64,000 bases of DNA from Trypethelium eluteriae (taxonomy: Eukaryota). Positions within the stretch are counted from its first letter, which is position 1. Each line of letters opens with the position of its first letter. The notes under the pieces are model-generated. The model searched no databases. It was not told the DNA's origin and saw only the letters and a program-made list of their open reading frames with translations. The stretch spans positions 62,001-126,000 of the forward strand of contig JAVECL010000007.1 of assembly GCA_051942245.1 (NCBI GenBank), written 5' to 3'. The position numbers and the translations under genes are program-made. Below are positions 1 to 64,000 of this stretch, piece after piece.

Positions 1-383
1 GTAACTCTTTGCTTTTGATTGAAGGTGCTTGAACTGTAACCTCAAACTACATCAAGGCTGAAAACATTGGGACTACCTTATGATGTTCAGATCTTTTACA
101 GGCGAGCTCCCATGTAAAATTGCTGATGCACGATCTCGTACGGTAAAGCGTAGGAGCGCGCGGAGCGGAGCAAAGCAACACGGCACGGCTTCAAGCGTCA
201 CTCAGTTAGGTTTTGCCGCTCACCGCCCTATCGTACTGCGCAGTCATGCAGAAACCAACGCGGTGAATTTTGGAAGCTTCAAGCGCCTACAAATATCTCC
301 ATGATCCTCCCTTGATCTCGCATGCAAGATGACCCGACGTTCCGATACCTCTTCCCAGCTTGACCAAGTTAGAAGCATCAATC

Positions 384-1070
384 ATGTCTGACAGAGAGTT
401 CGGAGGTACGTGTGCCTGCTGTTGTCCCTTGACGCGCATAACCAACGGAATCTTCATATTCGCAAAGGCACATTCTGGACTATTTGTTTTGCATACTCTC
501 TGCTTTCCGAAGATAACGTTGCCAAGAATATAGCTCAACCTCTTTGACCGTGCTGCCAACCTTTCATCAGTTAACTCTGCGTTCTGTTATGCAGGCACGG
601 ACGATCTTTCCCTCCCCAAAGCTACCGTCTCTAAAATCATTACCGAGATCCTCGCCACCGATACTCATGGCGGCATCGCCTTCGCCCGAGATACACGTGA
701 TCTGCTCATCGAATGCTGTGTCGAGTTCATCACCATGATCAGTAGCGAAGCCAACGAAATCGCCGAGAAGGAAGCCAAGAAGACCATCGCATGTGAGCAT
801 GTGCAGCAGGCGCTTGAACAACTTGGGTTTGGCGATTATGTGAAGGACATCCTGGAAGTGGCAAGCGACCATAAGAAGATGCAGGTGGTGAGTCACTTTC
901 CTATGCGGAACAGCATCGGAACCAAGATTAATGGATATCTGCAGCACCGAGAGAAGAAGCAGAGTAAGATGGAACAAAGTGGGCTCTCGGAAGCGGAGTT
1001 ACTGCGGCAGCAGGAAGAACTGTTCAGGAGCGCGACTGATAAGTTCAATCAAGGTCCACAAGAGGACTAA
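384..1070 (+). CDS. NCB2: Negative cofactor 2 beta subunit (NC2-beta/Dr1, histone fold). Exons 384-405, 595-887, 945-1070
   Basis: Spliced translation MSDREFGGTDDLSLPKATVSKII...RDLLIECCVEFITMISSEANEIAEKEAKKTIACEHV matches the NC2-beta signature. GT-AG introns at 406-594 and 888-944. Confidence 0.95.
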
Positions 1071-1319
1071 TCAAATAATCAAGATGGGTTACGGGTTAGC
1101 ATGGAACATCTCTGCGTTTGGCTGGCGTTAATTGCGGTGGCCATAGTGTCTTTACACGTGCAATAACATTCTCATAACTTTGATGCAAAGCCATACTCCA
1201 CGGACAACGCTATCACCTCCTTTCTCGTTTACATGTGCTTGTAGAGAGACAAGGCTTCAACATCAATAGTGTAAGCAATATTTTCTTTTCGACTTTCTCA
1301 AATACCTGCTACACTCATT

Positions 1320-3457
1320 CTAGATGTCTTCATCACCTTTGGCGATAGGATTCAATGCTAATCCGCCTCTCCCTGCCTTCAAATCGATTGTTGCCTCTCT
1401 CCTGGCCTTCGATAACGACCGCCATAGTCTCGAGCCGCTGGGTGACCTTTCGACTACTTTGGGAATTGCCGGAACCGGTGAGCTGATCGGTCGAGATTGT
1501 GTCCCGGTACCTACTGGGACCGATGTGAGTGAATTGTGTTGAACCATCTCTTGTAATGCCAGCATCCCAATATCAGATTCCTCGCGACTGGATCGTGACT
1601 CGAGAAATCTACTTCTTCTTTCTGGGGTGGAGTGTGCGGGTCTTCCAGCCGCTTCAGCCGCTTCTGGGACCTCTAATTCTTCCGGAATTTGTTCATTTTG
1701 TGCAAAGCTTTCTACTCTAGGTGTGTCTTTCGGCAAAGGCGGAGGTGGTGTGGACATATCAAATGGATTGGTTTCTTCAACGGCAGGAGTCGGTAATAGC
1801 GGCTTTGCTACGCTGTGCGGATGAAGTTGCAACACACGATCACCATCGAGGAACCCCTTTTCCAAGTCGTTTCTGGGTACGGGAAAGGACGTGTCCGGTC
1901 TAGGACCGGCACAGCTCAGTCTCCCACTACCGACAGCAAGAGAGTCGTCTTCATTGTCTTCACTCTGACGCTGGCGATCCCCGTATCGAAGCAGATCAAG
2001 CCAGCCAGTAACTAAGGATGGTCGGCCAAGAAGGACGAATATTTCAACTCCAATAAGCTGACCCAAAACAATAGTGTCAGTACAGGCCTTAAAGAATATG
2101 CTATCGATGTGAGTCTTACCGAGACGAGGATGACCGAGGCCAATACGGTCGAAGGTCCCAGAGTCAAAACCTTGGCCTGATCAAGACATGCATTCTTATC
2201 TCCATTCGACTCAATCAGGCAAAAGCCCCACATTTCCAAGTCCAGAACCCTTGACGGAGTCATAGGACTTGAAGCGAAAAGATCCTCTTTGAGGAAGACG
2301 GTCGTGAAATATCCCACTTCGATAATGACAAGAATGCTGATTGCAAGACCACGCCATTGAGATAACAATACCTTTCGAACTTTGCTCCATGTCACCTCTG
2401 CGCTAATTGGGTTGAAAACTTTGCTGCTGATTGTCCTTTCTGCAGAGGTATTTGTCGTCCTGTGATCTGCAAGCACATTGCGAAGGTAGACCCAGATACA
2501 ATATACACTTGTTGCGAGCTGCATAGCTACAGCGAGTCCAGCGAACACGATCAGCCAAGCCCAAAAGTCCACGATGGTGTGTGGATGGTTTGGCAGGCAT
2601 GTCGATCCGATGCGGTTGCTCACCCCCGTCGCCAAAAGAGCAGCCGTAAGTAGTACTGTGTTGATCCCCCAGCCAAATATGTGCGAGAACCAGAAGAACA
2701 ATTTGCCAGGTATCATATCCCAACAGACGCGAAGGTGCATCCATAGGATGCGAAGAAAGACTAGGGAAGAGCTCATCAGCACGACTTGCAGATCCTTGGA
2801 TCATAACACCAACTCCATATTGCTGCACCCATCCCACCTGCCTGCACCAGTGCTCCTGTCCAAGCACATTGCAATTCGGAATGCATATCATTCGGCGTGA
2901 TATCGTTGTAACAAATATTTGGAGGCGAACAAAGTGGTATGATGAACGAAAGCTGGAGCCCTTAAGTCAGCTATATCCATCCAGTGCTCGAGCTGCGACA
3001 AACCTGAACCATCATTATGGCAGTGATCAACCCAACGCTCAAATAATGTCGGTGACTTTTGCTTGCTGGTAGCAGAGCGAACGATAGCAGTAAAAATGAG
3101 CAAAAGATGAAGCCCACAACATGGATCCAGCTTGCTATTGGCAGCTTCTTGTGCAGGAATTCTATATTCAATTCAGCCTTCCGTTATCGCCACACATGGA
3201 AACGAAACGGAATACCATCGGAATAAACCCAGTGCTGGACGGGACATGGGAGGCAACACTCGATAGAGCTATTGAGCAGTGATGGTCCACAGAATCGGCC
3301 CGGTATATCTTCAAAGGTTTTAGTTACCGACAGCACTGAGAAAAGAATACAACGTACAGCCTCCAGTAGGAGGATAATCGGTCTGTGCTAGGAACGGAGG
3401 AGGGCAGCCATCGATTACGCTCACAAATGGACCGTTCGAGCCGGATGGGTCTGACAT
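1320..3457 (-). CDS. Fungal 7TM receptor of the GprM/GprN-like class, 6 exons
   Basis: Start MSDPSGSNGPFVSVIDGCPPPFL, then GRFCGP..CCLPCPVQHWVYSD and CYNDITPNDMHS..CAWTG motifs, hydrophobic helices in ORF 2012-2782 and a long cytoplasmic tail. All junctions GT-AG and in frame. Confidence 0.8.
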
Positions 3458-3878
3458 ATTGAATGAATGAAGGTAGTGAATGAGTAATATTCACGATGTC
3501 GGTCTTGCGACGGTAAGCCCTAAAAATGATGCCAATTGGGTGCGAACACCTAGACCAGAAAGTTACGAGCAATTCGAGACCCATGCTGATTGATCGGCGC
3601 CTCTTTCAAGGGTGCAGTCTGTATTTTTGAAAGCTTTCTTTATCTTCGTGTAAGCAGACGAAGTGATATGTCCATATGCCGCAAGCGGATAGACGCGTCT
3701 GACCCGGGAGGAATGTTGGAACCAACCGGCTGGCACTGCTCATTGCGAGCCGCTTTCTAAGGAGCCTTGATCCACAAGACACTGAAGGGTTCGAACAATT
3801 ATGTTTACTTCACCATTACTGCGCATTGCATTGCAGCGCCGAGTTTCAATTGAGAGAGCTCGTAGTACGCTTGAGCGT

Positions 3879-6072
3879 TTAGCCCAGAAAAAATTCATTC
3901 GAACCAGCATGCATATCCTGATCATTGAGGGACGCCAAAGCATCCGTAAAATCAAGCGGAAAATTCAAGTCGGGATAGCTTCCTAGCACTGCATCGATAT
4001 TATCAAAGGCACCATCGTAGCTTGTGTTGCTAGCGGATGGAGTCAGTCGTGATGCATCTTGAGCTACATGTTCGCCCCCTGCGCTGCTGATCGGCTGTTG
4101 TCCGGAAAGCTCCGTGGGTGAGTACACGTGGAATGGGTCTTTTGGATCTTGTTCCAAAGAGTTCTTCTCACTGCCGCTACGAGGTAGGTTATTCCGAGAC
4201 GGTGGGCTGTCATATGAAGCTTGCGATCGATGCTTAGATCGCTCAGCCGCTCTGCCTTGACCGTTGGCTCGAGGTCTATCGTCGAGAGCTCGGGACACTT
4301 TGTTTGCTCTGCTTATGACCGCTCTGCCCATCTCTGCCACGACGCCAGCCGAGTGCCATACTGTCTTGAGTCCTTCTAGAATATTGCAACATTTCTCCAG
4401 ATCCTCTTTCGCACGAGCTTGATGCATACTTAGTTTGCTCTGGCGGTATTGGCGATACGCAAAACTCATGGATAGGGCCACTGACCAGTCTGGAACGGGA
4501 AGCGGTGGCAGATTTCGAGCCGATGGACTTTCCATAATTGAAATAACCCGGACAGCAGAAAGGCTTGCTCGTACGTAGGATGGTGTCGAACGTGCCGGTC
4601 TCTCCATGGATCTGGATCTACACGATAGCATGGCGACGCAATGATATAGCAGCTCTAGAAGCGCTGCCATGAAATCAGCATCAGGTAAGATAGAACTCGT
4701 GCGGATACAGACTCACTTATGACCTCATTCTGAAGTTTATCACCACCAGTTCCAACGATGTCCTCAAAGGCAGGAAAATCCTCTTCCCAACCAGTGGATG
4801 CAGGGTCGGCAGAAGGTCGATAGAAAGATATGATGTTCTCCAAGTATGTGCACAGTCGAAGCCACATTCCAAAAGCAGTATGACGGTATTTCTTCATATC
4901 CATCATGTTAGTGAGACCGATGTCTGCCTCCTTGAGTTGCGTGGGCCTGGCATTGATGGATCCATTTGTCAGCTTGTCCAAACCCCACAGGCACCAGAAT
5001 AGCTTTTCCAACCGCTCATCACGAAGCTCTTTCCTAGCTCGACCTAGGTGGAGCCCAATGGAGTGCGCATACTGGATGGCTTTGGCAAGGTGAACCGAAT
5101 TGTCGTCATGCTCAGCAGAAACCTCACGGTTGATGGATAGTAAAGCATTAACTTGGATGAGTACCAATTTATCTGTCTCTAGATGTGCATTCAGTGACGC
5201 AACAATGCTCGAATATAATCGGTCTGCAAACTGCTTGGGTTCTAGTAATATGGCTGCCTCGTCCTGGAGGCGGAGATGGGGTCGTGCAGTATTATGCCGA
5301 GAAGCTACCAAGCACACGGCTTGTAGGAGCGTTTTCGAAACGGTCCCATCCTTATAGGCTGCCTTGAAACCGTCTTTGTGAATGATAGGGAGGAGCGGTT
5401 GGACACTGGAGAAATAAATGTCCATAAGTGCCTCTGTATCTGCGTCTGAAGGCAGGACCGAGACCCCCAAAGCCTGGAGGTAGCTTTCGAGAGCAATTTG
5501 AATGCGCAACTTCCGTTGTTGATCTATACCTCCAGACACAATGATATTTGGGATTCCCTGCGTCTCGGTCTGTTTGACAGTCTCTGGCTCTTTCTCCTTG
5601 GCCGAAATGAAATATCCAATCTGGCTTTGACTTGGACCGCCAATTCCCCGCTCCTGCATACGACCTCGCAGCACAGACTCCGGAGTCATGTCGCCAATGA
5701 ATCTCGAAGGATTCTCTGTTGATTTGTCTCCATCAGAGTGTGGCTCCAGCATTCCCTCAATAGTGACCTTTTCATAACCATTTTCTTCATTTTGAGCGGC
5801 TTGGGGTTCTAAAACATTCGCGAGTCCTCCATTGTTGACTTCGACTTTATCTCTAGCTTTGCTGCCTACGGGTGAGGCTGTTGAGGTATTTGTCTCTTCT
5901 TCGGTAAAGGTATGATCGCATCGCTTCTGACAAAAAATTTCAGCACAACTACTCAATACGACGTGAGAATAAAGCTCACTCTGCGCTTCTTGCACGATTC
6001 GCAAGCTCTGTAGACTCGTTTCCGCTTCCGAAAAAGCTCATTGTCCGCAGCAAATGTGATCATGGTCGACAT
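3879..6072 (-). CDS. Fungal-specific transcription factor (Fungal_trans/middle homology domain) with a truncated Zn2Cys6 N-terminus. Exons 6072-5980, 5926-4717, 4663-3879
   Basis: MSTMITFAADNELFRKRKRVYRACESCKKRR|KRCDH, followed by YFSSVQPLLPIIH, AHSIGLH and KLFWCLWGLDK motifs typical of the fungal TF domain. Confidence 0.88.
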
Positions 6073-6483
6073 GGCGAGGTCATGCTCCAGGAGGACGAAG
6101 ATTGTGCCAGATGAAGAAAAATCGACAATTGACCGCTCTCATTGATTCTCCGAAATCGCGACTGATGGTTCGGCGTTCTACAAAAGCTCCAATTGTTATA
6201 GGCTTCGAGTTTTCAATATGAACCTGTCGAGCCTGTGCCCAACAATGAAGAGAAACGGGATACCTCCTCGACGGTACTTTACCTGGAGGTACCCCACGCG
6301 AAATCGGCTACCTTTCCCCTCTTCTTCCCAATTGTTCGAGCCAACTCTTATTATACCGCAAGCGCATGCCTACTCAGGCTCGCCATGTAGTACTTTCAGC
6401 TCTCCAGACTCCTCAGAAGTCCACGATTGTTGTGGCTTTGATCGTCGTGAGGGCAAATCTCACCGTGTTTTGAGGAAGGTTTC

Positions 6484-6585
6484 GCTATATTCATACAGAA
6501 AGTGACCTCTCCGTACACCCAGCTAGGTTAGTGGCCTTTAGCGCATTGACTCAGCAAGATTTCGCCCGGCCCAACCTCTACTCAA
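6484..6585 (+). repeat. Left arm of a degenerate inverted repeat (partner at 9258-9358)
   Basis: Hand alignment to the reverse complement of 9258-9358: 68 of 102 columns identical, 1 gap, 21 of 33 mismatches are transitions. Exact blocks CTAGGTTAGT and TTGACTCAGCAA. Confidence 0.8.
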
Positions 6586-6781
6586 CTCTGCTCTGTCCTG
6601 CCCCCTACTGCTCATGCTCAGCTCAGTTGTGCTCAATCTTAATCAGCCGTGCTCCCGACCTGCTTAGACTGCCTCCGTGTCCCGATTCTGGGATCCCTTC
6701 GCCTTTAAGCCGAAATGTTGTCAAGTCTATATTACTATATTAGGGGTCCTGAAACTGGAAGCCCCAACACTGGTTGAAGCC

Positions 6782-7537
6782 ATGAATTATATCGCAAGCT
6801 CCTTGGCCTGCCATCCAAGCCTCTCTGGAGGTTTGGCGTTCCCATAGGAGGTGTCCCGGTCACGTGCACCAGAGCGCCCGCGACCTGTCCTTGCTATCTC
6901 AAGCGGTGCCCGTGCAGCCTTCAATGGTGTCGTCACGAAACTGTGAGGTCCAGCGAGCTATGCTATCAAGTAAATAGTGACGAATGTAGCATCACTACTA
7001 TTCTGACATTCCATGAGCTATCTCCGTAGGCTCAAGCTTACTTGAGGTCTATCGCCAGAGAACAAGCTTGTGGAAAATGTTATTCGTGGCGCGCGTTATC
7101 TTAACGCCTGAGCGAGCATACCTCATGACAATCCCTTTAACACTTCCTTCAATTTTCTAAACTTGTTGCTATCCTCTCACTGAAATATCAAGGTGATTGA
7201 TGCTGAGTGCCGTGACAAGATCAAAGACGTCTCTCACTTCTCGGACGACGAACCAGTGTTGACTGCAGATGACTGGGAGAAACTGGCAGCAGATGTCGGT
7301 GCTACAGTCAGTGACGCTGAAATTGGCTGGGACGATGCCATCAGCGATGATGGAGACTGGGACAGTGACAAGCAAGACGAGGGATGCGATAAGGGGGACA
7401 TAGAGTGGAATGACGAGCAGGCTGAATGTCTGTATTCCCGCGCAACCTTGCAGACTTGTTTTCAGGGCAAGCGAACTACTTGGACTCCTGTGCGAGGAAC
7501 TCCATGTGATATCTATCTCCTTAGTCATGTCAGTTAG
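6782..7537 (+). pseudogene. Possible decayed reading frame, origin unknown (transposase relic or captured gene)
   Basis: ATG 6782 is in frame with the open acidic ORF 7193-7537. The 5' part carries 7 stops (5 TGA, 1 TAG, 1 TAA), roughly the random expectation, so support is weak. Confidence 0.35.
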
Positions 7538-7706
7538 GTATTCGATTAAATCAAGCGGTAGATATGGAATAGAAAGCACTGTGAGTGCAATAGAGAATAT
7601 CGTCTACTCGTGAGGACTGCCTACCGTAACTTAGTTTCAACCTCAGCCACTAAAGTATCCTGTCTACAGTGTCCCTCCACAAGGCTCTGTAAATCTGCTA
7701 GTCCAA

Positions 7707-9124
7707 CTAGCCTACACTCTCTTCAACTTTATTCCCAGGATGGCGAGTGCCCTTGTCTTTGACCTTTTTCTGCTTCTTCTCCGGGGGCGGATATGCCTTC
7801 AAAGTGAGCTCCTGCCATTCATTCGACGCTTGATACGCCGCCTGAATGGGCGCCATGAGGCTAACGAGGGCGGCTGACACTGCAGGCTTGAGCAGTTGTG
7901 GCGTTAACTAAGGTGCAATTAGCTTCCAGTAGATCCTTGTAGCGGTGTTGAATTAATACGTACGATATCGTTCTTGTAATCATCATGCATCTGCTTGATA
8001 TCGGTGTATAGAAGTGGATCCAACCCGTCTCTGCGTTCGACACGGAATTCTTTGCAGCCCTTGAGAGCGGCGGCCGGTAGTAGAATGGACTCGACTAATG
8101 CCAAGATCCCGTTCTCGTCGGTAACTCGAGGAACCGCCACAGCTTTGCCAATCTTCTTAGAGATGACTTCGGGAGGGTCGAGGAGGTCGATCTTGCTATC
8201 TGATGATTTCAAGTGAGCAGCCGTATCTTGGCAACGAACGGATCCGAATCATGGCACAAAACAGATAAGGGATAATATTACCGGCGTCACTGGAACTCAT
8301 TTTTCCTCCTTTCAAGCCGGCAACCATGGGACTAACGAGATGCGCACGCTAAAGATCCCATAAGTATGTGATGGTTTCCTGAGTTGCTGCAATCTCACCT
8401 GCCGGTATCCAAGTTTAGGTAACCATTCCTTTGCGGCCACGAATAGCTTCCTCTGGTCGACACCTACCTCGGATTAGCAGGATACAATCAAACTTAATGT
8501 TGAGAATACCTCCTAGCTGAGCGTCGACATGAAGATGTTCTTCATCGAGCACTTGAAGGATAGGGTAAAGAAGGCCGCTCAAGGGCGAATTTCCCGATTG
8601 TTTGACAATTTCTGCCCCAGCCCTTTTTGCGTCATGTTCTGATACCAAAGATGACAACCGATACACATCCATCACATATTCGGGACTCTTCTGATATGAA
8701 GTTCCGAGAACGAACTGGAGCTTTTCCGTGGGAACGCCCACAGACTCTAATATTGCCGTTATAATCAGTCGATACCAGACGGCCCGACTCTCAACAAGCT
8801 CAATTGGCGCTTTGAGATTGTCGAGGAAGCCGTGAATGTCGGCCAGTAAGCAGACAACGTCACAACCCGCCGCCAAAAGCTGTGCGATTTTCAAGGCTGG
8901 GACGTAGTAGCCAGTATGAGGTCGACCGGTCGTCGCGGTACCTGCGTGGTAAATAGGAGAAGACGTCAGCGTGTCCGAAGCAGATCGAAACAGAAGGAGG
9001 TGTTACCCCAGTACACTCTTGGGTTCCGTCCTTCGGCCAATATACTCTCAATCAACTCGGGGTCCAAAATTTCGGCAAGATTTTCGCGAATCATTGAAAA
9101 CCGCTCTTTCGCGTCGAGATCCAT
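7707..9124 (-). CDS. TYS1: Tyrosyl-tRNA synthetase, eukaryotic cytosolic type, 372 aa. Exons 9124-9007, 8941-8510, 8463-8399, 8348-8282, 8199-7964, 7907-7707
   Basis: [14 protein letters not shown] (HIGH-equivalent), [33 protein letters not shown] and KMSSS motifs. Five GT-AG introns give an uninterrupted 1119-nt CDS. Confidence 0.96.
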
Positions 9125-9206
9125 GGTGAGAAGATAGCATTTGAGAGAAGAAGCCAGAGGTAGAATGCTCAACCCGAGGAGTGAAAGATTAATTGATTTT
9201 TGGCGT

Positions 9207-9296
9207 TGACTCACATATCATGGAAACGGTGCAGAGTGAGCCGAGATTGAGCCGAGATTGAGCCGAGATTGAGTCGGACGTGAATTTGCTGAGTCA
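9207..9296. promoter_or_regulatory. Two Gcn4/CpcA (cross-pathway control) type sites upstream of TyrRS
   Basis: TGACTCA at 9207-9213 and TGAGTCA at 9290-9296, within ~170 bp of the TyrRS ATG. aaRS genes are established Gcn4/Cpc targets in fungi. Confidence 0.6.
9237..9269 (+). repeat. 11-bp tandem repeat (TGAGCCGAGAT)x3, followed by a degenerate fourth copy
   Basis: Perfect copies at 9237, 9248 and 9259, then TGAGTCGGAC at 9270. Confidence 0.95.
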
Positions 9297-9358
9297 AGGG
9301 GCCAATTCGACTAACCTAGTTCGGCGTATAGAAAGATTGCTTTTTATGCTTTCATAGC
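9258..9358 (-). repeat. Right arm of the degenerate inverted repeat (partner at 6484-6585)
   Basis: Reverse complement GCTATGAAAGCATAAAAAGCAATCTTTCTATACGCCGAACTAGGTTAGTCG...TTGACTCAGCAA...CTCAA aligns to 6484-6585. Confidence 0.8.
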
Positions 9359-9459
9359 ACTGCCAGCCATAGATCTCCGGTACCGGAATAGAAGCACTAA
9401 ACACTCGACGTATTGTCTAAAGGTTCTAAGCTTCCGTTACGGCGATCTCCACACTAAAT

Positions 9460-9729
9460 TTGACTAATAATCTGAGCTTTAGAAAGATGACGGGCGAATA
9501 GTATAGTTAGGGGGCTTTTAATATTAATCTTATTTAAACTTCTATAGGTGAAGAGAGAGTTCGATACGAACTACGGTCACTTGCTCAGTGTCGGGAGCCC
9601 CAAAATCAGGCGCCGCTAGTTCAGGCTGCACCCATCCTGGCTCACTGCGACTCAGGGCGTGCTCAAGCTTGCTCAGTTTGGCTCGCTGACGGCTCGGGCT
9701 GCTGGCTAAGCGCTCACGTTACACACCTG
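9460..9729 (-). mobile_element. Probable terminal fragment of a hAT-like DNA transposon, interior facing left
   Basis: Minus strand reads CAGGTGTGTAACGTGAGCG from 9729, followed by many TGAGC/CGAGC subterminal-type motifs (9580-9720) and an AT/TpA-rich patch at ~9500-9545 suggestive of RIP. Confidence 0.5.
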
Positions 9730-9965
9730 AGGGAGGTATCTTAACTCACGCCCGAACGCAGAAATGGACTTTGTATGAAGTCACTTTGTCCTTGAATACA
9801 TTCCGCCATTTCAGGCCAGAAGTCATGGATGAACGAAAATGAAATGCGAAAACACTGTTTATGGTTGGGCACACTTTGCTCATACGACACTACGCTGTTT
9901 CTCATTATTGAAGTATGCAACAAGAAGCCAACCCAAACCTTAATCCCATCAACGCCATAACGCCT

Positions 9966-12212
9966 TCAATTAATCTCAACGCCAGAATCATCAGTATCTG
10001 AGCCTATCTTCTCAACAGCAGCATCTGACTCACCATCATCTGATGCTGGTTCGTCACCCTCCGACTGCGATTCCTGTGCACTAGGATTCGTGCTTGAACC
10101 GCTCAGCTGTCCCCTCCCGAACTGTCTCTTGACCAATTTAGCATACTTTCCTCCACGACCAATGAGCGCATCATGCGTGCCTCGCTCGATGATTTGCCCA
10201 TTATCAATGACTAGTATCAAATCTGCGTGCATGATAGTTGATAGACGATGTGCAACGATAAAGGTCGTGCGACCTGCGCATAGTTTCTTTAGGCCTTCTT
10301 GAATCTTCTTTTCAGTCTCAGTGTCTACTGCGCTCGTCGCTTCATCCAGAAGCACAATCTTCGGCTGTTTGATAATCGTCCTGGCGATCGAAATTCGTTG
10401 GAGTTCTCCACCGGAAAGTTTTACGCCTCCCTCCCCTACTTTTGACTGGTACCCCTTCGTAAAAGTCATAATTTTATCATGGATAGCGGCTGCACGACAG
10501 GCATCGTACACTTCTTCGTCCGTAGCATCAAGGCGGCCGTATCGTATGTTATCCATAATTGACTTATTGAACAATCTTGCGTTCTGAGGTACGATACCGA
10601 ATACATCTCGGAGGCTTTCTTGCGTGACATCTCGGAGGTCTTGGCCATCAATCGTGATACTTCCGTTGCAAACATCATAGGATCGAGGCAACAGCTTGAT
10701 TATTGTCGACTTGCCTCCGCCTGTCTCACCTACCAATGCGATTGTCTTCCCGGCTTCGGCTACAAAATTCAGGTCCTTGAGGATGACCTTGTCAGGTTTG
10801 TAGAAAAAATCTACTCCCAGAAATTCAACCTGTCCTTTCTTGAACTCTAATGGGTTTGCCACGGCTTTGTCGGTAACGGTTTGCTTCGTAAGCATCAAGT
10901 TGAAAAAGCGCTCCAGGTCTGTCAAATCGCGTCGTATATACTTGTAAGTCGAGGCGAGATATTTCAATGGTCGCTGGATTGATTGCCAATGCTGAACAAT
11001 GAGAATAAAGTCGCCCGCAGTATTGAGGCCGTTCAATATACGATGCACCACAAGCAAGCAAGCTGCAACGAGGCCAAGATGTGCGAACAAAGAGAGCATC
11101 TCATGATAGATTAAGAAGGTCAAGTCTGAGCGCTGGCCTGCTGCAATTTTCTCGTCTAGAGCTTTTTCAAAAAGATGCTGCTGGTGTATAGCTCCGTTGA
11201 ATGCTGTAATCGTCTTCCAATTTGCTATAGATTCATTCTTGACTTTTCCAAATCGCTTACGAGCAAGAGTCTCTGCTTTACGAGAACTTTTGATCCATCC
11301 GGAGCTCTCGTACGTAAGATATGCATAGGCGAGGGTTACACAAATAGCTAACAATGCCATGGGCCAGTCGAAGAGATAAAAGAAGTATGCATAGGCGATA
11401 ATGAGATCCAGAAGAATTGGTACCACATCGAAGGCAATCTGCTCACAGATACTGTACAGAGACGTTCCGCATTCCATGCGATTCAGTGTATCATAGGAAG
11501 CTTTGTCGTCGTGGTAATCCATTGAAAGAGCCATAACATGATCAAAAGCAGCTCTTTGGGAAGCTTTGTGGAAATGCAACTGAACCTGAATCTCCAGAGG
11601 TCTCAGGATAGCAGCTAGTATACCGCCCGGACCCAAAAATTTGTATAGAAGCCAGAGTCCGACCTCCTTGTAAGGTAGGGTGCTAAATTGAGCTTTGCCT
11701 GATCGCACGAACTCAGAGGATGGAGCGGAACTATCTTGACCTGACGAACGTGCTGCATCCCACAAGAGATTCATGGCCTTGCTTTCTTGATGATGTACAA
11801 GGACGTTGAGTACACTGTCAGAGAGTTTCTGGAGGATCATAGCCACCATGGCAAACTGAAGAACCATGTCTCTTGATGGCCATACGTCCGGGATAAGGTC
11901 AAAGAAACTCTTGAAGTATCTGAACCATCCTAAATCTTTCAGACGTTGTTTTCGCTGGCTCTTCAGATTCTTGACATCCTCATCAACGTCCTCATCGTCG
12001 AAGTCCGAATCTGCCTCGGAATCAAATTCATCATCCTCATCACCCCTTTGTTGCGAATCATTTGCCGTTGAAGATGCATTGACATCTTCGGTCCTTGGTA
12101 GAACCTTATACAATCGGAGGAGGCTGGCTCTGGATGTGGAATAATAGTGGGAGGGAAGGAGGAAAACAAAAGCACTGGTAAAGGCAACAGTGATCAAGAG
12201 TATGGCCGCCAT
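9966..12212 (-). CDS. Half-size ABC transporter, ABCB/HMT1-ATM1-like, intronless, 748 aa
   Basis: TMD with AAFDHVMALSMDYHDDK, Walker A GETGGGKST, signature LSGGELQR, Walker B VLLDEATSAVD and AHRLSTI. Confidence 0.93.
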   Translation of the reverse strand: MAAILLITVAFTSAFVFLLPSHYYSTSRASLLRLYKVLPRTEDVNASSTANDSQQRGDEDDEFDSEADSDFDDEDVDEDVKNLKSQRKQRLKDLGWFRYFKSFFDLIPDVWPSRDMVLQFAMVAMILQKLSDSVLNVLVHHQESKAMNLLWDAARSSGQDSSAPSSEFVRSGKAQFSTLPYKEVGLWLLYKFLGPGGILAAILRPLEIQVQLHFHKASQRAAFDHVMALSMDYHDDKASYDTLNRMECGTSLYSICEQIAFDVVPILLDLIIAYAYFFYLFDWPMALLAICVTLAYAYLTYESSGWIKSSRKAETLARKRFGKVKNESIANWKTITAFNGAIHQQHLFEKALDEKIAAGQRSDLTFLIYHEMLSLFAHLGLVAACLLVVHRILNGLNTAGDFILIVQHWQSIQRPLKYLASTYKYIRRDLTDLERFFNLMLTKQTVTDKAVANPLEFKKGQVEFLGVDFFYKPDKVILKDLNFVAEAGKTIALVGETGGGKSTIIKLLPRSYDVCNGSITIDGQDLRDVTQESLRDVFGIVPQNARLFNKSIMDNIRYGRLDATDEEVYDACRAAAIHDKIMTFTKGYQSKVGEGGVKLSGGELQRISIARTIIKQPKIVLLDEATSAVDTETEKKIQEGLKKLCAGRTTFIVAHRLSTIMHADLILVIDNGQIIERGTHDALIGRGGKYAKLVKRQFGRGQLSGSSTNPSAQESQSEGDEPASDDGESDAAVEKIGSDTDDSGVEIN

Positions 12213-12334
12213 CGTACTCTGAGACGTCTTTCAAAGCGGGAGATCTTGATCCGTGGCCGTAGGCACTTTGTGTTTGAATGGAAGTAAAATTCTTTCGACT
12301 TTCAATCGAACCTTATTTGCAAAACTCTCGTTTG

Positions 12335-12592
12335 TGAGTCACGCCTAGGTTCCCGTGACGAGTTCGACCTATTTAAACTTGTGTAACACAGGAAATTAAA
12401 TGAGGAAGAATCGGAAGTGACTGTGTTCTTTCGACATTGGTGTTCAAGTAAAGGCTTGGGATGTGATGTCGATCTCACAAGAGAAATCAACGAGATATAA
12501 AGAAAGGCCATCTATAGGCAAATTCCCTAAGAGTAAGGCTGACATCGCTTTGCCCCGGGCTTCTGCCTTACAATTGTGTCACAGATGAGTCA
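12335..12592. promoter_or_regulatory. Two Gcn4/CpcA (AP-1-like) TGAGTCA sites upstream of the ABC transporter
   Basis: TGAGTCA at 12335-12341 and 12586-12592. One-mismatch variants nearby: TGTGTCA ~12575, GGAGTCA ~12709 and ~12838. Confidence 0.45.
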
Positions 12593-13350
12593 CAGTGCCT
12601 AAGCAGCTAGTCGCAGAGATTTTGAGAAAATGCTGTGGATGTCCGTCATCACCATAGAGAAGTGGAAAGGGGCTGGGGTCGTCCTGAATCTAAGCTAACA
12701 GTGGCATTGGAGTCACGATGCAGACAAACCTTGACGCGCGGCGTTAACTTGCAATGTGGTAGTAGCCTAAACTATTAATTTTTGACCGGGTTATTCAGCT
12801 GGTAATGTAGTGTTGACTGCCGTAAAACAAGGGAGGCGGAGTCAGGTCGACCGGTGCAGGAAGACATGAGCCGCAGCTAAGCCTTATCAGCCTTCAGCAT
12901 CGCGTCTGACTTATTACCCTCATTAATGATTCGGCCATTTGCAATCATCACAAGAGATAATGCATCGATCTAAAAATTCCGAAATTTCGAACAATCTGGC
13001 CTTGCTAGGCTACGATCCATAAGATGTACGGAGTAATGATCACAATCATGAACTGTTCACTGTTCAGGAGTCAATGAATTTGATATGAAAGCATACTACA
13101 TATCTAGTTCTGTAATTACAACTCAGCAGCAGATGCATGGAAAATAAACTCGACATGCTATTGACGCTGGAGCCAATTCCCAATGCCCAAATTACCCCGT
13201 TGATTTGTAGGATCCGTCGGATGGCGACATGCCATGCAATGTCATGAGAATGTGCAAACTCCACGAAAGTCAATTTGAAACCCATGCACCTCGAAGTTCC
13301 AAAAATTCCATCACTGCCGTTGCGCCTATAGTGGCGATGATCCTGACGAT

Positions 13351-14496
13351 CTAAGCAGTAGGGAGCCTCCTCATATCACCGTTGCGTAGAGTAATCCACT
13401 CCTTGAGCACGAGTTCGTCGCGAGCCTCATAAAGGTGTTTGTAGGACGTTCGAATAGTGCCGTCACTCACGCCACACATCGCTCCAACCTCTTTCGGCGA
13501 CTTGGGATGGCCCATTAAATGTGCGGCCATATAGATGCAGGCTGCTGCAACAGAGAGCGGAGATCGGCCAACCAGCAGACCTTGATGAGACACCCGTTCG
13601 GCAAGCTCTTCAGCAACCATCGGACAAGGATATGAAAGACCAAGCTTGCTACAGAAACGGTTGGACATCTGGGGAGCACGGCCAGAACCTTCCTCATCAC
13701 CAATTTCATCGTTAAGAGATTGTCCTGTACGAGAATTAGATTCGATATTTTTACTTGCAAGATACGTTGAACGAATTGATATAATCTTACCAGTAGGTAG
13801 ACCATTGGTTTCTGACGCCTTCTTCGCAATGAACTTTTCAATCATTTTGAAAGTTCTTCCAATCTCCTTCTTTGAGACATTGCACATTTCATGAACCTCG
13901 CGGAAGGAGCGGGGGACACCGTGCTGACGACAAGCAAGAAAAATGCAACTTGCGATGACGGCTTCATTGGATTTACCCTTGAGAATCTTGCCGTCGTCTA
14001 CCATCTTGAAGTTCAGTTTGGCGGTGTTGCAGACAGCTGGCTGGATGTGATGAGCGTCACAGACGGCGCCAATTTGTTTATAAGCGCCCATCAAGGATTT
14101 TTGTCCTTTGTCATTGATGGTCTTGTTCTGCGCCCGCGTCAAATCGCGAGCTGCAGCACCTCCGGTCTTGAACGAGATACTGGTTTCTAGTTGCTCTCCG
14201 TTAAGAAGAGGGTTTGCTGCCTCTCCAACACGAGATGGATCATCGTTGCCTTGATCGTCATTTGCGAAGGTACGCCATTCGGAGCGGGTGTCGACAATAC
14301 GGCTGCCCAGGACTAGTCCACAGGATGCGCAAATGGTATCTCCAGCAGCAAAATCTTCTGTAAGGTTGGGTGGAGCCTCGCGACATTCGGGGCATATGAG
14401 GTGGATATTTAAGTTTTCTTGGAATGCCTCCGGGGCCTTGACTGCGGGCGCTTCAGGTATGGCACCTGGCGAGAGGATGGCGTTTGTTGCGGCCAT
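13351..14496 (-). CDS. SUA7: Transcription initiation factor TFIIB, with one in-frame 66-nt intron (13790-13725)
   Basis: Zn ribbon CPEC...CASCG, B-reader DTRSEWRTFANDD, cyclin repeats and GRSPLSVAAACIY. Confidence 0.97.
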   Translation of the reverse strand: MAATNAILSPGAIPEAPAVKAPEAFQENLNIHLICPECREAPPNLTEDFAAGDTICASCGLVLGSRIVDTRSEWRTFANDDQGNDDPSRVGEAANPLLNGEQLETSISFKTGGAAARDLTRAQNKTINDKGQKSLMGAYKQIGAVCDAHHIQPAVCNTAKLNFKMVDDGKILKGKSNEAVIASCIFLACRQHGVPRSFREVHEMCNVSKKEIGRTFKMIEKFIAKKASETNGLPTGKIISIRSTYLASKNIESNSRTGQSLNDEIGDEEGSGRAPQMSNRFCSKLGLSYPCPMVAEELAERVSHQGLLVGRSPLSVAAACIYMAAHLMGHPKSPKEVGAMCGVSDGTIRTSYKHLYEARDELVLKEWITLRNGDMRRLPTA

Positions 14497-15237
14497 TCTG
14501 GTAAGAGGCTTGCGAGCGGTGTCAAAACGATGCGACGCTCTTTTCTTGATGCCTTTAGCAGACTTGTGTGGGGTGTAAGACTTTGCGCAGCAGCTGATAA
14601 AGAGTGGCGAATACAGCTTGGCGGTTGGGGATGAAGAAAGTTGACGGATGAAGGTGAAGAAGTTTGGCGGTTGGAGGTGAAGAAGTTTGGTGGCTGGAGG
14701 TAGAGGAGGTTAATTTAAAGTTGGGCTTAAGTGGATACGCCCGAGTGGAGCCTAATAGTGATTTCACACATGTTAGTGACTGTGAGAGTGAGTCTGGCAT
14801 TGCGATCTCACAAACCGCTTGTCCAACCGTCACAACCAGCGAAGGTGTCCGTAAGTGCTTCGGAAAGCTCTCACAGAGAACGGCGAATCACGTCAAAGTC
14901 GTCGTCCGAAGGTCAGCGAGATGCTGAGAGTCTCTGAGCGACAGTATTGATGGATTCCAGGACAAGCGCAGGTCGAAAAGGAGTGTGAGGGAGACAAAGA
15001 GTGAGGAGAATAATGGCTAGGTATTTGACGTTGGTGAGGCTGAGTCAAGTCACGTTTCTCCCTAGGCCATTCTCAAACGCACGCAGCCGCGCGCTACTTG
15101 GTTGAGTGAGCAGGGTGACTGAGGACCGTGCGCAGCGGTGCTCCCTCCACTGCTGGAACTTTCGCCTCGCTATTTACACATCCGCCCTCCATTAGCGGAA
15201 TCACCAATACCTACACATTACCGTCCGGCCTACCAAT

Positions 15238-15728
15238 ATGCTATCTATAAGGACATCGGTATCTTCCAAAGCTTTCCATTGCGCAATTGAGAACTTACGG
15301 AACCTTCTAGCGACTGGCTTTGGCTCGAGTAGCTCGACAACATCATGCCCTTTCAAGACGGTCTCTCATCATCCCCACCGCCATTCGACAGGGTACGAAG
15401 ATCATCTTAGTATCCCTTCGACGATTGCTTTTGTGCTGACTCTGATCTGTCAGCCGACTTGGTGCAGGACATGTACCTCCGTGAACTCAAGAGCTACAAG
15501 CCTACCCCTATAAAAGCATCAGATGCTGAAGGACACGTCCAAAAATTTGTCGCCCCAAAACCACCTCAATCACCCGAAGAGTCTGATATTGCAAAAGACT
15601 TACAAGCGTACGAGCAGCAGCAGGTTGAGATTGAAGGTCAAGCAAATACTTCGAGCGGGGCGCCCGCGGTGGAACAAGACTGGCTTGAAGAGGAAGAAGA
15701 GGATGAGGCAGCGCAGGCTCATCATTGA
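15238..15728 (+). CDS. ATP14: Mitochondrial ATP synthase subunit h, 3 exons
   Basis: Spliced MLSIRTS|RLALARVARQHH...PTAIRQA|DLVQDMYLRELKSYKPTPIKASDAEGHVQKF with an acidic tail. Confidence 0.92.
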
Positions 15729-16673
15729 GCAGATGCGATAAATCAAGACGGCATTATGTATCTTTAGCTCCTTTGCAGCCAATTTATTTGTGGTGTGTCT
15801 CCGATTTCGCGTACTCTTTCCTCACGATCCATGGCTTTGGGTCGATTGTTCTAGCTCATCACTCATCATGGTCATTCAAGCTCTTCGCGCGACGAAATGG
15901 GTTTCCTCCGATCTGAAGCTCCGATCTAAAGCAAAGCACACGGTGATGTGGCCATTCTCATGACCTTTCGTAGGACTTTGTCTATCTAATTTCCATTTTC
16001 CTACTATCTGGATGCTGAAACACAACGTTCGACCTCAAAGTGATCATGAATTAGATGTATAACCACGAATGTGGGCCCTTTTTAGATCTGCTATCGTGAA
16101 GTTGTGCGTCCAGCTTAAGCAAAAGGCTATTCCCATGCACTTTCTAGATGGCTGCGCTCGAGGCAGGGGCACTAAGCTGATTTTATGCCAAAGGTAGACG
16201 AGTGATGATCATATCTAGCCACACGGATTATGACCATAATCTACAGGTACTAATAATTGGATCACACTGGTCATGATATGATCCCATCCAAGTGATCTAA
16301 TACAGAGCAAGGGCCGTGTGAGGGCGATGCGTCCGTTGGATTTATCCAATTTATCTAGGTCGAGGTGCTGCGGACAATTTGGGGTCTCTTAAAATGTCGT
16401 TCAGTAAGTAAGATACGAACAAGGCTTTTATTTCCTCTTATACGGAGCAGTAGCATTTTCCTCAATAAGAATTGGACGGGTATCACGGAATTGTGCACTG
16501 AAGATGTGATGGCACTCATACCTTAGGAGGGCCGACGGGAGCATCTCTTGCGGGTCGGCCAAAGCGCGCGGCTACGCTAAGTGGGCGTCCGAGATTCGCA
16601 CATTCTAATTTCACCACCTTCGAATTACGCTCCTCCCATCAACCCACCACATTCCAACAAGAGCGCCGACGTC

Positions 16674-17293
16674 ATGGAGCAGAAAAGTCATAGATGTATG
16701 CAAAAACTCTTTCACTAATTAAAGTTGTGCTAACAGACACCTCTTCATAGTATACGTCAAGTACGCTACCTTTATCCTGATTCGAGAGTCGACGTTAACA
16801 TCTTGATCAGAGCCAAACACCTCAGCTATCGACGTGGAAAGCGGACCTCAAATCCTGGTTGCAGGTAAATCGCCTTTCACTGGAGGATCCTGTGAGGATA
16901 ATAGTAACGTGGAACAGTATCCTGAAGCTCGAAGGCGTTGGAGACCCCAGCGCTGCCCGGTGGGTTGCGACAATGGGATGCCACTCAACTCCTTCGATCG
17001 CTGATGTGTGGCGTGTAGATTCTACCTTGGCAAGCGTTGCGCATATGTCTACCGTGCAAGCAAGGAAGTCCGGGGCACAAAGCTGAGAGTGATTTGGGGA
17101 ACGATCACAAATGTTCATGGTGTGTCCCTAGAATGGCGTGCATTGACGCTTTTGACCGATTACATGGAGAAATATGCTGATGGCGATTCCTGCAGGAAAC
17201 TCGGGCGCCGTTCGCGCTAGGTTCAAGCACAACCTTCCAGCTCGCTCTTTCGGCGCCTCCGTTCGGGTGATGTTATACCCATCGTCGATATGA
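16674..17293 (+). CDS. RPL33: 60S ribosomal protein eL33 (L35Ae), 108 aa. Exons 16674-16695, 16751-16760, 16811-16864, 16918-16959, 17019-17119, 17196-17293
   Basis: Spliced [22 protein letters not shown]...[13 protein letters not shown]...RVIWG...[16 protein letters not shown]...RVMLYPSSI. Confidence 0.93.
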
Positions 17294-18325
17294 GTACGGC
17301 CGGAAGCATAGCAGGAGACGAGGTCATGGCGTATGGATGGATTGATTTATTGCTAGGGAAATTCAATTGAGGAATGAGAGTGTAGCGGCATAATCCGTGA
17401 CGAGATTGCGTGGGGTCCATTCTACAGTCCGGTTCTGCATCTACATCCTATACAATCATCGAAGAGCCACGAAAATGGAATAAAACAATCCAGACGCGTT
17501 CATCAGCTTTTTTGTTCTCCGTGAGTTAATTTCTAGTCCGAGATCGCGCAAATACGCCGACTATAGAAAATCAACAGCTTGCAGAGATCAAATTTGGCTA
17601 GTAGCTTGTCCTACATGTGGCTCAAAGGTGACGATAAGTACTGAAAGGCTGCAGGTCTACAGAAGCGCTCGCGAATGTACCGAGCTGAACACCGATCCTG
17701 GATGTAGTAGGTTTGGGTCGCGTTTGTGCAGACGACGTAAGGAAACTGGCAGCAGACCATGCCCAAAAAGTGCCGACTACAGGCGATTCACAGTTTCGAT
17801 GATTTTCTCATTATTCTCGAGGGTATCATCATCGGAAAAAATTGCCAATAATTGTAGATGTAGATGAAGAAGCGAGACGGCGCGTGATGAGGTTGAAACT
17901 GGTGGGGATACATAAATGGGATGGACAAGGATGGGGACGTGGCGTTGACTGGGGGAGTGGCCGGCGGGCAAAGGACGGGGGGACCGAAACACAGCGCCTC
18001 ATAGTCCCCGTCCACTGAAACTCTACCACTGGTCATCAATACGCAGTTCATTGAAACTTTCCTTTCGTACATTCGTTCTTTGCTCATCCTGCCTTTTTGA
18101 AGTTTGGTGGCCGACGTGATTTGCTCTGGTCCACGTTCTTGTCCAATCGCCCTACCGACCCTCCGGTTCAACGAGGACGCGTCGTCATCCAATACATCGT
18201 TCGAGAAAGTATCGTCGGGAGTGCTTGCTACTGTGCATGACCTATACGGAGCCTCAGCCGGTCTGTAGTTCCGCAAATAGCATCATGGGACTGTTTCCAT
18301 AAGCAAGTATCTTGCTTTACTCTGC

Positions 18326-21300
18326 ATGATTTTGAAACCTGCTGGGACTTTTTCGAAGATGGCTTCTGGTGGTATCGCAGTCTTACAAGGCTTTAGTCGG
18401 GACAGAGACAGTGGCTATGGGTCGGAGAGGGACTTCCAAAATGCCAATGAATACCAGAAAAAAGAATCCACTCATGAGCGTGAAGAATTGCCTCGGGCGG
18501 CAAGTTACACATATCTCCCGAAAGCCGAAGATCCGACATTCGATGTTTCTTCCTTGAAAGATAGCTTCAGTGAGGATGATCTCACGAAGCCTGGTGCAGC
18601 TGGATCGATCGACGGCGAACAGTACGACCCTTCTGGCGGTACGAGTCCTGAGAATGAAGTAGACACGCCTTCAAACAAGCGAGAGACTCTTGAAGGAGCA
18701 GAACCTGCCGGTCCCCCAAAAGCGATAACTCACTCTATATCAGGAATAGGAGGGACAAATATGGTGCCGCTCATGGCAACACATGCGATTAATAAGATGC
18801 CCACGGCTCAAAAAACATCAGAGGCTAGCCAGAAGCTACGCAGAAGAACTTGGCTAGTTGGATCGCGGGGTACTTCTCCAACAAAGGCAAATGCAGAACA
18901 AAGTCATGTTGCAGACAGTGCTCCGGCATCGCCGGTCAAGAATCCCAAGATACGGGAGCGCCGAATGAGCTTGCGGCGGCGTGACTCAACGAAATCCATG
19001 GGAAAAGAGAAGCAACAAGGGACGGAGGAGAATCAACCCCAGAAGTCTGGTATAGAGAGGAAGGGCACGTTGAAGAAGGCTGGAAGACCCTTGTCACTGC
19101 TTTTATCCGGTTCTTCTGAAAAGAATGAATCTCATCGACCTCCAATCCCATCACTTCCGAAGTCATTTTCGACTGATAGATTACCAACTTTAAAAACTCC
19201 CACTCCTGGAGTAGAGCCATTGCCCCCTATGCCAAGGCAAGTTTCTACTGAGAAGCTTTTGAAAGCCGAGTTCGGACGTAAAAAGGACGAGCTTTGGAGT
19301 GTCTTCCGGACCTTGGATGGCGAGTACCAAAAGTGAGCACCTGGTTCCTCTGTCAAACCTTGTTGCTAACAGCCAGAACCAGGTTCCAGTCGAAGTCTAT
19401 AGCTCTTAAGCCTAATGTCGTACGGACATCTCTACTTCCTGTTTTACGGCAGCATATCTCCAACACTTCTCATCGTAACCTCAGACCCGAGGATTTAGAT
19501 AGGCGTTGTAATATTCTCAATAGGTGGTGGACAGGGCTGCTTGACATGTTGCAAGGTAGGAATAATCAATCTATCTCTGGAACAGATCGACCCGTAATTC
19601 TGGACGCCATCGCCAGCATTATGGAAAGGCCTGAGTGGAGGTCATACGGAACACCTTTTTGTCCTCTAGATGACCGTATTCCTCAATCTCACACGCCTCG
19701 CAACAAATCTGCTACATCTTTATTGTCCGAAAACTCTGACTTTCTGGCCGAGTCCGTATATCATAACGTTCGAAATACATTTGTACAAAATCTGGTTGCT
19801 CAGATGGCCTTGGTTGTCGACAGGATGTCGCTGCGGAATGCTTCTGCAAGTCTTGTGTCGTTCTGTGGAAAAGCCTGCGCTTACGCATTCTTCTTTTGTC
19901 CTGGCATTGCAGACATTCTTGTTCAACTCTGGGACCTTCCGGCCAGTTTGTTGAAGCGCATTGTGGGATCAGAAGGGCCAGAAAACGATGGAGTTCTGCG
20001 AAAGGAACGATTCGATCAAATTATCTCCACCTTTCCTCCTTGCGTCCAGCATCTGGCCTTTACGTCTGTACCCAGTACGATGCGAGCTCTCAGAAGGTCA
20101 ACACCGATTCCTATAGGAACCGCAAATGTCAATTGGCATGGATACTGGGTGAGTCGGTGGGCTGGAAGGGAAAGTGATCTTTTCTACGTCTTCGTCAAAT
20201 ACTATCATATACTTCTTACAGACTACCTTCCCCCCAATAGCAGTCGTTCTGAAAGACTCTGCGCCCCTGGTCTGGCCTTGGTACATGCACAGACACTTGC
20301 AAACCTCGACTCAACTGTGCACCGACAAGCGCCTCAAACACAAATTGATGGTAACACTGGCGCATCGACCATCACTTTTGACGATGTTTTCTCCGATCCG
20401 GATGCTTCAACAACGCCAGTGCCTTTGCCGCCCACCAATGCGACAAGGTTGATGGCGGAGAATCGACTGATTATGCTCATCAGAGATTTCTTATCCGAGA
20501 GGTCGGCGCAGTATCTAGCGGCGCGTCATATCTTTGCTCAAGCCTTCAACGATATCCTACGAGCTGCTGCTCAGAAGACTTCGCTTTTTGACCATAAAGC
20601 TTGCTATACTTTGTGCGACTTCCTTGAAGAAGCATTTTTCATCATAATACGTTACGACAGTATGAGCCATGCTGACGAGTCCGTCTTGGATTGGCCATTT
20701 TGGTTGGAAGTATTCAAACAAATGGTTGCTAGTCAAAACACAATGACAGAGATTCGACTATATGCTTTTCTTTACGGCTTGTGGACATCCATTGCAAGCG
20801 ATCCTACACGTCAGAGGAAACTCTGTTTGGATTTTCTCCTGGAACCTTCGTTCTTCGAGGGCAGATTCAATCACTGGTGCCCTATGGTGCGTGCCTACTA
20901 CATGCGGCTTCTTTGCTGGCGTATGGCAAGATTGGACAGCAGGGAACAGACTCGGTCCGACATTCGCATTCTGGAAGTCCTAGTCGAAAGACTACGAACT
21001 GTGTGGTCTCACTACATCTACCTCAAAGAGGAAGCGGAGGTAAAGGGTCGACTCATACCATCTACGGTACCTTGTAACCCTGCACCTCACCGTCGACTCT
21101 ACATTGTTCGAACAGACACTCAAGTTGGCCCGGCGACTAACTTTCTCTCATTCGACGGCCTTGTCTCTCATGACCCAGTGTCCCCACCATCGCCGGTTAC
21201 TCCACCGGATCGGCGCGACTCTACCTTGAGTTTCCTTGCCGAAACGGGTATGCGAACGCTATCATCTCTCACCAGTCGATCTGAGCCCGACTCTGAATCT

Positions 21301-21897
21301 ACTAACCGCAGTAAATGGAATCTCTTCAAAAGCTTCATGAACTCATCCAAGTCCCGCTCTCGCTCGCAATCTCCTTCACCTTCCAGCCACAAGGACAAGG
21401 ATCTGCAAGCCCGACCGCATTCCAGTACCCCAGACACAGGAAATCGCAGCCATCAGTCTTCGAGCCTGACTAATGGGGCTAATGTTAAATTGAATTCTAT
21501 TCTGACGAACGGCACGTCCCCAAAATCCAATGGCACAGCCACGGAAGCATCGGTCGGCAATCGTACTTTTTGTTTCAAATTCTCTCTGGAATGGCTCTCT
21601 AAGGCGTCACCAAACCCGCAAGCAATGCGACTCTATCCTCCTCGTTTACCAATGCATGCACAGCTATTTTTGCAACAGCATTCGGTAAGTGCGAACGCAC
21701 CCACACAATTTCGCACCCTAGAGCCGAAAGGGGAAGCAAAGGCGAGTAGCAGATATGCGGGCCGAGCATTGGCTGAATGGGCTTTGATCGTTGGTGAATG
21801 CCAGGCATTTGTGGAAAGGAGAAAGAACGAGGGCGTACCTCTGGAGAAGGTAGAGGTTCCGAGCCTGGGGATAGAGACGTTCAAGAGACCGGGATAA
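18326..21897 (+). CDS. Conserved fungal protein, DUF1765-like. Intron 19333-19382
   Basis: Two long ORFs joined at DELWSVFRTLDGEYQK|FQSK. Motifs ILNRWWTGLL, FCGKACAYAFFFCPG, FNHWCPMVRAYYMRLLCWR and YAGRALAEW. Start could be 18326 or 18359. Confidence 0.85.
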
Positions 21898-22363
21898 TGG
21901 CATTATAATGACAGAGCCGTCGTAGGCGTTGGCTCCGAATATTGCATTCTGGGATGTCACTTTGCTCCACATAGGGTCTCGGTTTCGTTGCAACAGCACG
22001 CAATCTGCATGTCTGGGCGCTGAGCGCCTACAGCATGGTTTCTTCTTGATGACTCTTTGGAGTTCTTAGGCGACTTCCATTTCCTCGGGAATCGGTGGCT
22101 GTTTTTTCGTTTTCGCATCGTTGAGGATTGTACCGCCGCCCTTTAGGCCTGGCTTTGACTTGGTGAGGTTCATAAAAATCCTGATTCCCCATATAGACCA
22201 TTGTACATAGGAAGCAGTCAAATAAAGCAATCGGTCCTCCAGCCTTTGCAAAAATCAAGGCTTTTCATGATGCACTATCCAGCTCTCGTGTTCGAGGTCT
22301 TGGTGCTTGAGCGCGATCATGTAGCACGGAAAGGCTCGCTTGCGAATCCAGGATCGATACAAG

Positions 22364-22770
22364 TTACAGGATTCCGTCCGGCTCCCCAGGTAACCTTTTT
22401 ACCCGCCGTTGCTCCCAATCGTCTAAATCTTTTGCAGCCAGTTTCTGTCCACGTCAGCCGTAGAATTGCAAGAAAAAAGCCTCATCCCATGTAAATGACG
22501 CACGTAGTATTCCTCCTTCATATCCACCCTTCTCCCTGCCTTGCCTATCCCCAAGGCCTCGTCCCGACTCATCTGCCGTACTTTGCGGTCGTGCTTCTCA
22601 TACCGTAACGCCGTAGCAGGTGTCAGAAAGAAGGATCCAAGTACCATGACCGAAATAAATGGGAGGCCAAAGAGGAGGAAGGGGTGTTTATTCAGCGCCG
22701 AGCGGTACTTGGTAGGAAGGGCGTTGGTGGAGGTGCTGGTGGGGAAGGAGCGTCGCTGGAAAGTGGGCAT
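22364..22770 (-). CDS. COX16: Cytochrome c oxidase assembly protein Cox16. Exons 22770-22504, 22444-22364
   Basis: HPFLLFGLPFISVMVLGSFFLT...EEYY|KLAAKDLDDWEQRRVKRLPGE. Confidence 0.95.
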
Positions 22771-23054
22771 GGCAGCAATGATCCTTCTGATGTAGAAGAG
22801 CCCAGTATTGTAGTTGGCAGATGATCGAAGAAGTTTCAGAATAGTGAACTAAGTTACAGCAGGTGATGTAATAGAATTTCCTGGTCAATCAGACGTCTCT
22901 TAGAGCTGGGCAGGATCTCATTCCGAGGGGTACCTCTTACCTTACCTTATCCCGCTACTCGAAAAGGATCACGTGAGAACGCGTTCACCGCGGACAGGAA
23001 GTAAATGCGCGTCATTGTCCTATTCGAACTTCTCATCAAGAAGCCTCCCAAATC

Positions 23055-26000
23055 ATGGGAGACACGTTCGGGCAGTTGCTCCAGGAGATTCTTAGCAACC
23101 CACCCTCTGAGGAGACTGATCTTGAGGCGAGTTACAAACTTTTGCGTGTGGTGACAGAGGCTGGACTTGAAACTCTTCCACAGCATGATCCATTTACGCG
23201 CCGTGATCATCTCATCAAGCAGGCACAAGATAGTATATCTGTGATCGAGATTACAGTACAACGGGCTCCAGCGCTCTTGTTGTATCCGAATCAAGGCTCT
23301 AATGAGTCTTCTCAATCACAGCTGTTTTTTTGGATTTTACCCAGGATCTTCGCTCTCCTCGGAAACCCACAGGCAGATGAGCTTCAGAGCGCACTTCAGC
23401 GCCTATTTTCAAGTCTCATCACCTCGTTAGTGGGGATCAGCCATCTCTGGCAAAATGCAGTGACGTATGTCAACGTTTACAGGTCATGCATAGATGGTGT
23501 GTTAGAGTCAATGAATGCGGACATAAATCAGCTGAATATGTCTCAGACCTCCTTTCTGCCTTACGAAACCTAAGCGAATCAGAATGTGACCGCCCTCTAT
23601 CTATCGATCTTCCTCCAGCAGTCCCCCAGGATGGTGCTTTCTCTGCCTCACATCAAAGCATCGCTCAGAAGCGAATTCCGCAATTTCATGTTTCTGAGAC
23701 TATGCATGCATGTAAGCTTGCATTTTTCATGATTCAGGCACTCCTGGGCGTCTCTAAATCATGGAACGGAGTCTCAATACCGCAGATAGTCGTTCAAGAC
23801 TTGAGAAACTGCGGCGTCGAATGGTGCTACAGCTTATTGCAGACATATCCCTTGTGGCATCTGTGGTTTGGATCAAGCCAGAGTACCGAAGCCTTCACAG
23901 AGTCTTACATCCGTCTTTTACGCTCTTTGCTCCCCACACAGGAACCTTTACGACAAGCCAATGTATTAATGCAGGCCATTGCAACTGTGCTGTCTCGAAA
24001 TTCTGAGGTGCCCTTACTCGGAACACTTCAATTAGAAATCGCTAAATCTATATTCACGGTTTGGGAGTTGTCATTGGCCATGCATACCGTAAAACAACTA
24101 TCTATGGACCACCTTACCCCGATTCTTCTCAAGGTTCAGACATCAACTTCATCAAGAAGAGGACTGTCGCCAGAGCTTAAGGTGTGAAACAGTCCGATTA
24201 TCTTTGATAGTCCGTGGCTAAAGCATTGTAGTTAGTCATTCGGCATTGGCTGCAAAAGCATTCATCCGGAGATCAGGGGCTTGCGGAAGGTCTCTCCCAA
24301 AATTACGTAGATGAGGTTGGTATCATTAATTCTTCGAAAGACACGGAGTTTCAAGCGGCATTCTCCAGGCTAGGGATATGCCAGCCTTCCGAACATGAGA
24401 GTCGGCCTACGAAACGGGCAAAACTTACACAAATTACACAAAACAATGCTGCTGACAGCTATAACAGGCTCGAATGTGAAATTGGAAAGATTCTGGGTGA
24501 ATCCGAGGAGGAACCCGTCAATACTGTTCGGGCTGATCTGACGTATGCTCTATGCTCTATGGACTCGGTTTTGCGCAGTCGCTAATTGAAGCAAACAGCC
24601 CGCGGTTCCTGAATCTCCCAGAGGCTGAACAGATGGAGCTACTGAATATAGTTGCTCGGCTCCCTTGTGCGGCTTCAGTTCCTCAGAAGACACCAGAATC
24701 ATCAATTTCGATACCAAATTGCTCCCGCTGTGAGACCATTCCGTCATCGGAGAGTGTCGATGTCGAATTCAAGAGACTTACTAGACGAGCCTGGAAGGAG
24801 CAATTTTTTGACAAGTTCCAAGCTCAGATCCTGGAGTTTTTTACAACCTTAGTGTCGTCTTCCGAATTTCAGAAGACGACAAATCTACGTGTACAAGCCA
24901 TGTTGGTAATCCGGAGACTCTTGCATCACAGTGAATTCACAGATTGCCTCGATTTGAAGAGCAGCGCTGTTGGCCAATTTTGCCTCAAGTCCTTGCATAG
25001 TACGATCCGCGAGCTTCGAATTGTTGCTGGCTTTACGCTTTCCGCCTTCGTGCGGCATGAGGTCTGCGAGAAATACCGCCAAGACAATCGAGTGCTTGCT
25101 CTTGATTATCTACGACAACTGTCCAGCAGAGACGAAGTTAACTTGCTAGAAACCATAGTCTTCGCTTGGGGTCAAGTTGCCCAGGTCTGTGGAGACGAAG
25201 AGCTCAATCTCGTGCTTCTCCAGTTGATTGATTTCCTTGGACATCCAAACCCATTGATATGCGGACTCGCATTCAATGAGCTTCAAAGATTATCCGAGGC
25301 TTTAGACAGTCATCCTGCGGAGCTCTTAAAACCATTTTCTCGAAGCATCAGCGTTTCAGTCGTCAAAGATCTAATTGGTCGTCCTCAGAAGGTACAACAA
25401 CTGGCCGATCTACTTCAAATTAGTGTCAATCATTATCTCCTGGCTACGGAGCATGAAACACTCCCGTTTCTGGTTTCAGCGAAGAGACGAGATATACTTG
25501 AGCGACTTGCAGCTGCGCACGGTCCAGAAACAACAATACAAGACGTTTGTATGCAACCACGAGCAAATCTCATTGCTATTCTGTCTCAGTTGCTTCTCGA
25601 GCCGGCTTCGGACATTCAGAGTGGTGTTATGACATCGCTCTGTGAAGTAGCACCCGGGTTTGCCGAGTATGATTTGGCTAGTCTTGTCAAGTTGGATTCG
25701 ATACTTATCATGTGTGAGATGCTAAAAGCAGCGGGTGACGCTGGTGCTCGTAGGAAGCCACAGGTAGGGACTCGATCAACTCTACTTAATCTCCATTGTG
25801 TTTCCATATCTGGAGCACATAAGAAATTTCGTGCCTCCCTCCGCCCCTTTCAGAACTTTGGCAACTCAAACTCAATCATTGCTTAGCGAAGGAAAGATGC
25901 ACGTTGCTGATTGTGATAGGTACACCGATCGATTCAACAGATCGCGGCGCTTACGGAGACAAGGCCAGCTAAGTCCGTTGCAAAGCAGAACCGAGCAATC

Positions 26001-29000
26001 TTAGGATTCTTTGAACAGCATATCCTTGGCATCATGGCTCATTTTTCCGATGTTATCGAGAAGGGACTAGCTATTCATCCAATGAACGAAAAGAGAAGCT
26101 GTATTCGAGCGATCGAGGAACTCGTAAGCCTCTCAGAAGGTCGAATCGGTATCGCTTTGCCGCAGGTATGTGAAGGATAACCCAACGCTGTCCTCTGTGC
26201 TGAAGAAAATAGATTCGGGCCTGTTTGCAGTCGGCTCTCGACATCCCAGCTTTGAAAGAATTGGCCTTCTCAGCATGGGCCACAATGGTAACCAAACTGG
26301 GGGACGACGACATATCCAACATCATTGATCATACCTTTGCCATCGTGGCTCAAAGCTGGGACACCTTCTCAGACAAGACTGCACAGAAGGCTTATGACAC
26401 CATTTCGTTTCTTATCAAGAATCACGAGTCTCGGCTCCGGGAGTCCATCGAGACAGTTCCCTCTCTGGCAGGCATCCCAGTATTTTCCAAAATCGAAGCG
26501 GAGATCGCACGTTTCAAGTCCTCAACAGATCTTGATAAGAAATACCTAGCATTTGCAAAGCGATGTTTGGACGAAAGCAGCGTTATTGTCGCACAAGCCC
26601 TGAAGGAATTGGAGCCGTTCTTAGAGAGTCATAGCCAATTCCTTCATGAGTCGGCCTCTAGTGAAGATCCCAACCCTCTTATAGGCGATCTCATTCGGTC
26701 AATTCTTGATGCATGTGTCACCTTTAAAGAAGACCGGCGAGATATTTCCATCGCCAGCGCTAGATGTCTCGGAATCATTGGATGTGTTGATCCTACCAGA
26801 ATCGATAGCCTTCGAGAAAGGCGGGATATCTTAATATTATCAAATTTTGAGCGAGCTGCTGAAGCTATTGACTTCGCAGCCTTGCTCTTGGAGACGGTTC
26901 TCGTGAAAGCCTTTCGATCCGCGACCAATGCACGGGCTCAAGGGTTCCTGGCATATGCGATGCAAGAGCTGTTAAGGTTTTGCGGATTTCACGAAAGTTT
27001 GACCCCTAAGTCGCGAAATGCAGATGACGACTCTCGTGCAGCCAGATGGCGGAAGATGCCGAGCTCTATCAGGACTACGTTGACGCCCTTCCTAAATTCT
27101 CGTTATCTCCTAACAAGCAATTTTGCACAAAAGGCAATTCAATCCTATCCCATTTTCCGGAAAACCCTCACCCATAGCTTGTGGTTGAGGAGTTTTACGT
27201 CCGATCTCCTTCGAAAAGGCAAAGGAGACAATGCCGAAACAATATTCTCAATATTGTCTCGGGTCATTCATGGGCAAGAAATCACGATTGCCGCGTTCTT
27301 ACTTCCATTTGTGGTGTTGAACGTGGTAATAGGTGGGACAGACATTGAAGCCGAGAATATTCAGAAGGAGCTTCTAAGCATTCTGAGTGAGTCTATTGCT
27401 GCTAGCACTCAATCGGAGGTGGAAACCATCAAGCAGTGTAGTGAGGTAAGCAAACGCCAACATCACCAGGGGTTGTGATAAGAAATGTCGTTACTCCAAG
27501 AGGCGGTCTGTCTTTAAAAGTCCTATGTTCTAGCCGTCCCGCAACACTGTCTATTCGAGATGATAGACAAAGGCTGAACAGAATGAGGCATGGACTAGTT
27601 CAAGATCTTGAAACCTTGCATTTTTCACCGATGTCTCTTGTGACACTCGCTTGTGTATCTTCTGGGTCAAGCTGACATCTATAGAATGTTTTTCGGATTC
27701 TTGACTACATGTCCCGCTGGATGCAGGAGAAAAAGAAGATCTTAGCGCAAATCCAGTTGACAGCTGAACGACTCGGCAGCAGCCCCCCCGACGCAGAAAT
27801 CATCAGAGATACATCTCAGATCAGCAGCGTCGAACGTATACTCTCCTGTGTGCCAGCAGCAGTGGTCTCTTCGCGTGCGATGGATTGCCGGTCATATGCG
27901 CGAGCTGCATACCATTGGGAGATTCATATGCGCCAGGAAGATGACAAGTGCTCTGCTCTGGGTCTGGAGTACTTATCGCCAAGTTTACACGAACATCTAC
28001 AGGAAATATATGCACACATCGATGAACCTGATGCAGTTGAAGGCCTGTCAGCTGTGCTCGATTTCGTCAAACCTGAACAACAGCTGATGGAGTATGTTCG
28101 ATTACAGCAATGGGATTCGGTGCAGGCCTGGTACCAGATCCATCATAGACGTGATCCAGATAACGTCGATTTCCAGATTCAGCTTTCGCGAAGTCTCTAC
28201 GAATCCGGACAGAATGGTATGGATGCCTCGACGCTTGATTGTGCTCTACCCTTGCTAATTGCATCAGATGCGCTGCTCGACATGATCGACCGGGTTCAAG
28301 GGCAAAAAGAAAGCTGCGCTCCTGAACTCCTTGCATACGCCGTGGAAACGTCATGGGCGACTGGAAGATGGCAGGACCTTGAGAAATATCTTAAGATAGC
28401 ACCTCAATCGGAATCGAAAGCTAGAGAAACGGAATTTGACATTTCCATTGCGGAGATCATCCATCATCTCCATCAAGGGGACTTCGATAGGGCTGAAAAA
28501 ACGATTAGGTCTTCCCGGGAAGGAATCGTCAAAAGCATGTCCACTTCAGGTACAAACTCCATTCAATCATGCCGTGATCAGCTACGAGGCTTGCACGTCC
28601 TGTATGAGCTGGAAATAATAAGCGGCCTGCCTGTCTCAAGAAGTAACGAGAGAAAGGTAGTCCGCGACAGGCTCGACCGGCGTCTACCTGTCCTCGGTAC
28701 TTTTGTCAACGACAAGCAAGCCTTGCTCAGATTGCGGAGGACTGCGATGGAGCTTTCGAGGTGGGTCTGCTCAGCTTCTACAAGCATACGGCTGTATCTA
28801 ATGATTCGCAGGCTGCAGTTCAACAATCTCGACCGAGCTTCTACATTCACCTCAAGCGCTCGAATTGCTCGAAAAGAAGGCAAAATGGGAACAGCGCGCA
28901 GTGCCATCATAAGCGCACAGAACCTTGAGGATGAATCAGCACTCATTGAACATGCTCGAATGCTATGGAAAGATGGGCAGCATAGGAATGCAATCAAGAT

Positions 29001-31044
29001 GCTGGAAGGCGCTATCGAATTAGAAGCTTTCCGACCCCTCGATCTTGATCCTGACAAAGATACTTTGACCGAATCGATTCCCCCCGACCAGAATCTATTG
29101 ACCGCGAGGGCTTTGCTTTTATGGGCAAAATGGCTGGACACATCAGGTCAGACGCAATCACGTATAATCATTGAAAAGTACCAAAATGCTATCAGGGCTT
29201 TTGCGAGATGGGAGAAAGGACACTATCATCTTGGGAAGCATTACAATAAACTCCTCGAGTCCGAGAAAGCTCTCCCAGCTTCTAAGCAGAGCACAGCATT
29301 TCTTTGCGGTGAGACGGCCAAGCTCGTTATTGACAATTATACGCGATCCATCGCCTTCGGTAACAAATACATATATCAAACCCTCCCGCGAGTCATCACT
29401 TTGTGGTTGGAAGTGGCATCTGAAGCTCAGCAATCGACGCGCGCGACCGACTCAAACCACGACCAGCGCCAGAAAGTACTTGACGCGATCCACCGACAGC
29501 TTATGAAATACTGTAATCGTCTACCGGCTTTTCCCTTCTATACGGCTTTACCTCAGCTAGTCTCTAGAATCAGTCATCCACATCCGGAGACCTGGAAAGT
29601 GCTTCAATCGATCATCACCAAAATCATATCCCATCACCCGCAGCAGGCTATCTGGAGCATCATGGCTGTTGTCAGATCATCCAACCCTGAACGATGCAGT
29701 CGTGGACACAACATCATGAACAATCTCAAATCATCCTCCAAGAAAGGTAAGGGGGGAAGCAATGGGCTCGATCTTCGGTCGTTGATCAATCATGGTCAGA
29801 GGTTGTGTGATGCATTACTCAATGCCTGTGAAGTAGCCGTCGAACCCCGGACAAGCCACGTCAGTCTGTCTCGAAATCTTGGATTCCACCACCCGCTTGC
29901 TCCATGTCTATTGGTTGTACCGGTCGAGGCTCATTTCGCAGTCAGCTTGCCCACAAAGATGCCTCAAGGTATCAAGAACCATAAGGCTTTCCCTCGGGAA
30001 GCAACTACTATTGCAGCATTCGAAGATGATGTCCTCGTCTTGAGCTCTCTGCAAAGACCCAGAAAACTTACTGTCCGAGGTTCTGATGGCAAGACATATG
30101 GCCTGCTCTGCAAGCCAAAGGACGATCTACGAAAAGATCAACGATTAATGGAGTTCAACGCAATGATCAATCGCGCACTCAAACGTGAAACTGAAGCAAG
30201 CAAACGCCGGCTTTATATCAAAACATACGCCGTGACACCGTTGAACGAAGAATGTGGTGCTATTGAATGGGTCGAAGGACTTAAGCCCATCCGGGATATA
30301 ATGCATCAGATCTATCGCAATCGGGCCGTGAAGGTGGACTACAATGAAATCCGCCACATACTGAACGCCGCCATCGCCGACAACAATGAGGCAACACTCA
30401 AAAAGTTTTGGGTCGAACGCCTCGTGAAACATTTTTATCCAGTCTTACACGAATGGTTTGTGGAAAGCTTTCCAGAACCTGAGGCCTGGCTTGCTGCTCG
30501 CCTCCGCTATACCCGCTCATGCGCCGTAATGTCAATGGTAGGGCATGTTCTCGGTCTCGGCGACCGACACGGAGAGAATATTCTTCTGCAGGAAGGTAAC
30601 GGTGGCGTTTTTCATGTTGACTTCAACTGTCTGTTCGATAAGGGCCTCACCTTTGAAAAACCCGAACTTGTCCCTTTCCGGCTCACACACAACATGGTTG
30701 ACGCGATGGGTGCATATGGGTACGAGGGACCGTTCCGCAAGAGCGCGGAGTTGACTATGAGGACCTTAAGAAGCTATGAAGATACATTGATGACAATATT
30801 GGAGACATTCCTTTACGATCCCACGCAAGACTTTATTGGAAGAAAGAATAGAAAGACAAGTGCCGCTGGTGTACCCGACACGCCAGGAGAGGTACTGGAT
30901 AGCGTGCGTGCAAAATTGCGGGGGTTGATGAGGGGTGAGAGTGTACCATTAAGCGTTGAGGGACACGTGGAGGCTCTGATAAAGATGGCGGTTGATGAAA
31001 GGAACCTGGCGAGCATGTACATTGGGTGGTGTGCTTTCTGGTAG
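23055..31044 (+). CDS. MEC1: PIKK checkpoint kinase ATR/Mec1/Rad3/UvsB, about 9 exons
   Basis: HEAT/UME region, FAT, kinase motifs KPKDDLRKDQRLMEF, LGLGDRHGENIL, HVDFNCLFDKG and FATC MYIGWCAFW. Introns approx. 23498-23546, 24182-24231, 24543-24598, 25764-25919, 26166-26212, 27446-27684, 28217-28267, 28761-28811. Confidence 0.96.
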
Positions 31045-31223
31045 ACACCGCTGGACTGCGAGCTCTCGAGTCTCAGTTGAGGATTATGGCACACAATATG
31101 AAGGTGACGATTGGCTGGGAAGAAGTAATGATTCTGCTCATGCTGCTCGGAAAGATGATTCCTCGCACACATGTCAAATTGCCATGCCCTCCTTGATAGA
31201 TGCGTAGTTGTAAAGGCCACAAT

Positions 31224-33292
31224 TTAAGACGAGGCTAAGCCGTCCAATACATTATTAATCGTTTTCACAGGGTCTGAATCCTCACTCGTCGTCCACACTT
31301 GACATCTAGTGCCCTTGAATCCCGCCTCTTGCCACGTAATACCAAGTGATTCAACAGAGACGAGCACCTCAATACGCTTTCTCTTGCTCTGGGATTTGGA
31401 GTCTCCCTTGGTAGCGATGTTTCTTCCCATGACTGTCTTCCACCCATTCTTGCTCAGAGCACTGGATTGTAACAGATGAGAACTCAGAATCGAGTTAAGA
31501 GCGGACGTTAGGTCTTCGAGGGAATCATAAGACTCTGTCTCCAGGGTCTCTGCGGGTTTGAGTTTGGGATCAAGGATCTTCAGAGCAAACTGGGTCCCGA
31601 AGAGCGGAGGGGACAGATGGGTTCGTAATAAGACTTCTGCAAGTTCTGTATTGAAGCTCGAAGTGCTATGCTCCATAGTCAGAGCAACTCTAGTCTCCAG
31701 TGGAACAGATAACGCATTGACGAAGTCCGCGAAGGAGGTTGAAGCTTGAGGTTTTGCCGTGGCGACGACTGTGTGTTTTTGTTTCGACAACCAACTGCTC
31801 AGGTCTGGAGATATATTCCGTAGCGTGTAGTTAAATTTCAGGCCTCCTTGTCCGAATAATAGAACCCTCTGGTCTAGGTCAGAGCGGATGGCATCAAGTG
31901 TCACCTTCTGCTGCAAATATCCAATGAATATGCGTAGTATTACTGGTCGAAGCTCCGCGCTTTGCCCTTCCGATATAGGATGAGGTATTCTTGAACGGTG
32001 ATGTAATCTTTGCTTGTGAGCATAAGAAAGAAGGACCCGCAGTGCAAGGGCGATCCATTGGCATTCGAGATCTTCCGTGCGGTCGCCAATCGTAGACATC
32101 TCATCTTTTCCGACCAAGTCTATGAGAATTTCACGCGCAGGTACTCCAGAATTTTGCGAGCCTGTATCTGGCCCAGGATAGCGTATACGGATTTTATTTT
32201 CATCCATTGTGACGTTGTAAGGCAAAAGAAGCCGTGATTCTCTAGTAAGCTCCTGAAAAAGCTCCTCGTCAAAGAGGCTATCCCTCGCGCGTTGAACCAG
32301 CTCTGCGGTGAGAAAGTCGGCACGCACGCCATTTTGAGGTACATAGGATGATCCCATCACCTGACAATTTTCCAAAACGCGAACGCGAATTGTCTTAGTA
32401 TTAGCAGTCAATGCCTCATCTAAAACAATGTTTCCTGTTTCCCCGATCTGCAATGCAGCCGTACCGCGTGCTTTATATTCTCCACGTGCCTCGGAAAAGC
32501 CGAAAGATACTGCCAAATTATGCCGTTCGCGAGGAAACTTCGTGAGGGACCAGCCATCCTCACGAATCGTAAGAATCTGCTCCCAATATTTGGTCTCTTT
32601 CTCAACTTCCCGATTCAATCGAGTAGCAGCATCCAACAGACTATCCACTGATTTGTTAAGGCTCTTCATTCTGTGACCCTGCGAAACCTTCTCTTCTTCT
32701 TCACGCCTTGTTTCGAGCTTCGCTGGTACTTCAGCAGCGGACGATGACTCCTTCAGACCCATCGATTTTACTGGTGTGTTGTCGAGGACATAGTCGGTCA
32801 TCGATTTTTCTGCGCCTTTCTTCGTCTTCGCTTTGGTCGGTCCTGGAGGCATGGGGTTGGCAGGAGGAAGTGGGAGATCGCTTTCCTTTCTCAGGAGCAG
32901 GGAAACAAGGTCTTGAACCATGAGAACTTCTTGCTGGGCTTGGCTGAAGAAGGAGGGTTAGAATATTTTACATAAGTCCATTGCCAAGGGTCGAAGTACT
33001 GTAGACCCTGCCACATCTCTGTTTTGGCAATGTAAAGCTTCTCGCGTCTTGTTTTTGGGTCGAGCTCATCTTCATTTTCGTTAGGCTGGCCTAGACCCAA
33101 GACGGATTCCAAATTAGAATCTTGCTCGAGCTCTATCTCATTGACAAGTTTCTGCTCTATAATATCCTTGAAATGGCCGCGCGATTCAAATATGCGTGAT
33201 ATTGTGGAATTGAGACTATCTTCTGTCTCCAGGCTTGGCCATGGTCGCAGAGACAAGGAAAAAGAGGGAGACTCTGGTTGCGACTGCGCCAT
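31224..33292 (-). CDS. SRB4: Mediator subunit 17. Intron 32999-32944
   Basis: N-terminal LSLRPWP..ISRIFESRGHFKDI, then LDAATRLNREVEKETKYWEQIL, FGFSEA and ARDSLFDEELFQELTRE. Confidence 0.9.
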
Positions 33293-33622
33293 CGGGCAGA
33301 TGTGGGGCTGGAAAGCAGGAATGGAATGAGATCGGATGCTTTATCTGCGTTGCGGGAGAATTCACCCAAGTACGGAAAACGAAGTATCAGTTGGTTGAAT
33401 AAGGTACGAAGCACGGTGGTGATCGGCGCAAGGATACGCAGGACGAACTGCTACTGAGCAGGCTAGGGTAAGGTGTAGGTACCTAAGCACGCTAAGGCAA
33501 GGCACCGTTATCCCGTACTCTACTCCACTCCGTACCGATCACTTTTTGTAATTTATACTAACAAACAACCGCTGGAATTCTTCAAACTTGCAAAAACTTG
33601 CTGGTGATACTCGGCTTTCAGA

Positions 33623-35366
33623 ATGACGACTCGATATCGAGTTGAATGTGTGGAGTGCTTATATCGGGCTTTCTTTTGATTGTGGACTGATACTTTTCAC
33701 AGATGCGTTGAAGGTACGCTACCACTGTAGCCACTGTAAATACACCCGCTTACTATACATCAAAGACGCATCGCCGCGATCAATTGGTATGGACATTGAT
33801 AAAAAACACACATCGTGCTCCTACTGACTGGTGTCAAGATAGAATGGATCAAGGTCAGTCTAATTTCGGTTCAATCAGCCATCATAGGTCATCACTTCGA
33901 CCGAATCCCAAGATCTCAGCACTTCCTCTTTACTGCTCAGTCGGCAGAGATGAATTTTAGCTTACCCTTGCTGGGTAGGGCCTTCTTGCAGTACCATTTG
34001 TTCTGCATTCGCAGCCGACAGCCATCTTCGAAGAGCGTCGAGAGCGAGTGGCCCAAATGGCATCAAACGCTCACCGAAGATACGCTGAAATTATGCGTGA
34101 CGTTGAGGAACTTATTAACGACCACAGTGGGTCTGCTCAATCGGACACGGTTTTCTTCCCGCTTACCTGACGAGCTTAGTTGCAAACCAAAAAGCTGGAA
34201 CGGCAGAACGATCAAAGTTAAAGCTTCTTGTACCCACGGTGGGAACCTTTTTCACACCTTTACTACTCCAAGATGCATTCATGTACCAAGATAGCCGTCG
34301 ATTCATAAGCTCTCGGTGCTTTGTGCCCCCATCATTCAACGATGTCCGGTTAATTCTCAACACTGCGCAAATCATGAGTTTGGTACGCGGAGGTCCCATC
34401 GAGCTCATGACTTTTGACGGAGATGTCACGTTGTACGATGATGGAGAGTCTCTCGCACCTGAGAGCGCGGTCATCCGACGCATCCTCACGCTCATGAGCA
34501 AGGGGATTAATGTTGGCATCGTCACGGCTGCCGGATATCTAGAGGCGATGAAATACTACAGTAGACTGCATGGTCTTCTTGATGCCATACATGCATCTCA
34601 GCTACCCCTAGAGCTCAAGGAAAAAATTGTCGTCATGGGCGGAGAGAGCAATTATCTCTTCCGATATAGCAGCTCTTCGCCCGACCGATTAATACCTGTA
34701 CCAAGGCATGAGTGGTTGCTCGATGACATGAAGCTCTGGAGCGAAGAAGATATTAACGAGCTTCTTGATACCGCTGAGAGTGCACTCAAAGGTTCCATCG
34801 AAACAATGCATTTGGATGCGCAGATCATTCGAAAAGAGCGCGGAGTAGGTATGGTTCCATCCCCGGGACAGAGATTTGCAAGAGAACAATTGGAAGAAAC
34901 CGTACTGCTGACGCAGAAGATTTTGGTAAGAGCTGGACTGGTAATCGATCGATTGAGCTCATGATTTTGTTACTAGGAAATATCTCCGGTCGGGCGTCGT
35001 CTTCCATTTTGCGCTTTCAATGGTAATAACCAGTTCGTCCTTCGTATAACCATCTCATTGACGCCTTCTCAGGAGGAAGCGACGTTTTTGTTGATATTGG
35101 CGATAAAGCCTGGGGTGTCCAAGCATGTCAAAAATTCTTCGGCGGCATTGAAGGTGCCAAGACTTTGCACATAGGGGACCAATTCCTCTCTGCTGGAGCC
35201 AATGACTTTAAGGTATAGCACTGCTTGATGAGTCTTGAAATCGGCACTGACAACCTAGGCGCGCTTGGCCTGCACGACAGCTTGGATCGCAAGCCCGACG
35301 GAGACTGTCGCCCTGCTCGATGAGATTAGCGAGCTAGATCAATTGATGGAGTTTAAGCGGAAATAG
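33623..35366 (+). CDS. ISN1: IMP-specific 5'-nucleotidase (HAD family), many introns including 5' microexons
   Basis: Spliced MTTRYRVEY|ALK|THRRDQL|IEWIK|GLLAVPFVLH, then TFDGDVTLY, VFVDIGDK, TLHIGDQFLSAGANDFK|ARLACTTAWIASP. Confidence 0.95.
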
Positions 35367-35506
35367 ACCTGCTTTTGGGAGGTGGAATTTAACCTCGATG
35401 AATCTGAATGAGCTTCTGTACTATATGAGACCTTTGCATTATGGCGCTCTGTCACAAAATATGTACAAGAACCTTGAAGTAAAGAAGAATAGGTAGCTTC
35501 TCGACT

Positions 35507-36724
35507 TTAGGTATCGCCGAAGACAAAAACATTTTTACCCTTACGAAAGCCCTCTAGTGTTCCTTGAACAGCGGAGATGAGACTGTCCTGCTTCGTGTTG
35601 TAATCCCAGAGGACTTCCTCCACGGGAACATCTTTGAACTTGCCTTGGCGAGTCAAGTTAAGGACATGATCAACAGTTCTTTTCTTCTCGTCCGGATTCT
35701 GTTCGCTCCATTTGCTGACCCAAAATCCATCGAAGGTAATGTTCTTGAATATGAGCAACCCCGTAGGCAGTTGTACTGGTTGCTTCGACATTGCTCCATA
35801 GGTGACCAAATGAGCTTGAGGACTCAAAATCTTGGCCATAGCATTGACTATCTTGCCACCTACACAGTTCAAGCCTAGCCGCACCTTCTCTCGTCCTCCA
35901 TTTGTCCACTCCTTGACCTTATCTCCGAAGCCCTTTTCCTGTAACTCTGTATCTGTAACAACAACATTCGCTCCTAGATCCTCCAGTTCTCTCCTAAGAA
36001 TCTCCGTACCTTCCGGTCGATCTCGCACAATGTTGATGCTTTTATATCCCCACAGCTTTCCTAACTGAATTGCGGCCCTGCCGACTCCACTGTTCGCGCC
36101 GTTTTGTATGAACCACTCACCTTCACGTACATTTACGAAGTCCTTTAACATCCGATATGCCGTACAAGGGTTGACACTCACGGTCCCCACCTGAATAGGA
36201 GTCAGGCCACTTTTATCCTCAACCTTCAACAGGTTTGATGTGTCGGTTTGAGCATGTGTTCGCCAGGTCCCAAACCCAGGTGCGCGCATAAGTACCCAAT
36301 CACCCTTTTCTAACCCTCTAACATCTTTGCCACGTGTTTGAACTTCGGCCACGCCCTCATTTCCACCCACAGCGATGGGTTCAGGAGTGCCGAGAGAGGT
36401 AGTAAAGGTAGGCTTCGTGGGATAGACACCTTGAATTTGATTGATATCGGCAGGATTGATGGGAGATGCAAGGAATCTCAGGGTCAACGAGTTCCCATGA
36501 GCTGGCGATATGGAGTGGCCATGGAGCCCAAGAACTTCGGCGGGTTCGCCATGTTTGGAGAAGGTGAGAGCTTTGGCTTGTTCGTAGCCGTATGCCGAGA
36601 TGCTGCGACGCGAAACCTTACTGAATGCCGCCGGAATCGCAACGAAATTTGAGGAGAGACTGACTGTCGAAGTACTCAACGTGTTAGATAACCGGGAGAT
36701 TGGCTGAGGTATCCGTGGCGGCAT
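35507..36724 (-). CDS. ETR1: Mitochondrial trans-2-enoyl thioester reductase (MECR), intronless
   Basis: Presequence-like N-terminus, ASPINPADINQIQGVYP, VNPCTAYRML, QNGANSGVG and LVTYGAMSK. Confidence 0.95.
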   Translation of the reverse strand: MPPRIPQPISRLSNTLSTSTVSLSSNFVAIPAAFSKVSRRSISAYGYEQAKALTFSKHGEPAEVLGLHGHSISPAHGNSLTLRFLASPINPADINQIQGVYPTKPTFTTSLGTPEPIAVGGNEGVAEVQTRGKDVRGLEKGDWVLMRAPGFGTWRTHAQTDTSNLLKVEDKSGLTPIQVGTVSVNPCTAYRMLKDFVNVREGEWFIQNGANSGVGRAAIQLGKLWGYKSINIVRDRPEGTEILRRELEDLGANVVVTDTELQEKGFGDKVKEWTNGGREKVRLGLNCVGGKIVNAMAKILSPQAHLVTYGAMSKQPVQLPTGLLIFKNITFDGFWVSKWSEQNPDEKKRTVDHVLNLTRQGKFKDVPVEEVLWDYNTKQDSLISAVQGTLEGFRKGKNVFVFGDT

Positions 36725-37290
36725 GGTCGTGGAGGGCTTGGTCTTGGATAGCAGGAATTTTGAGGCTATGTGTGACCTCGTCCTGATCGTGAATCAGAAT
36801 ATCATCTTGGTGAAGCTCGTCTATGGATGTCAAAGCGACTCGTTCAGAATGAAGGATAGTAGCCGATGCTAAGTGCCTTAGATACTTTTCGAGTTCGAAG
36901 CGAGGAGCTATATTCGGATCCTGGAAGGATGACGTCGGTCGGAGCTCCCACCGTGTAACTTCACATCTTGCGGACATGCGTGACGCGGTGAAAAAAACTA
37001 CACCAGCACATCTTGTACCGAGATCACAGTCTCCATTGCACTATGCCAGGATGTAGCCCTGTAGCCTTGATCAATTACTCCGTACTGTCTTGAACTTAAA
37101 AATGTCGCAGGCTCCATACAGGATAGTAACGGCAGCTGTGCCTGCAACTCGCGTTGCACAGCCTCCACTTGAAGGAGCTTTAAGATGTTTACTTAAGGAA
37201 TCGTCAGTCGAACTCGATGGCGTGATGAGAGTGTCGCCTATTCTTCCGATTGACTCCTATTGACACCGATTGGAAGCTCTCTTGAGCTCG

Positions 37291-39213
37291 ATGGACCCTC
37301 TCTCGTTGACAGCCAGTGTCGCAGGCATCATCAGCTTCTGTTTGAAGACGGCGAAGGCTCTTCATAAGATACGTGAAAGCTACAAGCACGCCTCAGTCAC
37401 CATTGCTGCACTTTGTTCAGAAGCCTCTGTCATTAGCGCATCTCTAGCACAAATCCAAGGCATCTTGCTGAAGGGAATTGGCGCTAGTACGAGTCAATTC
37501 TTGACCAGACCGGAGCTCCGGGATGCCTTCGATATAGCTTTAACTGGTTGTACTGTCACGTTTTCTTGTCTAGACCATGAGATTCAATGTCTGGCCCAAG
37601 GAAGTAATGAAAAGAGTGAACCGGGGCGGAAGATAAAGGCGAAATATGTCTGGAAGGAAGAGACGATGAAAAACCTACTATTACAAATTCGTGGGCAACA
37701 AACTGCAATCTCACTCTTGATACAAAGTCTACAAATGTGATAAAACTCTACAATCACTTTCATTCTGTCTAACCACTGTTGCAGGCAATCTTTATCAGAC
37801 ATCCAACAGCTCCTTCACGGAAACCACACGCTTCTGGAAGGTATTGTGAGTCGAACCAGGTCAAATCGTAGCCTCAATCCGAGTCTGAAAATACCTGCGT
37901 CTGTTCTTGACGCTGAGCCCGAGAGCAATAGTCTCTCGGATGACTACGGTTCAGCTATTAGCGGGACAGAGTTCGATTTCGATGACACGATCGTCAATTC
38001 CCGGGTGTATCGGAGAACTATGATGATTGCGGAGAAGACGATTTCTGATCAATGTCTTCAGTCCGTACCAGTTGCGCAAGAATTGCACAAGACTGACACC
38101 GACACCGACAAGAAATGTGGTGGCAATGGCAGACAGTACTCTTGCGGAGACCTATCCAAAGATCCTGGGATATTCACCCCAAGTGATCCTCTGATAGATC
38201 AGCAAGTCGCAGGCACAGTGAGTAGTACTCGAAAGCACCTACTGAGCCGCACTCGTTTCGCCGAATGTCCATGCCGCAGTCAAAGTTTTGGGGAGGAGGA
38301 TCCACAAACTCATTCAAAAAATTTCCATGAAAGTTCTTGTATAGAACACTCATCAGCGCAGGGGAAAATCGAGACGCCACGCAAATCTAGCAGACGCGGT
38401 CGACATTGTTCTCAAAGACAAGGCAGTATTGTTTCCCGGAGCTGTATGGATGAGGTAAGTTGGCATCATTTGCCTCCAGTTCATCAAAAGAAAGCCTAGC
38501 AAAAATGTTTCTGTTCGCTGGGGAGATGTCCAATCACCGTGAGATCAGGTTATGATTTATAAACTTGAAACTTTGAGGTTAAAAGTGACTCGATATCGCA
38601 AAGCTTATGGGTTGACTTCGGCGAAGACGGAGTCGTCGAGAGTAACACAATTGGAAACACTGGGTCTGTTGTTGACCATGATTTGCAGGAAAAGTTCGAT
38701 TTGAGGCCTCTGCCGCCAACGTATCAATTTTCGTCTCGACAAAATATCGATCGACTCGACTCTGGCTTTTATTCACAAGCCGGCGAAGTTGTACAGATTT
38801 CTGAGAGCTCGGACATGGAGCGAAGACAGTCTGCTGCTTGTCGACAGACTCGACATGGTCTCCCGGACCCATCACTTGAACAAGTAATCCCAGAAGCGAT
38901 GGAGGCCACTCTCAAGAGATTATCGGGCATGTCAGAACTTCCAGATGTTCAAAAAGACCCCTGCGCTTTGTCTACAATCTGGAAAGAGATACTTCGCATG
39001 CAAAGTACGACCCTTTTAGATTTGGCCGACCTGGTCAATGACTTTGGAGGTCTCTTAAGTGTTGGGTCTTACAATGGTCGGTCGCGCCTCATTCAAACAG
39101 AGAAACAGCTCTTTCTTGGCATTGAGAAGCTGGATGGCTTTTCTCGGGCCTTTCGCGAAGAGCTTGAACCATTCAGACAATCACGGAACTTTGCTCTTCC
39201 ACTTGGTCGATGA
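37291..39213 (+). CDS. HeLo-like (fungal STAND N-terminal) domain protein with a possibly truncated C-terminus. Exons approx. 37291-37736, 37785-38454, 38689-39213
   Basis: MDPLSLTASVAGII...KYVWKEETMKNLLLQIRGQQTAISLLIQ is the typical HeLo-like module, followed by FDFDDTIVNSRVYRR. The third exon is less certain. Confidence 0.65.
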
Positions 39214-40420
39214 GAGTCATCTTCTATGGAGTACGAATAGAGACAATCGCAAACTTCGCAGTCTTTCTAGTGATCGCCGGGGATAGTGTATAGAGCTTTC
39301 TGCGTTATTGCTGATCGGGAGGTCCGTTACTTGTCTGCAGCTAATAATTCCACGGCCACCCTAGAGTATGTGCGACCGAATGATTACAAGATTTCCATTG
39401 TCGCGCTCAGTGAGACTATATCGCCTTCTCATGGAAATGCTGATTGCTGATAACAACTACTGACAGGACTGGTGATAATTTCATTAAACAGGGATCTGGT
39501 ATGTTAGGCAAAAAATGGCTGGGCCAAAAGGTTCCATTTCCGGATTCAGCTGGTTAGTCTGATAGTCAGGGTACACAAAGAATGTAGACTGTACGCATTG
39601 AGATTTCAGAAAAGTTTTCAGTTGATCTCCGCCTGTAGGATTGGAGCCTGTCGAGTTCTATCAAAACGTTGGCGTCCACGGCGTCTCAAGTCGAAATTCT
39701 CGGATAAGTTTCCTGTCGCAAAAATCAAAGCAACAGCCGCCGAGACGGATGGCTACGAAACCATACGTACCGTAGTTAAAGTTCAACCACTCACGCCCGT
39801 CTTCTCCATCTGATCAATGGCGTGATTCCACGCATCTCAGCCATTGACCAAAGCTGTTTCACTGCGCTGCGCGATTTTATGCATGGGCGTGTTGCTACCA
39901 AGAATACACTTCTGCAGCTATCGACAAGTGGAGGGGTTGGGGGCAGAAGCCGCTGCTCAGCCGCCGAATTTTGGAGCAATCATTGGCTCAAAATGACTAT
40001 CCGTCATTCGTGCAGCATTTCAGCTGTTGGTTACCGCTTGCGGGCCAGTTCGGCACAGCTAAATAATTCAGATAACCGTCTGAATCCATAACAGTCCGTA
40101 CGATATGTGGCCTTAGCGGACAGTTACAGCATGCACCTCACGCGGCTGAGAAGCTGGTTTGTCTGTTCAAATTTCCGAAGGCGGAAACGCTAAGTCAAGA
40201 AGCCCTGTATCCGTGATGAGATACAGATTGTAGAATGCGATAGTTTGCCGCCGCACTTTATTCATCATCTTGGCTCTACAACACGCAGGACCATTGCAGG
40301 GCGCTTGCTTGCTCAGCTATCTTGGATGGCATACAAATAAAGCTCTATTATCCACGTTGCGAGATATATAGCCTCCCGATAGTGCAAGTGTCCCGCCTGA
40401 TAGAGACTCAGTCAAGTTCA

Positions 40421-42265
40421 ATGGATTTCTTGGAATATTCAGTCCAAATAGTTCTTTACCTACGTAGCCAAACCTACACGTCAATCCCTTCGGCTTCGCA
40501 TTGTCATCATTGAAATTGTTATGATCCATTTCAGTCTCAAGGGCAAAATCTGAGTGAAAGTTTTTCAAGATGGTAAGTTTGAGGACTTAACCCTAGGGAG
40601 CTGCGTGAGGAGCGACATACTCTTGATCGTACCAAAGCCTTCATTTTGAGTCTGCGTGAGACTAACCATCTGGGACGAAGATTGTCAGTGATGCAAAAGA
40701 TGGCCTCGCGTCCTTGAGAGATCCTCAGTCTTGGGATCTCAGGGTCAAGCTCGTCGTTTCTTTGGGTACTCTTCTGGCTATGTTTTCGATGTGAGTCAAC
40801 ATTCAGATTGCACGCATCATGGATGCTGGTTCCAGAGACAGCACTTTTGGCAACTCGGCGTACATTGGTAGTACCCTCCCGATTCAATCTGAATTTCGCA
40901 TCAGCGAGATACTCGCAATCGCTCCGATCTCTCTATACGCCATCGGCTTCGTTCCAGGCCCGATGCTTGAATCTGCGCTATCAGAGGTATTTGGCCGCCA
41001 ATATGTCTATAAAACCGCAATGGTCCTATGCCTTGTCTTTACCATCATCGGTGGTACGGCCGCGAACTTTCGGACCCCAGCGGTAGCCAGAGCATTTGCA
41101 GGATTTCTAGGTTCTCCTGCTATCACCGTGTTGTCCGCCATGACGTTTGACTTATACGCTCCCGGTGATAGGATCGGAGAATTTTGGAAAATCGTCAATG
41201 GTGTTGGGCTCATTTGGGCAACTGAACTCGGTCCCTTGGCTGGAAATGCCGTCGTTCAAGATCGGGATTGGCGTTGGTCTTTTTACCTGACAGCAATGCT
41301 CTTGGCTTCTAGTCTTTTAGTCATATTTCCTACTCGCGAGACATTTCTTCCAGAGATACTTCGCAAGGACGCCAATGAACCAAGGGGAAGTCTTGGTGAA
41401 GCACTCAAAACGGCCTTCCGGCGTCCATTACACATGCTCTTTGTGGAACCTATAATGCTTCCTACATCACTCTTTATGGCATGGTGTCAAATCATTCTCT
41501 TCGTCTTCTACGTTGCGTATCCATACATTTTGGCAAATCTCTATTCCTTCTCACTGTCGCAAGTTGGGCTCTCATTTCTACCGTTATTCATTGGCACAAC
41601 CCTCGCAGTACCTGTCCTTGGAGTAATTGACAAACAGGTCTATCAGGTGCAAGTTGCTAAGGCACAAGTGGTTGGCACGGATCCCAGACCAGAGGCACGT
41701 TTGTTCCCCACAAAAATTGGAGCAATCCTGATTCCTGTAGCCTTGTTTTGGTAGGCCAGAAGCTCTTAGTATCTATGCTATCAATCTGACATGACGCAGG
41801 CTTGGTTGGACTGCCCGTCCAGGCATTCATTGGGTAGCTCCAGTCATGTCTGGACTGCTTTATGGCTTTGCTTTTGCACTCTGTCTAGTGAGTGATCATG
41901 TCAATCGGATCTATCAGTAGACTAATGTGGATCCAGCTCTCCATACCAATCTACAAGGGTGACGTCTATGGCGCAGAGCTTAGCGCCTCGTCCTTCGCTA
42001 TTGATACCGCAGCACGCTATCCCTTTCTGCTCCATTTCCACTTTTGACAGTCCAGATGATAGAGCACTTGAGCTTCGTCTGGGCTATGTCAATGCTGGGT
42101 TTTATCAGCTTAATCTTTGTACCGGTACCATGGATCCTAGATCGATACGGACCGGTACTGCGGGCAAGGAGCCACTATCTGAGACCCACCCAAAGCGTGA
42201 ACAACTGGGAAGCCTGTTCCGGCTCACGATCGCTACCAGACCATCAACATTCTTTGGAGAAATGA
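40421..42265 (+). pseudogene. DHA1-family MFS transporter, apparently disrupted (frameshift near 42024-42027, in-frame TGA at 40511 in the putative first exon)
   Basis: DPQSW, ALSEVFGR, WRWSFY, RETF, RPLHMLFVEPI and PEARL motifs. The last exon from 41937 stops at 42045-42047, while the homologous tail FPLLTVQM...YGPVLRARSHY is in another frame. Confidence 0.7.
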
Positions 42266-42840
42266 CCTATTGTACAAGCTGGTAACTAAGCTGTCGAATC
42301 GTCTTCTTCAAGGGACCAGCTGGTCTGGAGATCAATACCATCCAAGTAAAGCTACCGTAGTACTTTTGATCGTGAAGAATATATTTGACAACATGCGATA
42401 TGAGTATTTCGGTGGACTCATGTCAAATTCCATTCATGTAATCCTAAACTGTTCAGACCATGACAATTGGGCACGATTCAGGGCACTGGAAGGTGTTTGA
42501 GCATGTCAGGCAAAAATCTCCTTTACTGCTAGACAGACAAAATAATAACCATCATGCCAAAGCTCTCCAGGCTCAAGCGCATAGAGTTGTCTCTCCATCC
42601 CCAATAACAAGGCTTATTGCATTCTAGGTCAAGGACCTCGAATTAAATGAGCGTGACGACATCTTGTGAGTCAAAACCCCACAGCTGAAAATAGAAGGTA
42701 CCATTCTCCTCAGAAATCTCATGTGACAATATCTCAAAGATAAGAGATTATTGCATTACTTGGTGGCAGCATCGGTGATATCATCCTTAATTTCACCTCC
42801 AGACGAGGGATCGCGTCTGTCAAAGTTTATAGCTCGCGTC

Positions 42841-43625
42841 TCACAGGCCCCCTAGGAGACCTCCTAATCCTCCGAGAATTGGCGACAAAATCCCGCCAAT
42901 TGCCGAAGTAAGGGAATCAAGAATTCCCACCACTATAGAGATGACCCCATCCACTAGGGTCCCAACTGCATCAACAAGCCCAACCTGTTAGATAATCAGT
43001 ACGTGTTCTTCAAGTACCGAGAATCAGCGAAAGTTGTGGACCTACAAGTGCATTCTCCAAAGGTGTGAGCAAGTCCACAACGGACTCTGTACCGGCATAG
43101 TCAGCGTGACATGACCCAGGGTCGTGTCCAACTCTAGCGTCACTGACCTAATCCCAGATTATCGACAAGTTGGTTTACAGTACTGATTACCTCCTCAAGC
43201 AAGGTGACAAGTAAATCGGCTAGATCGATAGTCGAGTTGCTCGCTTGGCGAGGATCAAGAGAACGCTTCTGCAACAAAGCCGAGGCTGCAGCAATGTTGG
43301 TCAGGGACGTGATGCTCTCAATGTCAGACCTGACGGTAGCAATGGCAGTCTGGTTTTCCGCGGTAGTAGACTCAGAATTGATCCCCGCAACAGTCGAGTC
43401 TTGACCGCTGTCAGTCTGTCATCATTTCTGATGCTATCTGTATTGGTAAGACGTACTAATATTTGCATCTTTCTGGAGGATCTGTTCGTAGAGGTTAGAG
43501 ACTAAGGTATATTCATTGCTTGTCACGTCCCGTTCGCTGAGAGTGTTCTCTGGTTGGTTGATGACGCCAGCAAGGGAGAGACTCGTCATGCAGGTCAAAG
43601 CAAAAGCATATGTGATGAGCTTCAT
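42841..43625 (-). CDS. Small secreted amphipathic protein (~201 aa), SC15-like architecture. Exons 43625-43457, 43399-43148, 43086-43046, 42984-42841
   Basis: Signal peptide MKLITYAFALTCMTSLSLA, three GT-AG introns with branch points that keep the frame (606 nt), an internal KR and a very hydrophobic L/V/I/G-rich C-terminal half. Confidence 0.8.
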
Positions 43626-44899
43626 GATGCGGACGATATGTAATATGCGAGATAAGAAAAGTCTGGTATTTCAAGAAAAGGCGAGTGTAACGATGACCAG
43701 AGAACAGAGAAATGTCATAGGTTTATACATATGACGCCAACTCATCTTCCTCGAAATTGTAGTGGCCGATCTTCTTGTTTGGGATGCAATACCGTTGTCA
43801 TGATGCCTCCGTGGTCACGTATTGCGTTATAGATGTTTTCGGATCTGATTTCCATAGCAAGTAAAGTATCCAATACTCTCGGCCATTCGGAAATTTCAAC
43901 CGCATGCAATATATCTGCAGCAAGGGGTCTGCATGATTAGTCTACCCCGCAACGTTGAGGCTTTTACAAGATGTAGTTCGATGCGAATAGTAGATAGGGA
44001 CGGCCCGCTTCAGAAATCAGATGCCGTGCATGTATTCAGATAGCCTAAAATTTGACACTGCTGATCCGGAAAAATCGTGCTCGCAAATTACCTCATGAAG
44101 TTGTCAGATCGAATCATGCGGAGTTACTGGATCAGTTTTTGCAAGATCGAATGCCCTTGTAAAGATGGAGTGCCTTCCCAGGTTCGCGGGATTCTCGTGA
44201 AGTTGGATGTATTTTCAAGATTGAATGTGTTTACAAGATCTAGGATTAACCACGTCATGCAAGTGAACCCGATGACTTAGACCCTCTTGGAAGTTGAGAG
44301 TCGGGTGCGCCTGCATGAGAACTAGGGTCGGAGCGGGGATGAGCAGTCGTGTATTCCGTACATAGTCCGTACTGCTGTCACCCATTGTTGCGTCAGTTGC
44401 CAGAATACTGGAAAAGAAAAGAAGGAGATGGTGCTTGCTGGGAAGGCAAGCTTCATTCTCGTTCATGGAAAAGTGGCGTTCAACCTTATCTACGCGAATG
44501 CCATGAAGTAATTCTATTACTAAATCGTACCGAAAGTCGTCTTCTTACTTACTAGCCTCCTAATTCTGCTTCTGCACGCATACAAAAGCTGGACCCTCAA
44601 CGGAATGTTGGAACTAGCAGCGTATTCTCACGATCGTAACAAGACGTGTCTGGGCTCTCCATTTCATGACGTACCCCATGCTTGGTGTGATTGGTGCGTT
44701 AGGCATGCAGCTTGATTATCTTGACGTCCGATTGGAAATTGAGCAGAGCGACATTATGAAGTTGTAATAGCTTGAGAGATGATGGGATTCGGTAATTGAG
44801 CTCCGCCCTCCCTGACTCGCTACTCAAGTGGAGGAGTAATGTCTGCTGGGCGGCGTTCGAGGGAGAAAGCAATAGCCTCGCCTTCCTGGCTAGTAATCA

Positions 44900-46860
44900 G
44901 GAAGAACTGTGGCCAACTCTGCAGGCCTCAAAGGTCCAATTTACATTGCCTCCTCCTCTCTCTTTACCGTATAATTTGTGAGGTAGTCTTCGGAGTGCTG
45001 AAACCTGCGCGCGGGGATTTTGTTTTAACGCATAAAAAATCCTGTTCATTGTGAACTTGAAAACGGATCTCGATCGCAACCAACGATAAAGGAGGCGCCA
45101 CTTGGCGTAGAGTCCCGTTTTCCTGGCTGTAAGAGGAAGTTCATGAGTCAGGTGCATCATAAACGTATTTACTCTTAGGGGGTCCTCCTTCAACCAGGCA
45201 ACAAGCGGGCGCTGTTGAGTGAATCTTACCTGGTGTCATCGAATTTCCCACTTCCATCCCGCCCTATCTCCCTTGCCGCATGTATTACGAAAGACCTTGT
45301 AGCTGAGGACGCCATGATGTGTTGGTGCGGAGTTTCGAAGCCACAGGAAAGCCATGGGCGTTCCAGGTCAGCTGTACCATGCGTTACATCTGAGGCCATC
45401 ACGATTCCAGATGAACTCTGTGTCTGATTGTCATGTAGTTAGCTCTTGCTTGCCGGGCACTTTGTACTAGCGTCACCCCAATGACTCGCTGTTTTGCCCT
45501 TCATTTCTGACACGCGTGCTGCAGATTGGTACCCATCAACATTCTAGAGTGACCTGCCTGCGAGATGACTGGGTCTGCTATTTTTGCGGCTTGTAGATTG
45601 ACTGCATCTGCGGGGATGTCAGTCACATTCCGCTCCCTGGTCTATCCAGAATCCAGATGCGGCTGATTTTTCGGAGTGGAGGATCTGATTTGTATTGGCG
45701 CTGTTAACCCCTGAGTGCTGCATTCTCGACAAGAACTTTCGCCAGGTCAATGATGGCACACTAGTCTTACATTGCGTAAAACAAGGAAGCTAATGAGCTG
45801 ACAATAAACCAAAGCGGAGATTTATAGAGTTGCATGACTTCAAGGTGAAAATTTCTGGCATTGGCTCTTCTTCCGTTGCAGAGATCTAATCCCATCGACG
45901 GGGAGGAGCTTCAAAGGAATAATGATCTCGCAGAAGATGACCAATCGTTCGAGTACAGGATACATTTTAGCGTGACAGGACATCAAAATGTAACCAAACC
46001 CCGTCTACATGTATTCGGATAGAAATAGCAAATTCAAGATCAGCGATCGATCAGGATTGCGATAGCTGGCTTTTAGTAGCTAGTATCGGGAGGAAAGTTG
46101 CCATTACTGATGATCTGTTGGAATTAGTAGCCATTAGATTCTCGTCGAGACTTGGCATCCATCTAAAATTTGAGTCGACTACCTGAGTAAGTCTGTACGA
46201 TCTTGGTGGGTCCGCTATTGATTGCAGCGGTCATCTGTAGTATAGAAAAGAGAGAGAGTCCCTTGGCATATCCAGAAGCTGTGGAAGTCGATCCGGACAC
46301 ACTTACCGCGAGCGCCGTGGTGTAGGCCGTCTTCTCACCAGTCCGGTTATTGGACGGTGCTTTTTACGATTTGCTACTTGCGCTTCCATCAAGCTTGGTC
46401 ATCTTCTCGATTCTGACCGGACATTTGCTTCCATTGTCCTCATCTGTCCATACAATCCCAGCTGAGCTTGGGTTCCTTGAATGAGAGGGCGCTACTCGAT
46501 TTCGACAGTCTTTTTTGCGGGCTGCTCAGTCTCACTAACGTTTCTGAGGCCAATGAGCAATTTCTTAGCTGTACGCCGTCCTGCACCCTCGATACTCTTC
46601 TCCATGGGTTTGTGTTGTTGAAGGCTTTCCAGTGTTTTCACGGAAAAGGCCTTCGCGACTCCGCAGAAATTTTCTTGAAGAACGACGTCAAGGTCTCCCC
46701 GTCCCGCCGCTTTTGCTTTCGACCAAATGATTCCGCACGAGGAAAGCGGTTCTGGCGAACGGCCTTCCGTCGGTTTCAGTTACGCAGCTTGCACTACTGC
46801 GATATAAATTTCGGTAATTGTCATCGTGTAGGTTCGTTGAAGGGAAGTTCTGCATCTGCC
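44900..46860 (-). pseudogene. Heavily decayed intron-containing gene, product not recognisable, boundaries approximate
   Basis: Three canonical-looking minus-strand introns (46306-46235, 46182-46115, 45229-45127) separated by protein-like frames broken by stops. Confidence 0.3.
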
Positions 46861-47727
46861 ACGGTCAAGTAAGCTCGGAGTTGTTAGAGTACGGTAAGAG
46901 GCACGCATCAACGGCTTCTGCACGTCGTAGACATAACACGCAATTGATCACCATTTCCTTACAGGACCCATTGGGTATTCAAGGCCTGAATATGGAGTAT
47001 GGAGGCAAGCAACAGCTCACGACGGTCTTTCTGACTGCGGTCTCCTGAGAACTGTGCGATCCAGAACATACAGAGCGTACGGGACTCGCGCACTAGAGTA
47101 CCGTAGTACTCTACCAAGTCATGAATTTCTCAGCCCTCAGATCTCACTCATCGAAGGAATCCATCCTACAGGAGTCCGAGATCATGATTGGGAAGGGATG
47201 CTGCTTATTCTGGGTTCACCGGTTCATTACAAACGATCAAGCATGCGCAAGATTGCCGCAATGCTTCATTACGGCACAGTTCCCGGGAGCATGGATCGTT
47301 CTGTACTCTTACCGCGTCCCATGTCTACGTAGTGGATCAGTGCGCTCTCATACAAAATTCATATTGTACTGCCCGGAGAGAAAAGGCTCTTGAAGCTCGA
47401 GCAGAAATTAACAGATTCCTGACGAGTTGATCCGGTGGGGTCTCTGTGTCGATCTCTTTTCCAGTATCAAAACTCTTCGCTGAAGGATGCCGTCGACGTC
47501 GTAGGATGGTGGATGTGCTTCCGTTGCAGGATCAGAGATTCAGTCTGCTGATCAAGGTTAGGCTAGCTGTGCCTATTGATGGCACAGCCGGCAAATGCTG
47601 TGGAACTTCAGCCGTCAATGGCGATACTGTGACCTCTCCTCCCCTTCAACTCATTTCTTTCCACATACGAACGAGAACAATTCGGGATCCACGGGTGCAA
47701 GTTTCGTCATAGCATCGAAGGGCATAA

Positions 47728-49128
47728 ATGGACACGGGAATTTCTATCGATTCATTGATCGCTCGGCTTCGTAGCATCCAGAAAGAAGTCCCAGGTGATC
47801 GGTATTCTCGTCGGAGATTGTACGATGCTACTCAGGCCATGGCAGCTGAGCTCGAAGATCCGATAGACTCAATTTACCGAATCGGCTTCGCTGTGTGTAG
47901 GTTCCCGCGTGCTGGCAGAAGAAGATTACTGACTATACGATAGCCTTTACAGCTAGCTATGGCTAAATTAGGTAGCAATCTTGGACTGTTCGAGCTTCTT
48001 CAGACAAGCCGTGTCCCGCTGAAGACGGATGTCCTTGCGGAAAAGACCGGAGTCGACTTTGTACTTTTGAGTAAGACAACTTTGTTCTTCTTATCACCGC
48101 AAAAGCTGAAGGCAGGGAAAGGACGTATCCTGCGTTATCTCGCGTCCGTAGGGATGATAGAAGAGACAGAAACCGATACTTTCGGGGCTTCTAAATTAAC
48201 GTCAAACCTGACAAATCCCCAAGCGAAGGCTAGTCTTGGATGGTTGTTAGTAAATGCATCTTTCTCAGAATATCACTCCGAGGCTGATTACCAACAGTCT
48301 TGATCTCTGCGCTCCAGCCCTCAACAAGATACCAGATTTCCTGGCGGCAACGAACTATCACAATCCATCAGATGGACTCAATTCAGCTTTTCATATGGGT
48401 CACGACACCACCGAACATCCATTCGCATTCATCATGAAGCATCCTTACCACCTGGAAAACATGAACAAGTGGATGAGTTTTCAGCGGGAAGGATGTAACC
48501 AGTGGTTAGATCGCTTCGATTTTAAAGCCGAAGTTTGCCATGGGGGCGACGTTGTGCCGGAAGAGCCACTGTTTGTCGATATCGGCGGTGGCATAGGTCA
48601 TCAATGTCGACTTTTTCAGGAAAGATTGCCTGACATTAGTGGTATAGGACGGATTATCTTGCAAGATCAGTCCCACGTGCTGGAGCAAGCTCTACCATTG
48701 CCAAACGCGCAAAAGATGTCTTACGATTTCTGGACACCACAGCCTGTGAAAGGCAAGCAAGCAAACACCAAACACGTTAATTTACAAGGGCTAAACGTTC
48801 AATAGGCGCAAGAGCGTACTACATGCGTGGTATCTTACATGACTGGGGAGATGCTCAATGCGTCGAGATTATCCGCCAAATCATTCCTGCTATGAGTACT
48901 AACTCAGTCCTCCTGGTCGATGAGATGGTGCTGCCAGAAGCAAGAGCACATTGGCTCGCCACTCACATGGATCTTGCGATGCTAGGACTAGCCGCGGCGA
49001 TGGAGCGTACAAAGAGACACTGGGAATCGCTGCTCGATGCTGCCGGCATGCGGATACTTGGAATCCACGAGTACAATAAAGAGTTCGGAGACAGCATTCT
49101 TGTGGCAGTGCCAAAGGTGATCAAATAG
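47728..49128 (+). CDS. SAM-dependent O-methyltransferase (COMT/OmtB-like), 5 exons
   Basis: RILRYLASVG, FVDIGGGIGHQC, ILQDQ, YDFWTPQPVK|GARAYYMRGILHDW and MERT. Introns 47893-47943, 48071-~48121, 48246-48297 and 48753-48805 (GC-AG). Confidence 0.93.
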
Positions 49129-49574
49129 AGCAAAGTCAGTGATATCTGGACATTTGACGTATGATATGTCGGTGCTCTCATATGTGAGACAAAATGTTTG
49201 CAAGTTTTCGATCAGTGATGTGAAGCATGCACAACATCAGCTATTGTAAAATCTGGCTTGAGTCGCATGTGGAGCTACGGTCTCACTTGTGCGGCTCCTC
49301 CGCCACCGTCTCTCTCCCGGTAAAAATTCTCTGCCGCAGTTTGAATCCATCCGCTGTACGCGTGTTTGTGGCTGCGAGTAGACTCTGTCAAGTCGCGCCA
49401 GCAAACCTCCGAGGTAAGACTGTCTTCGTACACGCTAGGCGCTTTATGATGCGATAGAAAAGAATATGAGATATGTGTCTTTGCTGGGAATCGTAGTTTC
49501 TGTACCTATTGTTCGGATGAGTCCTTGAACTTGTCCTGTTTCTAACAACTCCAATGCTGCCTGTAGAAATGTCT

Positions 49575-51736
49575 CTAGACGTTGGGCGATAATTCGTCAT
49601 ATTTTACACAATCCTCCACACTTTCGACTCCGGCTACTAAGAAGCTTCGCGCCTCCAATCCCGCCCACACCTTTAACATAGAGAAGTCGCTACTCTGTAA
49701 CATCGATTTACCGCCTGAAGTGCCTAATTGCCTTAAGATCGGAAGGGCGGCACTAAAGAGATCGATCCCAGGATCCAGCTGCCGTCCTATACCCTCTAGC
49801 AGCAAAATACTCAAAACCACATTCACAAAGTCCCCCTCAAGTCTCACATGATGAGTCCGGACCATGTCAAGGACCTCGCCTAATACATCACCAATCTTGA
49901 TGTTCCCCAAAGAGAAAGTTAATCGCTGTACTCCCAACACTAGATGATGCATCCGTTTGATGAACAACTGCTGGCCGATCACTTCCTCAGGATTCCGAGA
50001 TCGCTCAATCATGAGCTCAGCGCTCCGCCTCCCGTCGAACTCCGCCACGGATTTAAACAGGTCGAGGAAGTTTCTCCGATTGGCTGGAGACAGCTCGGTG
50101 ACAAGACCTGTATCTAAGAAGATCAAAGAAGGTCGATAGCCGTCGGTATCAATACGCGAAAGCTGTGCGCGCCAGGCGGACGAGTCATGTCGGTAGGGAC
50201 GCAAGCGGGAGAGGACTTCCTCGGTAACATCAATAGGAGCATTCTCGGCCGGGGAAGTGGGCGAGGTCGCCGGTTGGGAGAAAGTGTCTTGAGTGAAGGA
50301 GGGTAGAGAGGGGATGGAGTCAGCCGGAAGGAGAGATTCTGGTTTATAGAAGCGCACCATGATGTTACCGGGGTGGAGATCGGCGTGGATGAAATTGTCG
50401 ATGAGGAGCATGTGTAGAAAGGCGTCAAGACCTTCGTTGGCGATCTCCTTTTGGAAAACACCCCCACCGTTTGTCAGGAAGTCTTCGAGGGGGATTCCAT
50501 GCGCGAATTCCTCGACGAGGACTTGTCGTGTTGTATATTGGGTATACGGATACGGAAACCATGCAGTCGTCCGATCTCGGAAATGCTTGCGGAAGATTTC
50601 CAAGTTCGCAGCTTCGATGCGCAAGTCCAGTTGCAGACGCATCATTTCTCCAAATTGCGCGACCTCGTCTGGGAAAGAGAGCCATTCCATTGTCGGTATT
50701 GCATTGATGACGCTAGCAAAGAACCCCATAATCCGAAGATCTCTTCGTACAATTCGTTCAACGTTCGGATGTAAGACTTTGATTGCGACATATGAAGATG
50801 GGATCCGTGCTGGTGTACTCTTAAGGGCTATATCAACGTTCTTCCTTACTCTCTCCCTGAGATTTTGAGGTTGTTGGTTATCCGCCTCATCAGCCTGTGT
50901 CAGATTATGCTTCAATTTTCCCCTGTAGACTTGTGCAATTGCTCCCACACCCAAAGGCTTAGTGTCAAATTCTTCGAAGATCTCTTCAAACGGCCGTCCA
51001 TCAAATGCCTTCTCAATAGTCTTCTTCGTCTTCGCTAGCGAATGTGCGGGGGCATTCGAATGCAAGCTCGACATGATCGCACACATCTCCGTGGGAAAGA
51101 TATCCGTCCGGGAAGCCGCCCATTGCCCTAACTATCCCAAAGTCCCTCGTGTCAGCACTTCTGCCCCAATCACATACATCAGCCTGTGGCCGTGCATACC
51201 TTGATGAACGCCGCTCCAGCCCTCTCCATACTCCGTACCAGAAATCCATACCACCACAAACAGCCTTCCCGCTCCCCACCCCTCTCCTTGCGCCTCCGCC
51301 CCATGAAAACCACGGGAACTGACAGCAAGACCGGCACAAAAATCGTCACCAGATGTAGGAATCTCAACCCTGTGCAAATCGGCTCCCACACGTACACATC
51401 TAATACATAATACATCGCGCGGACCACCCGGGACGAGTGAGCGATGGGATCAGGAAGCGCGTCTCGGATCTCGGCGCGGGAGGCTTCCAGCATGTGTTCC
51501 TCGCCAGTCTTTCCATCGTGTAGGTCGGCTTCGGAAAGGGAGACAAAGGCGGCGGGACTGAGGGCGGCAAGGAGGGTCGTAGTGCCGCGGCCAGGCGGGG
51601 TGGGAGGTTTGTGGAAGAAAGCGCGACGAGAAAGTAGGTGATGGGGACGAGAGGTTGAGAACGTCCGACATGAAGGACAGCGGAGATAATTGCTAGCTCG
51701 GAGACACGAGCGTCGGAGAAAGAGCGCCGTCCTCAT
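49575..51736 (-). CDS. CQD1: Mitochondrial UbiB/ABC1 atypical kinase, ADCK2/Cqd1-like. Intron 51199-51132
   Basis: GAAFIK|LGQWAASRTDIF (KxGQ motif), PLGVGAIAQVY, VAIKVLHP, HADLHPGNI and FLDTGL. Confidence 0.88.
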
Positions 51737-52376
51737 GGTTTCCGTCGTTATCACCGCCACCCTTGTATTCTTAGTCGATCCATGGAGAAGTTATCGCGAT
51801 AATCAGCGGATGGCACGGGACGTGGGAGTGGCGTGCTTCTTAGTAGTGCTCGCTTTTCTTCGATCAAAGGGGCGTGCAAGTTTCAGAGGCTCGTCTGTCT
51901 CCAAACTGCGCGCGAGAAGGTACAACGGTGCAAGGGTGAAAATCGTGGGATGAGGTGTTGACTGAAGGATGAGAGAAAACTACCAGTGGTACCTTACGGA
52001 GTACGCCGACGTCATTGCCGAAAACGGGTTTAGATGGCCGTCTCGCCGCGGACCATGTGATAGTGATCACCTATACAATGTGCTACAAAGTCTTGTAGAT
52101 TCAGAATGTTGAAAGATCCCATTCATTCTAGCAATTGACACAATAAAGAGTACTCTATGCCTTCTTAGGCTTTTTTGATGTGATCATAAGTCCGAACAAC
52201 TCCCCCAACAATCTAGTCAGTCGTCCCCACTACCAGAGCTCCATTCAAAGTTCGTAGTCCGCGTGTACTGGGCGATATAACACATTAAATTTTGAACGAG
52301 TCATTCTCGGATCGTCTCAGAATATTGTCTACGTGAAGAATGCTCGCGTCTTATCGTTGCCTAGAAGTCAACATGG

Positions 52377-55300
52377 TTACGCCCCATCATATGGGCGATA
52401 TTGAGCGGTCAGTCTTTCTTCCTCACTCGGGGACATCGGACTGCCAGGTGGCGGCGGTCCCCTTGATGGCTGTTGTATCCCGTATGGATTCATCGTCCGC
52501 GCTGGAGCGGTCTGATAGGGGTTGTTTGATGCGGTTGACCCTGGGGAGATTGGGGACGCCATCAAAGGGTGTGGATATGGCTGACCAGCTTGCATCGTAT
52601 AACCTGGGCTTTGTTGCTGCGCAAAGCCACTTCGTCCATACTGATCCATCGCTGCTGCTTGCTGCTGCTGCTGCTGCTGAGCGGCATAGTCTGTAGCTGC
52701 AACGGGTGTTTGCTGATAAGATGCATTTGGTTCCGTAATAGTCGGTACACCAGGCCTTGAGGGGGGCTCATGACTAGGACGACGCTTGCCACTGGAGCTA
52801 GCTTTGCGCAGTAGACCACGTACCTCTTCAAAATCCTGGTGACGTTCTGCACTATTGCGTTCATCGAGAGTGTTATCCTCTTCGGCCCACAACTCGTCAC
52901 GAGTGATATCACGGCTAGGATCACGTTCATTGATGCCGTCGATAGCCCGACCTTCGCGACTGCGGAGAGATCCGGAGCCAACTTTACCACGGACGGAGCC
53001 ACCCATATAGTCTATACCAGTAGTAGAGGCGGCTTGGTTCTTAGGTTTATTCTTGGGTACGAGTCGAGCAGCATCTTGCTTGTCAAGGAAAGCTTGTCTG
53101 GTCTCTTCAGCTTCCATTGTAGAAACAGCCACAGAGTACGAAGGCTTGTCCTTGGTACCAAGGGTAGCGTCACCACCTGAAGGGCTATTGATTGGAACCT
53201 TTCGAAGAGCGAGGACAAGAGCGCACATGAATTTGGAGCGACGAGCGGCACGGATAGTCTCGTTCGCCCAGTTGCTCTTGTGCCTAATCTCAACCTGCAG
53301 TTGGAGTTTGTCCATCTCGTTGATATCAACTACCTCAATGTCAATATCAGGCTGGAAATCTCTGCTGTTCTCTTTGTCCCGAACAAAGTTCTGCAACTCG
53401 GCCTTCAGCAATTGAACATCCTCGAAGGAGGTACCGAAGTCCACATAGACTGGAAGTCGTTCTCTCATCGTACCACTGCGACTGACGTTTTCGACCCAAA
53501 GGGTATTTAAGACGATATGAGGAATTTGAACCAGTCGTCCTGTCTCGACCCTCTTGAAGACCGTGAACAGGAGGGAGATGTGCTCCACAGTCAGCTGTTC
53601 TTTGCTAACGTCGACACGGTCGCCAATGTCGTAAGGGTGTTTAACGAACAAGAAAATGCATGATCCGAGAATTTCTTGAGCGGTAGCGGAGAAAACGAAC
53701 GAGAGGGAGAGCAAAGCAGTACCTGTTGTTGCCAGAGTCGTCACAAAGCTCGTGTTCAAAAAGGCAACTAGGATATTGTCAGCTCAAGGTCTGTTTGACC
53801 GACAGCCATTCGCGCGGTTTAGGAAGAGAAGGGGCAGGGGACGATCGGGAAAGAAGAGAGGGAAAGCCTGTTGGGTGGATTTTGTGACTTCACTTACCCA
53901 TAACAAGAACTGCAACAGCAGCCACGACCACCATGAGCATTCTGTCAAGAACATTGATAGCCTGATCAACATCGTGCATGGAATTCGCGATAGACTTGCG
54001 CTCTCGGCCAATGGCGGTCACTGTGAGGATCATTTCGTCGAGACTGATGTCTCCATTTCCATCACGGTCGATCGCAAAAAAAGCATCCTCTGCCTCTTGC
54101 TCACGGTCGCGCCCGAGCACTTCTAGAAGATCATCTGGGTAGAGAGCATCTTTCCCCTCAACGACAAATGACATCCAGAGACGCCTGGCTAATGCTTCAG
54201 AAGATCGTGTCTTCTCGAGGGCTTCAACAACGATTGAATGTGCCGAGGTAGGGTCAAAGACTTTCTTTCCGGTAATCTCTTGGGCGTAGTGGCCAAAAGC
54301 AGCAGTGACTTTATCCCCAAACCGTCCAACATCTTGAACGAGTCGCATCGGTGTCGTCGATCCCGAACGCTGGTGACTCCCCTTTTTGCTACTGAGGCCA
54401 AGATTGATCTCAATGGAGTCATTAATGACGTAATCTTCCTCAGCGAATTCGGGACAGTAAGCCGGGAAAAGGGCTCGAGAGGCATCGTATAGTAGACCGA
54501 GCAGGAAGACTTGATGTTTGTTGTCCTTGATCTTGGCGTTGAACTGTTTGCGGTGATAGTTGATACTGATCAGCTGGATGATCAGCTTCTCGACCAAGAA
54601 CACAATAGTTGCCACAACGATAGCAGCTAGGATTTGCGTGACAATTGTCACCCAGTGCCCTGGGGCTTTGGCACCTGGTTTTCGTTGATCGGGGTTCCGC
54701 TGCATGATAGGTGCAAAGGTTGCCAAGCTGGTAACAGCCCATCCAACGAGAGCCAGGGGAAATTCGAGTGCAGAGAGAACCAATGCATATTTACGAGTAC
54801 CAGAGCTAACGACACCGGCGCCAAACTTGAAAACGGCCGGAAGCCAATGGGCGACAATCTTTGCGACCCAGAGAGACAACCAAACTTCAAAGTAATTAGC
54901 GTTGGCAATGTTGAGGTATGTGTATGGCGACTCACCGATTTCAACCCAGCTGAAGAACCATACGATCCGAACCTCAGCAATTTTAGCACCTTTGGCCGCT
55001 GTAGCACCAATGATGATAGGAATAGCGATAATTAAGCCCAGGGGGAGGACATAAAGAAAGTAACGGGTGACAATACTAAAGTCGGCAATCTTCTTATAGA
55101 TCTTTCCCATGGTGGTGATAGTATCTTCTTCGCCATCATATCCTACATGCCCTGTGGGCTTGGCATTGTGCTCTTTCTTATGCCTCCGTCCACCAAACCG
55201 ACTCTTTTTCTCAGACTTCTTTTCATTATAATTGTTCTTCTCGGCTGTAGGTGACTTGACCAGATTGTTACTCGAGCCATTGGTCGTGACAGGGTGGAGG

Positions 55301-55440
55301 GGAATGTCAATTGTGGCGTCGTTAGGATTGCCCCGTTGCATATTGTTGGTACCTTGGCTACCAAGACCTAGGTAGCCTTGTCGAGAGTGGCGGGTGGAGT
55401 TTCTTTTAGGATTCTTTGCGGATTGAGCAACTCCGCTCAT
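52377..55440 (-). CDS. MscS-like mechanosensitive channel with EF-hand (Msy1/Msy2 type), 3 exons
   Basis: TM helices, EF-hand DRDGNGDISLDE and MscS motif FLFVKHPYDIGDRV. Introns at approx. 54935-54888 and 53897-53768. Confidence 0.92.
52651..52680 (-). repeat. Coding CAG/GCA microsatellite encoding the polyQ-polyA tract of the MscS-like C-terminal tail
   Basis: Plus strand gctgctgcttgctgctgctgctgctgctga, protein AAQQQQQQQAAAM. Confidence 0.85.
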
Positions 55441-56837
55441 AACAGGAATCGTCCAGACCGTGATCTACGCGGTCGCTCGAATGAAATGGCGAGTACTGGA
55501 CCAGCCTAGATTATCGGTGGTGCATTCAATCAAGAATGGGGAATGCCTGGCGTAAGGAAATTGGCTGGGACGAGGTTACAGAATTTAGGAAAATGTCGAG
55601 AACATGTGATGAAACAACCAGGGAGGAACTCAGATGGAAGCTCTAATAATTTGCTGGCCTCGGTAAAAGAGAGTAGTAGAGAGCCGAGTGCTCTACAAAG
55701 CCAGGATGACGAAAAAAGGAGTGTAAATAAGCGACCCCAAGTTGTTGGGAGGCAGAATGCTGCAATATGAGACTTGACGAATACGTAGTAGACAAAAGTG
55801 TAGAAACGAGAGTAATGTCAGGACGGTGCTGGGACGCAGCGTGTAGGAGGAAGGGGGGGAAAAGGAGGATGGTCGGGCAAAGAAAATGGTGGGAGTAATT
55901 CGTTGGCCTCAGCCGGCAACGGCACCTACTCTAACTAATCTAATCTGCACTCAGGCACCGCAGGTACCCGTGAGCTCCTGACACACGCTAAAAGACGCCG
56001 CATCGCGCCTTACCACGCCTTCGACGCCCTTCACCAAGTCCTTTACGCCTTTTCGCCTCTTCTTGCCTGCTCGCGATTGCACTTTTCTCCGGATGAGAGC
56101 GAGTCTTTGCTTACCGTTTGAAAACTCTCAACACGACTTGTGCTTGTTGCTGTCTTTCGAGGTCAACCCGATTTAGCTAAAGTTTCGCACTGTCCCCTCA
56201 ACACTTCCCACTCGGTGCAGTCATCCAGTGTTGCCACGCGTGCCACACTCTCTGCTACTGATCGCTGCCGACGTGGAGCATTTTCCCCTGCAGGATCAAC
56301 GCCGGGGCTCGGCCTGGGCCTTCCGATACTATTTTGATAAGGTGATTGCTCACGGCCCTCGCCGAACTCCCAGGTTTTTGAGGTTTTTGAGTGGGCAGTA
56401 AAGACGTTGGCGAAATTAAAATCAAGTATTATTACATTTTGCACCCTTTGTAATCGAGGTGAACACACAGGTCCTGTCGCACTCCCTTGGATTGCTGCAC
56501 CAGTACCCGTAGGTGGCTTCTCGTAGCTCTCTGTAAACTCTTTCGCTTCTCTACAAGCTATTCCTGAAACACCACCTCCCGTTTCAGTTCTCCGAAAGAG
56601 CTCGTCTACGTAGCACCCATGCTTCATCACGTCGGACCTCTAAGAGTGTTTCCTACTCTCGTGGTATCGCCCTTTACCACCACACCCAGTCTTCTGGTTC
56701 TTGAAACACTGAGGGGTACACCCAGGACTACTTTCAGTCCTGTCTCAGACTTCTCCAAAAATCCGACTCGTCATAACATTGGCACGTGTCATCCTTTCGC
56801 CCCGTGAGCCGGTCCCAACAACACGCTCCCTAGGTAC

Positions 56838-58295
56838 TCAACTCTTCACGCTCACAATCCACCCATCCCCGCATACTTGCCCTTTCTCATCCACGCCCCC
56901 CCAAACCACCACGCTTCCTCCATCCACCTCGCTAGCCTTCGCCGCCGCAAATCGCATTCGCTTGCCAAACCCCCGCCCTGCTTGTCCTTCCTGTACCATC
57001 TTCACCTCTCCGTCCAAATACTTGACTTCCGCCCACTTGCCCTCTGCCGAATCGCTCCTCAGCGCCTTCCTCGCAACGTCCTTAGCCCCTGCCGCCGTCG
57101 CGCTCTCGGACGGTAGCTGGTATGCAAACGCGTCTCCGTGAGGAACGAGCTCGAGTTCCGCAAATTGGGTCGACGAGGCGTTAAGGGGACTCGCGGCGGA
57201 GGGTGAGGCGCTGGTACTGTGCCCACCAAGGGCGAGCAGGTAAGTTCGGCCTTGGCCTGTTGTAACAGGAATGAGGCTTGCCGCGCTGCGAGGTGTAGGG
57301 GACGTGGACGGTGATTTTGAGGTCGCGTCTTGCCAGTCGCTAGACGCGGCGCTCAAGATGGAGCAAGGAGTAAAAGTAGAGGCAGCGTTGTCCTGAGTCG
57401 ATGCTGGAGGAGGCGAGCTTTTGGCTTCGAGGTCCAGCGTTCGCATGTGGAGAAGATCGCCACTGTTGGTTCGGCCAAAGCATGAGTAAAGCTTAAGCTC
57501 GTTGTCATCAAGAGCTAGGCTTGAAGAGTAGCATGCTAAAGCTGGGTCATCCTGGGGAGGTGGCAGCGGGGACCAGGTGCGACTACGAATATCAAATGCC
57601 CAGCAATCATTGAGAAGAGTACCACCCACGCTATTCCCACAAGATACAACGATTGTGCCTCTATGACTAGGATCAAGGGGCTCGGGTACAACGTTCGCAG
57701 GATCCGGAGGGAATTGAGGGGCTGTATCATGATCCGTGGGCATCGTTGAAATCTCAGGCTGCACCGAAGCAGCTATAGCAAAGTTGTATCGAGGTGGAGG
57801 CTTTGGAGATTGTGCAATAGGTTGAAGGCAGGACCACATGCTCGTTTTAGTACTGAACATCCAGACTCGACCATCCTCTTCAAGGGGCTCTGTAGACGAA
57901 GAACTGGTGCGTCCACCAAGCATGTAGAAACAGTCATCGATTGCCACAGCCGCATGATCTATTCGTTCTTCAGGTACTCTTCCATCTTCTTCCGCAGGTC
58001 TTGCCTCCACAGTCTTTTGGTCGGCGCTTTCGCCTACATCCGATGTTGGTAATTCGACGAGTTGGACATCGTTCGTCGCTCTCGTTCCCGGCGCGCTCTC
58101 TCCGCCGAATATGTATGCTCGATTTTTTATGACCACTATTGAATGAGAAGTTCGTGCAACTGGTACCGTAGTGATTTTTTCGAAGGAGAGTTGCAAAGGC
58201 AATGTGGGGTCATAAAGTCCCTTAGCTGCCAGTACAACGCCCTCAGCGAGCGTTTCTACTCCGTAAAGAGCTGCTGCAACAGCTGATTCGGCCAT
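56838..58295 (-). CDS. Kelch-repeat protein (nitrile-specifier/Kel-like), intronless
   Basis: 485-aa ORF with kelch motifs RTSHSIVVIKNRAYIFGGE, RIDHAAVAIDDCFYMLGG, LNDCWAFDIRSRTWS and VVVWGG. Confidence 0.85.
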   Translation of the reverse strand: MAESAVAAALYGVETLAEGVVLAAKGLYDPTLPLQLSFEKITTVPVARTSHSIVVIKNRAYIFGGESAPGTRATNDVQLVELPTSDVGESADQKTVEARPAEEDGRVPEERIDHAAVAIDDCFYMLGGRTSSSSTEPLEEDGRVWMFSTKTSMWSCLQPIAQSPKPPPRYNFAIAASVQPEISTMPTDHDTAPQFPPDPANVVPEPLDPSHRGTIVVSCGNSVGGTLLNDCWAFDIRSRTWSPLPPPQDDPALACYSSSLALDDNELKLYSCFGRTNSGDLLHMRTLDLEAKSSPPPASTQDNAASTFTPCSILSAASSDWQDATSKSPSTSPTPRSAASLIPVTTGQGRTYLLALGGHSTSASPSAASPLNASSTQFAELELVPHGDAFAYQLPSESATAAGAKDVARKALRSDSAEGKWAEVKYLDGEVKMVQEGQAGRGFGKRMRFAAAKASEVDGGSVVVWGGVDEKGQVCGDGWIVSVKS

Positions 58296-58461
58296 TTCAA
58301 TGCAAAAGAGTCATCAAATGCTAGGGATTAAAAGAAGCACAGGTGTCGGCTGAGTGTGGAGAACTGGCTGCTGTAAAGCTGTCACCCTGTGATGTCATTT
58401 CCAACCTCCTAACTGTTTACCCAACAATTTGGCACAGACCTCTTCAATTTGGTCTTCAGCC

Positions 58462-59847
58462 ATGACCGGAAAGTCGCGATGGACCGATGACAAGGATGAC
58501 GCTGTCGTTGCTGCTCAGCGAAAAAAAGAGAGGGAAGAAAAGAAGCGTGCCAAAGCTGAGAAGCAGCGCAGAATCGAAGAGGCACAACTAAGGCATCAGA
58601 ACGAAGCACGCCCAGGATCGACGCCAAATGGCCACGAAGACTCCGACCGACCAGCAAAGAGACGGAAAGTCACACCTGGCGCGGATGAGCAGCATGGCGA
58701 GTCTCAGCCGCGCGAATTGCTCCGCTTTGATGCTTCAGGCTGGGGACCTTGTAGGCATGTGGACAATTTCGAGCGATTAAATCACATTGAGGAGGGCTCC
58801 TATGGCTGGGTATCGCGAGCAAGAGAAACGGCTACAGGTGAGATTGTCGCCCTGAAGAAGCTTAAGATGGACAATCTCAACGATGGCTTCCCGATTACGG
58901 CCATGCGGGAAATCCAGACCTTGATGCAAGCGAGTCATCTCCACATCGTCGAGCTTCGTGAAATTGTCGTCGGCACTAGTCTTAACGACGTTTTCATGGT
59001 CATGGAATTCCTTGAACACGACCTCAAGACACTCCAAGAAGACATGTCCGAGCCCTTTGCGCCTTCCGAGCTCAAAACCATCCTCCTCCAACTCACTTCT
59101 GCTGTCGCTTACCTGCACTCTCACTGGATTCTTCATCGCGACCTCAAAACCTCCAACATTCTTATGAACAATCGTGGGGAGATTAAGGTTGCTGATTTTG
59201 GCATGGCACGCTTCACAGGTGATCCTCCACCAGCCCTCACTCAACTCGTCGTTACGCTTTGGTACCGGGCTCCAGAGCTGCTGTTAGGTACGACAACGTA
59301 CGATTCCGCTATCGACATGTGGAGCCTCGGTTGCATCTTCGCTGAGCTCCTAACCAAGGAACCGCTCTTTCAGGGAAGCCGGGAGCTCGACCAGTTGCTC
59401 AAAATCTTCGATCTGCTCGGCCCACCAACCACGGAGTCCTGGCCCACGTTTCGTCGCCTGCCGAACGCGCGCGCAATGAAGCTACCTCCATCTCCTTCTC
59501 CTCATCTATCTCCTCAGCAATCTCTACGCAGGAAATTCCCTATCTTAACGGGCTCGGGGGTGTCCCTCCTTGCATCGCTTCTGTCGCTAAATCCCGAGCA
59601 CCGGCTTACTGCCGAAGAGACCCTACAGCATGAATACTTTCGCGATGAGCCTCGACCAAAGTCGAAGAGCATGATGCCGACGTTTCCAAGTAAGGCAGGT
59701 CAGGAGAGGAGAAGACGGCGGGCAAGTCCGAATGCTCCACAAAGAGGTGACGCGCCGAAGATTGACGGAAACATGGATTCAGGAGGCATATTTGGAAGAA
59801 GAGAGGATATCGAGGGAGGAGCTGGATTTCAGCTGAAGATGGGATGA
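58462..59847 (+). CDS. CDK10/CDK11 (PITSLRE-like, Ppk23/NpkA type) protein kinase, intronless
   Basis: IEEGSYGWV, ALKK, GFPITAMRE, EHDLK, HRDLKTSNIL, DFG, VVTLWYRAPELLLG and MPTFPSKA. First ATG at 58462. Confidence 0.92.
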   Translation: MTGKSRWTDDKDDAVVAAQRKKEREEKKRAKAEKQRRIEEAQLRHQNEARPGSTPNGHEDSDRPAKRRKVTPGADEQHGESQPRELLRFDASGWGPCRHVDNFERLNHIEEGSYGWVSRARETATGEIVALKKLKMDNLNDGFPITAMREIQTLMQASHLHIVELREIVVGTSLNDVFMVMEFLEHDLKTLQEDMSEPFAPSELKTILLQLTSAVAYLHSHWILHRDLKTSNILMNNRGEIKVADFGMARFTGDPPPALTQLVVTLWYRAPELLLGTTTYDSAIDMWSLGCIFAELLTKEPLFQGSRELDQLLKIFDLLGPPTTESWPTFRRLPNARAMKLPPSPSPHLSPQQSLRRKFPILTGSGVSLLASLLSLNPEHRLTAEETLQHEYFRDEPRPKSKSMMPTFPSKAGQERRRRRASPNAPQRGDAPKIDGNMDSGGIFGRREDIEGGAGFQLKMG

Positions 59848-60140
59848 GGAGGCTAATGAACATGTCTGGCCAGGTGCGGAACGTTTTGGAAGAAAGCGCT
59901 ACGTCCATAGTTACGGACGGATATGCCGAAGTGTGAGCTGCATGCCCATTGACACCACCCATTCTGGCGTGCTGTTCAGTTGTGGTAAATATACACAGTT
60001 AATGAAAGAATCAATTAATCAGTGAAAACCACCTTTCCAGGCAGTCTTGCGCTTAGCAAACAAAATTAAACAGCGTGGACACCTAGGCATCGTAAACCAC
60101 AGCGATCCTCATCTTCTTTATGATTTTGATACATCGCAGT

Positions 60141-61773
60141 CTAGACCTTCTCTTCTCCAACCTTCAAGTCGGATCCCTCAGTTGGTACCACATCGGCCGC
60201 TGTCTCATCCGTAAATTTGAGATCGTCCTCCAGCGGCACATGATTTCTGACTTTGAGTAAGATGACCGGCAGCGCGAGTAATAGACTACCCGCAAGAAGA
60301 CCCCAGCAGGAAGCGAAGAGCGACATGTAGGGGGGCGGGTTATCGAGCCCATCAAGGCGCCACATGATGGCGGCGCCAGCGGACTGAATGCCTTTGTAGA
60401 AGCCGGCGAAGTTGGCGAGTTTGCGACCATTGTTAGTGAGAGCACCCATAAACCTGGGATCAAGCGGTAAGCGTTGCTGAATTTTTCAGTGATGCAAGAT
60501 TTAGAGAACATACCAGTAGACGCAAGTCTGCCAAGCAGCGTCATAAAAGCCATAGAAAATGTAGAGGAACATGGGACCGACATATCCCGAGGTTGTCCAA
60601 TCTTCCTTGACAACGGTGTCCTTTTCAGGTAGCGAAGACCTCGTGTAGCCCTTCTGAAAAGCGTAACCGCCGCCCCAGATGGCAAAGGTGAGCACAAACA
60701 GCGCAATCCAGGCAGCTTTGGCCCGCATCGTACGGCTCACTGACTTGAGATCGAGCGCGTAGCCGAAAATAACCGCACCGAAGATCTGCGAGGTCCAGTA
60801 CAGAGTGTTATTCAAGGCGCGGGTGCGGGTATTGAAAAATGCTAGGTTGACATCATTGAAGTGGTAGGTGTAGAACCAGTTGGAGGCAAAGAACATGGGA
60901 AAGAGTAGCACAATGTACGGGTCAGTGAGGAACACTTCCCAAAGACCAACGACCTCGGACCACCAGGTTGGGTTCTTCATGAGGATGACGCGTGAGCCGT
61001 CGTGGCGAATGACACTCTTGCCGTCGACAAGGGCAAACGAGAGGAGAGCACCGCAGAAGGTGAGGACGATGAAACCCACGTAAGTACCATCCGAGACAGA
61101 ACTGTTGGAGGTGGTATGGATATTTTGGCCAAGGGGAATCTAGAGGTGGGTCAGAAAGGCTCAATTAATAAAATTCAGTGCACTATACCAGGCTACCAAT
61201 GACACCTCCAAGATTGAAGATCATCCAGAACCAAGAGATGTACCGGCCTTTGAGTCTCTCTGGTGGATAGGACATCATAATAGCTCCCTGTGCGCTCCAT
61301 AAGAGTCCAGCACAGACTCCAAGTAGTGCTCCAGCAAAGATGGAGAACCCGAAGTTTGAAGTGTGCTTGAAGCACAAGAACGAGGAGACATAAATGCAGT
61401 AACCCATTCCTCCAAAGCACAGAGCAAATCTAATGCCTAATCGATTGGTAAAGGTGCCTGCAGCGAATCCGATAACTGCAAAGGTTGCATACAGAGCGGT
61501 GTTTGCATCGTCGCCCGCCTTTGCGTTGGAAAGGCCAGTCCCTCCCATGCCACCGAGGGCATTAAACATGCCTGGGCAGAGGAAACATACAAAGGCAACG
61601 ACGACGAGCTGTACCGCTGGAGAAGCATACCATGTCTTGACTGGGCCAATCTTGAATTCTTTGTACTTCCAGCCTTCTGGTCTTGGAGGCAAGCCATCAG
61701 CATGTGTAAACTCTGCAGAGTGTGCAGGTGAGGAAATGTCTTGGGCAGTCGTGTCTTTCTCGTGAGATGCCAT
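60141..61773 (-). CDS. UNC-93-like (DUF895) MFS transporter, probable Ngt1-type GlcNAc transporter. Exons 61773-61189, 61139-60514, 60453-60141
   Basis: VCFLCPGMFNALGGMGG, LLWSAQGAIMMSYP, FWMIFNLG, FFASNWFYTY and GFYKGIQSAG. Substrate inferred from adjacency to the deaminase. Confidence 0.85.
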
Positions 61774-63287
61774 ATTCTTCGCTGGTGGGAATGAATGAAC
61801 GAACAAGACTCAATGGAGTAGAAGGCACAGCGACAAGGAGATCAAGGTGCGAAGCTCCTGAAGTCTCTGTACGGAGTATATGAATTGGCAGAACGTGACC
61901 TTGGCTGCAACGCGCCAACGACACCCTATGCCCGTAAGATACGGCTATCTGACTTGGCCCAGGCGCAGCTTTTTCACTGCACGGGTGGAGAGAAGAGGCG
62001 AGCCGCTTCAGAAGAGGAAGAGATAGGTATCTTGAGACAGAACCTATTTGAGCGTGAACACTGGGTACGGAACAAAAGAGCTCGACCAACCTATTCACAG
62101 TACTACCCAGTTACCTACCTTAGCACGAAGACTAACCTCTCCCCCTCCCTCACACGGGACCACCGAGGATCAGGGTCTACTCCTTCTCCACATGCAAGAG
62201 CTCAGAGCGGGTAGCACACGACACGAGTGGTGGTAGGGGACCTGACTCTCTCCGAGGTCTGATTGGCAAGTCACTCTGACCGACCAGGATCTGCTTATCG
62301 TAGTGGCACTAAAAGGAGGATTGTTTGCCAGGCCTTGCCCGTCGGTTCGTACTCCGTACGCACGTCTAGAGCCCGGCACGGCAGGACACGGCGTCGCTTA
62401 TGCTAATCCTCTTCACTGCATAATTGACTAGCCGAGATTGTGCAATGTAACCCTTTGATCGTCCGCGAGATAAGTTCCATTTCAACGGCCTGGTCGGCGC
62501 CATCGGATTGGATGAGCTGGACACGACTCAAAGTCGCCCGTCTGCCTGAAGTATTCACTGTACGGAGTACTCGTGCTCTTACTTTTTCGAACCGTTGCGG
62601 ACCCTACTTCGTAGGTGGGCCGCCACGTTGGCTGAGAGGTCATGTGTAGCATTTCGGGAATGCCTATCTGCAAATTAGAGATCCCGGATAGGTACGGAGT
62701 CTCTAGTCATCGAATCTTGATGGATCTTGCAGATACAACCCAATACCACTTCCTGCTGATAGGCACGGTAGCAGTCGATGGTTGACATGCCTCCGCACAT
62801 AGACCTTTTCGGTATGCGCCCCATCTGGAGACAACCGTTCAAGAAATGCAGCGTCGATATGCCTGTCCAGTGCTTGGTACTAATGGGTACAAGGCGAATG
62901 TCAACATCGTAGTACACCTATGGTTCATGCCGCTGCAACGTGCTCCGGCGTAGCTAGGTGACACCGCGACTGAGCATGTTCCAATAAGCATCCATGCGAT
63001 GAGCACATGAACAAGCTTACCATCTAAGAGTACCTAAAGGAGCAAGTAGGCTGATTGGTGCAGAGTGACGTACAGGTGAAAGCGGGTAGCTTCATGGTGA
63101 ATCCGGAGCAACCAACCCAACGGTTGCAACTGAGTTTTCAAATGTCCAGATCCGTTGCATCACTAAATTGAATTTCTTCTCGAGCTCTTACCACTTGACC
63201 TTTTCTTTCCTCCAATATTCGCCTCGATCACTCTCAAAATTCCACTTTGACCCTAAGCAGAAAAATTATAGCCGCAGAGCTTGCAGA

Positions 63288-64000
63288 ATGTAAGGAAGGA
63301 CCATCTCGCATGCGCTTGCAGCTGATACTTACGCCGTGTAAGGAGACTCATCATCCGCGACGATCCTCAAACTGCCTCGAGGTACATCTCAGACTACATC
63401 GTCGGTAAGGGGGAAACGATCAGATGCGTTAGAACACAGCTAATCTTACCAGACCGCATCAATAAGTTCAACCCAACCCCAGAGAAACCTTTCGTCCTTG
63501 GTCTTCCAACAGGGAGTAGCCCTGTCTTAATCTACCGGAACCTAGTCGATCATTTCAAGAATGGCGATATCTCGTTCCGAAATGTCATCACTTTCAACAT
63601 GGATGAGTACGTGGGCATACCGCGGGAGCATCCAGAGAGCTACCATTCGTTCATGTACAAGAACTTCTTTGCCCACGTTGATGTCGACCCTGCGAACATC
63701 AACATCTTGAATGGCAACGCTGAGGATTTGGAGGCGGAATGTCTCGAATATGAAGAGAAGATCAAGAAAGCCGGAGGAATTGAGCTGTTCTTGGGCGGGA
63801 TTGGTCCGGATGGTCATATTGCTTTCAATGAACCCGGTTCCAGCTTGAGCTCCCGGACCCGTGTCAAGACACTTGCCTATGACACCATCCTTGCAAACTC
63901 CAGATTCTTTGGAAATGACCTTTCCCAAGTGCCAAAGATGGCGCTTACCGTCGGTGTTGGTACCGTTCTAGATGCAAGGGAAGTCGTTGTCATTATCACT
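63288..64000 (+). CDS. NAG1: Glucosamine-6-phosphate deaminase, runs off the window end. Exons 63288-63289, 63343-63404, 63453->64000
   Basis: Spliced MRLIIRDD...[11 protein letters not shown]...TFNMDEYVG...ESYHSFM...[27 protein letters not shown]. Not in the ORF track because the start is spliced. Confidence 0.96.

Follow-up and report, generated by a model that had tools for sequence, protein, structure and literature searches.

Genes captured by DNA transposons are usually found as fragments or dead copies. In Pack-MULEs, host DNA is held between long TIRs (~100 bp or more) without a transposase, and pieces of more than one gene can be combined in one element; the insertions have target-site duplications of 9 to 11 bp, and the cargo usually consists of gene fragments. 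The chromosomes of Dothideomycetes are furthermore known for their scrambled gene order. A hAT DNA transposon has been described that transduplicated histone H3 in Pseudocercospora fijiensis and its relatives (Dhillon et al. 2019, PMC6710886); tens to hundreds of captured histone H3 copies are reported there, located in AT-rich blocks and inactivated through RIP, with the original in place (PMC6710886).

Here, we describe a 2.9-kb block (6484 to 9358) in a 64-kb stretch of DNA from a lichen-forming fungus; we refer to this stretch as the window. The block is bounded by two inverted-repeat arms and contains a complete tyrosyl-tRNA synthetase (TyrRS) gene. The histone H3 case and this one are alike in the fungal class, in a capture that would have taken place at the DNA level, and in a complete housekeeping coding sequence within what would be an inverted-repeat-bounded class II element. 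In contrast to the histone H3 copies as described there, we observed one intact copy in DNA of normal GC content with no sign of RIP, and we found no transposase, no target-site duplication, and no original at 80% identity or more in the DNA run X1. Like Pack-MULE-type elements, the block combines long TIRs, host-derived DNA and mixed cargo (here an acidic-protein exon and TyrRS) without a transposase; unlike them, it displayed no target-site duplication, and its cargo is a whole essential gene with promoter and introns. Since the TyrRS introns are retained, any move must have occurred at the DNA level. We regard the case for relocation as a whole as suggestive: the TyrRS gene has probably moved as a piece of DNA, while a transposon as the vehicle of that move is not proven.

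An earlier note on this DNA had aligned 6484-6585 by hand with the reverse complement of 9258-9358, and its counts were reproduced exactly by global alignment. Identity was found in 68 of the 102 columns with one gap, transitions made up 21 of the 33 mismatches, and the exact blocks CTAGGTTAGT and TTGACTCAGCAA were present in both arms. A repeat search recovered the pair as two pieces (6538-6585/9258-9305, 48 nt, 73%, and 6499-6532/9310-9343, 34 nt, 74%). When the window was compared with itself by blastn, 6499-6593 matched 9343-9249 with 70.8% identity over 96 nt (E 4.6e-9), and no further copy of the arms better than E 0.17 was found in the 64 kb. With gaps allowed, the similarity extended 128 nt inward (6484-6611 versus 9358-9231), the gaps being needed because the left arm has a single diverged unit of the AGATTGAGCCG tandem repeat. 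On both outer ends the similarity starts with GCTAT and there is none beyond, so that each side of the block ends in 128 nt of inverted terminus, as in a TIR element, 65 to 68% identical to the other side and with a common sharp end. The outer ~50 nt of the two arms were identical at 33 of 51 positions (65%) and the inner ~77 nt at 54 of 79. Each arm also contains a subterminal hairpin, 8 to 9 nt from its outer end.

Seventeen short inverted pairs (14 to 25 nt) were listed in the same 5 kb, and it could be argued that the arms, too, are a chance similarity of two intergenic stretches. This is practically out of the question. The local score of the arm pair was 37, which was reached by none of the 300 dinucleotide-preserving shuffles, a comparison the earlier note had suggested (mean 11.3, sd 1.2, maximum 17), and by none of the 376 real control pairs, taken as random 600-nt pairs from the window (maximum 19); together with the E value of the self-comparison, these scores refute a chance origin. 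A third, partial copy of the arm at 9777-9798 (22 nt, 77%) was discarded, since it did not exceed chance expectation among the 17 pairs listed. The same applied to TATAKTTAGGGG, a direct repeat of 12 nt noticed by eye at ~6735 and ~9505, as about 27 such pairs would be expected by chance in 5 kb according to our own arithmetic.

Table 1. Features of the TyrRS block and its flanks, with positions in the window.
Feature	Position	Strand	Description	Basis
Left neighbour, three-exon transcription factor gene (Zn2Cys6 / Fungal_trans)	3882..6072	-		PF04082
Left arm	6484..6611	+	412-539 nt upstream of transcription factor ATG (6072, minus strand)	Alignment to reverse complement of 9231-9358
Outer ~50-nt module of left arm	6484..6534	+	Low-copy dispersed repeat, sharp outer boundary	Matches in run X1 contigs
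TGACTCA core	6547..6553	.	Within exact block TTGACTCAGCAA, left arm	
Unannotated 117-codon ORF	7184..7537	+	First 76 codons (7190-7417) are the conserved acidic-protein exon; stop 3 codons upstream	
Cytosolic TyrRS, six exons	7707..9124	-	9124-9007, 8941-8510, 8463-8399, 8348-8282, 8199-7964, 7907-7707 including stop	Exact protein match
Right arm	9231..9358	-	About 107-234 nt upstream of TyrRS ATG	Alignment
11-nt tandem repeat AGATTGAGCCG x3.7	9233..9273	.	Inner end of right arm	Repeat searches, score 75
TGAGTCA core	9290..9296	.	Right arm, upstream of TyrRS; second core at 9207, also upstream of TyrRS	
Right neighbour, intronless ABC-B half-transporter, 748 codons	9969..12212	-		PF00664, PF00005; exact 748-aa product on record

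The copy number of the arms and the number of TyrRS genes were assessed in one DNA run (X1, Logan contigs) from the same organism, in one comparison with a threshold of 80% identity. Besides the locus itself, five contigs matched the outer module of the left arm, over 6483-6521, 6484-6534, 6487-6531, 6499-6534 and 6499-6534, with 4, 8, 5, 3 and 5 differences, respectively (84 to 92% identity). In these copies, the sequence outside 6483/6484 and the sequence behind 6534 are unlike the window, the continuation behind 6534 being represented only by a loose-end consensus from three records. Since the other copies begin at positions equivalent to 6483, 6484 and 6487 and are bordered on the outside by unrelated sequence, we consider 6484 to be a true element end. 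A second, inverted copy at 80% identity or more was present in none of the five contigs, and the right arm matched no X1 contig at that level except the locus's own (record 1 of 7). The five other copies are solitary at this level, and the family therefore does not seem to consist of ordinary paired-TIR elements. The two arms share ~77 nt inward while the other copies diverge behind 6534, and by structure the arms are thus a pair. The earlier note had allowed for the arms being two independent insertions of a common short repeat. This holds in part, in that the left arm's outer 50 nt is dispersed and resembles five other loci more closely than it does the right arm. The idea that the 50-nt module is a tRNA-derived SINE or a known small RNA was dropped, as no known RNA family matched within 6000-10000 at E values up to 5 and no tRNA was found in the window. 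In the literature on the organism, nothing on its repeats appeared among the matches listed.

Between the arms lies a complete six-exon TyrRS gene, as the earlier note had stated. Its GT-AG model translates letter for letter to a 372-aa protein, 'tyrosyl-tRNA synthetase [Viridothelium virens]' (P0002; KAF2236719.1), which is annotated as the cytosolic enzyme. The frame is open across all six exons at full length, exon 2 encodes the class I W/Y synthetase core (PF00579, tRNA-synt_1b; E 2e-23), and a KMSSS stretch, which we take to be a variant of the class I signature, is present. The protein is a TYS1-type ascomycete cytosolic TyrRS, with a core exon 80 to 90% identical to fungal proteins named TYS1. 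Nothing in the protein itself sets it apart from this type; the unusual points are where the gene lies in the genome and where the protein falls in the family tree. The notion of a captured extra synthetase was not supported, since this is the family's ordinary cytosolic TyrRS and the only Viridothelium TyrRS among the matches listed (120). Furthermore, run X1 yielded no additional copy with a DNA identity of 80% or higher. The gene would then be a relocated housekeeping gene and not an additional captured copy. The right arm, with its inner end 106 nt upstream of the TyrRS ATG, plausibly overlaps the TyrRS promoter. Both arms contain the TGACTCA heptamer in one orientation or the other (Table 1), presumably a Gcn4/CpcA-type site, and TGASTCA occurs 12 times in the window, compared to about 8 expected by our own arithmetic.

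The second feature enclosed by the arms had been taken for a decayed ORF, and turned out to be an acidic-protein exon that is conserved, rather than the relic of a transposase. The ORF gave three matches among 1.84 billion representatives. Compared with P0348, it was identical at 50 of 68 positions and positive at 63 of 68, and compared with P0349, it was identical at 39 of 76, the first 42 residues of P0349 being without a match in the window. No family was assigned to the ORF by Pfam. The accessions of the transcription factor and TyrRS are consecutive, and there is thus no gene annotated at this ORF. When metagenome contigs were scanned twice for its relatives, 176 and 597 pattern matches were obtained, none of which was confirmed.

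With regard to the flanking genes, the V. virens transcription factor KAF2236718.1 (P0347) matched 6072-5980, 5929-4715 and 4670-3882, all mismatches being confined to the exon junctions, and close relatives of the ABC transporter were found only in Trypetheliales. In V. virens, the transcription factor, TyrRS and ABC genes have the accessions KAF2236718.1, KAF2236719.1 and KAF2236720.1. This order matches the physical order in the window, which calibrates consecutive numbers as a proxy for adjacency. An independent X1 contig covers 6264-9563 unbroken, which rules out an assembly join as the source of this arrangement. The sequence left outside the arms, 412 nt on the upstream side of the transcription factor and 610 nt on the downstream side of the ABC gene, adds up to an ordinary spacer of ~1 kb.

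In Bathelium mastoideum, the locus tags of the transcription factor and ABC transporter orthologues follow directly on each other in both of the two assemblies (M1822_001102/001103, KAI9688745.1/46.1, contig 885312; M1821_009521/009522, KAI9661194.1/95.1, contig 1347222), and TyrRS (M1822_008459) is found on a separate contig, 1547196. Since the order in Bathelium differs and its TyrRS lies elsewhere, the position of TyrRS must have changed in one of the lineages. The two features absent from the Bathelium annotation of this site are exactly those enclosed by the arms. On Bathelium alone, one gain here and one loss in Bathelium are equally parsimonious. The search for an empty site in relatives, proposed in the earlier note, thus gave one in Bathelium, as judged by consecutive tags and accessions, and a less certain candidate in Trypethelium subeluteriae, where the tags of the two genes are also consecutive (Q9165_001068/001069) and no TyrRS model was found anywhere among the proteins of at least 343 aa. 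Nor was there a TyrRS model of at least 343 aa in the 'Trypethelium eluteriae' record. The transcription factor and ABC proteins of this record are identical to those of the window in all shared exon sequence, and it is therefore not an independent taxon for the empty-site comparison. In both T. subeluteriae and 'Trypethelium eluteriae', an unannotated TyrRS may lie between the two genes. The two flanking genes share a contig in three further relatives, and in Bogoriella they are found on separate contigs.

We found no target-site duplication of 2 to 11 bp within 12 nt of 6484 and 9358, nor any flanking direct repeat of at least 5 nt (exact) or at least 8 nt (one mismatch) in this range; the only matches were inside the arms. 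A short duplication could have been erased by decay. No transposase domain was found between the arms in ORFs of at least 120 aa (Pfam). With neither a target-site duplication nor a transposase relic, the decayed transposon vehicle proposed earlier was not substantiated. RIP is usually recognized by a TpA/ApT ratio above 0.89 and a (CpA+TpG)/(ApC+GpT) ratio below 1.03. For the block, these ratios were 0.76 and 1.23 with a GC content of 0.49, compared to 0.65, 1.29 and 0.49 for the whole window. Transitions between the arms (21/33) were no more frequent than among ordinary differences between the window and run X1 (6/8). With normal RIP indices and transitions at no more than the level of polymorphism, the suggestion of RIP or methyl-cytosine deamination was not supported. 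Helitrons have the signature 5'-TC ... hairpin ... CTRR-3', are inserted between A and T and are without inverted repeats. A Helitron was considered for the subterminal hairpins and rejected, since the ends of the block read ...ATAGC followed by A (right) or G (left), not CTRR followed by T.

The reading we put forward, with slightly less than even confidence, is that the block was inserted here as DNA and that the arms are its ends. The arms are inverted, 65 to 68% identical copies of a ~128-bp unit, of which the outer ~50 bp belong to the low-copy dispersed repeat, and the 2.9 kb carry a relic acidic-protein exon lying tail to tail with TyrRS, including its promoter and five introns. The block would have been inserted into the spacer between the transcription factor and ABC genes in the Viridothelium lineage, most likely as DNA. 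Its arms would represent the ends of the mobilised unit, either an element bounded by TIRs and lacking a transposase or two repeat copies acting as a composite, which may have been moved by a transposase encoded elsewhere, and TyrRS would later have disappeared from its old locus. What was observed is the repeat with its sharp ends and its place in a dispersed family, the intact gene and the different gene order in Bathelium; a gain here rather than a loss in Bathelium, arms that mark the ends of the moved DNA, and a transposase as the mover of the block are proposed. Of the old DNA-level mobilisation that the earlier note had envisaged, the real repeat with sharp ends, the retained introns and the empty site in Bathelium are supported, and the vehicle, the capture and RIP are not. 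It also counts against transposon ends that two ends identical at insertion and neutrally decayed since then should not differ in the way the left arm does, being 84 to 92% identical to the other copies and 65% to the right arm.

That the left arm has five closer matches at other loci than it has in the right arm is as would be expected for copies of different age, and thereby favors a history in which TyrRS has always been located between the transcription factor and ABC genes here, the Bathelium lineage having moved its copy, and the arms never carried TyrRS. The arms could then be two old dispersed copies, or a local inverted duplication of promoter-proximal sequence. A single loss in Bathelium, the only solid comparison, is no less parsimonious than a single gain here, no target-site duplication was found, and both arms are situated in 5' regions of genes. 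We nevertheless consider this history rather unlikely, although a serious contender. By our own arithmetic, the probability that two of about 7 family copies in roughly 36 Mb lie within 3 kb by chance is about 0.003, and the ~77 nt of inner sequence is common to the arms, with the other copies unlike the window behind 6534. In addition, the arms enclose exactly the two features missing from the Bathelium annotation at this site, and the T. subeluteriae tags for the two flanking genes are, at face value, consecutive.

An insertion could also have come about without any transposase, if ~2.9 kb of the old TyrRS locus had been copied into a broken spacer by double-strand-break repair or ectopic recombination, with the repeat copies as a source of homology or merely incidental, and the old copy had later been lost. 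The missing target-site duplication and transposase and the empty site in Bathelium are in line with such copying, as is the content of the block, which looks like a random cut of a tail-to-tail pair, with a truncated acidic gene (only the last exon being recognisable) and a whole TyrRS. Record 7 of run X1, which has two exact matches of 18 and 19 nt to the acidic exon and to TyrRS exon 2, located 5.2 kb apart, may be a diverged parent locus, but these matches are weak, since chance alone would give about 3.5 exact 18-mers in the same comparison. Moreover, the ends of the arms coincide with the terminus of the repeat family itself, and priming from one shared repeat would be expected to leave one hybrid repeat rather than two inverted copies with matching sharp ends. 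We therefore find repair copying improbable. If the block was instead inserted as a unit bounded by its arms, the sole functional copy of a gene essential for translation would be located in an inverted-repeat-bounded block at a non-ancestral site. Such elements could then relocate core genes and supply a repeat-derived promoter, and the locus would provide a concrete, datable single-gene relocation in Dothideomycetes.

In the family tree, the TyrRS of Trypetheliaceae groups with Elaphomyces and not with other Dothideomycetes, and this odd position raises the question of whether cytosolic synthetases have been exchanged between fungal classes. A far-reaching and very doubtful version is that the Trypetheliaceae TyrRS is a Eurotiomycete-type xenologue or a long-hidden paralogue, which replaced the native enzyme and is still the cargo of a small inverted-repeat-bounded cassette. 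If so, fungi would have a mobile gene for an essential aminoacyl-tRNA synthetase, one that moves within genomes and perhaps also from one class to another. In the literature on TyrRS paralogues, transfer and self-resistance in fungi, no title on duplication of the fungal cytosolic TyrRS appeared among the matches listed. A resistance-type synthetase copy within a biosynthetic gene cluster was also considered and rejected on account of its housekeeping neighbours. The 38 long ORFs scanned across the window included no PKS, NRPS or terpene synthase, and the families identified in them were a histone-fold factor, a TFIIB-like protein, ATR/MEC1, Med17, ISN1 and kinases.

The inverted repeat around the cytosolic tyrosyl-tRNA synthetase (TyrRS) gene is real. 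Aligned globally, 6484-6585 and the reverse complement of 9258-9358 matched at 68 of 102 columns; there was one gap, and 21 of the 33 mismatches were transitions, in agreement with the figures of the earlier note. A repeat search of the window recovered the pair as two pieces (48 and 34 nt, 73-74% identity), and blastn of the window against itself matched 6499-6593 to 9343-9249 (70.8% over 96 nt, E 4.6e-9), with no third copy of the arm in the 64-kb window (next match, E 0.17). The match also held up against shuffled sequence: the local alignment score of 37 was reached by none of 300 dinucleotide-preserving shuffles of both 600-nt regions (mean 11.3, sd 1.2, maximum 17), nor by any of 376 random pairs of real 600-nt window pieces (maximum 19). 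In a gapped alignment, similarity started exactly at GCTAT at both outer ends and extended 128 nt inward (6484-6611 and 9358-9231), the gaps coinciding with an 11-nt tandem repeat of the right arm; identity was 33/51 (65%) in the outer part and 54/79 in the inner part.

On the outward-reading strand (6484-6520, minus; 9322-9358, plus), each arm contained a 10-11-bp hairpin 8-9 nt from its terminus. The left module (51 nt) had a folding z-score of -2.0; the -2.2 obtained for the right arm covers all of its 128 nt and is not specific to the hairpin. Read by eye, pairing was retained through one two-sided and several one-sided changes; two sequences are too few for such conservation to be evidence of function.

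The complete six-exon TyrRS gene reported earlier between the arms was confirmed: the GT-AG model gave a translation identical to P0002 (372 aa), named by NCBI as tyrosyl-tRNA synthetase of Viridothelium virens, and exon 2 matched PF00579 (E 2e-23). That this was a captured, extra gene was not upheld, as P0002 was the sole V. virens row among 120 listed of 1142 matches, and no second DNA copy of at least 80% likeness was present in X1, a sequencing run containing the stretch whose contigs served as a genome proxy. The gene is, under every reading, the ordinary cytosolic enzyme of the family and not an additional captured copy; a second, more diverged TyrRS in the genome is possible.

The only other notable frame between the arms, described previously as a decayed ORF, belonged to no Pfam family and had three matches among 1.84 billion representative sequences. 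The strongest was with an unnamed 71-aa protein, identical at 50/68 and similar at 63/68 residues to 7193-7396; a 115-aa protein was identical at 39/76, its first 42 residues being without counterpart in the window. Three codons before the conserved part there is a stop codon, and no frame is open across the 580 nt separating it from the left arm. We read the frame as the probable last exon of a gene encoding an acidic protein, the upstream portion of that gene being absent or degenerate, and we rejected a transposase relic as its identity. No annotated gene corresponds to the frame, the transcription factor and TyrRS accessions being consecutive.

Coordinates of the features of the TyrRS block and its neighbours, and of the left-arm segments matched by family copies on other X1 contigs
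Feature	Position	Strand	Remark
Zn2Cys6 transcription factor	ATG 6072	minus	left neighbour; three exons
Left arm	6484-6611
Family copy	6483-6521		4 differences
Family copy	6484-6534		8 differences
Family copy	6487-6531		5 differences
Family copy	6499-6534		3 differences
Family copy	6499-6534		5 differences
Acidic-protein open frame	7184-7537	plus	tail to tail with TyrRS
TyrRS, six exons	9124-9007, 8941-8510, 8463-8399, 8348-8282, 8199-7964, 7907-7707	minus	GT-AG model
Right arm	9231-9358
ABC-B half-transporter	12212-9969	minus	right neighbour; 748 codons, intronless

When X1 contigs were compared with 6264-9563 at a threshold of at least 80% likeness, one 35-kb contig spanned the whole region unbroken, and five others, each at single-copy depth, matched the left arm only in its outer part (84-92% identity, 88% pooled). 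Outward of 6483/6484, the five copies were unlike the window and unlike one another, which places the true end of the unit at 6484. Past 6534 they continued with sequence unlike the window, the sole consensus shown there being that of three records. The first ~50 nt of the arm unit is a low-copy repeat present at six or more loci, and in the left arm this module resembles the other loci more than it does the right arm (65%). The arms have ~77 nt of inner sequence in common, including TTGACTCAGCAA, a stretch in which the other copies do not resemble the window. None of the five family contigs (0/5 at the same threshold) carried a second, inverted copy. An Rfam family or a tRNA was rejected as the source of the module, which neither search explained.

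At at least 80%, no X1 contig carried the right arm or TyrRS elsewhere, save for two short exact patches. These lie 5.2 kb apart on one 36-kb contig (record 7) and match 7191-7208 (18 nt, start of the acidic exon) and 8714-8732 (19 nt, TyrRS exon 2). By chance, some 3.5 exact 18-mers would be expected across the whole X1 comparison; two on one contig are unexpected, and this contig may represent a diverged second or parental locus.

To infer gene order in relatives, we used the locus tags and accession numbers assigned to orthologues of the neighbouring genes. The proxy was calibrated on V. virens, in which the transcription factor (KAF2236718.1), TyrRS (KAF2236719.1) and ABC protein (KAF2236720.1) follow the window order. 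Bathelium mastoideum, whose transcription factor and ABC protein are 69% and 67% identical to those of the window, has the two under consecutive tags in both assemblies (M1822_001102 and M1822_001103, KAI9688745.1/46.1, contig 885312; M1821_009521 and M1821_009522, KAI9661194.1/95.1, contig 1347222), and its TyrRS (M1822_008459), which clusters with the V. virens enzyme, is on the contig of 1547196; the neighbours are thus adjacent in Bathelium, with TyrRS elsewhere. In Trypethelium subeluteriae (90% and 84% identical), the tags are also consecutive on one contig (Q9165_001068 and Q9165_001069), and no TyrRS was found among the searched proteins of at least 343 aa. The record named Trypethelium eluteriae likewise has no TyrRS model of at least 343 aa, despite having both neighbours on one 132879-nt contig and proteins (P0242, P0353) identical to those of the window wherever exon sequence is shared. 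An unannotated TyrRS could therefore lie between the T. subeluteriae genes, and we give their consecutive tags little weight as an empty site. The same identity over shared exons holds for the V. virens transcription factor and ABC proteins, so at this locus the two records come from one organism or from two that are nearly identical. In three other relatives the contigs bearing the two neighbours have equal lengths (58809, 65539, 145722), so the genes are probably linked; in Bogoriella they are on separate contigs (180705, 210807).

The position of TyrRS relative to the neighbour pair has changed between Viridothelium and Bathelium, and the changed lineage is not settled by these data. We hold, tentatively, that 6484-9358 is a repeat-bounded mobilised block, with TyrRS having been inserted between the transcription factor and ABC genes and the arms as the bounds. 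In favour of this, the arms form a structural pair whose matching sharp ends fall at the terminus of the family itself; finding two of the ~7 family copies within 3 kb is unlikely by chance (~0.003, our own arithmetic); what Bathelium lacks at the site is precisely the content between the arms; and the remainder outside the arms (412 + 610 nt) is ordinary spacer. The converse explanation, that TyrRS is ancestral here, the arms are bystanders and Bathelium is the changed lineage, is somewhat unlikely. The presence of the TyrRS introns argues for a DNA-level event. There was no target-site duplication at the arm ends and no transposase between the arms, the other family copies are solitary, and the arms are unequally related to the family, all of which argues against a classical transposon; membership in any transposon superfamily was rejected on the two tested features, target-site duplication and transposase. 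Insertion by break repair or ectopic recombination would do without a transposase, and we consider it improbable. Of the earlier note, the observation is confirmed and the proposed mobilisation partly supported: the retained introns and an apparent empty site in both Bathelium assemblies (by the tag proxy) speak for it, whereas no sign of RIP, nor of an extra copy at 80% or more in X1, was seen. Relocation of an essential gene is probable, with the repeat ends as likely but unproven handles, and is a known kind of event.

Decay of the arms by RIP or deamination, previously suggested by their transition bias, found no support. The block (TpA/ApT 0.76, (CpA+TpG)/(ApC+GpT) 1.23, GC 49%) was similar to the whole window (0.65, 1.29 and 49%), and the window differed from the X1 contig over the same 3.3 kb by six transitions and two transversions, so that 21/33 between the arms reflects an ordinary mutation spectrum.

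Pack-MULE-like elements and composite units of two miniature elements have a similar mode of working. The closest published case found was hAT-mediated transduplication of histone H3 in several Dothideomycetes (PMC6710886). In that case the captured H3 copies are many, RIP-mutated and in AT-rich blocks, and the original persists, whereas TyrRS here is single, intact and in normal DNA, with no original seen.

In an LG+G4 tree of 56 TyrRS proteins hand-picked from the 120 listed (59 were taken; P0049, P0117 and P0118 were excluded because of a deletion or aberrant ends), the V. virens and Bathelium enzymes (SH-aLRT 85) were sister to Elaphomyces and two further proteins (support 99), and this group (including P0002, P0005 and P0008) lay within the Eurotiales and Onygenales clade. 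The other two Dothideomycetes sampled, Patellaria and Eremomyces, grouped with Sordariomycetes in a second clade; each clade includes one Aspergillus wentii gene. A tree uniting the four Dothideomycete rows was rejected by the AU test (p 0.00045), the group having been picked after the tree was seen and sampling being biased to query-like proteins. The odd position may reflect hidden paralogy or transfer between classes; because the gene type is shared with Bathelium, it is irrelevant to the local move.

The rest of the window is housekeeping (histone-fold factor, TFIIB-like gene, ATR/MEC1, Med17, ISN1 and kinases), with no biosynthetic core genes among the 38 long ORFs scanned, and GC per 2 kb is even (0.46-0.54). 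Close relatives of the ABC protein were confined to Trypetheliales (84, 68, 67, 67, 64 and 53% identity); the next matches, at most 40%, included many bacterial-type ABC-B exporters, and the gene may be lineage-specific or bacterial-derived. The V. virens record annotates just a 356-aa portion of it.

TGASTCA heptamers, candidate general-amino-acid-control sites, occur at 9207 and 9290, 83 and 166 nt before the TyrRS ATG, among 12 in the window versus ~8 expected. The one at 9290 is within the right arm and has a counterpart at 6547 in the left; if these are such sites, the right arm would supply part of the synthetase's regulation.
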